DNA from: Picochlorum sp. SENEW3 | Lineage: Eukaryota | Assembly: GCA_034226945.1 (NCBI GenBank) | Contig: CP120453.1 | Coordinates: 1,116,001 to 1,180,000, forward strand | Direction: 5' to 3' | Length of the DNA: 64,000 nucleotides | Part shown: positions 1 to 64,000 of the stretch, piece by piece | Layout: the number at the start of each line of letters is the position of its first letter | Position numbering within the stretch: position 1 is the first letter of the stretch | The notes under the pieces: generated by a model | The model's database searches: none | The model's input: only the letters and a program-made list of their open reading frames with translations | Told to the model about the DNA's origin: nothing | Program-made: the position numbers and the translations under genes

Positions 1-1
1 A

Positions 2-406
2 TACGCTAAGAAATGTCATTAGGTACCCGGGGCAAGTCTCAATAATGATATAATACGGCAGAGCCTGGATCTGCATCTCAGCTTCAGATCTGTCACAGGG
101 ACAACACGAAGTGGGTCCATTTCCAAGGAGTTTCTGAGCATAAAACATATTTGACGCCTTTTTGAGATATTGAATCAACAAATTGGATTTAGGGCGAAGG
201 AAACAGCTGAAATCACATTGAATGGAAAGGACATGGTCAGAGGATGCTTGAATTTTGCACTGTGTCGACATCTCTCTCGTATCTGGCGTGAAATCGAATG
301 CCAAATGCAGATGTTCTCTATCTTGGTGTATCATGAGAGTATTTGGGGATGATGAACCTCGCAAAATTCGCCGGGGCTTTGGGGCACAAGGCTCGTACAG
401 AGGATG
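2..406 (-). CDS. Possible partial CDS running off the window start, product unknown
   Basis: Stop-free minus frame of ~135 codons from 406 to the window edge (...FYAQKLLGNGPTSCCPCDRSEAEMQIQALPYYIIIETCPGY...); no recognisable motif. Confidence 0.3.
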
Positions 407-1165
407 CTATGGACAGTGATCCAGGCAAGATTCCTCCACACAGGATCAGCCAAGCGACCATGTTTATTATGTTTGTGCACGAGGATATGCATACGCATTG
501 ATTCAGAGGTTTTAAGAGGCGATTGGATGCCAGCTTGGCACCTTTATCAAATTATCAATTATCAAAAGACGCCCCGCTCCCCCATAGGATTTTTTGGAAG
601 TCACTAATAGAAATCCCACAATCGACTTGATCCGCCCTAAGAAACAAACGAGACAAAGACAAAACTAACGACACACTACAATCATAATCTTCTCGAGATT
701 TGAAAACTCCACTTGAAAGGAAACTGAGACTCAAAAGAGTATCGAAAGTCCTCTCACTTAGGTTCTATGCAAAAGATAAACATGGTATCAGATCTGATGG
801 CCATCACCCATATGGGTGGTGAGAACATCTTTCGGAACATGTCGACATCGGTCTGCTTGTACGGTCCCGGTGTCTACTGTGTGGGGCCTGGACATCAATC
901 TCAGTCCAATTTTCCAAGCAACCCAGACTCGTCTTGTCGAATGGATGGAGATGTAGCGGTTTTGGAATATTTGGTTGTATGTTAAAAATAATTAGGTGTT
1001 TATGGGAAACGTCGGGTTTTACATTTGAATAACTGTGTGAATACTATCGTGTCGTAGAATCAGTTTTTTCATCTTTTCTTTTCTTTTCTTCTTCTCCGTG
1101 GTAAGAAAGGACGACGGCGCCTTCTGTGTGATATACCACTAGTAATAGTGGTAGTAGCAATTGGT

Positions 1166-2770
1166 ATGGCGTCTACACCGACAGGGCATGATATGGGTCA
1201 CCACCCTGCTGCAGCTGCAGCAGCTGCGTCTGGGATCCCTGGAGCGGCACCGCATCCCCATAACAGCGCGGATTTCTTTCTATCGAACTATAGGTTGGGG
1301 AAGACGCTTGGTATAGGGTCGTTTGGGAAGGTCAAGGTTGCGGAGCATATCCTCACTGGGAATAAAGTGGCAATTAAGATTTTGAATAGGAAGAAGATTA
1401 AGCAGATGGATATGGAGGAGAAGGTGAAGCGAGAGATTAAGATTTTGCGGTTGTTTATGCATCCTCATATAATTCGATTGTATGAAGTGATCGAGACGCC
1501 GACGGATATATACGTGATTATGGAATATGTCCGGAGTGGGGAGCTGTTTGATTATATTGTGGAGAAGGGTAGGCTTGTGGAGGATGAAGCTCGGCATTTC
1601 TTTCAGCAAATTATATCTGGAGTAGAGTATTGCCATAGACATATGGTGGTGCATAGAGATTTAAAGCCAGAGAATTTGCTTTTGGATTCGAGGGCAAATG
1701 TGAAGATTGCAGATTTTGGGTTGTCCAATGTCATGCATGATGGGCACTTTTTAAAGACATCGTGTGGGTCTCCCAATTATGCGGCGCCGGAAGTTATTTC
1801 AGGGAGGTTGTATGCTGGGCCTGAGGTTGATGTGTGGTCGTGTGGGGTGATTTTGTATGCTTTGTTGTGTGGTTCCCTGCCGTTTGATGATGAGAACATT
1901 CCCAATTTGTTCAAAAAGATTAAAGGAGGGATTTACACCTTGCCCAGTCATTTGTCTCCTGGAGCTCGGGATCTTATACCGAGGATGCTTTTGGTGGATC
2001 CGTTGAAACGGATAACGATTCCTGAGATTCGGCAGCATCCGTGGTTTACCATCCATCTGCCTCGGTATATTGCCGTGATGCAGGCTGGGCCATCGTCATC
2101 TGTTGGAGCCATGGTGGATACGGATTTGGTCAGGGAAGTTGAAAGGTTGGGATTCGAACGGCAGTTTATTATTGAAAGTTTGAGATCGAGACAACAGAAT
2201 AAAGCAACAGTGGCGTACCACTTGTTGGCTGATAATAGACACCGCATGCCATCGTCTGCATATTTGAAAGAGGAAATGACAGAAGGTAGAGATATTGGAT
2301 CGTACCCGTCTGCCGGGATGGGATCGCAGCGTAGCTCTGGAAGTCTTCAGCCAGCGCCTCGGATTGTCGTGGAGAGGAAATGGAGGCTTGGTATGAGAAC
2401 GAGGTGCCATCCTGGTCACTTGGTTCAAGAACTGTGCCGGGTCATGCGTGCCAATAATGTATCGTACAAGATGGGCAAGACGCCGTATAATGTCAAGTGT
2501 AGAGTCGAAATGTACAGTAGTGACTCAAAGAATGATGCTGACACGTCCATGATGGTGGATGACGAGACGAGTGAGACCAGTATGAGGGACATGGATGATG
2601 GGACAGCAGTGCCCCCCACGAGGAATGCGCAAATTGAGGTGATCAAGTTTGAGTTTCAAGTGTATCGGACGAGGGAAGGAGAGTATACATTAGACGTTCA
2701 GAGACTTGAAGGTAGTTTGTTGATGTTTCTCTCATTATCATCAGAATTGATGAGCGCATTGCAGTGTTGA
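1166..2770 (+). CDS. SnRK1: SNF1-related kinase catalytic alpha subunit (SnRK1/AMPK)
   Basis: LGIGSFGKV, HRDLKPEN, DFG, FLKTSCGSPNYAAPE; UBA and KA1-like C-terminus; first ATG at 1166; intronless CDS. Confidence 0.97.
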   Translation: MASTPTGHDMGHHPAAAAAAASGIPGAAPHPHNSADFFLSNYRLGKTLGIGSFGKVKVAEHILTGNKVAIKILNRKKIKQMDMEEKVKREIKILRLFMHPHIIRLYEVIETPTDIYVIMEYVRSGELFDYIVEKGRLVEDEARHFFQQIISGVEYCHRHMVVHRDLKPENLLLDSRANVKIADFGLSNVMHDGHFLKTSCGSPNYAAPEVISGRLYAGPEVDVWSCGVILYALLCGSLPFDDENIPNLFKKIKGGIYTLPSHLSPGARDLIPRMLLVDPLKRITIPEIRQHPWFTIHLPRYIAVMQAGPSSSVGAMVDTDLVREVERLGFERQFIIESLRSRQQNKATVAYHLLADNRHRMPSSAYLKEEMTEGRDIGSYPSAGMGSQRSSGSLQPAPRIVVERKWRLGMRTRCHPGHLVQELCRVMRANNVSYKMGKTPYNVKCRVEMYSSDSKNDADTSMMVDDETSETSMRDMDDGTAVPPTRNAQIEVIKFEFQVYRTREGEYTLDVQRLEGSLLMFLSLSSELMSALQC

Positions 2771-2782
2771 CATGATTGACTG

Positions 2783-3754
2783 TTACACATAAATATTTGT
2801 TGTAAAATTGTGTGCCAGCGAATCCTCTGCTGATTCTGACAGTGCTTTGATGTGCTCCATCCTCTTTACTCTCTTCTTGCAGCATTTTTTATACTTTTTA
2901 TTAGAGCCACAAGGACACGTGGTCTTCGCTTTTGATGATTTTTTTGCCCTTGAGGGCATGCTCTCTGGCATTACAAAGCACACATTACATGGAGCAGCAT
3001 GATTGGTATCCTGAGGATGGCGTACACGGATTTCAACTCGAATATAATGGGATTCTTCTTGAATATCATCTACCTCATCGTGCTGACGATCAGCACCGCT
3101 GTGTTGTTTTGGAGGAGCAGCGCCATGGGCATGTGTCCCTGCTGATGCCAAGATTTCATCATTCACACGAGGGCAACAGGATAGAGGTTTTCCCGTAGCT
3201 CTATCCCTCACAGAATTATAATGATTTCCATCGTGATAAGCTATATGAATCATTCGTGCGCTCTCTTCGGGAAAATTCAGTATCGTCCAAGACGCCTGAA
3301 AGGACTGAAAAATCCGTACATTGACATGAAACAGGGTTGAGAATGCTTGTATTTCGATATTTCCGCCCCATACGTCTTCTTCAGACATTCGCTCTATATA
3401 GTCCTCAAACGACTCATCATCCTCAATAAAACAACTAAAAAATTCTTCACCAGCAGAAATTTCCTGCACAATCTTCTTCCTGAGGTCAACATGGTCCTCA
3501 ACTCCTCCTGCATCTTCCAAACACTCCAACTGATCATACAATGATCGAAACAGACAGTTCCCATCAGCAGGAACCTCATGCACATAAGCTCCTATTTGAT
3601 GCAACTGCTGCTGAACATTTACATTTGTAGACTGCTGCTGCTGCTGCTGCTGCTGTCCACCACCATGACCCTGCTGTGCTTTCTTTTTGCTATTCTGCTG
3701 CTGTTTGCTCTTTTTGTTCTTCTTGCCCTTCTTCTTGCTATGATGTCCTGCCAT
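2783..3754 (-). CDS. OTU-domain deubiquitinase (OTUD3-like) with C-terminal SEC-C motif
   Basis: VPADGNCLFRS, WGGNIE, YHDGNHYNSV; CPCGSNKKYKKCC. Confidence 0.9.
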   Translation of the reverse strand: MAGHHSKKKGKKNKKSKQQQNSKKKAQQGHGGGQQQQQQQQSTNVNVQQQLHQIGAYVHEVPADGNCLFRSLYDQLECLEDAGGVEDHVDLRKKIVQEISAGEEFFSCFIEDDESFEDYIERMSEEDVWGGNIEIQAFSTLFHVNVRIFQSFQASWTILNFPEESARMIHIAYHDGNHYNSVRDRATGKPLSCCPRVNDEILASAGTHAHGAAPPKQHSGADRQHDEVDDIQEESHYIRVEIRVRHPQDTNHAAPCNVCFVMPESMPSRAKKSSKAKTTCPCGSNKKYKKCCKKRVKRMEHIKALSESAEDSLAHNFTTNIYV

Positions 3755-3788
3755 GGTGATGCATCAAACATCTCTCTCTCTCTCTCTC
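3632..3788. repeat. (CTG)n polyQ tract in the OTU CDS and (CT)n tract in its 5' leader
   Basis: ctgctgctg... at ~3632-3654; tctctctc... at ~3771-3788. Confidence 0.85.
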
Positions 3789-4307
3789 CAACTCTACTTA
3801 TGCTGCTATCTAGGAAGAAAAAAAGACTGGGAGCATTCTTTAGTTTGGGTTGAACCACACTCTATTAGTAGTAAAGTATACTTTACACAGCACACTTCCT
3901 CATGCCAATCACGATGATGCTCCTGGGTGTCACTCATCACACACATGCAGTATACTATTTTCAACATGATTGCTGATACATTGATGCGCTCTCAATAATT
4001 GACTCGAGGTTGTGGTTTAAAGTATTATTTACGGAGTCCAACGACGCGTGACCAGACATGGCCATGTGAAGAAAAGTCACCCGACTGCTGCAACTCTCAG
4101 TAGTATTAGACTATATTTCCGAAAAACTCGTAACTTATTGGGATTCGGTTGATCTGCGTGTGCTGTGTGGATCGTCAGGGGGTGGATGCCACTGTCGTTG
4201 CTGGTATAACGACGACTCGTGCAGAATTGCATCAGTCTGTAATCGACGCGATAGACGTGCGGATACATTGCATCAGTGTAACATAGTGCTATAAAAAGCA
4301 TTGAAAT

Positions 4308-5795
4308 ATGGCTGGAACTGGAACGCTGTCGCCTCCCCTTGCGACGGCGTTGGGAACGTATTTTGTATGGACGTGTCTCTTTTTGCTGGGTCACCTGAGG
4401 GACTTTTTACGCAACATGTTCTTCAGCCGGACCAAGAAGAAGGGATATGCACCCATCAGGCAGGACTATGAGGATTTTTACACCCGTCGAATGTACTATA
4501 GGGTTCATGATTGTTGGAATAGACCTATTTGTAGTGCTCCAACAAACTGGATTGATGTTATGGAGCGGTCAGAGGTGAATGGCCAGAATCCCATCAATGT
4601 GACAGGGAGAACGATTCGATGTTTGAATTTAGGATCGTATAATTATCTAGGTTTTGCTGCGCATGATGCATATTGCACGCCACGAGTGAATGCCTGTATG
4701 AAGGCATATGGGTGGGGTCCTTGTAGCAGTCGTGGCGATGCTGGGACGCTTCCTGTGCATGTGCAGCTGGAGAAGGAGATGGCAGAGTATTTGGGAAAGG
4801 AAGATTGCATTACATGTGGGATGGGATTTGCGACGAATTCGACCTTTATTCCAGTGTTGGCTGAGAAGGGGACATTGTTCCTCTCTGATGCTTTGAACCA
4901 TGCATCTATTGTGTCGGGAGTGAGAGGGAGCGGAGCCAAAGTAAAAGTGTTCAGTCATAATGAACCAGAGCAGCTCGAGGCAATTTTGAGAGCTGTTATC
5001 GCTGAGGGGCAGCCACGGACAGGTCGTCCATGGAAGAAGATTATCATTATTATTGAAGGGATATATTCCATGGAGGGTGAGATGGCCAAACTGAAGGAGA
5101 TTGTGGAGATTAAGAAGAAATACAAAGCATATCTGTATCTTGATGAGGCGCACAGTATTGGAGCGCTCGGAGCGACAGGGCGTGGCGTGTGTGAGGCATT
5201 CGGAGTGGATTCAAAAGATGTGGATATTATGATGGGGACATTCACCAAGAGTTTTGGATCGTGTGGTGGCTATATTGCTGGAGATAAGAAGTTAATAGAT
5301 TACTTGAGGGCACATTGTGCTGCTCATTTGTATTCTACGGCCATGTCGGGTCCTGCCGTAGAGATGGTCTTGTCAGCCCTCCGGGTTGTGAGAGGTATGG
5401 ATGGAACGACATCTGGCAAGGATAAGATTGAGAGGCTCAGGAAGAATTCGAATTATTTCAGAGGAAAGTTGTTAGAGATGGGATTGAATGTTCTTGGTGA
5501 TTGGGACTCTCCAGTCATGCCGATAATGATGTTTAAACCTACATCGCTCGTGGCCTGTAGCAGGGAGATGCTGAAGCGTGGTGTAGCAGTGGTGGTGGTT
5601 GGGTTCCCTGCGACGCCATTGTTGACAGCAAGGGTGAGGGTCTGTATATCTGCATGTCATACAAAAGAGGACTTGGATTTCGCTCTAGATATGTTCAGAG
5701 ATGTGGGAAATCTTCTGGGCATTGCATATCGATCCAAAGACAATTTGAAGCACCTGACAGCAGCAAGAAATTCAGGTGTTGAGCTCATGCTTTGA
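4308..5795 (+). CDS. LCB2: Serine palmitoyltransferase subunit 2
   Basis: NLGSYNYLGF, DEAHSIGA, GTFTKSFG PLP-lysine motif, GFPATP. Confidence 0.95.
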   Translation: MAGTGTLSPPLATALGTYFVWTCLFLLGHLRDFLRNMFFSRTKKKGYAPIRQDYEDFYTRRMYYRVHDCWNRPICSAPTNWIDVMERSEVNGQNPINVTGRTIRCLNLGSYNYLGFAAHDAYCTPRVNACMKAYGWGPCSSRGDAGTLPVHVQLEKEMAEYLGKEDCITCGMGFATNSTFIPVLAEKGTLFLSDALNHASIVSGVRGSGAKVKVFSHNEPEQLEAILRAVIAEGQPRTGRPWKKIIIIIEGIYSMEGEMAKLKEIVEIKKKYKAYLYLDEAHSIGALGATGRGVCEAFGVDSKDVDIMMGTFTKSFGSCGGYIAGDKKLIDYLRAHCAAHLYSTAMSGPAVEMVLSALRVVRGMDGTTSGKDKIERLRKNSNYFRGKLLEMGLNVLGDWDSPVMPIMMFKPTSLVACSREMLKRGVAVVVVGFPATPLLTARVRVCISACHTKEDLDFALDMFRDVGNLLGIAYRSKDNLKHLTAARNSGVELML

Positions 5796-5878
5796 TCGGG
5801 AAATAAACGGAATCTATTTTACGAAAGAATTTTTTTAAAAAAGTGTATTCATTTTTTGTTTCGAGACCATGGTAACTT

Positions 5879-8800
5879 TTAGTGCACGAGGTCCTTGTGC
5901 TGTTTCGTTCTGGTGAGGTCCTTGAGGTTGGCTGTTGCAGCTTCAATGTCCTTGGCATTGAAAATGGCCCTCACGACAGCGACTCCATCAGCACCACTCT
6001 CTTGTAAAGTGCGAGATGCGTTTGTATCATCTATACCTCCAATTGCAACAACAGGGATGGAAACGTGCTCTTTAATCTGCCTGACACCATGGGTTCCTAT
6101 GACTGAGGAGTCTTTCGTTATTGTGGGGTAGGTTGCCCCACATCCAACATAATCTGCTCCATCACGCTGCGCTTTGAGAGCCAATTCTACCGTTTTGCAC
6201 GACACCCCTACAATTTTATCCTGTCCAATCATTTTGCGGACATGTGCTGCAGGAATATCACCCTGTCCTACATGAACTCCACATGCATCTGCAGCTATTG
6301 CCACATCAACCCTATCATTCACGATAACCTTGACACCTGCAGGTCTGCAGAGCCGTACTATTTTGGACACAATACGGGTCAATCTACCTCCTTCAGATAC
6401 CTTATCGCGTATCTGAATGACTGTAGCACCTCCAGCGATGACAGATTGCATTGTTTGAAGAATTTCTTCATCTGATCGATCTTCTGATGTTGTGCTTGGG
6501 CTTGTCACCGCATAAAGAGAAACATCAACGGGATTGGGAACCCGAGCCGTCTGTGGGGATCTAGGCCAGTCATATTGACCGTATGACAGGTTCATTGGCT
6601 TTTGATCCCCCTGTCCTATATTCAATCCTGAGGATCGTTCCATGGCCCTCCAGACAAACTTCTTGGCCTTGTCAACAGCATGGAGGACATTCTCCCCCTG
6701 TGATACGTATGATGCAATGGCAGAAGCTAATGAGCAACCTGTACCATGATTATTTGTAGCATTCAGAAGAGGTGTGGAAAATTCGACAAATTCTTTCCCA
6801 TCAAACAATACGTCAATGGCATTGGATGAACCGTCCTGCAAATGGCCTCCTTTAATGAGAACATATCTAGGACCAAACTTGTACAGTTTCTCCGCGGCCA
6901 GTTTCATCGAATCCACAGAATCAATCACAATATTGTCATCGAGGAGATGTATTGCTTCAGGAATATTCGGAGTCACGACCGTGGCCACGGGGAACAAGTG
7001 CTCCTTCATGGCATCAATGATGCCTTGCTCTGCCAGAGATGACCCAGAGCTCGATGCCAAAACCGGATCCAAAACGATCGGCGGCCTTGATGGCATTCGT
7101 TTCACAGCCTCGGAGACTGCTATCACATTATCAACCGATCCAAGCATTCCAATTTTAATACAGTCCGCTCCGATATCAGTGTAGACATATCTGATCTGGT
7201 CTTGGACAATGTCTGAGGGAATGTTGTATATTGATTCCACACCAACTGTATTTTGCACGGTGATGGCAGCAACAGCATTTGTGGCAAATGAACCACACGC
7301 TGTGCATGTCTTGATGTCGGCCTGCAAACCAGCACCTCCTCCAGAATCACTTCCAGAGATGAGCATCACTCTGGGAACATGGCTGACTGACGCAGTCTCT
7401 TCTCGCTCTGAGCACCAACTCTCTGCAGATACTACCCCATATATTTCATCCCAAGAATTCGTCTGATATAAAACCTTTCCTGAACCATCACTATTCGAGT
7501 TATAGACAAAGTCTTCCAGCGGGAGAACAGGTATTCCTGCTATCCTCAGTACTGACATGAGTGTTTGGTTCTCTCCAAAGATGATTCCCATGGATGCCTC
7601 CATCAAAGAGCCAATGTCCGTGACCGAATCTCCCACATATATTGAAAAATCGCTTTCTTTCTGCAATTGAATCATAATTTTGGCTTTATCTGTCGCATTC
7701 TCGCATTGCGTGTGCACCAAACCTGTACTCCTATCACCACCATCAAATTCCATCCTGTTGGCTATGATGTGGACGACACCAGGTCGTTCTTCCATATCAA
7801 CCGATGCGAGATCTGAGACTACTTCTACCGCTATACCGTGTCTTTGGAATACCTTTTCAATCATCTCCGATGACCAATTCACGGACACGACTGCTGCATG
7901 CATTCCACAGTCAAGAGCATGCTGCAGTGTTTCAGGGCACCTAGGCTGCATGGCAATACCGTTGGCAGACTTCTGCAGCGATTCAGGAGTGGCTCCTGAT
8001 AAGAGGGACGATTCAAAACAAACCTTATTCCTGTAGCTATCAAATTTCGACACTTCCATCAGGAACTCGGCCAACCATTCTTGTCCCTTCACAGGAGAGG
8101 CTCCCAATCCCTCAGGAACCAATCGCCCCAAAAGATCCTCACGCTCAGACACATACTCACTCAAAAGTTTCTTATATAGCAATTCTTTATGTTGTCTCTC
8201 TTCGGGACCAACAGAATCACCATGATATGCTGCATCAACAATTTTCGAGATTGTGTCCCCCTGGGAAGAAGTTTCATCAAAATCAACCACCAAAATGCCA
8301 CGACCCTTGTTTATTTTCGGCTCAGTGTTTGCTCCAAAGAACTGGAGCTCCTTCTTCATCGCATAGGAGTAATGTTGATGGCAACGATCTGCACAGACAA
8401 GGCAAAACAGTTGTAACCACCTCCAACTGACGGACAGCCAAATCACAATTTTGATTCACACCATGCTTTGTTGCAGGTAATACTGCTATATATTGATTTT
8501 TTATCAATATATGGTGTGTATCACGCGGCAAAAAGACCGAATGGTGCCTCAGCCAGTGGCTGCTTGGCCGAGTGCCTTGTTGACATGTCAACGCCTTGAC
8601 GACCATTCGCAGCATAATTACGACATTATAAAGTGCAATTATCCACAATATAATTTATTGTAATTTTTTAATGCCAGTACCGTACCTTTTGTGATAGCAT
8701 CATGCGATGCTACATCCAACACAGATTCTGCCATTGAAACACACCTCAGAAAATGGTCAGAGCTGTATTCGAGTATCCATTTTCCATAGGGATGGTCTTC

Positions 8801-9466
8801 AGGATCTCTTCCGTACTTCTCAAAAGCTATAGTCTTGATTTTTCTCGCAACCTCTGCGTAGAGCCTGAAGCAGGGCAACAAGGAGGAGGCAACATGAACT
8901 GCCCCATCATTTCCTGATGGATTTGAAGCAACACGGGCCAAAAATTCTGTATATAACGATGTCGCCCACATAATATCATCATGTGAGAGATTTTCAAGGT
9001 CAATAAAGGTACCATGGATGTTGTCTAGTTCAGTTTCAACAGTTTCCAATAGATGAGAGATGTCAGCACATATGCCTGTTTTGTGGTCATCTGCAATCAT
9101 TGGGTCAACGGCAGCGAGTTGGAGCATTGTCCTAATGGCTTCACGAAATACACTTAAATAGTATACATCTTGAGACAAGTACTTTTCGAATCGTTCTCTT
9201 GGCAATGTTCCGTCTGCAATGCCCCTGACAAATGGGTTGAACAAGCTGGCATAATACAGATGTTGATTCTCTTCCCAAAGCACGCGTGTTGCATTCGACG
9301 TGGCCTTTGTCACCTGAACAATCTTTGTTGCACTTTGGGACACACTAATTGCGTGCCTTTTGCACAAAGGGGGAGTCGCTTTAGAGAAGAAGCAACCCTT
9401 GCTTATTGAGCCCACCCTACCTGGCATGAAAGGGATACTGCAGAGACTGCAGGGAAGCGATTTCAT
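5879..9466 (-). CDS. Four-domain thiamine enzyme: TenA + HAD phosphatase (TH2-like) fused to HMP(-P) kinase ThiD + thiamine-phosphate synthase ThiE (TH1-like); exons 9466-8686 and 8388-5879, ~1096 aa
   Basis: TenA: YLSQDVYYL, LLPCFRLY, PYGKWI; HAD: DFDET, YVGDSVTD; ThiD: GSDSGGGAGLQAD, HGTGC; ThiE: QIRDK, NDRVD, GVHVGQGD, AIGGI. A GT..AG intron at 8685-8389 joins the two ORFs in phase 1 (AAA G|AT) and restores the TenA last helix (AMKKELQFF). Confidence 0.88.
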
Positions 9467-9566
9467 ACTTTTTGATCGATAATTATATAAAATATAGTAA
9501 ATGCAGCTTCCATAATGACCGCATTCTCGAGGCGATGACAATTCTAGAACACGAGGAATGGCTATG

Positions 9567-9616
9567 ATTTGTCACAATATGGCACTATTATTTGTCACAA
9601 ATGATGATTTGTCACA
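9567..9616. promoter_or_regulatory. Three copies of ATTTGTCACA in the divergent promoter of the thiamine genes
   Basis: Exact 10-mers at 9567-9576, 9590-9599, 9607-9616. Confidence 0.55.
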
Positions 9617-9816
9617 TTGTGATCCGGGGCAACCGTCAAATGCTCCAACATCCAGCCTCCAGTCCATCTCAATCTATTATTAAATACTTTGGATTTTGTA
9701 TCAGAGTGCGTACTTTGTACCAGATGTCATTCAACATGCCTGCATGCACATGCTTGACCTGACTGTGTATATATGCTCAGCCTGACCCTCGTTTTCTACC
9801 CAATGTAGGATATTGA

Positions 9817-10875
<1,059 letters not shown>

Positions 10876-11093
10876 TCAGCATCTGCAATGATGAAAATGC
10901 CATGATGCAATGTATTTTCTCAAGTTTTGTAACCCATACACATCTACATGGAGATACACACAAGCTCATTTTTTCCTCGGGACTCGCGAATCCACCTTTC
11001 AATCGTCGTCTGCATATCCAAGCACATCTGGATGCTTCGCTAATGTGACCCGAACGTGATCCATTGATTCTCATCCCTAGCTCATCACATGTG

Positions 11094-11260
11094 GGTGTGC
11101 CCTTGGTCATCAAAAAGAGACACAGATGACGGCACTTCGAACACCTGAAAATGAAGTATTGTATCTCAATTGAGGACTTCTTGATGGGGCTGTATCCGGG
11201 TGAAATTGTCCGTGGGACAATCATTGAGTGGTAGCTCAACCAGAACCCAGATAGGATACA
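11094..11260. ncRNA. Candidate structured RNA element downstream of THI4
   Basis: Hairpin at 11094-11145 and a three-way junction at 11191-11260 seen by eye; no family match recognised. Confidence 0.3.
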
Positions 11261-11430
11261 CTGCCGACGCAATAGAGCACTTGCACATTGTATCACCGGG
11301 ATATATAATCTAAATAACAATGATCTACGAAATCAACGACTCAGGACAATAATATATATAAACTGCGCCAGCGTATGTTGCAATATACCCTCAAATCCAC
11401 ACTGCCAAACGAATTGATTCGTCTGATATC

Positions 11431-11475
11431 AGATCTAGATCTCAATCGATCGAGATCGAGATCGAGATCGAAATC
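11431..11475. repeat. GATC-rich tandem repeat (GATCGA)x4
   Basis: agatctagatctcaatcgatcgagatcgagatcgagatcgaaatc. Confidence 0.8.
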
Positions 11476-11802
11476 TACGTGTACACGTGACATGTCATCA
11501 AACCTAGAGTTCGTATTTCGTCATCGCCACTGAATAGATGGATACCTGGACGACCCATCCTCCACATTATAATTCACGCAACTAGTATTCGATGCAAGAT
11601 TGCCAAGCTTGACGAAGGGTGTACTGTGATTGGTCTCGATTTACTGACACGTCGCACTTTACAACGCGTGGTAAGGGCAGCCGTCTGTCCAATATCAATT
11701 GCAGAAAAACATTATAGCACCTATTGGTGCATATACTATTTCTATTGATACGAATAAAAGCAACAAACTTTCTCACTTTGCGTGTGACCGGCGCTCACAA
11801 AA

Positions 11803-14800
11803 ATGACTCGCTGCCAGGCGCTTGCGTTCGTGGTACTTTTTGGGGTTTCTTTAACAGCATGTTATGGTGCGTGGCCTCGGACTGACTGCCTTGCCTACTA
11901 GTGCCCTTGTTTGATCACAAGTTATATAAATATATATATTTATATGCGTGTGAATGGCTTTGTTGATGTGCTGCAGGCAAGTTGAGGGATGGCGAGTATG
12001 TCGTCCAATATGTTGGAACTGGAGACTGCAAGGGTATGTGGTACTTTTGATTCGGCGATGGACCGAGGTCGCGTGAATACGGTGTGGACGAGAGCCAATC
12101 ACTGTACTGATCTATCTATGCAGGACGGTATCTATCCTATCAGGAATGGGGAAAGGATGCGTCTGGAAGGGTGCGGTTGCAGTCAGCAGAAGCAAAGAGG
12201 CCAATGACGTGGCGGGTGGTGAACTTGGAAAGTAACACGTTTTCGCTCGAGGCGGTGCGTTTTTATAGTATTTTGCTATGTCATGTCCTTTAACGTATTC
12301 CGTATTCTAAGCGCGACACTGCGTGTGCCTTTGTTGCATTGCAGGTCTACAGGGCAAGATGCTGTCCTGCCAAGCTGTCCTATGCCAGGAGCTGTCGTTC
12401 AAAGTCTGTGCGTGTGCGTCGCCAAGGTTTGCTGTCGTGGGACCTGGTTCAAGTAGGGAATCGAGGAACGATATACAAGGCATTTGCCAAGGTACGCGTT
12501 TTGCTTTTATGGAAGGGCTTTGACAACAAAGATTTCCTCCATGGTATTTATGACGTGACGTTTGGAATGCAGCATCGAGAGGCCTGTACAAAGCGGCGAT
12601 CCGTGAGCCTTCTTGGTGCAGCACTCGATAGAAACAATGCCTGCAAGGATAGATCAGTCGTCCTGGATCGTCCCAGCCAGAAAGGGTTGCATTGGAGGTT
12701 TGTTCTGAGACGACCCATCCTGCCACCTCTGTCACCATCCCCACCTTTGCCACCTCCATCTCCCCCGGCTGTGGTTGCCGTGGAAGTGCCTGTGCTGAAC
12801 GTCCAGGTTTCTTTCGCCAACGAGACTGTGGAGTCCTTTGGTCCAGAGAAGCAAGCAAACCTGTGCAACAACCTGGTATCCCTGTCTGACTATGACCCTG
12901 CCCTTGTTGAGTGCAGTGTGGTGAGCGTGCGTCCAGCGACTGGCCGAGGGAGGAATCTACTCCAGTCGGGCATCGTCGCTGATAGCCAAATGACATTTCG
13001 TGTGACCGATGCATCGCAAGTGGAGGCTGCGACTCAAGCAGCGCAGGAGACAGCACAGGATTTGCAGGACCCCGAGACAGCATCTGCTGCCCTTGGAGAG
13101 GGTGCTCAGGTGGATGGAGTAGAAGAGACTTCTGAGACTGAAGAGGTTCCCGCCAACCCTCCAGAGCCGGAACCGGAACCAGAACCGGAACCAGAGCCAG
13201 AACCAGAGCCAGAACCGATTCCTGAGCCAATTCCTGAGCCAGAACCAGAGCCAGAACCGATTCCTGAGCCAATTCCTGAGCCAATTCCTGAGCCAATTCC
13301 TGAGCCAATTCCTGAGCCAATTCCTGAGCTGGAGCCAATACCCGAGCCGACTCCGCAGCCTGTGCCAGTGCCCGTGCCTGTCCCCGTACCATCACCTTCT
13401 CCTCCTCCACCTCCACCGGTCTCTCCACCTCCACCTCCACCGGTCTCTCCACCTCCACCTCCACTGGTCTCTCCTCCGCCACCTCCACCGGTCTCTCCAC
13501 CTCCACCGCCACCAGTCTCTCCTCCGCCACCGCCATCACCATATTCAACAATACCACCGCCACCACCAGTATCCCCACCGCCGCCCCCTCCATCAACCCC
13601 TTCACCTCCGACAAATGTCACGGCCACTGCCGCGAGCGAGTGCACGCAATCTATCGTAGTAACCTGGCAAGCCCCAGGAGCTGGTCCTACCATTACTGGA
13701 TATTTTGTTTCCTGCGAGTCCTCGACAGTATCTGGGGTAAATACTACTGTCCCAGAAGGTCAAAGCACCGCCACACTGACAGTCGAGGTTGGAGAAGAGT
13801 ATCAGTGCTCCGTGGCTTCTGAGGGGTCTTCAGGTTCCTCTGAGCCTGTGAATGCATTGCCGGTGACCTATGGGTACGTCACGTGTTTGAATTGATTTTG
13901 AGGATAAAAAAACTCTGATTGATACGGTGTATTGCTGCAGGTATCCAGAATCATGCAAGCCAGGAACGGTTACGACTGTACAGACAACTTTTGTGTCATA
14001 TGCAAACCGTTTCCAGAGGACCGTCGAGTGGTCAGGACCATCACCGCTACCAGAACTCCAAATCACATCATACAATGTTAATTGCAGCAGTGATGGGGAT
14101 TTCAGATTTGTACAGGAGGAGAATACAAGTACAACTCTCGGTGATGGAGTCTCTGAAAATGCCCCCTTCAATCTGGATACCTCATACAGTTGCATTGTGA
14201 CTGCCACAAATGCTGCTGGAACAGGTGCACCATCAGATCCGAGTGCCCCTTTCGTAGGTGGTAGACTTCCTCGATCAGGAGACTTCGTTGTTCCCCAAAG
14301 CTCATTTCTCGCCGAATTCGTCCCAGGACAATGGTTTTATTCCACGCTGGCAAGTGGCGGGAGTGAGATCATCACAAACCCAGTGCCAAGTGAAGGCTCT
14401 CCAGGGGATCAGGTGGTCGAGTTAACCACTACGTGTAGCAATGACGACCTTGCCGGCATAAAAGTATCTTACTATCCTGGATCTATTTTCAATGGCATGC
14501 TACTCTCTGAGTTTTTGGCCAACTTTAGCAGCATGTCGTACAAGTATTACAAGGTGGGAGATGACCCTCAAGGATGTACTAGTAGTGTCACCTCTCCTAC
14601 ATTTAAATTCGAGGTCTTCTCACAAAAAGCAGACGATAACGATGAGCCATCCTACACTACATTCCTCTGGGAGCCATATACAGCTCCCCCGCTCAATGGG
14701 AGTCCAGCTCCTTCTGGATCCTGGCAAAGTGTCCAGGTATCAAAGTCAGATGGTACAGCTACATTTGATGGAAATGGTGGATGGAGATCAACGAGAGACT

Positions 14801-15036
14801 TGGGACAAGGTAATTCATTCCAGAATCAGGCCTCTCTAGCCACTTGGGAGTCTTTCCTCAGCGGTACTGAGATTGATGGCAAAACGACTACCTCCCCGCA
14901 GTTCATCACAGACGCGGTGGTTTGGTCCATCAGCGTTGAAATAGGAAGATATAATCCAGGTCTCCTCACCTATACCAATGATATCCAAGTGTCATCTGGC
15001 GGCTATGACTGGTCTTTTTCTTTCACCACCGGATGA
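11803..15036 (+). CDS. Secreted proline-rich surface/cell-wall glycoprotein: signal peptide, Cys/Trp beta-rich domain, SEA-like module, (PE)n/(PEPI)n/SPn stalk, two FN3 domains, C-terminal globular domain
   Basis: [22 protein letters not shown] signal peptide; GT-AG introns 11867-11976, 12034-12123, 12255-12344, 12492-12572, 13874-13940 all keep frame; FN3 signatures (VTWQAP..Y.V.C..Y.C.V). Confidence 0.75.
13161..13610 (+). repeat. Coding tandem repeats: (PE)n, 12-nt PEPI units, VSPPPPP units
   Basis: ccaattcctgag and gtctctccacctccacctccaccg arrays. Confidence 0.95.
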
Positions 15037-15788
15037 AAGGATACTCGCCGAGCTTTAGAGTTTGTGCATTGACAGGTCTTTGGGACTTTTGCCCAACTGA
15101 ATGCTGCTGCATCACTTGAAAAGTACGAACATTTTGAATACTATTTCAGTACAGCATCTACTACTATTACTACTACTGCTACTACTATCACATTATCATA
15201 TCAAAATATAACAATGTATCAATCACCATGAGATCGATTACAAGAGTTTTCAAACACACGTGTGTGTACAAAGTAACCCAAATCTTTGACTGGTCACTAT
15301 GTTGCATCCCCATACCACAGCACATGCTTTCTAGCGGGTGATGGTACACATGTCACAATCAAAAGTCAGGTGGCACTAAAAATGTGATAATCTTGGCACA
15401 TCGAAGACGGGAGCAACTGCCCAAAGACGATGGACCCTCTCCATCAAGGTAGGAAGGATGCATGCAGTGTACCTGGCATTTTTCCTTGGGCCATCTCCAT
15501 GCTCTGTAAAAGCATTAATTAAAAATTATATACGCTGTATCGCAAATGAATCCACACATCGCATGAAATCCAAGCCATATATGAGAGAAGAAAGAAATCA
15601 ATTCTGAAGCATGGCTTGTCAAGAAGACTAGGACGCGCCTGCACTCATGGTTTGATCCATCAGACCAAACTATAGCAGTAACATTATGAATCTGAATAGA
15701 TCTGTGCCCATAGAGAGAGGATTAGGCCCTTGTAGAGTACAGCGATGTAATACATGTACGTTTCTTGCATGGTCTAGATTTCAGATGC

Positions 15789-16718
15789 ATGCCATCTTTG
15801 ATTCGATTTTCTTGTTCAATTTCAGATTCAAAAAATATTGGATGGGTCCATCGAACGAATAGGAACAGCTGCAATGGTCTCTCAAGAGGACAGGTACAGA
15901 GCAGGACAAGGGCAGAGCCCAAGAATGGTCAGGACAATGATCGGCCAGAGATTGCTGTTGTTCTGCGAGATAGAATCAAAGATGGATTAGAAAAGGTACC
16001 TCGTGCTCCCTGGGGAGTTGATACTGTGTTGACAGTCATGCTTGTGTGGGTGGTGTGTTTTTGGATATCTGCGTACAATGTTGTTCCTCAGGCACTGGTG
16101 TTTGTCAAGCAACATGTGTTTGGCAGGCCCTTGTCCCTTTCTGAAAGCCTCGCGCTGAGGCATCTACTTTTGGATGGTAGTCAAATAGTATGTATAGGTA
16201 TTCTGTTGAATAGAGCATTGAAGCAGTATTCGCCTAGATCTCTTGGTCTTTTTCGGGTGCAAGTCTCATCAAAGAGAGCCTGGATTGCTATTGCGATGGG
16301 TTTGGTGCTCTTTCCATGTGTGGATTATTTGCATCGGTTCATCGTGTCATTAACAACGCATACGCCTCTTGGAGCTGATGGTATATCGTCTGCACATGCC
16401 AAAATGTTTGGTGATCATGGGTCTTTGGCACGAGTGCTATGGTTTCTTGTGCTGGGTGTTGTTGCTCCTGTGTGGGAAGAAGTTATTTTTCGGGGCTTCT
16501 TGCTGCCTTCTCTGGCGCAACTATTCTCTCCCATTGTTGGAATTTGCCTCACGGCATTGGTCTTTTCCCTTGTCCATTTCACCACAGAAGGGTTTCTCCC
16601 CTTGATGATCCTCGGTATTATTTTTGGTGCATCATATTGCGCCACAGCCAATCTATTCCCAGCAATCATGTTGCACAGCCTATGGAATATATGCTTGTTG
16701 GTTCAAGTGTTGTCTTGA
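15789..16718 (+). CDS. CAAX-protease/Abi (CPBP) family intramembrane protease, likely plastid-targeted
   Basis: APVWEEVIFRG, FSLVH, HSLWN motifs; start uncertain. Confidence 0.88.
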   Translation: MPSLIRFSCSISDSKNIGWVHRTNRNSCNGLSRGQVQSRTRAEPKNGQDNDRPEIAVVLRDRIKDGLEKVPRAPWGVDTVLTVMLVWVVCFWISAYNVVPQALVFVKQHVFGRPLSLSESLALRHLLLDGSQIVCIGILLNRALKQYSPRSLGLFRVQVSSKRAWIAIAMGLVLFPCVDYLHRFIVSLTTHTPLGADGISSAHAKMFGDHGSLARVLWFLVLGVVAPVWEEVIFRGFLLPSLAQLFSPIVGICLTALVFSLVHFTTEGFLPLMILGIIFGASYCATANLFPAIMLHSLWNICLLVQVLS

Positions 16719-16997
16719 GTATAAATTGATAGTTTACTTACAAGTACTTGCTAGTATTTATGTATGTATCATTGTAAACAAAACAAAAAAAAACCTGTTG
16801 ATTCTTCTTATTATTTTATTGTAGCACTATTTTTTTTACTGTACAATGCAAACCTTCTCAACACTAAGAGGAAGGAGAAGGCTGAGAAAAAACAAGGCAT
16901 CATATTGACACATGCGTGTACAATATGAATGCTGCCAGTATACAAGCGATACCCAATTATCACGCTATCTTGTCGCAATATAAACAATGCTGAATCC

Positions 16998-19043
16998 TCA
17001 GAATCGTGGACACGACATTTGTTGGACCTGGCCCCGTGGGCCGATTATTGTCTTATCTTGCCATGCTCCAGAGGAGATGGCTGCAGCAATTTTAGAAGCA
17101 ATCTTTGCCAAAAACATTTCCCACTCTTTTGCATCCATTTCTTTCAGCACAAATGATGACTCTGAACATCCTCTTGGCTCTACAAGGGGAGGGTATTGAA
17201 ATTTACCCTCTTCCTGGTCAGCCATGTTTTGTGTAGATCCATGAATCTGTGTGCGGCTCATCGCCCGTGGAAATCCTGTGGTGCGAATCTTTGATGCTAC
17301 AGTCGCCAGTCCTGGGACATATGATTGAGCACCACGGAAATCTTGAGCATCGACTTCCCCTGTCGCCTCGACGGGGAAAGCATGTGTTGGAGAATCACTC
17401 TCATAATTCACCGAATTCATATCAGACATGGCTGCTTTGAATGTCACGCTTCCATTCGTTCCAAAAGGAGTCTCAACCTTACCGCAAGGGCGAACTCGAA
17501 GAGATGGCGCGGCTGCATATGCACGCTCCTTTCTCTTGCATAATGGGGAATTTGGAGATGGTGTCTTGGCACCACCATCCTCATCCATGCTGAATAGACC
17601 ATCGCAATGAGCCTTGATCTGCATAGTGTTATCTTCAATATCCGTTGTCTCATCCAAGGCCATTTGGAAATGCGTTGCAGAGGAACCAGAGTCTGGTGTT
17701 GCAGCCTCATCAGCAGTCTCTGAGATGGACATGGATGAAAAGTGGCTCAGTGCAGCCTGCTCTCGAGCTGCTTTGAGCTCCTCATACATTTCCTTTCGCA
17801 CTTCAAAGCACATGACTTCAAGCTCGGAAGGTTCCTCATCAATGCCAATAATAGGCCTTGTCATAATGTCGGCAATCTCCGACAAGCTGAGACCAGCTGC
17901 TGCACATTCCTGCAAAAGCAGGGTAGACAGCTCCATCACACGAAAGCTTGCTTCACTGATATCCGGAAGCTCTTTTCGAAGCAAATCCGCGTCAGCCTTG
18001 GCATCAAGACTCGCAATGTAGTCGAGCTCTTCCTGATCAAATGGCAACATTGCTTGAGGCCAGTGCTGCCACTCAAAGTATGGTGGTTCCAATCCTTCCG
18101 GAAGTGCAAACCCGTGATCAATTGGAATCAATTCATATGAATCCCCTGATGGAATAGCGATCGAATCCTTTGCAGACTGCTGACTTTTTACTTTTCTGAC
18201 AAGAATATTTCCTCCGTGCCTGTCCGTATTGAACAGACGAATGTCCAAAATCCCAATGCGATGCACGTCCTTCTTGTCAAACAATGATGTCCCCATCTCT
18301 GTTGTATCGCAATCATGGTGGATAAAGCGCTGCAAGGAGCCCAACTTCAACGGGAGGGTATCTTCTTCCATATCCACGTCGCCATAATGGAAAATAGGAT
18401 GAGACATTCGAACCATGACTGTATGAGGAACCTTGGCAAACCTGCCATGATCCAGCAGGTATGCTGCCACCTCCCGTGATGCCGCCTCCCCAACACGGAC
18501 AGTCGGCTTGAGGCCAGGCTCTCCCAATTCTCTTCCAACAAAACCTTTAGGATTATTTGGTGCGAGAGGCTCTTCATCACATGGCTTCATTATTGCAAAC
18601 TTCACCCCATTCTCGCTCTTGAAAAAATATGTGCCTCCCAGACCTTCAGTAGCTGCCTCTGGCTCTTGATACGCCTTGAGCCCACGTACAACAGAACGCA
18701 TCATTCTCTTCACACCAGGGGTCAAATGAGAGTAGTCCGCAAGCGTCATATCCCCCTGACTCATTGCCAATCCAGGTGACATACTTGCGGCAGCAACACT
18801 GGCCTGGCTTGGATGAGCTTTGATAGATGCCGCACACGACACCTGTATATCTGAATTCATACACGACGATAGCATGGAAGACTCCATCTTCTGCGCATCC
18901 GCCATCCCATCAACGGCGTTCTGTCCACCCACGCTCTTCTTCCCCTCTGACCTCACAACATGAAATCCATGCTGAGTCACATACTCTTGCTGTTGTTGTC
19001 CAAGCCGACTCATTTCATCGACTTCTGATGCCACAATCATCAT
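16998..19043 (-). CDS. Type II phosphatidylinositol 4-kinase gamma (PI4Kgamma5/6/7-like)
   Basis: GLGGTYF, KPCDEEP, REVAAYLLDH, DIRLFNTDRHGGN, PIDHG, C-terminal SCPRF. Confidence 0.92.
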   Translation of the reverse strand: MMIVASEVDEMSRLGQQQQEYVTQHGFHVVRSEGKKSVGGQNAVDGMADAQKMESSMLSSCMNSDIQVSCAASIKAHPSQASVAAASMSPGLAMSQGDMTLADYSHLTPGVKRMMRSVVRGLKAYQEPEAATEGLGGTYFFKSENGVKFAIMKPCDEEPLAPNNPKGFVGRELGEPGLKPTVRVGEAASREVAAYLLDHGRFAKVPHTVMVRMSHPIFHYGDVDMEEDTLPLKLGSLQRFIHHDCDTTEMGTSLFDKKDVHRIGILDIRLFNTDRHGGNILVRKVKSQQSAKDSIAIPSGDSYELIPIDHGFALPEGLEPPYFEWQHWPQAMLPFDQEELDYIASLDAKADADLLRKELPDISEASFRVMELSTLLLQECAAAGLSLSEIADIMTRPIIGIDEEPSELEVMCFEVRKEMYEELKAAREQAALSHFSSMSISETADEAATPDSGSSATHFQMALDETTDIEDNTMQIKAHCDGLFSMDEDGGAKTPSPNSPLCKRKERAYAAAPSLRVRPCGKVETPFGTNGSVTFKAAMSDMNSVNYESDSPTHAFPVEATGEVDAQDFRGAQSYVPGLATVASKIRTTGFPRAMSRTQIHGSTQNMADQEEGKFQYPPLVEPRGCSESSFVLKEMDAKEWEMFLAKIASKIAAAISSGAWQDKTIIGPRGQVQQMSCPRF

Positions 19044-19191
19044 ATCTACTCTATCAATCAAGCCACTCGAACAAAATAATGAATAAAATAAGACCCTGAG
19101 CAGCTCGGAAAATCAGACAGTCCTGTTCATACGTCCAGCTACAACAGCATGCTCTTCTTCACAAGAGAAAAATTCGCACGGTACTATATAC

Positions 19192-19296
19192 CTACTCCAA
19201 AAGACAATATCCTCTGAACTCAATTCTACTACTGTAATGGTACACAACCCAACAACATGAAACCCCACCAAACACCCAACACAAGCCTTGTGTGTA
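19192..19296 (-). promoter_or_regulatory. Putative conserved-peptide uORF in the PI4Kgamma leader (YTQGLCWVFGGVSCCWVVYHYSSRIEFRGYCLLE*)
   Basis: Direct translation; TAG at 19194-19192, in-frame TGA at 19299-19297; resembles, from recollection, the land-plant PI4Kgamma leader peptide. Confidence 0.65.
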
Positions 19297-20098
19297 TCAA
19301 GTGTTGCTAGGAATCACAATCCACGCAAACCTGCAGTATAGTGTGCAAAAATAATGCGTCAGTATTTTGCTCTGTCAATCATAAGTACCCATGTGGCATG
19401 TGAGAGCTGAACCCGTCCAATGTCCACTTTTGCTCTCACCCAGTGTTCTAGAAGGACCGAAACCCAAGCCCTCGTGGGTCGCGATGTCGGTCCCTCCCAT
19501 CCTGCCTCCCTTCCCGATTTAGACCCACAAATACTCCGAATGTATAAAAATGTAATACAAATACAGCCAGCACGGCCATCCCGACAACGCGCGTGAGGGA
19601 AATCTCATCCACCAACGTCTCATCGCGTTGGACGAGAACGACCTCGTCATTCCTTCATACAGGGCTATATATGCAGATGCAATGCATTGTTATACACAAT
19701 CGTACCTTATAAGTGGTTTGTGAAGTAATTTGGTGCACTAGAATACGTACGTGTGGTATTACAGAGTGCCCGGAACGGAGACGCGAGGGTCGCTTTCTAT
19801 TCCTGGGGTTTCTGGCCAGATCTTTCCCAGATCTCCATTGTGGTGGGGGCGCCCCCTTCTCAAGGGCGCCCTTTTTTTAATTTCTAATGATGATTGATTT
19901 CTTGGTTTTTGTACAAAGACACGGCAAATGCTCTCTCACAGCAAATAAGTTGTTGAATACTATATATATTTGACGCTTCACGGCGATAGGCATTTGGGAA
20001 CCAGGCCACAAAACAAGGAAATCTTCTTCTCTTCTTGACGACCAACAGGACGACGAGGCGGTGAGAGATTTTTACCTCTTCATAGTGCAATTCATCGA

Positions 20099-20536
20099 AT
20101 GAAGGAGTTAAATAGAGGGCATGGAGCCGACATGGAGCGATATTCTTGGACCCAGACGCTGGAGGAGGTGACTGTGGTGGTTCCTGTTGGTAGAAAAGTG
20201 AAAGGGAAGGAGTGCAAGGTTGATGTACAGCGAAGGTCGATACGGATTTCTGTGCCATCTGCAGTAGAAGAAAATGAGCGTGTCACTGTGTTGGGAGGGG
20301 AATTGTTTGCTCCTGTTCGAGTGGATGATTGTGTGTGGAATGTTTTGGATTCTGATACAGTGGAGGTGATGTTGACAAAAGAGGATCGGATGCAGTGGTG
20401 GAAATGCGTGGTGGTGGGTGAGGAAGAGGTTGATACGCAGAAGATTGAACCAGAGCCAAGTGGGTTGGGCGATTTGGATCCAGAGATGAGGTCCATGGTG
20501 GAGAAGATGATGGTGGATGGGCAGCAGAGAGGGTGA
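20099..20536 (+). CDS. Small NudC/BOBBER-like CS-domain co-chaperone
   Basis: YSWTQTLEEV, GELFAPVRVDDCVW, WWKCVV, LGDLDPEMRSMVEKMM. Confidence 0.88.
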   Translation: MKELNRGHGADMERYSWTQTLEEVTVVVPVGRKVKGKECKVDVQRRSIRISVPSAVEENERVTVLGGELFAPVRVDDCVWNVLDSDTVEVMLTKEDRMQWWKCVVVGEEEVDTQKIEPEPSGLGDLDPEMRSMVEKMMVDGQQRG

Positions 20537-20582
20537 TGTCATCATTGGTATCAATACACAAAGCAAATAATAAAAATACTCC

Positions 20583-21854
20583 TCATAATAATACTAGTAT
20601 ATCGTTGTACACGTGTGTGTGGGCATTTGCACCCCATGTAAAGTCAATGTGCTCATATCCAGCTATTTTCTTTGAAAATACTACAGTCTCATGGGGGAGG
20701 CTGTGAATGAGCTCCTGTACATCCATGGGGTCTGCTAATTTATCATGTGTTCCATAAAACATTGCGATTGGTGGTGCCTGTATGGTGTCCAGATCATAGC
20801 ATGGTGCAGTAACACTGCCATACTCTCTCTGATTGCAATCCATCATTGCCCCGGATGGCGTTGTGCATACATCACCGTAATCGAATTTACAAAACTGGTA
20901 TCCTGCAGTCTCCTCTGCACGCCTGACCTGTTGAGCCCAATGTCTCATATTCTTCACGGATGTGCCTGATGGAGCAAATGCAAGATAAACTGGAAGCCTC
21001 TTCACGTCCACATTATTTGGATTGAATCCACAGATTGCTGTCAGAATGGATATACATGACTCTGGAGATAACGTGCAGAATTCACCGAAAAGATCACTCA
21101 TATCTTGCTGGCTTGGAAGAAATTCTTCCTCGCCAAGAATGCTGACCAGTGTGTCTGCATGCATTCTGGCCAGGAATTGTAATGGTACACTGGACACATA
21201 TTTTGTGTATACTGCGGGAGCAAGAGCAATAAATATTGATATTTTATCTCTAAGCTGACGGTTGGAAGAGAATGCTGCGAATGACAGCGTTGTTCCCTGA
21301 GAATGGGCAATCAGTGCCACCTTTTGTTCTGGGCACAACGAGTCTGCATTCTTTCCAATGACATACTCTACCACGGCAGGCAAATCGTACGCAGCCATAT
21401 CATCAAATGTAAAGTCCCAGAACGCTTTGGAATCTGGCAAAAAGCCAGTATGATTCCTACTAAATGCATTGCCTCGAGAATTTGTCAGCCATGTGTCATA
21501 GCTTGCATCTGCCAGAATAAAGCCTAAACTCTGCGACTTACTGTTCACCACCCATGTCGCACTACTATCTAACAAACCATGCTGCAGAATGACTGGCTTT
21601 CTGCACCTCCTGTGAGCACCAGCAGTAGGTTGAGGAAGAATTCTGTACACTCCCAGGACATAGCCATCTCGTGTCTCGATGAAATGCTCCTCCACGGGAT
21701 ACCCTGCCCGCTCAACCAAATACCTCATATCCGCATGTCGATATTCTACGGCCAACGCCTGTTGCTGAGCATTCTGCAAGGCAACAACACCTGCTTGGGT
21801 TGAAAGAAGCAAAAAAAACAACCCAAGCAGGATACTGCCTTTGAGTATCCCCAT
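20583..21854 (-). CDS. Secreted acid/triacylglycerol lipase (AB-hydrolase lipase family)
   Basis: Signal peptide, TRDGYVL, LQHGL, NSRGN, AHSQG nucleophile, HIDF. Confidence 0.92.
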   Translation of the reverse strand: MGILKGSILLGLFFLLLSTQAGVVALQNAQQQALAVEYRHADMRYLVERAGYPVEEHFIETRDGYVLGVYRILPQPTAGAHRRCRKPVILQHGLLDSSATWVVNSKSQSLGFILADASYDTWLTNSRGNAFSRNHTGFLPDSKAFWDFTFDDMAAYDLPAVVEYVIGKNADSLCPEQKVALIAHSQGTTLSFAAFSSNRQLRDKISIFIALAPAVYTKYVSSVPLQFLARMHADTLVSILGEEEFLPSQQDMSDLFGEFCTLSPESCISILTAICGFNPNNVDVKRLPVYLAFAPSGTSVKNMRHWAQQVRRAEETAGYQFCKFDYGDVCTTPSGAMMDCNQREYGSVTAPCYDLDTIQAPPIAMFYGTHDKLADPMDVQELIHSLPHETVVFSKKIAGYEHIDFTWGANAHTHVYNDILVLL

Positions 21855-22079
21855 ATCAGTCTGGCATTAGAGATACTATGTCGAGGTACATTCTATTTCA
21901 GAAATGATTGTTTGTGGTAGGAATGGAGGTATTCCTGCTTGGGTCATGAGCGTTTTTAAAGGTTTAATTACGACGTCGACGTGCGTTTTCAACGACCATG
22001 AACTGATTCTCAAATGTCTAGGGGTATTTAGAAACAGTATATATGGCGTTGATGGATTCTCATAGCATCAATATATGAC

Positions 22080-23564
22080 ATGTCTAGTTTATTAGAGTGC
22101 GTCTTGTCCGCACAGAAGAAGAAAAAGGTCGAGAAACAGAGGACTGGTTCGAATATGACGTTGCCTTCTCCGAGAGAAGAAACCCTGGTGGATGAGGAAT
22201 TGCGACAGAATTGCACACCTTCTACCTCTGAGCGAGTGTCAGTGCCAGTGGCGAAACGATGGAAGCCCTTGGCATCCAAGAACTTTTATTCCCCACCAAT
22301 TTCAGCAGAGGGTCCTGTAGTGAGTGGGAGGAATCACAATGTGGAGATGATGGTGATGCGATATTTGATGAGACTGAAAGAAAAGGCAGCAATAAAGCAG
22401 AGAGATCGTATTTGGATGCAGTTTAATACGCAGCAAGAGGCATTTGATTTTATGGATGGGGAGGACCCGGATGGAGAGTATTTGCATGTCTTCTCCCAGG
22501 AACTCGAATCGAGTGGGACAAGAAAATTTGTTGTCTCGAGTTTGGTAGAGTTTTGGAGTAGATATAAAGATATTCCACAAAGGTTTCGGCATTTTTATGA
22601 GATAATTCGGGAGGGAACGCCATGTAATGCGTATATTGATTTTGAGTACAACATTGAGGAGAATCCAGACATGGATGGGGAAAAAGCGGTTGATGGTCTG
22701 ATCGTGTTGATGAAAAAGGTGTTACGAGAACATCTTGATATCAATATGGATGAGAAGTGGCTGATCGAGTTGGAATCCTCCTCAGCGACCAAGTTCTCAA
22801 GGCATTTGATTTTGAGGTTGCCCGGAGCTGCATTTGTGGACAACTCGCATGTTGGGCACTTTGTTGATGCAATTGTACGGGAGGCTCAGACACATAGACA
22901 AACATCAAAGAGTTGTAGCATGATGTTTGTTCGGAACACGCATGGGCAAGAGACGACGTGTATAGATACAGGAGTGTACTCGAGAAACAGGGCCTTTCGC
23001 TTGTTCTTGTCCTCAAAAGCTGGCAAGAATATTTCACTCCAGCCGACTGGTAGGATGATGAAAGCTTGGGGGAATGAATTTCCTAATGAGAAAATTTTCA
23101 TGCATTCTCTGGTAGGGCATGTCGAGGATGGTTCAAGGATGATTTCGTGCTCCAAGAGTGATGAGGATGAACAAGTGTTCAAGGTAGCAGAGGGCATGGG
23201 AGTGGTTCGTCGACAAGGGCGCATGAATGCAGGCGCACATGAAAAAGGGCCATCACCGTATCCAGAATTGGACGAATTTGTGATGGATGTTTGCCGTCGG
23301 AATATTCCAGATGGGTCTAGAAGAGGGAATGTTGGGATTCGATCATGGATTTCCTTGGATGATGGGTCAGTCCTGCTGTATAATTTGTCTGGATATCGGT
23401 ATTGTGACAATATCGGCCGAGAGCATAAGAGTAATGGCGTGTTTTTTGTGGTCGATCTGAAGCAGGCGGCGTGGTACCAAAAGTGCTATGACCCAGATTG
23501 CAGGAATTACAAATCACCTGCGTGTCCTATACCACCAGATGTCTTAGGACAGAAGCAAGTTTGA
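22080..23564 (+). CDS. PRIMPOL: DNA primase-polymerase
   Basis: YEII..YIDFE, KFSRH, DTGVYSRNRAFR, Zn finger YCDNIGREHKSN...CYDPDC. Confidence 0.93.
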   Translation: MSSLLECVLSAQKKKKVEKQRTGSNMTLPSPREETLVDEELRQNCTPSTSERVSVPVAKRWKPLASKNFYSPPISAEGPVVSGRNHNVEMMVMRYLMRLKEKAAIKQRDRIWMQFNTQQEAFDFMDGEDPDGEYLHVFSQELESSGTRKFVVSSLVEFWSRYKDIPQRFRHFYEIIREGTPCNAYIDFEYNIEENPDMDGEKAVDGLIVLMKKVLREHLDINMDEKWLIELESSSATKFSRHLILRLPGAAFVDNSHVGHFVDAIVREAQTHRQTSKSCSMMFVRNTHGQETTCIDTGVYSRNRAFRLFLSSKAGKNISLQPTGRMMKAWGNEFPNEKIFMHSLVGHVEDGSRMISCSKSDEDEQVFKVAEGMGVVRRQGRMNAGAHEKGPSPYPELDEFVMDVCRRNIPDGSRRGNVGIRSWISLDDGSVLLYNLSGYRYCDNIGREHKSNGVFFVVDLKQAAWYQKCYDPDCRNYKSPACPIPPDVLGQKQV

Positions 23565-23619
23565 ATGAACCTTAGTTGACAAGTACACGAATAGTTTACA
23601 CATTTTTATACTAAGACTA

Positions 23620-25233
23620 TTAATACTCAATACCACGAATGCTCAGTTGTTGCTGGGCAGGTGGCAGTATTGCAACATCTTCATCACCAACCACTTTGTT
23701 ATTTTCTTCCAGCAATGAATCAGAGGACGTTTGAGGCGCAAGTGGTGCAGATGGAGTATTTGTGTCAGTGATTTGAGATTTCTCAACACCTCCAACTGAT
23801 AGTGATTGACCTACTGGCGTTGTAAGGATCTGCGCATCAGTGTACTGTGTTCGAGGAGCCAACTGCCTGTGGGTCATTGATGTCACCAGTGGATCAAACT
23901 GTGCGGGATTATTGATCACCTTCTCCACATTCGGCCTAGGGTCCTGGACATATTTCTCTTCCAAGAGAACACCTGTATGTGATGCCATGGCCTGCAGCAG
24001 ATTCTTGGAAATCCACTCGCATGGCTCCCGCAGCATGGGTGGGCCCTTGTCCATAATGTCCTTTAATAGCGTGATGAGAGTTTCATTCTTTGCCATTTTC
24101 AGTGTTGGTCTTAGATGATAGAGTTCTCGAAGTGCACCAATTGACTCCACCATTTCTTCTTCACTTAATTCTTTGGATGCGCAGATCTTCTCCTGACTGG
24201 CCTGCAGAAGTTTGACATTCTTCTCCAGAATGTCATTTTCATACACTGGTATGGTATCATCCACGAACGCCAAAGCCGCATTTTTCTTTGACTCCCGAAT
24301 CTTCACGTCTTCTTCCAACCACTTCCTCAGTTCCACGGCAGTCACAGATCTACAATCAAAGTCCAGGTCATAGACTCTGAAATTCCCCCGGCCGCGTTTC
24401 ATACCAACCAAGTTTGCACCTCCAAACGCATTGGCGCCAAAAATGCTTGGTCTGGGCGGCCTTCCGCGGCCTCTACCTCTTGGTCTAGGCGACATTGTTT
24501 GACTCTTCGACTTTGATCTGGTCGACTTGCTTTTCGATCGAGATCTGAGACTCGTCAAGAATCTCGGAGTCAGGGGTTCAGTCCTTGGACCAATCATCCA
24601 ATTAAGCCAGCGCTTCACTTCTTCCTGATTATGTGCGTGAAGATGAGCAGCTTTGTCGAAAATATTCTCAGTGTGATAGATATAATGTCCATCTCGAGTC
24701 TCCTTCTCATCACCAACCACAGCCAAATGATTGTGCCCTGCCTCATCCAAGAGGTACCAGCATATCTGATGCCTTCCATCCGGCAATTCCGTCTTCTTCT
24801 CCGTATATGACACAAACTTTGGGAGATTAATCAACGATGAATTCGAAGGCACTTCATCCTTGACAATATCCGTATGGTACCCAGACTTTGCCTGGCTCTC
24901 TACAATAACTCTCTCTGCCCATTGCTTCACTTCCGACTTGTTATGACATTGCAAGTGCGGATATCCTGGTTCATTTTTGTACTCATAATGAGAATCTCCA
25001 CCATCAATACCAGTCGCAGCATGATGATACAGCCCTTTCGAATCAACAAGGAAAAACTTGACAACATACGTATGATTGGTTCCAGTTCCTCTACTCCTAG
25101 ATTGCTTTACACCAGGCACAAGATCCTTCCTCTCTTGCAACGACACAAAAGTCGGCCGTTCAGACTCCTCATTATTTGTCGGCACAAACACACTCGCCCC
25201 CTGCGCCTGCGGTGTTCCCTTCAAAACATCCAT
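23620..25233 (-). CDS. Uncharacterised putative chromatin protein with a duplicated N-terminal domain and an AT-hook-like motif
   Basis: 537-aa ORF; two similar ~65-aa units; RPRGRGRGRPPRP. Confidence 0.7.
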   Translation of the reverse strand: MDVLKGTPQAQGASVFVPTNNEESERPTFVSLQERKDLVPGVKQSRSRGTGTNHTYVVKFFLVDSKGLYHHAATGIDGGDSHYEYKNEPGYPHLQCHNKSEVKQWAERVIVESQAKSGYHTDIVKDEVPSNSSLINLPKFVSYTEKKTELPDGRHQICWYLLDEAGHNHLAVVGDEKETRDGHYIYHTENIFDKAAHLHAHNQEEVKRWLNWMIGPRTEPLTPRFLTSLRSRSKSKSTRSKSKSQTMSPRPRGRGRGRPPRPSIFGANAFGGANLVGMKRGRGNFRVYDLDFDCRSVTAVELRKWLEEDVKIRESKKNAALAFVDDTIPVYENDILEKNVKLLQASQEKICASKELSEEEMVESIGALRELYHLRPTLKMAKNETLITLLKDIMDKGPPMLREPCEWISKNLLQAMASHTGVLLEEKYVQDPRPNVEKVINNPAQFDPLVTSMTHRQLAPRTQYTDAQILTTPVGQSLSVGGVEKSQITDTNTPSAPLAPQTSSDSLLEENNKVVGDEDVAILPPAQQQLSIRGIEY

Positions 25234-26022
25234 CCTATCTCACTGTGGATCCTTCAACACCACGTATGCCTTTTTAAAATCCGCCCGCCTATATATAGCG
25301 TCTTTGCTTCTCTTTTTCTTTCCCAAATAGTTGATTGTCTTGACAGATTCAACCTGAACTCCGTATATTCCTTCCAAAATACTCTTAATTTCAGTCTACA
25401 AAACAAACACACATGGAATATACACATGAGCCCAGTGGTTTCCAACAACAGACCAGACAGAAGCCATACTGCTCTCATACCTTTGTTGCTTGAGGCACAG
25501 TCTTAAACACCAATTCCTTCACAAAGCCAGTCGTGTCGTACGCTGCTCGCTGAGTTTCACTGAGAGGAAGAAGTTTCAGTGGCAGATTTGGCAGAAAGGT
25601 AGGAACCCTTCTCCAAAAGCTCATATCTCGCCTCAATTCTGCAATATCACGACATTACAATTGTAAATTTACACTCAATGCACGCTGAAGACGATATCCC
25701 TGGTATGAGTCGGGAATCGTCCAACCTAAAACGACGAGTGACATACCAAAGTCCAGGAAAATCGATCAATGAACGATATCACGAGGCTCTACACTAGATA
25801 AATGAAAATAGGTTATAATTCAGTACTTTTGTGGGCCTGAAATAAGAGATCTTCAACCACTACATGAAACCTATGCTTGCAAGCAATTGCATCCGTCGAA
25901 CGAGTGAGTCGACCGGACAATAAGAATTGATCGCCAGCCTCCATCATGGTTCCTATAACCACGCCCTTTCCTCCTGATTTCTGACTGAATGTGTTTAACA
26001 CATTGATAACAAAAAGTTCAGT

Positions 26023-27682
26023 ATGGCGGACCAACTGGAATCTCTTGTCCTCAGGACGTTGCAAGAGACTGGGGATATTGCAGACTCTGGCATATTTGCC
26101 AAGGAGATTGGCGTGAATGACCACAATGAAGCTGTGGGTGTGCTGAAGAGTTTAGAAGCACATGCCATGATTGATCTCGAGGTACGTCTGCTGGAGTATA
26201 TGCTTCAGAAAGAGACTCACTGGCAGTCAAGCGACTGTCCCTCTGACCCTGTGTGTACCCATGTATGCAGGAGATTCCCAATCAGTCGTATAATTTGACC
26301 GATGAGGGTAAAAAATATGTTGATGAGGGGGCTATGCCAGAGGCTCAGGTGTTTAGACTGGTTGCCAATGGCCCTGTGAGCTTGGCAGACTTGAAGAAGA
26401 GTTTGGGGGCTGTGGGGGATATTGGTTTCAAGCAAGCAATGCAGCAGAAATGGGTAGCTATCGATAAATCATCTGGACAGCCAATGGTAGTCGCAAAGAC
26501 GGATGCGATTGAAGATTCTGTGCTCGCATTGTTGAAGCGTATTCACGAGGATCCACATTCTCAGATTGACCCATCCCACGTGCAGTCAATATCCAAGCGC
26601 AAGCTGGTCATCTTAAAAAAGTGGATTACATTTTCGGTGAAAAAGGGGCCAAAGTTTGCATTAGAAAGAAAGAAACAGGTGACAGATTTGACTGGTGATA
26701 TGGTGCAAAAAGGTACCTGGAAGGATGAGGAATTCAAAGAGTATAATTTTGATGCGCTTGGTTTGCTGCCAGAAGGAGGTTATTTGCATCCATTGCTGAA
26801 AGTTAGAACGCAGTTTAGGAAAATTTTTACAAGTATGGGTTTCGAGGAAATGCCAACCAATAATTATGTGGAGTCATCATTCTGGAATTTTGATGCATTG
26901 TTCCAGCCACAGCAGCATCCTGCAAGGGATGCACATGATACATTCTTTTTGACTCGTACGTGTGATTGATATATACATATGTAGAGGGAGAAAAGTTCAC
27001 GTTTGACTCGCCATACCATGCAGGTCCATCTCATGCGTCTTTGGAAAAGATTCCTCAAGACTACTTGCAACGTGTCAAAGATACCCACGAGAATGGAGGA
27101 TATGGATCTATTGGATATGGGTACTCATGGTCATTTGAAGAAGCACAGAAGAATCTGTTACGAACGCACACGACAGCTGTATCATCAAGGATGTTGTACA
27201 AGCTGGCACAGGATGGATTCAAACCAGCAAAGTACTTCTCCATTGATAGAGTGTTCAGAAATGAATCCATAGACAGAACTCATCTTGCCGAATTCCATCA
27301 GGTTGAGGGTGTTGTATGCGGGTATGGACTGAATCTAGGCAACCTCATCGGTGTATTAAAAGAATTCTTTGAGCGCTTGGGCTTGGGATCCAAACTCCGT
27401 TTCAAACCAGCATTCAATCCCTACACAGAGCCATCCATGGAAATTTTCTCATACAGTGAGGAGCTTGGAAAATGGATGGAAGTGGGAAACAGTGGCATGT
27501 TCAGGCCGGAAATGTTGAGACCCATGGGCATCCCCGAAGGCGTCAATGTCATTGCCTGGGGACTTTCCTTGGAAAGACCCACCATGATTCTGTACGGCAT
27601 TGGCAACATTAGGGATTTGTTTGGCCACAAAGTATCCTTACAAACCGTAAAAAACAATGCCATCTGTAGGATGGGTATGTAA
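26023..27682 (+). CDS. FARSA: Cytosolic phenylalanyl-tRNA synthetase alpha subunit; introns 26182-26270 and 26956-27023
   Basis: [42 protein letters not shown]. Confidence 0.96.
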
Positions 27683-27692
27683 GCAAGAAGAG

Positions 27693-28475
27693 TCAATCCT
27701 GTAAACTATCAAGCGTGGGCAGGGGGAAATTCTGCCCATATGCCTTGCGAACAGCATTCAAACCTCCATCGACATACACCGCACCGAGGACTGCCTCGAA
27801 CGTTTCCGCCAACATGGAATCCGATGGCTTTCCAGATGCAACCCTCACAGACTTGCCTATAATCATCATCTCTGCAAGCCCTAGAAACAGAGCATTCTGG
27901 GTACAATTCTCCCGCGATGCAAGCTCTGATCTCATCACTGTCAAATCACCAGGTGTTAAACATCCATACACGCCAGCAAGCTGCTCCGTGATTGCCAATT
28001 GCAACGCAGCATCACCTACCCAACTCAAAACCCTCGAGTTTGGGCTTGCAGCTGACCGATGCGTGAGTGCCAGCACCAGTAACGCTCTATCAGTAAACAA
28101 ATGACCAAGTCGTCTTTCTAAATGAGACAAATCCGCGTCAGAAGGGATACCAGAGTGGTCCTGCGTGAATTCAATCGAATTGGCAGCCCGTACAAAGTTC
28201 CCACGCAGCATAAACTCATGCTCTACCCACGTCTGATCAAAAGATCCATCATTCGATGTATTTGTTTGACTAAATCGCCTCATCTGCCGCCCTCCATCGG
28301 CCATTTTGAACGATAGACCTCCAAAATATCGAAAATATGTCGGAGAGTATTTCGGACACAAGAAGAATTCATCCAAAGATCTCCAGATGAGAGATCGAGA
28401 GAGCATAGATGAATAGTCTATCTTCCTCCCGTGTAAGATTGGGTGGCAATGTACATTCAGCACATGAGCGTGCAC
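27693..28475 (-). CDS. Single-domain RNase III-like protein without dsRBD; start uncertain
   Basis: ALTHRS, LSWVGDAAL, LAETFEAVLGAVYVDGG. Confidence 0.85.
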   Translation of the reverse strand: MHAHVLNVHCHPILHGRKIDYSSMLSRSLIWRSLDEFFLCPKYSPTYFRYFGGLSFKMADGGRQMRRFSQTNTSNDGSFDQTWVEHEFMLRGNFVRAANSIEFTQDHSGIPSDADLSHLERRLGHLFTDRALLVLALTHRSAASPNSRVLSWVGDAALQLAITEQLAGVYGCLTPGDLTVMRSELASRENCTQNALFLGLAEMMIIGKSVRVASGKPSDSMLAETFEAVLGAVYVDGGLNAVRKAYGQNFPLPTLDSLQD

Positions 28476-28592
28476 TCTTGTTTGTTATGTACTTTGCTTC
28501 AGGCGACGACTGATATATTACATACACGTACTATTACTGACAGTTTTACTCTCTCTACGGCAGGATATGAATGAACGAATGAATAAATACTA

Positions 28593-29927
28593 CTAGGAAT
28601 CAGGGGAACGTCTCTGATTAAGTACATTTCCACTCCTTGGGGTCGAGGCATTTGACCCAGATGATTGCTGGCTCATCTTCATACTACTTCCTACATTGCT
28701 ATTGACCAGAAGATGCATCCTCTCATTCGTTCGAAGGTCACCATATTGATCAGTATCATTACTCAACAGTTCCATATCTTCTATATCACTCAACAGTTTT
28801 TCCTTGTATTTCTTGTACTTGAAGTAGTTGAACAGGGCAACACCACTGATGAGCACCACCAGTCCTAGTCCATTGACAAGGGTGAAGTCTTCGTGTAAGA
28901 AGAGGACAGCGGCTCCGACTGTTACTATTTCTTTGAATGTTCCTGCCACCATGAATGTCAAGGCAGATGTATTCGCAATGAGGGTAAACTCTGCCCATAC
29001 CATGCAGAGTGCAATGAGACCTCCTGCAATGAGGATGAGACAGGTCAGAAAGATGTGCAGTCCTGACGAAAAATACGGGCTGTTGGGCAAGCTTTTCCAT
29101 AAATTCTCAGTACAAAGACTCGTTATAAGTAATGTAAGGCCCATGATTGGTGTCAACGCTTGGATTATTTCCAATGCGCCACCTCTAGATCTGCTTCCGT
29201 GTCCATCACCTTGCAAGAGGACTTGGGTGATTGTCCATCTCAGGCCGGATAAAGCAGACGCAGACATGACCATGATGAATCCTACGAGGTGAAACTCTGT
29301 TTCACCTGCTACTAATAAGAATAAACCGAGGGAAATAATGCAGACAACTCCAGCAAGCTTCCAAGTCATCCTGCATCAGTGAAATAATGATAATAATACC
29401 ATTATCGAGTGGTATGATGATGCATCCATATATACTACTTGTTCATATGCAACGCACTTTTCTATACCCCATAGAATCGCAAACATGAGAAGGAATAACG
29501 GTGTCGTTGATTTCAACATGACATAGAAACTTAATGAAATGAATGCCAGCGATGTGTTTGACAGTCCAATATCCAACCCAGTTGCAACACCATTCGGAAC
29601 AACTTCCTTCCCGTATTCCTTCCATGTCAGAACATCTTCACTCTGCCTCTTCACAATTCCGAATCGCAAGAGGCCGCTTGCTATCATGTATTGAGAAAAG
29701 AATTGAATACTCGTCATGAGAAAGGGTGCTGGAAAATGCCCTTCCCCAAAGGGACCTTGCTCAGCTCCAATCAGGAGTTTGTTCCATAGGCTCAGAAAAG
29801 TACCAAAAAAGTACCAAAGGAGTATTAAAGCTATATTAACGATGGCTTGAGACCATATAGGATCGCTCCATATCGCTGTCATTCTACTTTCCACTCGGCC
29901 AAGCCAACCGACGACTGGCGATACCAT
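28593..29927 (-). CDS. TPT/nucleotide-sugar transporter (SLC35C2-like); intron 29457-29371
   Basis: FPAPFLMT, ATGLDIGLSN, SGLRWTITQ, TSALT..AG.FKE. Confidence 0.9.
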
Positions 29928-30557
29928 GTGAGACACTTGGTACTCGTTACTGGTGGTAATTCCTATCCTATATTTTTATACTAGTTGTAAAACTATGCCT
30001 GTGTGTACCATGATGAGAAACGATGCGAAACAGAGGTTGTTTTTTTGGTGGTTAGCAACTCGCACTCCAACTGTTGTCACGCCATGGTCTTGGCGTACGA
30101 TCAGCTTTTGGATACAATTCTGAGATGTAAATTTACATTTATACAATGGATCCTGATGCTGAAGGTGGACCATCTATCTCTGAATTGTACTACTATGCAT
30201 CAATTGATGCATTGCAATGCTACATGTAGCTTGTACAAGTCCATTGCTTTCTTATTTATGTACTACTCGTCATACATAAAAGAGCTTTTTCGAGGGACGG
30301 AACAATGTTCTATATATACTTAGAGTTAGTTCGGTCTTACAGCGATGAAATGATGGAAACAAATCAAAGCAGTTGAATGAATCAAATACATGCTGGACCG
30401 TTGCGGACTACCGATGCAAAATGACAACCAGAAATGTATCAATCATCCTTATCTTGCCGTTTACTGCCTTGGAAGAATTGAAAAGTGCACGAATCATGAA
30501 ATGGTACCTATATGGTGCAAATAAATATGAAACATTTTATTTAATTGCACCAAGGGC

Positions 30558-33500
30558 TTACCAGTCATCCTCTTCGTCGTCAGAGACAGCTTCTCCTCTG
30601 GCTTTACGTGCCTTGTTGGCTCTAGCCTTCTGCTTCTTCTCCTTACGAGACAGTTCCTTCTTTGGTCCCTTAATCTTGATGGTGTTTCCAAGGGCATCAG
30701 TGGTCTCTTCCTGCCTCTTCCACTCGAGCTTGGCAGCGGCGAGTGCAGCGGCAGACTGACCGGTGATCTCGAGCTTTCCTCCTCCAACAGTCCATGTCTC
30801 ACCGCATACGGTGTCCAAGAACTCTTGGGAGTGAGAAACAACGACAACACCTCCACCGAACTCCTTGAGAGCGGCAGACATGGCACCGAGGGATTCACGA
30901 TCAAGGTAGTTTGTAGGCTCATCCAGGACGATGATATGTGGCTGTTGCCACATGGCAGCTCCGAGCACAAGCTTGACCTTCTGACCTCCGGAAAGACCAC
31001 GGATGTGAGAGTGTGTTGCGAACTCAGACTCGAGTCCGAGATCGCCGAGCATTTTCTCAACGTTGGCAGCAGTCAATGGTTTACCCATCATACCGGCCGC
31101 GGCAGCCTCTCTGGCATCAATCTCGTTAACCATCTTCTCGTAACCCATCTCTTCGAGCTGAGCACGGGTCAACCAAGAGGTCTGTCCAGCTGGGGCATTC
31201 TGCCACTCAACCTCGTACTCGTAACCCTTCTTCAGCTTACGGCGGTTGAGAAGCTTCTCAACAGAGCGCTTGACACCCTGTTCGGTGGCCACCTTCTGTT
31301 CCTTGAGCTTGGCCTCTTCTTCCTCGGTCAAACGATCAACCTTGCTCTGGGCTTCTCTGTCCTCTCCGGTAGCGTAACGCCACTGAATGTACTGGTTTGG
31401 AGTCTTATCCAAATGACTCTCAATATGATGGAAAGCGTGCTGGGCAACATATGCTACACGCAAGTTAGGGTGCTTCCACACAAATCCATCATTTGGCTCC
31501 AACTCTCCAGTGAGAAGTTTGATCATGGTAGACTTACCAGCTCCGTTTGGTCCAACACAGGCAACACGGGAGTTGAGAGACACCTGGAGTGTGACGTCAT
31601 TGAGAATCTTCTTGTCAGTTCCTGGATAACCAAAGTGCACTCCTCTCATCTTGAGGATAGCTCTGTCCTTGGAGTTAATGCCCTCAAGGAATCCTGGCTC
31701 TGGAAGGACCCACTTGGTCTGAGCATCCTCCAAATTGTAGTAGGACTTGGCCTCTGGTCTGTGCTTGACAAGTTCAGCCAAGTTTCCACGGTACTTGCGG
31801 ATCTTGCGTCCCTCATAATGAATAATACCAGTGCACACCTTGTCCAAGAATCCAGAGTCGTGCGACACAATGACAGATGTCACGTCCGTCAGGGATGTGA
31901 GGTAGTCAACCAACCACTGAACGTTGGTAACGTCAAGATGGTTTGTAGGCTCATCCAACAACATAATATCAGCCTTCATCAACATAGCACGGGCCAAAGC
32001 AAGCTTCATCTTCCATCCTCCAGAGAGAGCAGCCACAGCTCCATTCTGCATATCCTCGGAGAAACCAACGGAAGTCAAAGCAGTCTGGACTTCTTCCTTG
32101 GTGACCTTCTCATACTGAGCCAAAGTCTCATCATTGGTGATGAAGTCAACGACTGCAGTCTCAGCCTCGGAGGCATCGATGTCGTGCTCAACATACACAG
32201 TGCGGAGCTCTTCCTTTGGTGGGAATCCATCGACCTGTCCATTGGCAATGGCTCTCATCAATGTGGACTTTCCGCATCCGTTTGGTCCACAGAGACCATA
32301 ACGCTGTCCACGCTTCAAGTGAAGGGTAGCATTCATCAAAAGCACCTTGGCACCATAAGCAAGGGAGAATTCGCAGTTGCAAAGATCCTCACCTTCCTCC
32401 TCATCAACCTTGGCCTCCTTCTCCTTGGCCTCCTTGAAGCAGACGGCAAGGAAAGCAGCAGCCACCTTGTTGGCAGTTGGCTCAGACAAGTATGGAGCGA
32501 GGTATGGAACAACACAGTTCTCCCATACCTTCTCATCGAAGTTCTTGAGATCCACAAGAGCAGCAGCAATTCCGGCGACATACTTGAGGGCAGCCTCGGC
32601 ATCAGCTCCGAGAGCAGCTCCTGAAACATCAGCAACGCACTTGGACAAGGACTCCTTGATAGCCTCTGCGTCAGCCTTGGATGGCTCCTCTCCGTTAGCT
32701 CCCTGAGAAGTAGCATCGGAGGCAACCTGTGCAAGGGTAGCAGCAGCGCGCTCAGCCATAGTACGGGCCTCTGGGTTGGACATCTCCTTGACAGCCTTGT
32801 CAACGTGTGGGGTCAAAAGGTTGGCAAACTCAAGAGCATCAACTGGGCTATCCACAAGCTTGGCCATGTTATCAATAATAACACAAGACTTTCTGCGAAT
32901 AGGAGTAGAACGCTCCTGGAGTCCACGAAGGAGGAGTGGCACGAGAAGAGCCAATGTCTTGGCATCAACAGCTTGCACAAATGTAGTAGCAGCAAGCTTG
33001 TGCACACAGTCCTGAACCTCCTCTGGCTTGGCAATGCAGCGCACCAAGTTTGGAATGAATGGTTCAATATCTTTGTTTCCAACAGCACCGCAGCACTTGA
33101 CCAAGGTATCAGTAGCAAGAGTAGACAAGTCCTTCTTGATATCTGTCATGCACTCAGTCACGGCTGGCACAATCTCTGGAAGGCAAACAGACACCTCATC
33201 GGTATGAGAGTCAGCCAAGTTAGACAGGAACGTGAGAGCTCCCATCTTGGTTGGTGGCTTCACACGTGGCTCCATAACCTCCAACAATGCTGGCACAGCA
33301 ACCTTGATGGCTGCTGGGTTGAGGTTGGCCATAACCACGTCGCCTGCCTTGGAGGCGGCTTCCTTCACGGAGGCGTCCTGCACAATACCAATTCACCAAT
33401 ATCAATTTAAAACCCAAATACATATTTACAAATTGCATGCATGCCCGTTTATGCACCACACGTGTTTCCCTCCACGTTCAACGCCTCCGACCGACGCTCG

Positions 33501-33767
33501 GTTCGTCGGCGCACGAGAGGTCTGCTCCCCTACCACGCTCAAACCACATACACATACCTTCTCAGACAAAGCCTTGAGGATAGCTGGCATCAATGGGACC
33601 ACAAATGGCTCGGCAGGGCGGCCAACGGCCTCCACAAACTGAACAATACCGGTGAGTCCGGCCTCGCGCTCAGCTGGGGTAGCCCCGTCTTGCACGCGGT
33701 CGCGAAGCTGGTTCGCCTCAGCCACTCTGTTCTGCCCTTCGGCAGGAGTCAAAGGTCTCAAACACAT
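30558..33767 (-). CDS. eEF3: Translation elongation factor 3 (HEAT repeats, two ABC domains, chromodomain insert); intron 33557-33378
   Basis: ATTFVQ, DLCNCEFSLAYG, GPNGCGKST, LSGGWKMKLAL, LSGGQKVK; strong codon bias. Confidence 0.95.
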
Positions 33768-34115
33768 TTTCCAATAAAAGTTTGGTGAAGTAGTGAGTAC
33801 AAATAGGAAGTCGGACACAAATGAGTGTTCTCAAATGTATGAATGCGCACGGACTCGAGTGCGTAAAAAGTTCTTTCTTTCACAACTTACTATTTATTAT
33901 ATAGTAAGGTAGAGGTTGACTTTAAAATACCGACCTCCTCGAAACACTAGGACACACAATAAAATAAAAGAGGGCGACTCTGGGGCTGACACACATTTTC
34001 ATAGCAATCGTCGGCACCGCAGAAATGGGCGCCCTTGTCCCTCGTGATACGCGTATGCGTACGCATCCATGGGTGGTGACAGGTGGGATACACTAGTTAC
34101 ACAAGTATGCTATAT

Positions 34116-35446
34116 TTATGCCTTAAGACGTCCCAATGCCTTGGCTTTCTCTTCGCTGGTCTGGAATCTACCATGTCCAAACTTGGAAGCAGTATCGATG
34201 AACTTGACAGTGACCTCCTCCAAGGCAGATCTCTTGGTCTGTGGGAAGAGAGTCTTTCTGAGGGTGACCACTCTCTTCTTTGTTCCTGGGCATGCTCCCT
34301 TGATCATAACATAGTCCTCATTGACAACACCGTAGTGAGGGAATCCACCCATTGGGGTAATATCCTTCTCAGTGACATCAAAGGTGGTGGTGGCTTTGTG
34401 GGAATCCTCTCCCTTGACTCCAACACGGTAGACCTTCTTGTTCATCTCGGTACGATGGTTCATACCCAAAGCTCCGGATCTTGCCACAGTCCAAGCAACT
34501 CTGGCTGGATGCCAGGCTCCAATGCAAGCAACCTTACGGAGACCACGATGGGTCTTGCGAGGAAGACGGCTGACTCCCCATCTGGTCACGACACCCTCAG
34601 TTCCACGACCCTTGGTGATAGCGATGGTATCAATCATCTCGTTCGCGGAGAAGATGGTGGAGACTGGGACTGGCTTCTCGAGAAGACCAGCAGCAAAGTC
34701 AACCTTCTCTGCAACAGATCCTCCATTCACCTGAATCTCCATGATGTGGGCCTTCTTCTGGCTGAGAGGAGTCTTGGAAATCTGAGTGTGGGCGATAACT
34801 CTAATCATATGGCAGTGCTTCTTCATCTGCTCGAGCTCAGCCTGGATCTCCTTACCACCATTGGCATGCTTGGTCACATACTTGGTGAAGGCCTTTTTCT
34901 TGGCCTTGTACCAGTTCTTGTAGAAGCGACGCTTCACTTCCTCAGACAAATGCTCAGCCCATACAGTGGTCAAAGAACGTGGTCCACGAGTGGTCTTGAC
35001 GTATCCAACGACACCGACAACAACCATTGGTGGGGTCTCAATGATGGTGACGGCCTCAGCAACCTCCTTCTTGTGTGCCTTGGATCCTGGCTTGTCTACA
35101 TCACGAGTGATGTGGGTCATTCCAGCTTTGTATCCCATAAATGCTGTGAGATGTGGCTTGGCGGATGGGTCATCGCGTGGGAAGGACTTGACCTTTCCCT
35201 TTCCGCGCTTGCAGCGCTTCTTTGGCATGAATCCCAAAGAACCCAAACGTGGGTGCTCGAACTGCAACCAGGGAGAATAATTCAATCAGTTATATGCTTG
35301 AAATATATATAAAGTGCAATACAGCCTGGTATCTGTCCAATCTGTGCGTCGCCGTCGCACAGAGCCGAGTCCACCGCCGACGCAATCGTAGCGGCGGAAA
35401 GACAATAGCTCTTGAGCTCCTTCCAACGTACCTTTCTATGAGACAT
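34116..35446 (-). CDS. RPL3: 60S ribosomal protein L3; 15-nt exon 1 (MSHRK), intron 35431-35262
   Basis: [44 protein letters not shown]. Confidence 0.98.
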
Positions 35447-35749
35447 GGTGTTTCTATTCTGTATCAAGTCAAATTAATGATATCGATGAATTCGAAAGGG
35501 CAGAATATGGGGCACGCAAAGGTATTTGGCCTCTGTGAAGGGACAACAGCGTTCTTCGAATGTGGACTCGGTCGGATGGGTGGATTGACAGGTCGGAGTA
35601 TGTGGATGTACACTGGTCCTATCAACTGCCTTGTTTGATGGGATAGTCCAATGACCCTTGCTTGATGGACCTCGTGTGCTTCATACTCTCGTCTCACTAA
35701 TGGCATTTGCGTATTTTTTATATACAACAACGCGTATAGTTTGAACAAG

Positions 35750-36155
35750 ATGGAAGTTCCAGCAGGGCAGGATGGAATTCAGCAGCTTTTGCAGGCCGAG
35801 CAGGAAGCCCAGATGATCGTGAATAAAGCTCGTCAAGGTTTGTGATGCTTTTGCCAACGGTTTTGTTTGTGCTCCTTGTGTTGTACTCACATACGCATAT
35901 TATGGTTTATCTGCAGCAAAGACTGAGCGATTGAGACAAGCGAAGGAAGACGCTGCCAGAGAGGTTTCGGCATATAAGAAGGAAAAAGAGGATGAATTCA
36001 ACAAATCCATCGAGTATGATGCCAATGAGAGCCAATCTGCGAAATCCAATATGCAAAAGGAGACGGATGAACTTGTGAACAAGGTGCACGCGAGTACAAA
36101 GGCAAACAAGAATATTGTCTTGGACCTTTTGTTAAAGCAGGTCAAGTCTGTGTAG
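35750..36155 (+). CDS. VHA-G: V-ATPase subunit G; intron 35838-35916
   Basis: GIQQLLQAEQEAQMIVNKARQ|AKTERLRQAKEDA. Confidence 0.93.
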
Positions 36156-36267
36156 TGTCATCTGTCTATTTATTTCTATTCAGTTTTGTTTCTTCTTCTA
36201 TGTTCAAGTAGTAGTACAATAATGACATGCGATGAGGTGGCATTCGTTGTGTCCCTGGATGGTTTAT

Positions 36268-37263
36268 TTAAAGACACTGCTTTTTCAATGCATCCAATCT
36301 GTCAAGTACATACGTATAGAGCCGCATGTCTTGATCAAGCAAGCCTTCAATGATTTTCTTGCTCACATCACTTGGAGGGATATATTCTTTGATTCCGGTG
36401 GTTACCCTCTGCGGCTTGACCTTCTTCAACAAGTCCAACCCCCCTTTAAAAAAGGATGGGTACAGTTTCTCCATCACTGCTACAGTGCCTTCAAAATCCT
36501 CAATCGCGCCAACAGTGTATTCATAATCTATCACTTGTTTGGCCCTTTCTAAAATACTGTTTGGACTCAAAGATTTGCATTCGCCACCGTCTCGTCCGCA
36601 AAAGAAGAGGCTCTGTTTCCACCCCTTGCAGTTGAAGCATCGATCATACTCTCCTGAATCAATACAATCATCAATGGACAAATCGCCAAATTGATCAATC
36701 ACCTTTTTCCTGTCTTTTTCATCTCTATCACCATATCGGAGGTAATAATATTGACTCGTACACCGAGATACAGGATGCCGTAGCACATTGATGTAGGCCA
36801 CCCGATCGTCAGTAATCTCTGGAAAGTGAAAGTGTTGGGCAATCACCGTCTTTGTATTCGTTTTCAGCGCCTCCTTCACAGCCTTTCGTACAGCTTCATA
36901 GTCATGAGAAGGCATATCAAACCATCCCAGCATTTTAAATCCATGCTTTGATGATAATTTGCTCAGCAAGTTTGTCATGGATGAAGACCCTGCTTTGGGC
37001 ACCCTATTGTATATCAAAACCAGCGGATCTTTCGGTGTACACGCGGAAGTATCACGCGTCGTCGTCGACTCTGTACTTTTCTGCTTGTTGTCACGTGTCG
37101 GCGTCACCGACTCGAGTGGTATGGTCGTCAACGCATATCCACCAACCACCACGAGTAGGACGAGCCCCACAACCACCCCGATGGTTTTAGGCCGTTGGTA
37201 CCAGGCAGCCTCCTCCGAGGTCTTTTTTGTAGGTTTTCCTGATATAAGATTCAAACTTTCCAT
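36268..37263 (-). CDS. Type II membrane sulfotransferase, heparan-sulfate 2-O/uronyl 2-sulfotransferase-like
   Basis: N-terminal TM; YNRVPKAGSSS (5'-PAPS loop); YINVLRHPVSRCTSQYYYLRYGD. Confidence 0.85.
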   Translation of the reverse strand: MESLNLISGKPTKKTSEEAAWYQRPKTIGVVVGLVLLVVVGGYALTTIPLESVTPTRDNKQKSTESTTTRDTSACTPKDPLVLIYNRVPKAGSSSMTNLLSKLSSKHGFKMLGWFDMPSHDYEAVRKAVKEALKTNTKTVIAQHFHFPEITDDRVAYINVLRHPVSRCTSQYYYLRYGDRDEKDRKKVIDQFGDLSIDDCIDSGEYDRCFNCKGWKQSLFFCGRDGGECKSLSPNSILERAKQVIDYEYTVGAIEDFEGTVAVMEKLYPSFFKGGLDLLKKVKPQRVTTGIKEYIPPSDVSKKIIEGLLDQDMRLYTYVLDRLDALKKQCL

Positions 37264-37629
37264 CTAGAAGACAATGCTACCGCTGCGAGCGGACACCGTT
37301 CCAATCAGATCGAACTACAATACAACGTCGCAGTTGGTACCTCCTATCATCGGTGTCTTGTGCACCGTATATATTAATGAAGTATATATAATACTGCCAA
37401 TGCAGTAGGGGTCGTATCATTGCAAGGGCAACATTAACCTTGACAGCCAGGTTCCTTTTCATGGCAAAAAAAAACACCCTGTTGCCTGTTGAGGAAAAAA
37501 CAACAAACGGAAGAACAATTTCTGTCATGTCATGCAAAAAACAATATAACGTGATACATAAATCATCCATGATATTACATTCTCATCTATATATGGTAAG
37601 AAGTAGCTACGAAGAAAGAAATTTAGAGC

Positions 37630-38479
37630 TCATACTGATGGCAAAAAGTGTTCTAATGGAAGTCCACGCTCACGAGCAACATCCTTGAAAGTCCTCATGG
37701 CTTTCAATCCCTCAACAGTAGCTTTTGCGTTATTCAATGCATTATCACTTCCCAACTGCTTTCCGAATCCATTCTTCACTCCAGCAAGTTCCAATACGGC
37801 ACGTACAGCTCCTCCAGCAATAACACCAGTACCCTCTGCGGCAGGACGAAGCATAACTCTGGCAGCTCCGAACACGCCATCGAATCTATGTGGGAAGGAG
37901 TAAGACTTGCTTAATGGCACGGTCACCAAATTACGCTTTGCATCCACAGCAGCCTTCTGGACTGCCATGACCACCTCCTTGGCAGAGGCGCATCCAACAC
38001 CGACAGTTCCATTCTCGTTTCCGACAACAACCTGAATATTCACATTCAAAGAAAATGTTATAGTTCTACCATCGCACACGCATAGCAACCCACAGGGGGT
38101 GTTCTTCCACTCCACACAAACAAGTGTCGAGAGAACCACCACATATCATGCATTGACCTACCACTGCTCTGAATCTCAATTGCTTTCCTCCTTTAACGAC
38201 CTTGGTGACACGACGAACTTGAATCACTCTATCCTGGAAGCCATCGTTCTCTCCGAATTTATCGCCGTCCCGTCTTGCAGCTACCACAGTCGCCATTCCA
38301 CGGCGCTCTGCGGACAAATGCTGCTGTGCATTGTTCTTTACAAGCAATGTAGAATTGGCAATCGTTCCTCTGCTAGAGATTGCTTGCACAGAGGACAAGC
38401 GTGGTGCGGCGATAGCCACACGGCCGCTCGTCTTTACAGCACCATTCATGTGGTTGCAAGTAGGCGTACGGGACATCAT
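37630..38479 (-). CDS. PRPS5: Nuclear-encoded plastid ribosomal protein S5; intron 38161-38032
   Basis: Transit peptide; [29 protein letters not shown]. Confidence 0.95.
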
Positions 38480-38734
38480 TGTAAAATGTATATATCGATT
38501 GACAATATGGGGGCGTTTGAGGGACAATGTGCTATTGTGATGGATTTCTGGTCGAGATTGTAGTAAGTCTCGTATCACGAGACATAGCTCCCATGAATGG
38601 TGATTTTGATAGGAAGGCCAGATGTAGATCGATCATCGCCCCTCATGCATCTCCATGTACTGTCGCCCACATCGATGGATTGAATCTCATAATACGTATT
38701 ACATGGCGTATGAAATATATGAAAATTGTACCCA

Positions 38735-39817
38735 TCATCCGACACGGCGCCGAGAGGACAGGCGATGGATCAGCCCCGATGCTGTCGCAAAGAGGGACTG
38801 CTGTCGTTTGAGCCTTCTCTTTTCCGCGACTGAATACGTCAGCAATCGCCTCCTCGCCGCCAATCCACTGATCGGAAGTGCTTTGTGTCTTATTCCTGGT
38901 GGCATCTTTGGTGTGAGGGAATTGAACACCCATGTGCAGCATCCTTTGATGGCCCTCCACACCCGTGACCCTTGATGTGGTGGCTCTGCAAGAGGCTGGG
39001 AGAAATCTCTGGATCGCGCGCCTTGCAGCCATGAAGAATCTTCTAAGATTCCATGAGAGCATTTCGCACACTCTGCAGCGTGCGATCTGAACTCCATCTC
39101 GATAGCAAACTGACACAAGACAAAGTTTCTGAAATATGCTGCAACGCTTGGTCCACACCTGGTGGCTATCGCATCCAACATCTCGAGTGTCCATTCAATG
39201 ACAAGGCAGTCCTTTTCAGCTACAACTTCAAAACTGACATCTTCCTTTTCAAACCCAGTATATACACCGAGAATATTCAGCAAACTTTTATCAGTCATCA
39301 TTCCACTGAGAAACGGGGCAGAGGTTCCCTCTGCATCATCTTTCGATCGCCTGATACACCGAGCTTTTCCTTCAATCAATAAAATGAGTTTCTGTGTCGC
39401 TTCCACAGGATTAAGAATCATCTCATTGGCTGCCACTCGTCTGAAAGACCCTCTACTGATGATTGCTTTTGCTTCCAAACCTTCACACCCACCTCGTCTG
39501 TATAGGAAATGATACACCTGCTGCTCATCCTCTGATGCAAATGAAATGGGTCGTTCATCCCAGAGAAGCTGAAGGATGGCTGCAAAGTGCACGACGCAGT
39601 TGATAGAACTCCAAATCAGTCCATCTAGAGAAATAGAACCAGAAAATGCAAACAAAGGCCACCGTTGAAACCCGGTCACAGATCCTGTGAGCAACCAAAC
39701 ATACGCTAAGAATAAGAAGATCCTGATGATGAGGATGTCACCGAACAAGCCCGCCAATGTAAAGCATGCACTAGCAGCTTGCTGCCAAGGACCTGCAGGC
39801 TGTATAATTGTCGTCAT
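38735..39817 (-). CDS. Popeye (POPDC/BVES)-like membrane protein with cNMP-binding-like domain
   Basis: Three N-terminal TM segments (DILIIR...W..IN..H...L..E), then VYHFLY, LILLIEG, VVAEKDCLVIEW. Confidence 0.65.
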   Translation of the reverse strand: MTTIIQPAGPWQQAASACFTLAGLFGDILIIRIFLFLAYVWLLTGSVTGFQRWPLFAFSGSISLDGLIWSSINCVVHFAAILQLLWDERPISFASEDEQQVYHFLYRRGGCEGLEAKAIISRGSFRRVAANEMILNPVEATQKLILLIEGKARCIRRSKDDAEGTSAPFLSGMMTDKSLLNILGVYTGFEKEDVSFEVVAEKDCLVIEWTLEMLDAIATRCGPSVAAYFRNFVLCQFAIEMEFRSHAAECAKCSHGILEDSSWLQGARSRDFSQPLAEPPHQGSRVWRAIKGCCTWVFNSLTPKMPPGIRHKALPISGLAARRRLLTYSVAEKRRLKRQQSLFATASGLIHRLSSRRRVG

Positions 39818-39891
39818 GATGCCATCGTTGCATCTAATAACCACGCGGTATCTTGTATTTTCCCTACTCTATTTTATATACTATAAAAATA

Positions 39892-41706
39892 ATGTTGAAT
39901 ACAAGAGAGATTGAAGAGCAGAGTGATGAGGAGGAGCATTGGGGTGAAGATGCGTTTCCTGGAACTCGTAGGCCTAGCGTTTCAAACCGAGCGTCATGGG
40001 GATGCTTGTCGTCTGTGGTCGTGTGCTGGCTGCTGAGTTTGTACTCGATATATTATAGACCTGATACACATAGAAAAGGGATGGTGGATTGTTATGGCGC
40101 TAATGCGAATGTGACTGTGAGATACGAGGGTTTTGATGTTTCTTCCTTGTCTAGTTTTGGAATATTTAGTGGTTTGGGAGAGAATGATACGCTTCTGCCG
40201 ACTGCTCAAGAGTTTGTTGTCGTAGGGATACACCCTGTGGATGCATGTGAGCCTCTTGAGGATGTTATTGTACCTAATGTGACCAAGGTGGATGGAACAA
40301 TGTCACATGCTGCACTTGTGGGGAAGGGTGGTTGCACGTTTGCTCAGAAATTCGACAACTTGAAGAATGCTGGAATATCTCTTATGATCGAATATGATAC
40401 TATTCATGATGATTCATGTGTTCGTATGAATTTGACGAGCAATGAGACGTCTCACCGTGTGCCTGGTTCAGAGTTCATGGGTGGGGTGAGCATTACGAGT
40501 AGGACTGCGTATACTGCAATTCTACCATTTCTCCCGAATGATACCCACGCTGGCGAACAACAATATGTTCTTGAAACACAAGTGTATAGTAAGAATAGAA
40601 CGACGGGTGCCGTGATTATAGGGATTTCTGAACCAGAACGCCATGGTATACTCTTTGGAGTTGTTGATGCAGCTCAAATCATTCTTCTTGTGTATGCTGT
40701 GTGCGCAATCGCCATGGGATCATGGTGGGCTAGCTGTCGGGATACAGATGAATACAGAATGTATCGGATATCCGAAACAGATTCTGTGTCGACGGCGAAA
40801 CGGGAGGAAGATTCATATGTCCTGTCATTGAGAACAGCATGGTCATTTGTGTTTTTGGCAAGTTTCATGCTACTCATCATGTTTTTCCTCTCATCCTCAG
40901 TTCTCGCATCACTCTTTGCATTATTATTTGCGGTTTCTGGATGGGAAAGTACACACATGGTTGTTTCTCGTTCAGTACAGAGAATACTCATGCCATTGGT
41001 GCCCCTTGAAGTTCTTCATGTGCTTGATATAGTGTCGTTGGTAGGAGCGACAGTTGTCGCGGGTGGGTGGTTATTGGCGAGAGATACATCATATTGGTGG
41101 ATTGGTCAAGATATTCTAGCCTTCTTTTTGATCGTCGTGACTCTGGATGCCATCCGAATCCCAACAATGAAAATAGGTGTTGTGCTCTTGTTGGGTGCAC
41201 TCGTGTATGATGTATTTTGGGTGTATATACAGCCTGAAATTACTGGAACGGCAAGTGTCATGGTGAGTGTGGTAAAAGGATTATCTCTGCCTTTATTCAT
41301 TGCGATTCCTGCATTCTCAAGTGTGGGATCAAATGCAGCCATGTGTATTCTTGGACTTGGGGATGTAGTGCTCCCTGGGCTTTGGATTGTATTTGCAGCA
41401 GCCAGTGATGCAGCTAGCAAACATATCGACAGTACAGATGCACCGTCATATTGGTCGTCCGTCTCACTATTCTATTCTACTCTTGCTGGGTATGTTGTTG
41501 GGCTTGTGTTGACAAATATAGCACTGTGGCTCAACATTGGTGGTCAGGGAGGGCAACCTGCGCTCTTGTACATCATCCCATGTATTCTTGGGATATATTG
41601 TCTGGTTGCATGGAGAAAGAAGCAATTACACGTCTTGTGGAAATTACATGGCCGGCACCATGCATCATCTCTTGGTGTTGAAGAAGAAGAAGAACCCCTT
41701 TTGTAA
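39892..41706 (+). CDS. Signal peptide peptidase-like aspartyl protease with PA domain
   Basis: GGCTFAQK (PA domain), YDVFWV, LGLGD, GQPALLY. Confidence 0.93.
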   Translation: MLNTREIEEQSDEEEHWGEDAFPGTRRPSVSNRASWGCLSSVVVCWLLSLYSIYYRPDTHRKGMVDCYGANANVTVRYEGFDVSSLSSFGIFSGLGENDTLLPTAQEFVVVGIHPVDACEPLEDVIVPNVTKVDGTMSHAALVGKGGCTFAQKFDNLKNAGISLMIEYDTIHDDSCVRMNLTSNETSHRVPGSEFMGGVSITSRTAYTAILPFLPNDTHAGEQQYVLETQVYSKNRTTGAVIIGISEPERHGILFGVVDAAQIILLVYAVCAIAMGSWWASCRDTDEYRMYRISETDSVSTAKREEDSYVLSLRTAWSFVFLASFMLLIMFFLSSSVLASLFALLFAVSGWESTHMVVSRSVQRILMPLVPLEVLHVLDIVSLVGATVVAGGWLLARDTSYWWIGQDILAFFLIVVTLDAIRIPTMKIGVVLLLGALVYDVFWVYIQPEITGTASVMVSVVKGLSLPLFIAIPAFSSVGSNAAMCILGLGDVVLPGLWIVFAAASDAASKHIDSTDAPSYWSSVSLFYSTLAGYVVGLVLTNIALWLNIGGQGGQPALLYIIPCILGIYCLVAWRKKQLHVLWKLHGRHHASSLGVEEEEEPLL

Positions 41707-41738
41707 AGGAAAAAAAAAGCATTACATCAACAATAATA

Positions 41739-42609
41739 TTACTGTACAGCATTCCACGTCTCAAACAATGTTTTCTGACGACTTCCATTATCAGAAAGTG
41801 GCTGTGCCGATGGAGGCTTGTATCCCCTCTTTAATATGGCAGTTGTTGCTGCCTTGCGCCGGACAGACGGCTGCGGTCCCCTGACAGCAGAGGCCCCAAA
41901 ATCAAGTCGCTTTGGCGCAGCATTCTTCTGTGGAGAAGTACCATCCACACTTTCTTGGCTCAAATCCATGACATCATCCATGGCAACATCAGGGAGCGGC
42001 GACCCAGCAGGATATCCTTTTTGGCCAGCATATGGCTGCAGCGGAGATCCAGGTGGAACAGGCAAAGCTCTTTGTGGACCAAGCAGACCATATCCTCGCC
42101 CCCCTGACATTCCATGATGCATCATAGCCTCCTTGTTATTCTCATTGTATACGTCACTTGGCAAATCCTTGCCCGGGTGAGCAGGAATGTCCACCCAGAC
42201 AAACTCTGAATCACAGTGCACATTATACAGTCGCTGCTGCTGTTCGCCATTCTTCCCAGCGCATACATGGCCATCCAAGTTCTTCTCCATCATACAACCA
42301 GTCTTCATATCAATTTTATATCGATGTGCAGGACAGACAATGCACGTATGCCCATTCCCCAGGTCCTCAATATCACCTCCAACCAATGGCATTCCCATGT
42401 GAAAGCAGTGAGCATCCATCACACTATACTCCCCCCCATGAGGGTTCCTCACCACCAAGAGCCTCATACCAAAGCACTCCTGCACCAACCATGGACATTG
42501 ATGAATACCGATGTCGCCATTTGGTTTTTTTCTTGGGCAACCAAACACACACCTTCTCCACCTTCTCACCGGGGCGAATCTCATCGACACGCGCTATCCG
42601 TACAATCAT
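41739..42609 (-). CDS. Rieske [2Fe-2S] protein (RFESD-like) with long disordered tail; intron 42552-42480
   Basis: DAHCFHMG ... IVCPAH; exon 1 MIVRIARVDEIRPGEKVEK splices in frame to ECFG. Confidence 0.85.
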
Positions 42610-43089
42610 ATCGTGTTATTAAAAGAGAATGAAGATATCAATCAATCCTCTGGGTGCAGTGGAATGCGTCGCGTCCCTTGGGCCAAATCTGTCCGGAAAT
42701 GCTCCGGGTGAAGACAACGCAATATCTGCCTAGAAATAGACACAAAATATCAAAAAAATAATCTCGTTGCGTTCTTAAAATGAATAGGACGCCGATATAC
42801 GCCTATTCCTCCAACGAGACTACGATCGTTGCAACGACCCAGTTGGGTACCCACGTGAAACCCAACAACAGTCTTTGACAACGTTACACGTTGATACTAT
42901 AAATTGTAATATCTCTGAAAAACAAATAAAACAGTATCGGAGTGGTATGGTCCATTCATTTGATCCAGCGCAGGAGTGCCACCAATCGATCCATTCGAGG
43001 CGCCTTCAGGTGAAGGCGGGAATTCCTGAATGCTCCTCAGTTCACAAAAGGCGCCAACATCACCTCTATATATACACGCATTGCATGTT

Positions 43090-45435
43090 CTAGGTGGGGA
43101 TCGCTATGCTGATGACGACCATCATATACAGAGAGTACCAAGCCATCATGAGCCATCCTACCCATGAGGGCAGACGCTGTTTGTTTGCAATGGCTAGCAC
43201 GACAATGGCAATGCAATTGATTGCTGCGAATGCGCACCCAGTGAATACAATGGCATCGAACTCAATTGCTGCTGACGATATTCCAGCGTCTGAGAAATAG
43301 AATAAGAATCCTAGGCCGAGTCCCAGAAGCAAGTTGAATAATGGACCGGCAAAGCATGCTGTCATGGCCATGGATGCACCACCTGTGGATCTCATTGCCA
43401 TGCTAATGTTTGCCATGAGATCTGTGAGGGAATTTCCCCATGCAAGAATCGTCAAGCCTAGTATAGATGGTTTGATATGTCCAATAATGCCAAATGCGTG
43501 GATCACGCCGACAATCTCTCCAGCAACAGCATCAATCCACATGGCCGCGATGGCAAAACCAACCATGCCAATTATGGCCGGGCCAATGGGGAAGCCCGTT
43601 CCACAGGACCATAGCATGGGTGCATCAATATCTTCGGCCACCAAGTTTTTGGTATAATACCAGGATAAGGCTGCGAATATCCCAGAAGAACATATTGCGA
43701 CAAGAAGCATCCACCAGGAGGGAGAGAACTCTGTGAAATACAGCAGAGACCATAGTGGGGATAGGGCACACGAGGCAACAAACCAGGATTGTTCACGACA
43801 TGCTGTGTCAAACATAGGTATTGTTCCCTTTAAAATGTATTTTAGGGGCCGTATCCCGGTGTCTGCTGCGTTCGAAATTGCTTTCCACAGATTCAATACT
43901 GTTGTCTTGACGTTGGATGACTCTGAAGGCATTGGGCCATCGTCCGGTGGCGAGAATCGAACCACCTTTGGTCTTCTACCTTCAATGTGATCCTCTATTT
44001 CATTTCTATCGTCTAGATTCTTTTTCTCGTCCTCACATATAGTCTCAAGCATTTCTTCCAATTGAGATGAGCGCTCTCTGAGGAATTTGTCATCAAAATG
44101 AATAGCATGGAACGTCTTTGCATCAGACATATCTGCCAATGCTCTCGTCCTATATTCTGAAGTACTCATATGGATGAGTGCATCATATTCGAGTCGCCCT
44201 TTCCTCGGGCTTGTTGCTGGCTCAGTTGCTGCCCGAGTAACCCTCCCACTGCTGGTGCCTATTTCTGGGCCAACCCCCATAGTATCCTGATCCTCCTCCT
44301 CCTGGTCCTCCTCTTCATCTGCCTCAATATCTCTGAGTCGACTGCCGCCCCATGTAGCTCTTTCGGTCACGTGTCCAGCTTTCCTGGGACTTTCCATCAT
44401 TTCCAGTTCTGATGATGCATTGCTTCCTCCATTCCCATCTCCAGGTAAATGTTCATACTGAAGCATCGCTTCTTCTCCTTCTAATACACCATCGTTAGGT
44501 AAAAGAGACGATTTCACCCTCTCTATAAAGCTTGTACGATGTCCCTCATCTTCCCACTGGGAAGATGGTGAAAACAAAGAAAGCAGGCCAGCCCACTCAA
44601 CCCCAGCCCTCTTGGTGAAATCAGCAATCGCGACGATAATAACATACAAGACATATATTCCCATAAGTACACACACCACAGCAAAGGTGATTTCTCCAAA
44701 CAACACAATAACCATAACTGCGCAGACTGCAAAGCATAGAACAAGCACATCTCTCATCTGTGCAGCCCTGCACTTGATTCCTCCACTCAATGACACGAGT
44801 CTTCCAGCAACAACGCATCCCACGAACATGACACTTCCTACCAAAGATCCCATCGCCAGATGAATATTACCAGACTCTATTGCAGCAATGGAAGATGACA
44901 AATCTGGTGCTCCATTCCCCAATGCCAACAAGGTCACACCGGCCAGTCGAGGAGGTAACCCCATATCCTGAGATATTTGAGACAATATCGTACTAAAGTA
45001 TGCATCTGCCGTGAACCCCATCACCTTGAAGAGAGCTAAGAGCAGAAAAAAACTGCCCAGAATGATGCATGGTTTGACCAACACTGTGGATACTACGCTG
45101 TCACCAGAACAGTAATAGACGACAATCAGTCGTAAGGAAATTGAGTCATCGATGCAATGCTTCCTCACAAACTCACATCGATCCTCCCACGTTACCACAG
45201 AAGGGTCTTTATGCACATCATCACACTTGAGTGTTTCTGACCCATGCACTGCAAGCAACGTATTGTTTGTCGACACAGAATGGCTCACATCAGTTTGATC
45301 AACATCCATGGACTGAACAGCGACTGGGAAATTCAACAGAACGAGAGAGAGAATCAGCAGCCGAGACAAAACACGCTTAACCCCCTGTTCTCTCCACCGT
45401 GCCCCTTTCATAGGCCACAGCGACGCCGCGACCAT
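43090..45435 (-). CDS. Cation/Ca2+ exchanger (CCX/NCLX family)
   Basis: AGVTLLALGNGAPD and LGLTILAWGNS alpha repeats; ACFAGPLFN. Confidence 0.93.
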   Translation of the reverse strand: MVAASLWPMKGARWREQGVKRVLSRLLILSLVLLNFPVAVQSMDVDQTDVSHSVSTNNTLLAVHGSETLKCDDVHKDPSVVTWEDRCEFVRKHCIDDSISLRLIVVYYCSGDSVVSTVLVKPCIILGSFFLLLALFKVMGFTADAYFSTILSQISQDMGLPPRLAGVTLLALGNGAPDLSSSIAAIESGNIHLAMGSLVGSVMFVGCVVAGRLVSLSGGIKCRAAQMRDVLVLCFAVCAVMVIVLFGEITFAVVCVLMGIYVLYVIIVAIADFTKRAGVEWAGLLSLFSPSSQWEDEGHRTSFIERVKSSLLPNDGVLEGEEAMLQYEHLPGDGNGGSNASSELEMMESPRKAGHVTERATWGGSRLRDIEADEEEDQEEEDQDTMGVGPEIGTSSGRVTRAATEPATSPRKGRLEYDALIHMSTSEYRTRALADMSDAKTFHAIHFDDKFLRERSSQLEEMLETICEDEKKNLDDRNEIEDHIEGRRPKVVRFSPPDDGPMPSESSNVKTTVLNLWKAISNAADTGIRPLKYILKGTIPMFDTACREQSWFVASCALSPLWSLLYFTEFSPSWWMLLVAICSSGIFAALSWYYTKNLVAEDIDAPMLWSCGTGFPIGPAIIGMVGFAIAAMWIDAVAGEIVGVIHAFGIIGHIKPSILGLTILAWGNSLTDLMANISMAMRSTGGASMAMTACFAGPLFNLLLGLGLGFLFYFSDAGISSAAIEFDAIVFTGCAFAAINCIAIVVLAIANKQRLPSWVGWLMMAWYSLYMMVVISIAIPT

Positions 45436-45838
45436 CCTCGGAATTTTACAACTAGTATCAGTATGTTTCAATCAGATTGAGCCTTGCCCATCATTCCAAA
45501 CCCAACAGACAAAATAATGTGTTTGTCCAAGTCTTCAAACGTCTTTCAAGGCAAAAGAATCATCGAATCGATCGACATTGACCTCCTACAGCAAGATTTC
45601 ATTACTGATGCAATTTTGCAGCATAGTATTCAACGATTTTTGAGCGCCATGCAGATTGCAGACTCCCTTCTCGTGATACACCTCGAGTCAAACATTTTAA
45701 TAATGCCTATTTACGGAGAAAAGCGTCACCCCAGACAATTCCGTCGTTGGGTCATTAATTCTCAAGTTACACAATACGAATTCAAATTATTTTAAACACA
45801 CCTTTGATTCATACGACCGATCGCACCAACCCATCCCG

Positions 45839-47365
45839 ATGAATATAGGGAGTACAAATCGCAGCATGACGACCGTGTATCACGCCCCGTCGTGCGTGAT
45901 GGGTTTGAATATGATCCAGAGCATGTCCAAAAATGGTTATGTGCGCTCATCGATGCCGCATCGCAATGGGACAGGGACAGGGCTTTTCGGCCGTCGAGCC
46001 CCAACGCACCGTGTTCAAATGCGTCGTCCAGGACCATCTTCTATCGTGGCCAGTGCTCAAGAGAGTGATGTCTTTGATCCTCAAGTTTGTGTCGTCTTAG
46101 GAACGCAGTGGGGCGATGAAGGAAAAGGAAAGCTTGTTGACGTTCTTGCGCAGGAATATGGCATTGTTGCGAGAGCTCAGGGTGGAGCCAACGCTGGGCA
46201 CACGATTTATGATACTGAGGGAAACAAGTACAAGTTACATCTGATCCCATCTGGTATTTTGAATCCGGAGGCGACCTGCGTCGTTGGGAATGGTGTTGTT
46301 GTTCACTTGCCAGGCTTGTTTGACGAAATTAAGGGACTCGAAGAACGCGGCGTGAAGGTTGAGGGTCGTCTTATTATTTCAGATCGGGCCCATTTACTGT
46401 TCGATATGCATAAAGAGATTGACGGACTTCGCGAGTCGGAGCTCTCAGGGACTGGAAAGCAGATTGGAACGACCAAGAGGGGTATTGGGCCAGCCTATGC
46501 CTCAAAGGCCACCAGGAATGGTATTCGCGTCGGTGATTTGGTTGATATGGATAGTTTTGCTGAGAAACTGAGAAAGCTTGCTCTTGATGGGCAGAAGAGG
46601 TTTGAGGATTTCGAATATGATGTGGAAGGAGAGATTGAAAAGTACAAGGAGATTGCGCAGACTGTTGCTCCTTATGTTGGGGATACTGTGAATTTGATTA
46701 ACGAATGGGCGAACGCAGGTGAAAAAATTTTGATTGAAGGAGCAAATGCGACTCTTCTTGACATGGATTTCGGAACCTATCCATTCGTGACATCATCCAA
46801 TCCATCAATTGGGGGCGTCTTGACAGGGTTGGGTATTGCACCAACAAAGCTGGGCGCCATCATCGGTGTAGCAAAAGCATACACGACACGTGTCGGTGCA
46901 GGGCCATATCCAACAGAGCTTTTTGGAGATTTAGCGGATACACTGAGGGAAGTTGGTGCAGAGTATGGAACGACAACAGGTCGTCCAAGGAGAATTGGCT
47001 GGCTTGATATGGTGGCTCTCAAGTATGCGTCACAGATTAACGGATTGACCCATCTGAATATCACAAAGCTTGATGTTCTGTCTGATTTAGACGAAATCAA
47101 GGTTGGTGTGGCGTATCGCCACCCAAATGGAACCCTTCTCCCCTCCTTCCCTTCCAACTTGGACCTCATGGAGCGTTGCGAGGTTGAATATGAGGTTCTT
47201 CCTGGCTGGAAGGAGGATATTTCAAAGGTCAGGACATGGGAAGATTTACCAGAAGCAGCTCAAAAGTACGTCGAGTATATTGAGGATGCTACTGGAGTAC
47301 ACTGCAAGTGGATTGGTGTTGGACCTGGAAGGGATGCATTGGTCGAAAAACCAAGGAATGCTTGA
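45839..47365 (+). CDS. purA: Adenylosuccinate synthetase with plastid transit peptide
   Basis: [38 protein letters not shown]. Confidence 0.98.
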
Positions 47366-47412
47366 TCTGCTCAAAGTAAACGTTCTTTCTGAGTTTCACA
47401 TATCGTATTTAT

Positions 47413-48605
47413 TCATGAATTCAATAAAATATCAACCATTTTGTTCTGTTGCACCACCCATCTGTATGATGATGGGTGCGTGTCACCTGCATGGTTCTTT
47501 TCTTTGCTGTCCTCTAGAGACTGCAAAAAGAGCCTGAAAGGCCTTGATAAATACCCAGTAGTCACAGTATTGACTTCTTTACCTCCTTCAATGGGATACC
47601 GACCATCAAATTCTACCCGATTGGCCAGGAAATCGACCAGACTAGTGTTGTATGTCAACACTGCACCATGTGACAAGGCAGTCTCTGCAAATGAATCCAA
47701 CCTCATGGCAAACAGCTTTTCTATATGCTTCTTTTCTAGTGGATAAAAAGGCAAGAAGAAGTCAATATTCCGCAATAATTTCTGAGAGTCGCTAAATCCT
47801 TCACATTTCTGCTTTTGCCACATGGTAAACACCATGTTTTTCAGGGCTCGTTGCACACCATCCATGTCAATATCCTCACGCTGCCCAGATGGAACATCCT
47901 CCAACATTCGATGCAAAGTACTGAAACCTAAATTACTTTCAAGCAGCACCACTGAATCTCCAAGCGACTGATTTCCCACTTTCCCTCCCTGAAGAATCTG
48001 TCTGAAAAACCCTCTCATGTAACAATCCAACTTGTCATACTCTTCCACAACTATAAATGACTGGGGATGGAGCGATACGTGATCCAACAATGCCTTCTGC
48101 AGCATAGCATGCTGTTCATCTCTATCATGTGTCGTATAATCCATTCCAAACAAAACTTTATATCCAGCACAATGCCTGCCAGGACAATGCTGCCCCTGTA
48201 CCTTGTTTGCATTCTCCCCATTGTACAACACCTGTGCAGCCAACTGATGAAAATACGACTTGCCAACTCCCGGCGGACCATGCACTGAAATAACGAGGGG
48301 TTTCTTCTGACCCTGAAAACCTTGCGCTTGCCCACCCAGACCCGATATGTGATCACATATAGCATCCGTCAGCACCCTCAGGGAAGGCTCCTGCCCCACC
48401 AAATACTGATTCATAAACGGCTCAAAAGACTGACACGCCGTTGGACTGAATTGAGACGTCCCTGTACAACAGAAAAAGAGTATCAGATGTATATATCTTC
48501 AAAATTCACATGGAATACAGTGACCAGGAACGCACCCTGCAGGAACTGGCCAAGCATGGAGACAACTGCAACAGCAGTAGCCCACCCAACCTGAGCATAC
48601 ACCAT
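47413..48605 (-). CDS. Torsin-like AAA+ ATPase with N-terminal signal/hydrophobic exon; intron 48535-48462
   Basis: LVGQ, KPLVISVHGPPGVGKS, IVVEEYDK, ESN, IDFFLPFYPLE, EGGKEV. Confidence 0.8.
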
Positions 48606-49126
48606 GCGTAATATCTCAATGGAACATTATGTGATGAATACATAAAGCAATCACAGCAGGGTATCCAGAATTAATGGCCGAAGCCATGTATTTGAAAACA
48701 GATGCTCTGCTACGGTACATATCGCCGCTCAAAGGGTATCTTTGACCGAAGTGAGCATTCAAAGCCTGGAATCAGATGTCAACTGTGACTATACAATGCT
48801 TGCATGACGCATCTGTACGTATTAAAGATATGTTATATACCGTGAAAGCTGATAATTGGAGCTAGATGGCGTTCCTATGACCACATTTTGATACACTCGA
48901 AGAAACAGAATTATTTTCAGACGACTTGACGCCTTTTTGAGCACAATTGAGGTTGCATGGAATCCTTTTTGTTGCTATATATTACAAAAAGTAAAGATTT
49001 AATGGATTCCATGAGGGGCGATACCTCAGGGTGACCAGGCTGTTTCTTCTTGCCTTGGTCTTTTGAAGACAGTACAACCACATTTCTGTTCACAGGCAAG
49101 ATTGCTGTATACAATCATCACGCGTG

Positions 49127-50470
49127 ATGGAGATGATGGCACTGGCTTCTGATAGTGATGATATACATCCAAGGGGATGGAAAGCATCTGAGAATGCTGA
49201 ACGGGATGCTGTCATGATGATGGACTCCTCACATGGTCTCACAGATCATGCCATGCCCATGGAGCTGCCTTCAGCATGGTATTGGGACACACAGTTCCAT
49301 GTGAAAGTTGTCACGACATGTGTACTCGTATTTCTACCAGCTTTTATTGCATACGTGTGGAAATATGCGGTATCAAGACAGGGAAGGAGGACACGAATGC
49401 GAGAGTTTCTCTACCAACGTAGAATCAGGGTGGAGGATACTGTTGATTCGAATGGCGACTCGGTTGGAAAGCACGATGTTCCTTCAGCAATAATACCAAA
49501 TAAAGCTGAGAATGATGACTCGGGGGGTGCATGTAGCTGTTCGAATATGACCCCACAGGAACAGATGGTACCTGCAACACAAGAGGGCAATGGTGTGGTC
49601 CCTGATGGAGGCTCTGACGGTACCGATGGAGATGACAGCTATTCCGAAGTCATGTCAAAGAGGATAGACGAAGCAGCAGGTGTACTCAACCTGATTCATT
49701 CGAAAATCCCAGACACGGCATCCTCTGCAGAAAAGGTGGCATATGCTCATCTCTACTTTGAAGCCATGAAAGTAAATGAATCATGCAAAGCCACATCGTC
49801 CATGCAACGAATGGAGAGTATTACAAAAGAAGGAAATAAGATACAGAAGAGTATGTACAGTATGCGAAAAGAAGAGTACCTGGAAGAACAGATGAAGACC
49901 AAAGCAAAAGAATTTTCCAAAATGGCCATGGACATCATGTGCACAGGGATTGTGATCATGCTTCTCTCAGGAGCCTTCACAGCGTGGTATTCAGGTAGTA
50001 TAGGATACCGAATAGAAGTTTGCGCAGAGCAGTCATCAGCCATGCTGAAGTGGTCCTCTCCGCCATCCTCTGTGTGGAGCATACTGTCGGGCATTGTGGC
50101 ACTATTACATGCCATCACATGCTACATCACCCACGCAGTCCAGGCTGTGCAAGCCGTTGTGATATTAACACTGACCCCGATCGTCATCACCAAACTGGGA
50201 ACATTTGATTCGCATGCATACAGCAGCATTCCAGTTTTTCGAATAGGCACAACATTTGGCATCATATGTGGGATTTCAGGAAGGTTTGCTGTTCAATGGC
50301 TCGGAGGCCATGCCAACAGATGGCTGCTTCTCTGGGAAGTATGGATCATCGTCTTCATAGCAGCATTCACTCTTTCCAAGAGCATATCAACGTGCAACCA
50401 TGCGCCCATCCTCATGTGGACATGCCTTGGGGTCATCTATCCCATCATCATGGGTAGAGTGATCTACTGA
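49127..50470 (+). CDS. CPR5: CPR5-like multi-pass nuclear-envelope protein
   Basis: Coiled region, then DIMCTGIVIM..., CY.., CGISGRFAVQWLGG...WLLLWE, matching the CPR5 C-terminal TM pattern as I recall it. Confidence 0.65.
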   Translation: MEMMALASDSDDIHPRGWKASENAERDAVMMMDSSHGLTDHAMPMELPSAWYWDTQFHVKVVTTCVLVFLPAFIAYVWKYAVSRQGRRTRMREFLYQRRIRVEDTVDSNGDSVGKHDVPSAIIPNKAENDDSGGACSCSNMTPQEQMVPATQEGNGVVPDGGSDGTDGDDSYSEVMSKRIDEAAGVLNLIHSKIPDTASSAEKVAYAHLYFEAMKVNESCKATSSMQRMESITKEGNKIQKSMYSMRKEEYLEEQMKTKAKEFSKMAMDIMCTGIVIMLLSGAFTAWYSGSIGYRIEVCAEQSSAMLKWSSPPSSVWSILSGIVALLHAITCYITHAVQAVQAVVILTLTPIVITKLGTFDSHAYSSIPVFRIGTTFGIICGISGRFAVQWLGGHANRWLLLWEVWIIVFIAAFTLSKSISTCNHAPILMWTCLGVIYPIIMGRVIY

Positions 50471-50545
50471 CGATTGCTCCAGGACTACATAATTTACAGA
50501 TATTACAGATATTTAGAAGACAGGAAAGGACCACAGAGGAATCCA

Positions 50546-51749
50546 ATGGAGAATACAGATTCGACCAATGTCGTTGCGCAACAACCAGAACCCGTCAACG
50601 ACTATGAACTCGCTCGACAGGTGGGTATATTCTACTCTAATGGTGCATATATATCTGAAATATTATTTAACAGCATTTGTTGGGATGCAGAAGCGGATTC
50701 GAGAGAATAAAGCTCGACTTTCGAAGCTAGGGGTTGCCGAATCCGTTGCTCAATTAAAACAACAGCATAATACGGAATCGCAGAGGCGTCGTAAGGCCCG
50801 ATTAAAGAAGAGGAAGGAAAAAAGTAAGAGACAGGCTGCAGAGCATGATAGGCCTGTGGATATGGAGGTTGTTGTGACGAGGCGGTCAAAACGGTTGAGA
50901 GAGGTTGGCAAGAAACAAGAGGATGGAGGAGGTACCATGGTGGAGGACTGTGCGGAGGAGCGGCCGACGAAAAAGTCACGATATATATCATTTACGGATG
51001 AAGATATGTCTATGACTATTGTGGCTCCTTTTAGTTTGTTGAAAGAGAGGATAACAGTGCAGGATTTGGGTCATATTCAGAGGAAAAAGTATGCTCACAA
51101 GTACTGGTCTTCGAGTGGATGCAAGTATCACCATGCCTATCCTGTAGGGTATCGGGCTACAAAGAATGTGTTTGGAAAGTGTTTTGAGATGAGTATCGAA
51201 GAGTCCGAGACTGGTCCTGTTTTCAGAGTGTATGATACTGTGAACCATGCATCATTTGCTGGCGACTCTCCTACGAGTCCATGGACCCAAGTTTGTATAG
51301 CTCAGAGAACAGGCCAGAGGATATCTGGGCCTTTGTTTTATGGATTTAGTGATCTGTTCACGTTGAAAGCATTGGCAAAGAATCTGTATAATGAAGAGGA
51401 GATGGCTGCAGCTGTGAGTGGGTGTGCTACCAGGGCTCTGGTACTGTCTCAAGAAGAGTTGCGGGCACAAGAATTTTCTACGATTGATTGCGTGGGGCCG
51501 AAAACAGCAGAAATATTATCTAGAGTGGACGTGACTGGAGAAGGGAAGGAGCCCAAGTCGTTGAAAGAATTGTCTGAGTGGCTGAATGCGTCAGAGAAGA
51601 ATAAGGATGCTCTGCTCTTCTTCCTAACCACGGATGAGTCTGTTCCATCCAACACCCGCCGGTGGGCTCAATGGCCAAAACTTATAGCTCCGAAGATTGT
51701 TAAAAACATTGTTGAATATATACACATCATTTCTGAACTGCAATTGTAA
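50546..51749 (+). CDS. FYR-domain (FYRN/FYRC) nuclear protein; intron 50621-50690
   Basis: YELARQ|KRIREN...LG; YPVGYRATK, GPVFRV, SPTSPW, ISGPLFYGFS. Confidence 0.8.
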
Positions 51750-53208
51750 CGAGAATTATTGGCAAGAGCATGACTGCTGTGGCAAACAATGCTGTTTTTC
51801 TCTCTTGCATTGCATCTTCTTCACTCTCTCCCTCTTTTTTCTTATACACAGTCCATGTACTATCGGTAGCCCTATCAAAATAGCCTCTCCATTGGTCTAC
51901 GGCACCTGCATTATATTTACCCATGGTGTCAACCTTGAGATCTTTGGCCGCCTGAAAACCAAACAACATGCGCTTGCTATTTTTGGCCACACCAGGTGCT
52001 GTATGCCCTTTCAATGATTTATAAATAGGATATGCTTCCTCATTCCTCCCTAGACTGTCCAAACACACTGCCTTTTGGAAACTAGCAAGCCCACCAATTT
52101 TGCTCTTGAGTGGTACCATGTCAGCTGCTGCAGCATACTTTTCCATGGCAGCTGAGATGCTACCAGATTTGAACAACTCTTCTCCTTTTTCGTATAACAA
52201 TGTCGCCTCTTTTTCAATCACTGGATCGATATCCAGCCCGGCTGCCTTCCTATACTGAGCCAGTGCTTCTGACACACGTTTCCCCCGAGCGGCTGCTTCC
52301 TCTTCTGTCTCGAGCACTTGCCCTGGTTTTATATTTCTACCACCTCCATACGTTTCGCTGATATTCTGCGGACGAGGGAACACGCCCCACGTCGCAACCT
52401 TGGGCTTGTGTAGTTCATTCTCATCTCTGTCTTCTTCCATCATTCTTTCTCGTGCTGCCTCACGTTCCTTTGCCATGGATAACTCTGCATCTTGGAATTG
52501 CTGTGCTATTCCATAATCATCCACCTGCGTCTCCTTCCTATTCGTACCAGACACGACACCTTTGGCTCTCTCAATAACAACATCCTGTTGCTGATACTGT
52601 TTCTCCTTCTCAATTGTAAACTCTTCTGCTCGAAGCGACGAGTCAATCGTAGAGCCACCAGCTGCAGATGGAAGCCACTGCGCCGCCTCAGTGGAATCTC
52701 CATTGCTCTGTGCAGATGATGAAGAATCAGCAACCACATCTGTCCCTCCACCAAACCCTCGCTCAATATACACCTCAGGCCTGCCACGCTGTTCCCCAGC
52801 ACCCACCGATTCTTCCCGAGCCTTCAAAAATGCATCCGTCTCTGATGCAGCCAGAGCATCAGCATACGCATCGAATCGCCCCTGGACCACCTCATCTTGT
52901 TCCTGTTCTTGTCCTTCTTCTTCAGCAGTGCTGCTCTTTCTATACGTTTTAGCCTTTGCTATGCGAGCCAGAATCGCTGCTTCATCCTTTCCAGATGATG
53001 AGGAATTCTCAGAATCCTCAGAAGCGCTGTATACCCTCCGTCGCCTGGAAGAAAGGACCACAACCGATCTGGGAATTCCAGCCCTTCCAGGCCATACTAC
53101 TCTGTCCACGCAAGTCGTATTCGTTCCCTGTTGAATCCTTGCACTCATATTGTACATGTGATGATTAATTTTCATACTCATAGAAGACCGCGTCATGCCC
53201 TTCCACAT
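51727..53208 (-). CDS. Conserved green-lineage plastid protein with TPR-like region and C-terminal TM
   Basis: Transit-like N-terminus; KPKVATWGVFPRPQNISETYGGGR; CLDSLGRNEEA. Confidence 0.75.
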   Translation of the reverse strand: MWKGMTRSSMSMKINHHMYNMSARIQQGTNTTCVDRVVWPGRAGIPRSVVVLSSRRRRVYSASEDSENSSSSGKDEAAILARIAKAKTYRKSSTAEEEGQEQEQDEVVQGRFDAYADALAASETDAFLKAREESVGAGEQRGRPEVYIERGFGGGTDVVADSSSSAQSNGDSTEAAQWLPSAAGGSTIDSSLRAEEFTIEKEKQYQQQDVVIERAKGVVSGTNRKETQVDDYGIAQQFQDAELSMAKEREAARERMMEEDRDENELHKPKVATWGVFPRPQNISETYGGGRNIKPGQVLETEEEAAARGKRVSEALAQYRKAAGLDIDPVIEKEATLLYEKGEELFKSGSISAAMEKYAAAADMVPLKSKIGGLASFQKAVCLDSLGRNEEAYPIYKSLKGHTAPGVAKNSKRMLFGFQAAKDLKVDTMGKYNAGAVDQWRGYFDRATDSTWTVYKKKEGESEEDAMQERKTALFATAVMLLPIILVTIAVQK

Positions 53209-53357
53209 GATGTGTGGAAATTGGTGAGTCTTTCGAAAAGTCTTCATTTACGATACTTTTTCAGATCTCTTACTTCTTCGTGGTTCTCAAATTCCTTCCC
53301 ACAGATCATTCATTCAATAAACGAAATAAATTCAATATTTGTAGTAGAAATTATCCA

Positions 53358-53861
53358 ATGCCTCGTATGATCACCGCCAGAGCGGTTCAGAACCACCACG
53401 TGAGTGGTGAGAGGGTAGCCTCTGCCTCTACAACCACTGGTCCTACTCCAGAATTGGCGCACCGCTCTCAGCAAACTCACATATCCAGGAGACGCCAGAT
53501 GGCCCTTGCCCTCCTCCTTCTCCCATGTCAGCGTGTCTCTGCGAGTGGCCTGGAAAGCATAGATTTGCCAACTATTGACCAGCCAGATGCATACAAGCAA
53601 TGGAGATCCAAGAATCAGGCCGTCTTGGATTCGGCAGAAGATGAATTTCAAAACTCGGAATTACTCAAAACACTGAAAGCCCGGTCTGATGAGAAGAGGG
53701 ACCAGAGGCAGAAGGAACTGAGAGAGAAAAACTGTCTGAGACAAGCAGAGCTTGGAATAGGTGATTGTGCAGGTCTTCGTCTCATCCCTGGTAAGACAAA
53801 GTCTGGGGTGCAAGAGAAACCACAATGGTTGAAAAAGTTGGTGGGAGAAGATGATTCATAG
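53358..53861 (+). CDS. Small putative thylakoid-lumen (Tat-signal) protein
   Basis: SRRRQMALALLLL...ASA twin-arginine-like signal; FQNSELLKTLKARS; GIGDCAGL. Confidence 0.6.
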   Translation: MPRMITARAVQNHHVSGERVASASTTTGPTPELAHRSQQTHISRRRQMALALLLLPCQRVSASGLESIDLPTIDQPDAYKQWRSKNQAVLDSAEDEFQNSELLKTLKARSDEKRDQRQKELREKNCLRQAELGIGDCAGLRLIPGKTKSGVQEKPQWLKKLVGEDDS

Positions 53862-54044
53862 CCCCTGCAAGGGGGATGCCATCCATGATGGGAGAGCAAT
53901 TCTTCTTGATGTTCTCCAGGCAAAAACGAATTCAATGCGAGCAACAGCCTCAATAGAATCATTAATTTAATATAGCAGTAGTATCAGGAAGTATGCATGG
54001 CATAATAATAATGCGTCAATTGTTGTTTGTGTAAGAAGAACAAG

Positions 54045-55274
54045 ATGTCAAAACAACAAGAATATACGATACGGGCTGGTAGGCCCGGGTCCCTCTCTCG
54101 CAAGACCATTCTGGGTCGATTTATTGATAAGACACCAAAGATGGTTCAATCGGATCAGGAATGGACGATGAAATCGGAGATGTTTGACGGAGCTGTGTCA
54201 AGTTGGGCGATAGAAAATTCAACCACTGGCGACGTGTTCAAAGGAAGGCCTGAGGGAGGGCTCACAGGGTCACAACCTTCAAATTATTTTATTCTGATCA
54301 AAGAAAAGGGGGATTTCGTGGCTGTTCCTGTGGACGAGTGGGTGACATTCCGACAGGGAGCGAAACGGATGGATTTGAGTCTGGAGGATGCTGAAGCTGC
54401 AATGAAGCATCGGCGATTGCAGGCGACGAAAGAAGATCCTGTGTCGGCAGCAACAGTTGCGATGACTCATCCCCAGACTGCGGCGGCAGAGGGTGAGCCA
54501 GATAGTGATGAGGAGTGGAAGGATGTTAAAGTGTCGTTTGCGTGGAGGATGAAGGGTGGGGCGGACGAAGACGAGGCTGCACAGGCGCAGCAGCAAGCTA
54601 CTGCCTTGGATTTCAAAGATGAATATAAACCGCAAGATGCAGAGGATTGGGAGCATGAGATTGCAGCGGATGATGATGATTTGGACATGGGGGATGGGAG
54701 TCATGAGGAGGATGGCTCTGATGTGCATGGAAACCACGGGCCTTCTCCGAGCGTTAGTGGTGATGAGGGCGAGATGAGTGATGGTGGTATGGGGGATAGT
54801 CTTGTTCGACAGAAGATGAAACGGGTACTTCGGAATAAGGAGAATATGAATAGCGACTCTGAAGGCATGTCAGAAGAAGATGATGACGAGGATGAGGATG
54901 ATGATGACGTGGACGCGTTAGATGCCATGGCCTCGGCCGAGTTACCTATACCAGCTACAACTGCACCAGAAGCATTGCCCGAGGATAAAAAGAGAAAGCC
55001 AGTGGTGCGGGATGAAGATGATTCTCAGCGGATTGTAAAACGAAAACGTGCAGAGGATATCATACCAAAGGAAGGCGTCCCGAGCGAAGATGAGATTATA
55101 GAATTGTTAGAGAAAGAGAAGAGGATGCTGTTGGCAGATATAGCTGCAGCATTTAAGAAAAGATTGAAGAGTGCAGATGACAAGAAAATGTTTACATCCC
55201 GTGTGAAGGCTGTTGCCATGCTTGATCCTCAGGCTGATCCTTCAGGCAAGCGGTATCTTATACTACGAAAATAA
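54045..55274 (+). CDS. TFIIF large subunit (RAP74)-like
   Basis: F.G..EGG, YFILI....F.A.PVDEW..F, LSLEDAE, DWEHE...DDD, acidic linker, C-terminal winged helix. Confidence 0.8.
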   Translation: MSKQQEYTIRAGRPGSLSRKTILGRFIDKTPKMVQSDQEWTMKSEMFDGAVSSWAIENSTTGDVFKGRPEGGLTGSQPSNYFILIKEKGDFVAVPVDEWVTFRQGAKRMDLSLEDAEAAMKHRRLQATKEDPVSAATVAMTHPQTAAAEGEPDSDEEWKDVKVSFAWRMKGGADEDEAAQAQQQATALDFKDEYKPQDAEDWEHEIAADDDDLDMGDGSHEEDGSDVHGNHGPSPSVSGDEGEMSDGGMGDSLVRQKMKRVLRNKENMNSDSEGMSEEDDDEDEDDDDVDALDAMASAELPIPATTAPEALPEDKKRKPVVRDEDDSQRIVKRKRAEDIIPKEGVPSEDEIIELLEKEKRMLLADIAAAFKKRLKSADDKKMFTSRVKAVAMLDPQADPSGKRYLILRK

Positions 55275-55297
55275 TTGGTCGTATCAATGTAACGTAT

Positions 55298-56482
55298 CTA
55301 TTCTGTATCGGATGACCCCATGCCATCCAATAAGGAGTCCATGTCTGGGCTGACTGTGATTCTATCCCCAACTGGCCCTAGCATGACGAGATTGTTCTGG
55401 TTCTTGTCTACAAAAGCTAGTTCCTGCCGACCTCTACATTCCATGCCTTTATTGACATCGAATATGATGTCTCCAATCTTCATTTTGACGCTTCCACTCC
55501 TGGTGATGAGCAATTTCCCAATCACCTTATTTGGTACATCACGTAAACTACAACACTGAGTCATCTCATTCATCAGTACCTTGTTGTTCTTTTGTTTTAT
55601 AATTGGTAGCTTCTCAGGAAGCTGGAAAAGCATCAGATTGCCATCTGATGCATCTGTGAACAGGGATGAGATTCGTTCACTTGCTTCCGCATGCTCTGCA
55701 GTATCAATATCCCCTACATCTCTAGGCATGTCAGCAGGCGGCTGCACAATTGTGGGGCGATACAATCCTTCATCCATTTCTTCATCACTATCCGAACTAC
55801 TTCTGCTGCTGCTAGTATGCATGTCGGGTATGTCTTCTTTTTTCACAGGCACATCCATTTTGACAACTCGTTTCTGAGTCGACCCAGGCGTTCCTTTCTG
55901 TATTGGAGGTCTCTCATCATCGTTTCCTCTGGTCGTCGTGCGGCGAGGCCCTTTTGATGCAACTGCATACAACACATGCCCACAGATGAGCACACCATCC
56001 ATGTACACAAGAACCAAAGAAAACCAACACACCTCCTATGCCCCCACCGAATGTCACTGTATCCTGAGTCACCTCTCTATGTCGTCTATGGGTTCTACTC
56101 TGCGGCGATTTCCGATGCTGAGCACGTGGAGAAACAAGCTCCTGTTTCACTGCCACTGCTCCTGCAGAAGAGGGACCAGGAGCCTCTTCCGTCTTGACCT
56201 GTGCTGGTTTCGCGAAATTCTTGGGACGAAACTGCAGACAAATATAATTGGATTATGAATAATATGACATTCCCTCCCACAAAGAGGACAACGACGACGC
56301 ACCCTTGCTGCCATTGAAACTTTATTCCCTTCTCCTGTCGAAACAAACAATCCAGTCAGAATTTGGACAATCCACCAACACAAATATATATAATTTGAGA
56401 TATTGCATACTATTAACGCACTTGATCCCATAGAACCGAGACTTCCAAGTCTCTCATGCTGCTTTTGTTCTTTGGGCGGCAT
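55298..56482 (-). CDS. RPC4: RNA polymerase III subunit RPC4 (C53); introns 56421-56335, 56302-56232, 56032-55963
   Basis: LFQLP, IGKLLITRSGSVKMKIGDIIFDV..G, V.PD; all junctions keep frame, including a 32-nt micro-exon. Confidence 0.85.
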
Positions 56483-56565
56483 GACTGGTCGACTCACACA
56501 AGTAATTACAACACCATTTCCTATTATATACAAGAATACGCTAGTAGTAAAATAAATACACCTAT

Positions 56566-57975
56566 TTACGAACGATGGGCAGCTTTTAATGGCTTCAGAG
56601 TTTCAATTGCTCTGTTCATTTGGTTAATCATCATGGAAATGGACTCATGATTCTTCCTGGTGACTGGATTCCCTTCAATAAACTTCCACTGCCCTTCTTT
56701 AAATGGAGGTACAGGGTCAATTTTAGGTACTTGCAATGCGTCTGAAGGATCTGTGTGGAATCTCTTATCATATCCCCAAACATCCTTGTCATCCATTGTT
56801 TTAAATATAGTGCATTGCGTGTAATGAAAAGCATGGGCCTTTCCAAGACTATCATCCGCAGGAGGCTGAACAATGAAGCGATTATCCTCCTTGGTGGTAT
56901 CCAGCTCAATGCCATTCTTTGCGACAGCAATGGAGAAACCATACATTTCCCTCACCCACCCCAACTTTTTCTTTATGGCATCATTCGCTTCAATTTTGGC
57001 AGCCATATCTTCCCAGTCATTGGTAACTCGTAGCCAATTATCCAGTGTCATGAGAATGGGCGCTGGTCCAGAGCTCGGGATGGCATTCACATCCCCACCA
57101 GGATACAGAATCTCCATCTCTTGTGGATGCGCCACTGGATGAATATAGCTGAATGAAAAACCCCAGGCTTTCTTTCTTGCATCAGATCCTTGTGGGATAT
57201 CTAGAGGTTTCATAAAGACGTAATCGGATTCAATCATATAATACCAATCCTCTCTGAGAAGGCCTGCCTCCTGAGCATACTTCCAAAACTGATTTACTGC
57301 ATTCGCCCGATCGCTTACCGGGTATTCACACCAATCATCACACTCTGGTTGTAAAGGATCCGCCCTAAATGTGGGAATTTCATCCGCCAGAGGGTCTGGA
57401 TCACGTGCTGTACGATGCAGTATTCTGGTGAATGCTGTGTGCCGTTCCCCACCAGGCATCTTTTGAATCAATCTATACGTGCCGTAGGCAATCCTCATTT
57501 GATAATCTACACATCATCAATCAAGAGAAGGATGAGAGATACAGATGGTCAGGCCTCGATTGGAGAGCAATCACAGACGTACTTTGATATGGAGACCCGT
57601 TTGTTGTACACAGGGTGTGTATAGTATCCTTACTACTCCCCTGTACCCGTAAAGACTGCGTCTTTCCATCTTTATTATTATTATTTTGTTCATGTATCGT
57701 GCTTCGCATCTGCGACAACTCGACAAAAGACCCTGCAATAGAAGACGTATTACATATGAGAGCCAGTCCGTCAAAGAAAGGTTCGAATGCCCTCTCTTTT
57801 CATCGCAACCTCTAGGGATCTATCAAGACTATATGTCTATGTATATAAACATACCGAAAATGGCATAGCCAACGAGCACACTCGCGAGACACGCGGGGAG
57901 AAACACAGCATACGAGCTCGTCGGTTTCCCAACAGCAGCAGGACTCCGACGAGGATACTGTCCACTCGACGCCAT
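56566..57975 (-). CDS. Hydroxyproline O-arabinosyltransferase (HPAT)-like; introns 57854-57733, 57582-57507
   Basis: Type II TM exon 1; HTLCTTNGSPYQNYQMRIAY, FTRILH, ESDYVF.KP, GWVREMYGFS. Confidence 0.88.
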
Positions 57976-58177
57976 GAATCGCTCCTTCTACATGAACTAT
58001 TAAATCAAATAAATATTTTATCAAGCGCGTCGAGTCAAGAGATGCACGATCATATATATATGGTGTATCAAGATCTCTCTCTCTAAATACTAATAAATAC
58101 TGGAGAGATTGTTGCTGCTCAACGTTTACAAAACCATTCTGACATGATGACAAAAAATAATTACACATATACACAAA

Positions 58178-58753
58178 CTATGCAGTAAAGTTGACATTTC
58201 CTGCCATAATAATACCCACAATAACTCCAAACAAGCCCAGCGCACTTGCAAAAATCTCTACAATCAATATTTTCACAAACAGTGTGGAATTTGCCGCATC
58301 AGACAAAGCTGCACTGGATCCTACAATCCCAACACTTAATCCACAAGCTAAATTCGCAAACCCAGCAGTCAACCCTGCCCCTAGCACCGCAAACCCAGAA
58401 TTATATGTAGCCAGAGAATTGGCATCTTCCTTCGAGACAGCATCCGTCTTGGTATTCAGAATAATCGCAACAATCACGCCATAAATAGCTACTGCTTCAC
58501 AGAAAATAATACTAATGAGATTTTTAGACGTGATTCGAGGCTCTCGAATCCCAGCTCCGACTAAACTGCTGCCAGTGATGAACATGCCCCACGCTGCCCC
58601 AATTACTGATAATCCTACACACAGTCCTACCCCTAATGCTGCCCAGTAATATGGAGAGATGTTTTGAAATAACCAGATCAACCACTGAATGTCTAAAAAC
58701 CAGGGCAGGTCTGAGCCCGAGTAGGTATCTGTTTCATTCCCTTGATACGGCAT
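58178..58753 (-). CDS. VMA16: V-ATPase proteolipid subunit c''
   Basis: [31 protein letters not shown]. Confidence 0.95.
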
Positions 58754-59103
58754 AGTTAGGGAATAGATATCACTATCACTGCTATACCCTTATCTAATTT
58801 TACGTATAGACTTAAAAAAAGGCGATGAATACGACTGGTTGGGATCAGATGTATCTGTAGACTCCAGAAATACAGAATTCTCTCTGTAAATAGAACATTA
58901 GATATGATCATAATCATAGTCCTTCGCAATGGGCTATTTTGGTTCATGCATGTGGCAGAAGATGATATACTTGAATTTCCTTGTTGTGTAACCACGTTGA
59001 CATTGGAATGCCAATCGACAATGGTGGTATCGGGGGAATGGAAACCATGACAACTTTTTGAGTTTTTCCTTCATTCTGCGCTTGGATTGCTACGACAGTA
59101 ACA

Positions 59104-62100
59104 ATGGTGTATTTTGCATATGGATTTCCCAGTTCATTCAGGCTGGAGAGCGAAGCTGAAGTTGGAGGACAAGATCCAGAAGCTCTTGGTAAGGCTGATA
59201 CTCCAGGGGACGTTTCCACGACACGCCTGGTGTCCATGGGGTGGCCAGATAAAACGGATGATGATGTCGCTGTGCTGGTGACTACTCGAACGGTACAAGT
59301 GTGGAGTGGGGGGCAGAGCAGAGTCAAGCTTGGGGAGAGCAATGTGCCACTGCATACTGGTGACCAACTGGCAAAGGCCTTGTGCTGTGGAGAGAAGAGC
59401 AGGGTGGCTGTTGTGAGTGAGCAAGGATCATTAATGGTGTTTGAGTATCGTTCTGGGGATGTGATGGAGTGGTCAGTGGAATTGGAGAGTCCTTTGCATG
59501 CGTATGAGATTGTTCTTGTGCATCAGGAGTTGCTTGTGCAGACTGACGGAGCCTCAGAGGAAGGTGTTGTGGATATATGCGGGGATGGTGATGTATTTGC
59601 AGTTGTGTTCCCTTCAGGGGATTTTCAGACGTATGATTGGTTCGGAAGATTGATTCATCGGCATTCTCCTTTGGAGAATAACAGTTTAATACGCTATCTG
59701 AAGGAATTTGGAGTGAGTGCCATGTCCTCAATCGTATGCGTGGATTATTGTGCGGCAAGGAGGCTTGTTGCGATGGGGTTTGATAATGGAATTGTACTGC
59801 TTGTTCATACTGTTTTGGATGAGGATATGATGGGAGAAAACATGGGGCAACGGGGTCTGTATAAAGTGGTATATGTGCCAAAGAAGAAGGAGGATGGTGG
59901 CGCATGTATTCTCTCGTTTCATCCAAAAGGGCAATATCTTGCTGTTGGTGTACACGCGGCGGATGTTGTGCTGGTGCATTTGGCACACGTGTTTGAAATG
60001 AAGGGTGACAATGATGTGTCTGGAAAGAATGTTGATGATGTCATGCACCAAGCCATCGCTGCGGATGTTGGATTGGAATCAAAAGTGCTTTCGCTGACAG
60101 GGTGGGGTCATCGGAGAAAGGAATTAGGCAAGGTATCATCGCTGGCGTGGTCTCCAGATGGAAAAGTACTTGCTGTCGGAAATAGAATTCGAGGTTTGAC
60201 AGTGTGGACCACCCGAGGGTGTAAGATTCTTTGTACGATACCCTCGACGTATAGGGATACTGCATTGCTTGGTGGAATGTCACCGAGGTTGTTGGAGACG
60301 TCATTCTCATCATCTCCGAATGTTCCAACTCCGCGCATGGAATCGAAAGAGTCTCCAGCTGTTCGAAAGAAAACTGAGGATACTGACGTTGGTGCTATTG
60401 GAGATGATGGTGTTGTGTATATGATTTGGTCTGTGGACGGAGGACATTTGCTAGTCCACGAGGCTGGATCTGATGTGTTCCATGACTTGACATTTGCCCA
60501 CTGTTGTGACAGCCACGTTATACGGACATCGAATGCGCCGTTTTGCCGCAGTACCACGAGACTTCCAGATTCTGGAGTGGCAAATTTCTTCCTAATTGGC
60601 TCTGATAGATTGTTACTGATCACACCATCGGCCCATCTTTCCTCCGAGCCAGGCAGGAAAGATGGTGAAAAAGATGTACCAGATCTCGTAGTTCAGCACG
60701 TGCGCGTTCCACAGCAATACTTGGATACAGGGTTTTCTTTGAAGTTAGCTAGTTTGAATCCCTCGGGTACAGATATAGTGGTATCTGGAAGCCAGGGAGC
60801 ATGTGTATATCACGTCCTTCAGAAGAAATGGAGGGTATTTGGTGATGTGACGCAGGACAAAGCAATTCATGCCTGGCATCTTGGGTGGATACATGATGAT
60901 ATTCTGGTCATCTGTGCAACTGTACAGGGTGCAAGAAATTCGCGACTACCAAATTCCAAGGCTGCATTATACTATTTTCCAAAACATTATTTGGATGCAT
61001 CGTCACTGCTTGGGTTCACCGAACTCGATGATATTCCCATTTTATTTGATTGCTCAAATGGGCGTTTGTCTTTATTGTTCAAGTCTGGAAAGGTGCAAGT
61101 AATGAATCATCGAGTCGAAAGCACCCGTGATCATCAGAATAATGTGCACAGTCTTGATGTGGAAGTTGAGTATGAGTTTGAGACAGAGGAGCGGTTAAGA
61201 ACTCCTTTGCAATCCATGACTGTCATGAACAAGAGCAACAATCACGGACTATGGTGCGTCATATTATCTGAATCTGGCGACCTGTGGTGCCTTGATTTGG
61301 AAACAAAAGAATACATTGCGCTCGCTGACAACATAGACTACTTCTGGGTACCTCACCTATGTGACGAAAAGCGCCAGGATGTCTTCCCAAGGAACATTGA
61401 AATTCCCTGGTGGACATATGGAGAAGGTGGGATGAAACTGTGGTTTGATACGCAGATGTTAGATTCTGGGGAACACTTCTCTGATGGCGATCCAGAACTC
61501 GGCTTTGATCCAGAAGTATTGCCCATTGGAGTATCATTGGAGGAAGTATCGATAGTTGGATTAATGCATCGAGTACATAGAAAGTATACTTACTTTTCAG
61601 GCGGTGTATCCACTGAATTTACGCCGTTGCCAGAGAGCCAGCCCGTATTGGCGTGTATGCTTCGCCGATTGCTTCGTAAGGATAGGTTCAAAGATGCCCT
61701 GGCCCTTGCAGACATGTATTCGCATCGCCCACATTTTTCAAGATCTTTAGAATGGCTTTTGTTTACTGCATTAGATGCGAATGAAAACCAACAGATCAAG
61801 AATGGTTTGGACAAAAATGATGCTGGATCTGATTTGTTGAAAAGTGCAGAACTGTTGTCCCACTTTCCACAATCAGCAGAGTTGGTGGTCTCTGTGGCTA
61901 GGAAAACAGAAGCTGAATTGTGGCCACCTTTGTTCCAGGCATCCGGATCTCCAATAACTTTGAGTGAAAACCTGTTGCGAGATGGTGCCTTGGAGAACGC
62001 AGCTTGCTGCCTTTTGATCATTAATGAAGTGTTTGGTCAATCTGAGGCATCATCCATGGCACTAAAAATCCTCAAAAGTGCCCTTTCTGTATCACAGTAT

Positions 62101-62862
62101 ACATTGTCTGCTGATTTATTGCGATTCTTGGCTCCCGATCAAGACATTGAAGCGCATCAGGAAACAACTAGGAAAAGCAATGTTCAAGCCAACTCTGATA
62201 AAGGCCCAGGCTATCTTGGATGGCTGTGGCAATTGGTCGCCCCCACCGAGGCTCCTACTGGAAATAAAATGCCCATTGAAAATTCGACGGGCATCGATGA
62301 CACAACTGAAGATATTGGGATGGAGAGGACATTGCACGAATCTTGGAAAATTTCCACAGATGATCCAAAATATCTCGATCCCCCTATAGATGCATGGAGG
62401 ACTTTGGCAAGGCAGGCATGGAGACTCCTTGACTCTGGAAATATCAAAGAACTGGCTGTATTTGACAAGGCAATGAAGGGCTTATTTGGTGGACTGAGTG
62501 CGCTCTTTAAGACGACAAAGTCCCTACACCCGACCTCTCTTGGTCACACAACTCCCTCATCATCCATGATTGCCTCGGCTCTTTTTGTTGTTAGCAACGA
62601 GCTCGCCTCGGCACAGAACGAGCTAGAGCTCATTCCAGATTTACTGCAGTCACTTTTAGATTCAGGGAACATCAATTACGCAATTGCGCTGGCTATAGTT
62701 GCGAATGAACATGCCGTGACCACCAAATTCTGTGCAGAGAACAAAAAGGTGTGGGAATCTCTTGCCACACTCATTGCCAATGATGTCCATCTTTGCGCAT
62801 TCACAAGTGTTCTCCAATCAGCAGCTCTGCCTCATTCCCTTGCAAGGACATTCACAATCTAA
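59104..62862 (+). CDS. RIC1: RIC1 (Rab6/Ypt6 GEF subunit)
   Basis: YFAYGFP start, WD-like repeats, WRVFGD..Q, LEWLLF, VVSVARKTE..LW..LF. Confidence 0.9.
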   Translation: MVYFAYGFPSSFRLESEAEVGGQDPEALGKADTPGDVSTTRLVSMGWPDKTDDDVAVLVTTRTVQVWSGGQSRVKLGESNVPLHTGDQLAKALCCGEKSRVAVVSEQGSLMVFEYRSGDVMEWSVELESPLHAYEIVLVHQELLVQTDGASEEGVVDICGDGDVFAVVFPSGDFQTYDWFGRLIHRHSPLENNSLIRYLKEFGVSAMSSIVCVDYCAARRLVAMGFDNGIVLLVHTVLDEDMMGENMGQRGLYKVVYVPKKKEDGGACILSFHPKGQYLAVGVHAADVVLVHLAHVFEMKGDNDVSGKNVDDVMHQAIAADVGLESKVLSLTGWGHRRKELGKVSSLAWSPDGKVLAVGNRIRGLTVWTTRGCKILCTIPSTYRDTALLGGMSPRLLETSFSSSPNVPTPRMESKESPAVRKKTEDTDVGAIGDDGVVYMIWSVDGGHLLVHEAGSDVFHDLTFAHCCDSHVIRTSNAPFCRSTTRLPDSGVANFFLIGSDRLLLITPSAHLSSEPGRKDGEKDVPDLVVQHVRVPQQYLDTGFSLKLASLNPSGTDIVVSGSQGACVYHVLQKKWRVFGDVTQDKAIHAWHLGWIHDDILVICATVQGARNSRLPNSKAALYYFPKHYLDASSLLGFTELDDIPILFDCSNGRLSLLFKSGKVQVMNHRVESTRDHQNNVHSLDVEVEYEFETEERLRTPLQSMTVMNKSNNHGLWCVILSESGDLWCLDLETKEYIALADNIDYFWVPHLCDEKRQDVFPRNIEIPWWTYGEGGMKLWFDTQMLDSGEHFSDGDPELGFDPEVLPIGVSLEEVSIVGLMHRVHRKYTYFSGGVSTEFTPLPESQPVLACMLRRLLRKDRFKDALALADMYSHRPHFSRSLEWLLFTALDANENQQIKNGLDKNDAGSDLLKSAELLSHFPQSAELVVSVARKTEAELWPPLFQASGSPITLSENLLRDGALENAACCLLIINEVFGQSEASSMALKILKSALSVSQYTLSADLLRFLAPDQDIEAHQETTRKSNVQANSDKGPGYLGWLWQLVAPTEAPTGNKMPIENSTGIDDTTEDIGMERTLHESWKISTDDPKYLDPPIDAWRTLARQAWRLLDSGNIKELAVFDKAMKGLFGGLSALFKTTKSLHPTSLGHTTPSSSMIASALFVVSNELASAQNELELIPDLLQSLLDSGNINYAIALAIVANEHAVTTKFCAENKKVWESLATLIANDVHLCAFTSVLQSAALPHSLARTFTI

Positions 62863-63218
62863 AAGCAATACTTCAAATGTAGATAGATAGAGTGTCTTAC
62901 ACAAAATGTAAAAATTGAGCGTTTTCTGAATAGCATGAAAATGTTTCAGCTCTTTCTCAGGGACAACAGATTATGCCAGGATGCTGACAACAATCCTGCA
63001 GATGTGAAAATTCCCTCGTTCCAGTTTTCTGATTTCTCCTTGCATCCATTTTGCTTTAACAAGTCCCCGATATCAAACATGGATCATTTCTTTCCTTCTT
63101 CAAAAATTTAAAACCATCTTGAAAATGTATGGCTTGACCAAGCATGTCCTCTGCTTGGTGCACAGATTGCATGCGTTTCTGTAAAGTAAAGCGTTGACAA
63201 ACAGATGCATTCGTAATT

Positions 63219-64000
63219 TTATACACGCGTTCCATCTGGTATTACTGCATGCTTCAATATGACCACGATTCCATCCTGTATCATGTATCCCTTCTCTGAG
63301 CAGTCAGCCTCTTGAACACCTCTCTCGTTGGTAATAACACTGTTATCACCAATATAGGCATTTTCGTCCACAATACATCCTTTGAGTGTAACGTTCTGGC
63401 CGACACCGAATATTGGCTCTCCATCCTTTTTGGCTTGTTGTCTCAAATCTTCATTCATCCACATCGGACTCCCCAGCACAAGCGTGTCTTCAACAACAGA
63501 ACCCTCGCCAATCAGGACACGTTCACCAATAATACTATTCCTCACATAGCAGTCAACCAGGACGCATCCGTCCCCAAGGATTGACTCATCAACGTGGACA
63601 GTTCCCTGGAGTCTGGCAGGAGGCAGCATCTTTCCTCTTGTAGAAACAGACCCATCAACCTCGAAAAACTTTATTGGCGCATCTTGTGATGTCAGAGCCA
63701 AATTTGCATCATAATAGTCTTTCAATGTCGAGACGTCCTGCCAGTAACCTTGGTGTTCATACGTGTAAACTCTCTGATTTTTTGCCAGTGCTGTAGGTAT
63801 GACATGGTGACCAACATGCGTCATATGCTCAGCTTTTGCAGGATCCAATAAATTGAACAACGCTTCTCTCTTGAACACATACACACCCATATTCACCAAA
63901 ATCTCACCATCTTTTTGCTCGTGAGCAGCCGATGCAAGTGACGCATCATCAGGCTTCTCATGGAACCCAGTGACACGCCCAAACTGATCTGCAGACAGCA
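63219..64000 (-). CDS. ADP-glucose pyrophosphorylase subunit-like, 3' part (5' end beyond window)
   Basis: FHEKP, NMGVYVF, GYWQDV, YYDANL, LPP, GY.IQDGIVVI. Confidence 0.85.
   Translation of the reverse strand, partial: LSADQFGRVTGFHEKPDDASLASAAHEQKDGEILVNMGVYVFKREALFNLLDPAKAEHMTHVGHHVIPTALAKNQRVYTYEHQGYWQDVSTLKDYYDANLALTSQDAPIKFFEVDGSVSTRGKMLPPARLQGTVHVDESILGDGCVLVDCYVRNSIIGERVLIGEGSVVEDTLVLGSPMWMNEDLRQQAKKDGEPIFGVGQNVTLKGCIVDENAYIGDNSVITNERGVQEADCSEKGYMIQDGIVVILKHAVIPDGTRV

Follow-up and report, generated by a model that had tools for sequence, protein, structure and literature searches.

Land plants encode TH2 (TenA-HAD) and TH1 (ThiD-ThiE) in two separate genes. Does Picochlorum sp. SENEW3 make both from a single gene, and does such a gene yield one protein or two? 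The question arises from two open reading frames at 5879..9466 of the window, the 64,000-nucleotide stretch of contig CP120453.1 that we analyzed. Our preferred answer, to which we assign a probability of about 0.7, is that the Picochlorum-type gene is TH2 plus TH1 and encodes a plastid isoform A and, from a second first exon, an isoform B with a leader of its own. The gene structure (by homology), the identity of the domains, their motifs, the single-copy status and a short splice in RNA are directly supported.

The preliminary description had joined the two frames through a GT-AG intron at 8685-8389, and they do join in frame: segments 9466-8686 and 8388-5879 of the minus strand give 1096 codons with one terminal stop. 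The sizes given for the two ORFs (300 and 855 aa) need a small correction; they measure 310 and 858 aa from stop to stop, and the first has 275 aa counted from its ATG. The intron has stops in each of the three frames, a strong GT donor (AAG/GTACGG) and a pyrimidine-rich acceptor (TGCAG/). Frame-keeping GT/AG pairs are numerous besides 8685/8389, so the frame alone is little proof of the join. The intron is upheld by other evidence. The NCBI record 'Thiamine biosynthetic bifunctional enzyme TH1 [Picochlorum sp. SENEW3]' (P0001; 1096 aa) has the identical join, which we take from the public gene model as deposited. Structures of Bacillus subtilis TenA align to residues 74-281, cross the junction with no large gap and place the last TenA helix, with the conserved Glu (E274), at the start of exon 2; hence, exon 1 by itself would be an incomplete TenA domain. 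The helix is kept at this place in relatives at 91% to 56% identity, and the orthologues align collinearly across 8686/8388. Moreover, a metagenome relative (L003), whose protein is 41-71% identical by domain, shares the codon position and phase of this intron, its own GT-AG intron being 84 nt long and its product 1100 aa. As judged by these alignments, it is confirmed that the four-domain fusion gene across the two ORFs is real and had been read correctly, and isoform A, the 1096-aa TenA-HAD-ThiD-ThiE protein, is very probably made from it. A repeat or transposon origin of the long intron was rejected because a near-identical search of the genome found no second copy.

Table 1. Features of the fusion gene and its surroundings (positions in the window)
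Feature	Position	Strand	Remarks
Exon 1, isoform A	8686..9466	-	transit-like N-terminus (aa 1-58) and most of TenA_C (D100, C199)
Isoform A intron	8389..8685	-	297 nt, phase 1, GT-AG; single copy; no Rfam family
Exon 2, common to both isoforms	5879..8388	-	last TenA helix (E274), HAD, ThiD, ThiE, stop
Short intron	8389..8461	-	73 nt, GT-AG, alternative 5' splice site; spliced in X3
Candidate alternative first coding exon	8462..8615	-	ATG 8615, 51 codons, 46% GC, Arg/Lys-rich leader
Intron 5' part	8616..8685	-	AT-rich, 26% GC; putative promoter/5' UTR of isoform B
HAD-IB phosphatase domain, TH2-type	7430..8302	-	about aa 290-580; motifs I-IV
ThiD HMP/HMP-P kinase domain	6596..7372	-	about aa 600-858
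ThiE thiamine-phosphate synthase domain	5927..6520	-	about aa 884-1081
THI4/THI1 thiazole synthase	9856..10875	+	head-to-head neighbour; same arrangement in L003
Promoter motif, three copies	9604-9617, 9587-9600, 9564-9577 (span 9564..9617)	-	shared THI4 promoter

At the Pfam level, TenA (PF03070, E-value of 3.5e-12, above the cut-off), ThiD (1e-82) and ThiE (2e-54) are recognized, and the HAD weakly (E-value of 0.002); the HAD-IB model TIGR01488 matches it with an E-value of 7e-8, under its cut-off. The ThiD model TIGR00097 reaches 270 bits against a cut-off of 205 and the ThiE model TIGR00693 190 bits against 145. For TenA the equivalog TIGR04306 gives 71.7 bits, under its cut-off of 130, which none of the five algal fusions scanned reaches, and PRK09517 (ThiE-ThiD-TenA) scores 358 against a cut-off of 761. 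The best natural structure matches of the HAD profile were phosphoserine phosphatases, two of the top three rows being designed proteins that we discounted, and the assignment of the HAD fold rests on sequence.

The TenA Cys (LLPC) and the HAD aspartates had been thought intact, and they are. C199 aligns with B. subtilis TenA, where the triad C199, D100 and E274 corresponds to the active-site Cys, Asp and Glu of the TenA_C (thiaminase II) type; we take the partners of Cys135 in that enzyme to be those numbered Asp44 and Glu205. Cys135 itself is given as the active-site Cys in PMC5635689. The HAD motifs I-IV (DxD, S/T, K, GDxxxD) are complete, with D296/D298, S429, K495 and D514/D518. ThiD has its glycine-rich motif at 606-614 and its anion-hole motif at 808-812, and ThiE has the conserved Asn-Asp, Ser and Lys (N951-D952, S990, K1019). 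In the genome, TenA, the TH2-type HAD and ThiC each have one match; ThiD and ThiE each have one full-length match, plus three and one partial and much weaker matches, respectively. By homology, the gene is the genome's sole TenA, thiamine-type ThiD kinase, thiamine ThiE and TH2-type HAD, and this single gene is the alga's TH1 and TH2 together. The four enzyme activities of the fusion protein are those predicted from family knowledge.

How unusual is such a gene? Its N-terminal half resembles Arabidopsis TH2/PALE1 (At5g32470) in the order of TenA and HAD and in the HAD family, a comparison made by description; unlike TH2/PALE1, the algal TenA-HAD is fused to ThiD-ThiE, and its proposed second location would be reached via an alternative first exon with loss of TenA. 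The C-terminal half corresponds to plant and algal TH1 (ThiD-ThiE; At1g22940), both domains passing the NCBIfam cut-offs, but the Picochlorum protein has about 590 extra residues (TenA-HAD) in front. TenA and ThiD are also fused in yeast Thi20 (ThiD-TenA) and in oomycete TenA-ThiD, and TenA occurs with ThiD and ThiE in actinobacterial ThiE-ThiD-TenA (PRK09517), though in another order or without the HAD. In itself, the fusion rearranges known parts.

Chlorophyte proteins annotated as 'TH1' or thiamine phosphate synthase have the identical four-domain order and are orthologues. With the TenA-HAD half of the Raphidocelis protein as query, 10 of 16 matches were named proteins with TenA, ThiD and ThiE, from Raphidocelis, Scenedesmus, Gonium, Edaphochlamys, Pleodorina, Chlamydomonas schloesseri, Volvox, Haematococcus, Myrmecia and Apatococcus, members of the Chlorophyceae and Trebouxiophyceae. 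HAD motif I is present in all ten and motif IV in nine, and full-length identity to the C. schloesseri fusion is 33%. Of 20 metagenome loci, in which few distinct organisms are represented, 14 have the four domains in collinear order; the remainder comprises five short contigs limited to TenA and HAD, plus a locus without ThiE. With the window's HAD as query, unnamed stand-alone TenA-HAD proteins were retrieved. Among the 38 proteins that we picked from the 150 matches listed, six were unnamed TenA+ThiD+ThiE proteins and ten TenA-HAD alone, and a protein search at shorter lengths returned fragments and partial models. There are variants in which the HAD is degenerate (P0010, P0011) or TenA is lacking (P0009, P0022), and the degenerate motifs of P0010 and P0011 indicate that the four activities are not universal among fusions. 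Judging from this sample, the TenA-HAD-ThiD-ThiE fusion is the ordinary state among core chlorophytes and not a rarity.

The preliminary description had allowed that the architecture would be less novel if it proved widespread and described. Widespread it is, as the ten named orthologues attest; as for described, it stands in annotations as 'TH1', and we found no paper on the four-domain algal protein in the full-text literature, which covers few subscription journals (Mimura 2016 and Hasnain 2016 are possible sources). Algal TH1 is taken to be ThiD-ThiE in PMC9544697 and PMC4260697; TenA-HAD is among the fusions named in PMC4921024, and a survey of Picochlorum pathways has only THIDE (PMC12458973). 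A supplement of PMC4921024 contains no match for the fusion, its fusion table S3 possibly being in another file, and passages of PMC12633428, PMC7020166, PMC10470507 and PMC5874261 likewise hold no description of it. Provisionally, we regard the four-domain algal fusion as undescribed in papers, though already present in public annotations. With a single TH2+TH1 chain as the green-algal norm, compartmentation and channelling can be tested through a single gene, and thiamine engineering is offered a compact module; it also means that green-algal 'TH1' annotations conceal a TMP phosphatase and a salvage enzyme.

Where does the protein act? Residues 1-58 of isoform A contain no Asp or Glu and 24% Ser/Thr, which agrees with the transit-like N-terminus proposed before, and from this composition isoform A is most likely targeted to the plastid. 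Unlike the Picochlorum protein, 9 of the 10 named orthologues as annotated lack such an extension and begin directly at TenA. In plants, TMP is made in plastids but is dephosphorylated by TH2, which is reported outside them, and the site of this step is called unclear in a review (PMC9544542). The earlier idea that one polypeptide does everything in one organelle is probably incomplete, because a shorter splice seen in RNA predicts a TenA-less isoform with another leader.

This splice comes from a comparison of four sequencing runs. Two of them, X1 and X2, probably represent DNA, and the cover of X13 over the intergenic stretch is DNA-like; X3 has no intergenic cover and shows a splice and is therefore taken as RNA, the one RNA-like run of the four, its source being a strain that differs by about 2-3%. 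Metatranscriptome runs X7-X10 (share under 0.1) were left out. The sole joint listed for X3 is 8462/8388, i.e., removal of 8461-8389 (73 nt, GT-AG), and an unspliced record is present besides. No record crossing the long junction 8686/8388 was among those listed for X3, the single RNA-like run, and its binned depths are reproduced without a further record, so that a long-junction record is absent or was filtered. Contig 30 of X3 is continuous from exon 1 into the intron; hence, intron-retaining RNA exists. The start of this contig, at 8715, lies exactly 30 nt upstream of the long donor (8685), the place where a branch in a 31-mer graph would cut, and is at most a hint of the long junction. A hole in X3 at 8716-8752 was dropped as junction evidence, since a similar hole lies inside a coding exon (6580-6618). 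The X3 contig depths (exon 1, 18; intron 5' part, 18.5; short joint, 42; unspliced, 14) are given here without ranking the isoforms by them.

What would the short splice produce? Read from ATG 9466, it ends after 275 aa. The intronic ATG 8615, however, is in frame with exon 2 after the 73-nt splice, so that the splice opens a second N-terminus, as in a dual-targeted gene with alternative first exons. The predicted isoform B has 887 aa and consists of a 51-residue leader, a remnant TenA helix, HAD, ThiD and ThiE. In a post hoc test, 0.5% of 20,000 shuffles produced an open in-frame ATG 51 or more codons upstream. The candidate exon also has a coding-like GC content (46%), in contrast to the 26% GC of the stretch before it. 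Like mitochondrial presequences, the isoform B leader is basic and amphipathic: among 40 residues there are 4 Arg, 2 Lys and a single acidic one, and its hydrophobic moment is 0.60, compared with 0.41 for isoform A and 0.43 for THI4. Such metrics do not separate leaders well, however, that of isoform A in L003 scoring 0.67. Exon 1 contains 22 AUGs, which makes leaky scanning unlikely and would require an internal start for isoform B; the 14-nt promoter motif discussed below was not found upstream of ATG 8615. The L003 intron, of 84 nt, could not accommodate a second exon; hence, even within the group isoform B lacks conservation. A separately targeted HAD is supported by the JGI Picochlorum model P0009, a leader-HAD-ThiD-ThiE protein without TenA, and by five stand-alone HADs that nest inside the Picochlorum clade (SH-aLRT of 99 in a quick HAD tree of 38 rows, none dropped, long branches flagged), four of which have N-terminal extensions of their own. 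We consider it probable that a second first exon inside the intron gives a shorter form with its own targeting peptide. Translation of isoform B has slightly better than even odds in our estimate, and its delivery to a different compartment is a tentative proposal with odds somewhat under even.

We hypothesize that isoform A acts in the plastid alongside THIC and THI4, with TenA hydrolyzing amino-HMP to HMP, ThiD converting HMP and HMP-P to HMP-PP, ThiE combining HMP-PP with thiazole phosphate to TMP, and the HAD dephosphorylating TMP and releasing thiamine. The four-domain fusion is the usual core-chlorophyte form; in the Picochlorum-type lineage the intron would have grown and would now hold the probable second first exon, from which an internal start would give isoform B (887 aa, HAD-ThiD-ThiE) without a functional TenA. 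Its basic leader is most likely mitochondrial, a location also reported for plant TH2, which is placed in cytosol and mitochondria in PMC8331165 and PMC9544542. In this proposal we infer the four activities, the use of ATG 8615 and both locations.

Alternatively, the gene yields only the four-domain protein, the 73-nt splice being either a non-productive, regulatory form or noise, which we consider rather unlikely. Such a splice would keep 224 nt with a stop, cut TenA at 275 aa and may reduce expression when thiamine is plentiful. Eukaryotic TPP-riboswitch introns occur in Chlamydomonas THI4/THIC and Neurospora NMT1, and riboswitch-controlled choice of splice sites in thiamine genes is known from fungi and Chlamydomonas. 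Our thiamine gene resembles these in that its intron is structured and offers alternative splice sites, but the aptamer is absent: the long intron has no match to RF00059 (E-value up to 10) or to another Rfam family, so that a TPP riboswitch or other known RNA in it was rejected, and the sole TPP match of the genome lies elsewhere. A regulatory role is suggested by the single acceptor common to the two donors, by the unbroken course of contig 30 from exon 1 into the intron and by the fold of the intron (z of -4.29 versus shuffles, 0 of 200 being as good), the best of 60 windows along the gene being 8580-8461 (z of -4.69). The proximal donor is mostly paired (0.5-0.95), but the distal donor is partly paired too, and the L003 intron is unstructured (z of +1.8). 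No homologous long intron was retrieved for covariation, the metagenome scan giving one Picochlorum-like locus with a short intron, and the intron structure is therefore without comparative support. Moreover, an open 51-codon leader with an in-frame ATG is improbable by chance, which speaks for the second first exon.

It is quite improbable that the four-domain protein is made with the HAD and/or TenA as an inactive scaffold and with TH1 function only. The weak HAD family scores, the TenA score under the TIGR04306 cut-off and the degenerate HAD of the related fusions P0010 and P0011 would fit this view; however, this protein and most of its orthologues retain all four HAD motifs and the three TenA residues, and the genome has no other TenA or HAD of the TH2-type family. 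Fission into a truncated TenA gene and a leader-HAD-ThiD-ThiE gene, with the long intron an annotation borne by homology, would agree with the short splice as the only listed RNA joint and with the TenA-less form in the genus (P0009), but we hold it to be very improbable, because exon 1 alone would lack the last TenA helix and E274 although it has kept D100 and C199, relatives have this helix conserved where exon 2 begins, the donor is at the ancestral position marked by the L003 intron, and contig 30 starts 30 nt upstream of the 8685 donor, an argument weakened by the hole in the coding exon.

A TH2-plus-TH1 gene with two isoforms may be embedded in a wider thiamine regulation. The fusion gene is separated from THI4 by 389 bp, and the spacer contains a 14-nt motif, WTGNRACAARTCAT, which with at most one mismatch has only three matches in 64 kb; two copies are conserved in L003. 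The pattern was built from the three spacer sites, the THIC promoter and the promoter of a bZIP gene. Genome-wide it has 14 matches versus 2 for the reversed control. Four of these are training sites, and one new match, 78 nt upstream of an NMT1/THI5-like gene, is an independent thiamine-related match; of the other nine, one lies before a probable secreted binding protein, six are in long reading frames and the last two are intergenic, near unrelated genes.

The genome's sole TPP-aptamer match lies in a predicted 480-nt intron of the bZIP gene (38.5 bits, E-value of 4e-6, below the gathering score, core motifs present), and no riboswitch (E-value up to 0.5) was found at the six loci THIC, NMT1-like gene, C5 gene, two motif loci and L003. 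The full-text literature, with few subscription journals, yielded no paper on a riboswitch-bearing bZIP gene. Binding of the bZIP protein to the 14-nt motif is pure inference; if true, the biosynthetic genes would be under riboswitch control only indirectly, through a transcription factor. The complete scheme, with a four-domain isoform in the plastid, a HAD-ThiD-ThiE isoform in the mitochondrion and a one-motif regulon run by the riboswitch-bearing bZIP, strikes us as decidedly speculative and improbable as a whole. If confirmed, the second first exon and the riboswitch-bZIP lead would be weightier than the fusion. A shorter, 11-nt motif was too loose and was rejected (21 matches versus 1 in the control, with neighbours unrelated to thiamine); 16 of its 21 matches lie inside long frames, one of them the THIC promoter site.

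THI4 and the TenA-HAD-ThiD-ThiE fusion gene lie head-to-head in the window, and the same arrangement is found in the metagenome relative (L003). The two genes are thus a conserved two-gene thiamine cluster with one shared promoter. The upstream motif WTGNRACAARTCAT is common to this promoter, to those of THIC, the NMT1/THI5-like gene (which is present in the same genome as THIC) and a bZIP gene, and to the L003 locus. The pattern, built from the window, THIC and bZIP sites, has 14 matches genome-wide, 4 of them training sites, against 2 for the reversed control. We propose the motif as a candidate thiamine regulon site.

Locations of the motif, the TPP-aptamer match and associated genes (G000, Picochlorum sp. 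SENEW3 genome; C, contig; L, locus)
Feature	Location	Strand	Remark
Class I/II aminotransferase	window 4305-5795	+	convergent with fusion gene
THI4	window 9856-10875	+	
Wall-type protein with Pro/Glu repeats	window 12294-13895	+	
Motif	window 9564-9617		fusion gene/THI4 shared promoter
Motif	L028, -126 and -96		THIC
Motif	L071, -78		NMT1/THI5-like gene
Motif	L002, -249		bZIP gene
Motif	L003, -152 and -129		metagenome relative
Motif	G000:C5:328057 (L070:659-672)		near copy at ~495
NMT1/THI5-like gene	G000:C7:18000-19750		L065, L071
TPP-aptamer match	G000:C8:679611-679721 (L002:1501-1611)		
Predicted bZIP intron	L002:1409-1888		GT-AG, 480 nt

The sole TPP-aptamer match in the genome (38.5 bits, below the gathering score; E 4e-6) has the core motifs and lies within the predicted intron of the bZIP gene, which encodes 252 aa and is not a thiamine gene. 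Our literature search found no paper on a TPP aptamer within a bZIP gene.

On C5, the motif lies upstream of a gene whose product, ~540 aa long, has a signal-like N-terminus and a hydrophobic C-terminus. A Pfam search gave no match for this protein; in the atlas, its neighbours are hypothetical proteins from algae, with Fe/B12 periplasmic binding proteins as weak ones (0.82). It is reminiscent of the cobalamin-acquisition protein CBA1, and it might be a vitamin binder.

Among Picochlorum-like lineages there are both fusions whose HAD is degenerate (P0010, P0011) and stand-alone HADs (P0149, P0150, P0151, P0154, P0155), four of the five with leaders of their own. The two forms are not necessarily in the same genomes; their occurrence suggests subfunctionalisation. 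Nine named orthologues (P0016, P0121-P0128) begin with TenA and have no transit-like extension; either the first exons were missed in these models or the protein is cytosolic there. At the 3' end of the fusion gene's long intron (window 8389-8448), the translated frame is nearly identical in P0002, a 91% relative, which hints that this intron sequence may be conserved.

The aminotransferase next to the fusion gene resembles serine palmitoyltransferase LCB2. In P0191, thiamine pyrophosphokinase is fused to a HAD of the fusion gene's family.

Follow-up and report, generated by a model that had tools for sequence, protein, structure and literature searches.

Does the unusually long and structured intron in a thiamine biosynthesis gene of Picochlorum sp. 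SENEW3 decide between a productive and an unproductive message, and, if so, is it a riboswitch of the known type? Green algae are textbook cases of TPP riboswitches that act via splicing, and splicing control by such elements operates in NMT1 of Neurospora and in THI4 and THIC of Chlamydomonas. The regulation of thiamine genes by TPP riboswitches in green algae is also stated in the abstract of one report (PMC9544697). An earlier note on this DNA had proposed that the intron at the TenA/HAD junction might be a splicing switch with two multibranch folds. In the literature on Picochlorum thiamine metabolism or riboswitches and on alternative splicing or intron retention, no paper was found that deals with this intron by title or abstract. 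All positions given below refer to the window, i.e., the complete 64-kb stretch of DNA that was analyzed, and the features are collected in Table 1.

The gene is encoded on the minus strand and specifies a TenA-HAD-ThiD-ThiE fusion. THI4/THI1 lies 389 nt from its ATG. Plant TH2 consists of TenA and a HAD phosphatase, and plant TH1 consists of ThiD-ThiE. The same four domains are present, but the Picochlorum gene has all of them in one polypeptide, and the comparison bears on the identity of the gene only. The fusion is not new, because the protein has already been annotated (P0001, NCBI protein, strain SENEW3); the translation of exon 1 joined to exon 2 is identical to it. Four-domain fusions were also found in Coccomyxa, Gonium, and Chlamydomonas incerta. 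The arrangement of the fusion gene and THI4 is described for the genus Picochlorum in PMC6141220, and in L001, a more distant relative, the fusion gene and THI4/THI1 are arranged alike.

The proposed intron turned out to be real, and its removal is necessary for the full enzyme. When positions 8389-8685 are removed, the exact SENEW3 protein is obtained. The junction K260|D261 aligns without a gap to the orthologues of Coccomyxa, Gonium, and Chlamydomonas, and residues that are invariant in this alignment follow just past it (Y267, A270, M271, E274, F277, and F278). The Pfam TenA match ends at profile position 177 of 210 in exon 1 (15-177) and at 180 of 210 in P0001 (15-180), short of crossing the junction, and therefore PDB sequences were used instead. 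The B. subtilis TenA structures align through the junction up to ELQFFG/EYQFWG. The same junction is carried by P0019, a protein from the MMETSP transcriptome of P. oklahomense, and by P0024 (1096 aa, on a 5,096-nt contig), and in L001 the same codon is interrupted by a phase-1 intron of 84 nt (L001:3415-3498). Judged from its GT..AG ends, the restored frame, and the position kept in L001, the 297-nt element is a genuine U2-type spliceosomal intron. The joint of 8686 to 8388 was absent from all four sequencing runs compared, and support for the productive splice comes from proteins and gene models. The claim that retention truncates TenA was also confirmed: with the intron kept, the frame ends after 15 extra codons at the TAA 8641-8639, which is codon 276 of isoform c, and P0020, an ORF-called relative, has the identical read-through tail GTVLALKNYNKLYCG. 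The mean intron length is 88-133 bp in three Picochlorum genomes, as given in a table of PMC6141220, and the intron is thus about three times as long as the mean reported for the genus.

Table 1. Features of the fusion gene, its long intron, and the divergent neighbour (window positions)
Feature	Positions	Strand	Description and evidence
Exon 2	5879-8388	-	Last TenA helix, HAD-like domain, ThiD, ThiE, stop codon; Pfam PF08543 and PF02581, orthologue alignment
Full intron, phase 1, 297 nt	8389-8685	-	GT at 8685-8684, AG at 8390-8389; removal gives productive mRNA (isoform a)
Core intron, 73 nt, shares 3′ splice site	8389-8461	-	X11 joint; no special structure (z +0.49)
Domain 2: outer stem 8457-8464/8511-8518 and extension	8452-8523	-	z -5.97, 0/200 shuffles as stable
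Proximal 5′ splice site AUG|GUGUGA	8456-8464	-	In 3′ arm of domain-2 outer stem; X11 contig joint
Potential micro-exon, 21 nt	8462-8482	-	AG before it at 8484-8483; adds 7 in-frame residues (isoform b)
Domain 1: three-way junction closed by CGAAUGGU/ACCAUUCG	8536-8611	-	z -2.15, 7/200 shuffles as stable
AU-rich 5′ leader, little structure	8612-8685	-	Fold z -1.03; in-frame TAA at 8641-8639
ATG of 51-codon frame, in phase through 73-nt splice into exon 2 (887-aa ORF2)	8613-8615	-	Computed translation
Distal 5′ splice site AAG|GUACGG	8680-8688	-	Product identical to P0001
Exon 1	8686-9466	-	N-terminal extension and most of TenA domain; Pfam PF03070
THI4/THI1 (thiazole synthase), divergent neighbour	9856-10875	+	Pfam PF01946, E 1.4e-103

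TPP aptamers are marked by a CUGAGA junction and a pyrophosphate-sensor helix. The covariance model of the TPP aptamer (RF00059) had no match at the gathering score in the whole window, and none even at E≤10 in the regions 8200-8900 and 5600-11600. The neighbouring THI4 also lacks a TPP aptamer. The earlier note had pointed to CUGAG as the only resemblance, and indeed CUGAG at 8552-8548, where it is part of a stem, is the only piece that is similar to the aptamer; a second TPP-aptamer motif was not found on reading the intron sequence. The intron is not a TPP riboswitch, and kinship with any other Rfam family did not hold up either, as no match reached the gathering score. At E≤10, Rfam yielded three matches to small RNAs, all spurious: the AU hairpin was matched twice by miRNAs (E 5.8 and 8.1), and exon 2 once by a box C/D RNA (8346-8363, E 9.7). 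The suggestion that the structured part might be an intron-encoded small RNA, similar to a snoRNA or a miRNA and released after splicing, would fit the presence of two compact folds inside one intron, and the coverage of algal small RNAs by Rfam is poor. Nevertheless, this suggestion is extremely improbable. The Rfam search at E≤10 and the search for tRNA genes gave no snoRNA or tRNA signal, no box C/D or H/ACA arrangement was seen in the intron by eye, and the longest helix comprises 10 bp, which is too short for a miRNA precursor (hairpin criterion at least 20 bp).

Evidence for alternative splicing inside the intron came from X11, a set of RNA contigs from a relative that is about 97% identical. 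A 59-nt contig joins 8462 to 8388 and skips 73 nt with GT..AG ends (CT..AC on the plus strand), and its depth is 41.9 versus 13.9 for the unspliced form. The contig 8462-8715 is unbroken and has a depth of 18.5, compared with 18.3 for exon 1 and 29 for exon 2. X11 is the sole run with the 73-nt joint and stems from one study; its RNA status is based on an automated guess and on inference, as it behaves like RNA because the cover stops near 9462. The other three runs do not inform on splicing, as X2 and X7 have the behavior of DNA and X19 is limited to 8751-9080. The end of the X11 contig at 8715 (= 8685+30) was considered as a branch at the far donor, presumably from an assembly with k=31, but it was set aside as the unspliced contig 8360-8490 has no matching branch. 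In the core intron, the branch-point-like UUACAAC at 8416-8410 is a putative branch site, judged by its similarity to the consensus. The 73-nt intron is also implied by the P. renovo gene model P0018, which has the residues VSRATKH exactly at the position of the micro-exon; according to PMC6811619, the P. renovo annotation was made with BRAKER2 and RNA-seq. The second donor at 8461 is thus actually used, and therefore, both a functional and a truncated message can arise from the gene. The near-donor isoform keeps 224 nt and stops at the TAA mentioned above, which lies 177 nt upstream of the splice junction at 8462.

Next, the folding of the intron RNA was analyzed. The stems of the two proposed multibranch folds are present at the expected positions: the inverted repeat CGAATGGT/ACCATTCG at 8538-8545/8602-8609, 13-nt arms that pair at 8452-8464/8511-8523, and the perfect 10-bp repeat ATATATTGAT/ATCAATATAT at 8488-8497/8503-8512, with inner hairpins that the sequence and the local folds both show. 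The outer stem of domain 2 encloses the perfect 10-bp AU hairpin and the potential micro-exon. Comparison with shuffled controls did not yield uniform results. The whole intron in the sense direction (z -4.29; antisense z -3.66) and domain 2 were more stable than all 200 shuffles, whereas domain 1 was near chance (Table 1). Among 7,992 composition-adjusted 72-nt windows across the 64 kb, domain 2 ranked as the third most folded locus, while domain 1 had a z of -2.35 in the same scan, and two 150-nt grid windows over the intron ranked 17th and 18th of 393. Domain 2 is therefore the only statistically exceptional fold in the intron, and domain 1 is marginal or at chance level. Neither multibranch fold is contained in the minimum free energy structure of the whole intron, and the predicted probabilities depend on the flanks (0.00-0.70 for the outer stem, 0.14-0.82 for P1). 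The predicted cost of opening was 1.7-6.0 kcal/mol for the distal donor and 4.1-8.1 kcal/mol for the proximal donor, and the proximal donor was the costlier one in all 16 combinations of context and temperature. In one sequence context, the near donor pairs elsewhere. Pairing of the 5′ arm 8513-8523 is predicted with the near donor or, alternatively, with an element of exon 1 (8735-8745).

Conservation in relatives had been named as a check on the structure. When the 110-aa frame of the intron itself was searched against the protein collection, P0012 was found, one ORF-called relative among four candidates, which reveals only those changes that alter this frame (visible changes). This lineage is 91% identical in the exon 2 protein, and the 237 nt covered contain no indels. 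Visible changes affect 5 of 81 paired but 13 of 73 unpaired bases (Fisher p 0.04); they are more frequent in the structured part (18 of 154 nt) than in the core intron (5 of 73 nt). The 5′ arm of the outer stem of domain 2 has two changes, both C to U, which preserve the pairing as G.U. The AU hairpin region contains a single visible change and hairpin 8548-8572 contains two, and all three are located in the respective loops. In contrast, P0012 has two breaks in the GCAG/CUGC hairpin, and the stem that closes domain 1 is interrupted by a G.G mismatch in two relatives (8544 in X11; H24Q in P0012), in both cases without compensation. No true compensatory double change was visible, the DNA compared coming from relatives no more diverged than about 97% identity. 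The X11 intron differs at 8-11 of 297 sites (2.7-3.7%), compared with 25 of 500 third codon positions (5.0%). A metagenome scan yielded 26 loci, the closest of which were 45% (L001) and 42% (L002) identical, and searches of genome contigs and viral contigs for relatives found nothing. The orthologous 84-nt intron of L001 is devoid of the whole structured part, and the module is dispensable for the gene because L001 works with this plain intron. An alignment showed no kinship of the L001 intron with the 297-nt intron (fraction 0.90), and a duplication of the end of exon 1 as the source of the core intron was rejected because the alignment was no better than those of shuffles (fraction 0.22). 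An insertion of the introner or MITE type should be present in many genomic copies, with terminal repeats and a duplicated target. Within the 64-kb window, no further copy of the intron was seen; it had just 11-13-nt matches to the rest of the window (E≥0.23), and one 23-mer occurs once.

We favor, with a probability of roughly one half, the reading that two 5′ splice sites compete in this composite intron and that RNA structure masks the near one, as part of a lineage-specific module. A 224-nt 5′ part, composed of the AU-rich leader and the two folded domains, precedes the 73-nt core intron, and because the core intron has its own donor, the two 5′ splice sites would compete for one 3′ splice site. 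Use of the far site at 8685 leads to the full enzyme, while use of the near site at 8461 retains the 224 nt, introduces the stop 15 codons in, and results in an unproductive message that is probably a target of nonsense-mediated decay. The distance of the near donor is typical of introns in a genome where they measure roughly 100 nt, and the domain-2 helix might hide it so that the far donor wins; how tightly it is hidden would then set the ratio of productive to unproductive mRNA.

It is possible, though rather doubtful, that this is an ordinary long intron with incidental hairpins, e.g., the remains of an old insertion, and that the near donor is a cryptic site used through splicing noise, of no value for regulation. 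The short intron at the same position in L001 agrees with this, as do the chance level of domain 1, the two stems broken in relatives, the variation of the fold predictions with context, and the presence of other loci in the window that fold equally well or better. However, the near-donor isoform is not rare in X11, where the joint is covered 41.9-fold and the retained part matches exon 1 in depth. Furthermore, donor, frame, and length have been kept without indels in the 91%-identical lineage, the changes avoid paired bases, and the top-3 fold of domain 2 is located exactly on the near donor.

The higher depth of exon 2 than of exon 1 in X11 would also agree with one locus that encodes two proteins. 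The 224-nt part would then be an alternative first coding exon, reached via an internal promoter or re-initiation, and the second product would be an 887-aa HAD-ThiD-ThiE protein without TenA and with another, basic N-terminus. An in-phase ATG-ORF of at least 51 codons was found in 0.5% of 20,000 shuffles and an open frame of at least 64 codons in 1.2%, the ATG and the open frame are kept without an indel in P0012 and P0029, and the 51-codon peptide has seven Lys/Arg and one acidic residue. In P. costavermella, two adjoining 'TH1' genes are annotated beside THI1 according to PMC6141220. Nevertheless, the two-protein reading is unlikely. The peptide is 69% identical (35/51) to that of the relative, whereas a neighbouring stretch, which is non-coding except for four codons at its end (exon 2 read in a different frame), reaches 82% identity (23/28) in the same frame, and therefore, selection on the protein is not apparent. 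The last TenA helix would be left as an orphan in the product, the 21 listed cluster members do not include an 887-aa protein, the region of 8615 has no known transcription start, and L001 leaves no room for such an exon. In addition, re-initiation after an ORF of 275 codons would be unusual.

A new switch could be imagined in which domains 1 and 2 bind a metabolite of the thiamine pathway, in the manner of the TPP riboswitches of fungi and algae but with an unrelated aptamer, or respond to temperature, and thereby expose or hide the near donor. In a more specific version, the folded region 8452-8611 would be a non-TPP sensor RNA for a metabolite or physical signal that makes the arm 8513-8523 change between the near donor and a decoy in exon 1 (8735-8745) and thus switches between productive and unproductive splicing. 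Both the general proposal and this specific version are very unlikely, and there is no support for the sensing of a thiamine metabolite. In favor of a switch, the gene belongs to thiamine synthesis, its architecture of a structured intron with two donors and a stop in the long form fits, the arm has the two alternative partners, and the unproductive form looks abundant in X11. Moreover, P. renovo, which has the near-donor model, was grown with 296 nM thiamine, as stated in PMC6811619. On the other hand, no aptamer family was detected with Rfam, domain 1 as the candidate three-way junction does not rise above chance and has a closing stem that is damaged in two relatives, and only part of one genus has the feature. 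The transcriptome of a culture also yielded the productive form (P0019). A temperature switch was rejected, as the predicted stem probabilities showed no sharp change between 20 and 42 °C.

The composite intron resembles several known systems, each in part. It shares with TPP-riboswitch splicing the thiamine gene, the structured intron, the two splice sites, and the premature stop in one isoform. However, it has no TPP aptamer at the thresholds tried, only the CUGAG pentamer, and the element is without a known ligand and limited to part of one genus. Donors that are masked by a local stem-loop occur at tau exon 10 and at SMN2 exon 7 (TSL2). Likewise, the Picochlorum donor lies inside a helix, its use leads to another isoform, and its predicted opening cost is higher, but tau and SMN2 are vertebrate cassette exons with mutational proof, whereas the Picochlorum masking is predicted and its helix does not dominate in every context. 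As in unproductive splicing coupled to nonsense-mediated decay, the long isoform is seen in RNA and has its stop further upstream of the junction than the criterion of about 50 nt; yet, it looks abundant in one run, which is unusual for an efficiently degraded isoform. In long yeast introns, secondary structure shortens the effective length, and a compact middle would similarly bring the far donor of the long Picochlorum intron nearer to the branch site, but the global minimum free energy structure of the intron lacks the two closing helices.

The fusion gene and its THI4 neighbour thus lack the TPP aptamer, yet in outline the logic is alike: two donors, a stop in the long form, and a structured switch point. 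If the isoform ratio is regulated, vitamin B1 synthesis would have come under splicing control by a second and independent route, in an alga that is used industrially, and if the sensor reading were true, this would be the first riboswitch-like element in eukaryotes that does not belong to the TPP class. If the ratio is not regulated, the case would still be useful for annotation: because of the competing donor, the locus has been modelled in three ways, as the fusion, with the micro-exon, and possibly as 'tandem duplicates'.

The top protein match of exon 2 was P0001 (1096 aa, 100% identity), which NCBI names Thiamine biosynthetic bifunctional enzyme TH1 [Picochlorum sp. SENEW3], and joining of 9466-8686 and 8388-5879 on the minus strand yielded exactly the P0001 sequence. 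The excised intron has GT and AG ends and lies in phase 1. In the orthologue alignment A1, the K260/D261 junction is crossed without a gap, and residues Y267, A270, M271, E274, F277, and F278 right behind it are invariant. The Pfam TenA match does not reach across the junction. The B. subtilis TenA chains of solved structure align through it, as far as ELQFFG versus EYQFWG, and therefore the last TenA helix is encoded by exon 2. The same junction is carried by P0019, a P. oklahomense protein from an MMETSP transcriptome, and by P0024 (1096 aa), called on a 5,096-nt JGI contig that is taken to be intron-less. The exact reconstruction of P0001, the gap-free alignment, the TenA structures, and the junction in P0019 together confirm that the proposed intron at the TenA/HAD junction is real. 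At the matching codon, a metagenome relative (L001; HAD part 45% identical, THI4 also as divergent neighbor) has a phase-1 intron of only 84 nt, unrelated in sequence to the 297-nt intron. Introns average 88, 101, and 133 bp in three Picochlorum genomes, according to a published table (PMC6141220). No other copy of the intron was found in the 64-kb window.

Locations and properties of the intron parts and of the encoded and neighboring domains
Feature	Location	Strand	Folding z	Shuffles as stable	Source
Domain 2	8452-8523		-5.97	0/200	
Domain 1	8536-8611		-2.15	7/200	
Core intron	8389-8461		+0.49	141/200	
5′ leader	8612-8685		-1.03	32/200	
TenA	exon 1	minus			Pfam, profile 15-177 of 210
ThiD + ThiE	exon 2	minus			Pfam
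Thi4, divergent neighbor	9856-10872				Pfam

Four sequencing runs were compared with the window over 7600-9700. Run X11 stems from a relative about 97% identical to the window, and it behaves as RNA, because its cover stops near 9462 with nothing past 9516. An X11 contig of depth 41.9 links 8462 to 8388, skipping 73 nt with GT..AG ends. An unspliced contig has a depth of 13.9, and an unbroken contig of 8462-8715 has a depth of 18.5, level with exon 1 (18.3). The 8686-to-8388 joint was absent from all four runs over this region. The use of a second, near donor is a new fact of this analysis. The resulting isoform has a stop codon (TAA, 8641-8639) 177 nt ahead of the junction. In P. renovo, gene model P0018 contains an insert of seven residues at the exact place of a potential 21-nt micro-exon (8482-8462), and therefore this model uses the same 73-nt intron; the annotation is described as BRAKER2 with RNA-seq of cultures containing 296 nM thiamine (PMC6811619). 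P0018 also misses a ThiD stretch of P0001 and has an unrelated C-terminus, and the model probably contains false introns. In another run, X2, the contigs match the window with 100% identity (depths 300-450) and branch into unrelated sequence at 7813, 9480, and 9624; the source organism may vary here in haplotype or in structure.

The earlier note described two multibranch folds within the intron. Every named stem is present in the sequence, but the folds are missing from the MFE structure of the whole intron, and their probabilities vary strongly with the flanks supplied. The whole intron folds with -94 kcal/mol (z -4.29) on the sense strand, and z is -3.66 on the antisense strand. Folding beyond the shuffled controls held for domain 2, whereas domain 1 was marginal. 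Among 7,992 composition-adjusted 72-nt windows of the whole window, domain 2 ranked third and domain 1 was unremarkable (-2.35); on a coarse 150-nt grid, the windows over the intron ranked 17 and 18 of 393. Two minus-strand loci outfold domain 2 in the 72-nt scan, 21777-21848 (residual z -4.74) and 11401-11472 (-4.41); the frames of the latter read alternating DL and RS repeats, and it may therefore be a simple palindromic repeat.

The near donor AUG/GUGUGA sits within the 3′ arm of the domain-2 outer stem. Judged by eye against the donor consensus, the two donors fit about equally well; the near donor lies at a typical intron distance, and the distance to the far donor is about three times that. 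Opening of the near donor costs 4.1-8.1 kcal/mol and that of the far donor 1.7-6.0 kcal/mol, and the near donor was dearer in all 16 combinations of context and temperature, so domain 2 is interpreted as masking the near donor. Such masking would enable the productive far-donor splice to compete, and where it fails, the unproductive isoform would be the default. Domain 2 would work in like manner to stems that mask donors in other systems. The manner of working also resembles splicing control by TPP riboswitches, but the intron does not belong to the TPP family; around the intron and THI4, Rfam gave no TPP match even at E<=10. The Rfam check that had been proposed for TPP and snoRNAs gave no match at gathering score in the whole 64 kb and only spurious matches at E<=10 around the intron and THI4, and ARAGORN found nothing. 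Regulation of the splice choice by thiamine is conceivable. The feature is real, though just partly as first described, and is a lineage-specific form of an already known kind of splicing control. An exon-1 element, GGUGUGUUUCA (RNA; 8735-8745), nearly repeats the near-donor sequence 8452-8462 and is complementary to the arm 8513-8523; the predicted pairing had a probability of 0.85 in one folding context and 0.10-0.21 in two others containing the element, and may be a decoy or chance.

P0012, an ORF call found by searching with the reading frame of the intron itself, represents a lineage with 91% identity in exon 2 and spans 237 nt (58 of 79 residues identical, no indel). Its visible changes in the spans of hairpin 8548-8572 (two) and of the AU hairpin (one) are all in loops, and the domain-2 outer stem has two C->U changes in its 5′ arm, both of which retain G.U pairing. 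The domain-1 closing stem has one uncompensated mismatch, found also in X11 at 8544, and the GCAG hairpin is broken by two changes. Paired bases changed less often (5/81) than unpaired bases (13/73; p 0.04), but the structured part changed more (18/154) than the core intron (5/73), which counts against structural constraint. In X11, 24 of the 32 exonic differences listed are synonymous, and differences affect 8-11 of the 297 intron sites versus 25 of 500 sites at third codon positions. This lower divergence suggests, but does not decisively indicate, constraint on the intron; the Poisson values for it depend on an assumed proportion of synonymous sites. A frame of 51 codons starts at ATG 8615 and, via the 73-nt splice, continues in phase in exon 2, giving 887 aa. 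As a rival explanation, that this frame is the coding start of such a product appears improbable: it is preserved in P0012, and an ORF like it occurs in just 0.5% of shuffles, but the peptide is conserved no better than the adjoining stretch in the same frame, which is non-coding except for its last four codons (exon 2 in another frame).

TenA, a HAD-like part, ThiD, and ThiE are fused also in Coccomyxa, Gonium, and Chlamydomonas incerta. A 42% identical HAD-ThiD-ThiE relative (metagenome locus L002, 2000-3700) has no TenA-like ORF of at least 40 aa within 1.5 kb upstream of the match and a CPBP-like ORF on the opposite strand; this locus may represent a version of the gene without TenA. P0024 starts at 9466, as do the NCBI models. 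The first residue of the proteins from P. oklahomense and P. renovo is the Met at position 14 of the window protein, and the X11 contig ends at 9462, with adapter sequence next; the true start may be strain-dependent or the second Met. For P. costavermella, PMC6141220 describes a "TH1 tandem duplicate pair" adjoining THI1, with a bidirectional promoter in common and up-regulated at higher temperature; this pair may be the two halves of the present fusion gene, split by annotation at this intron.
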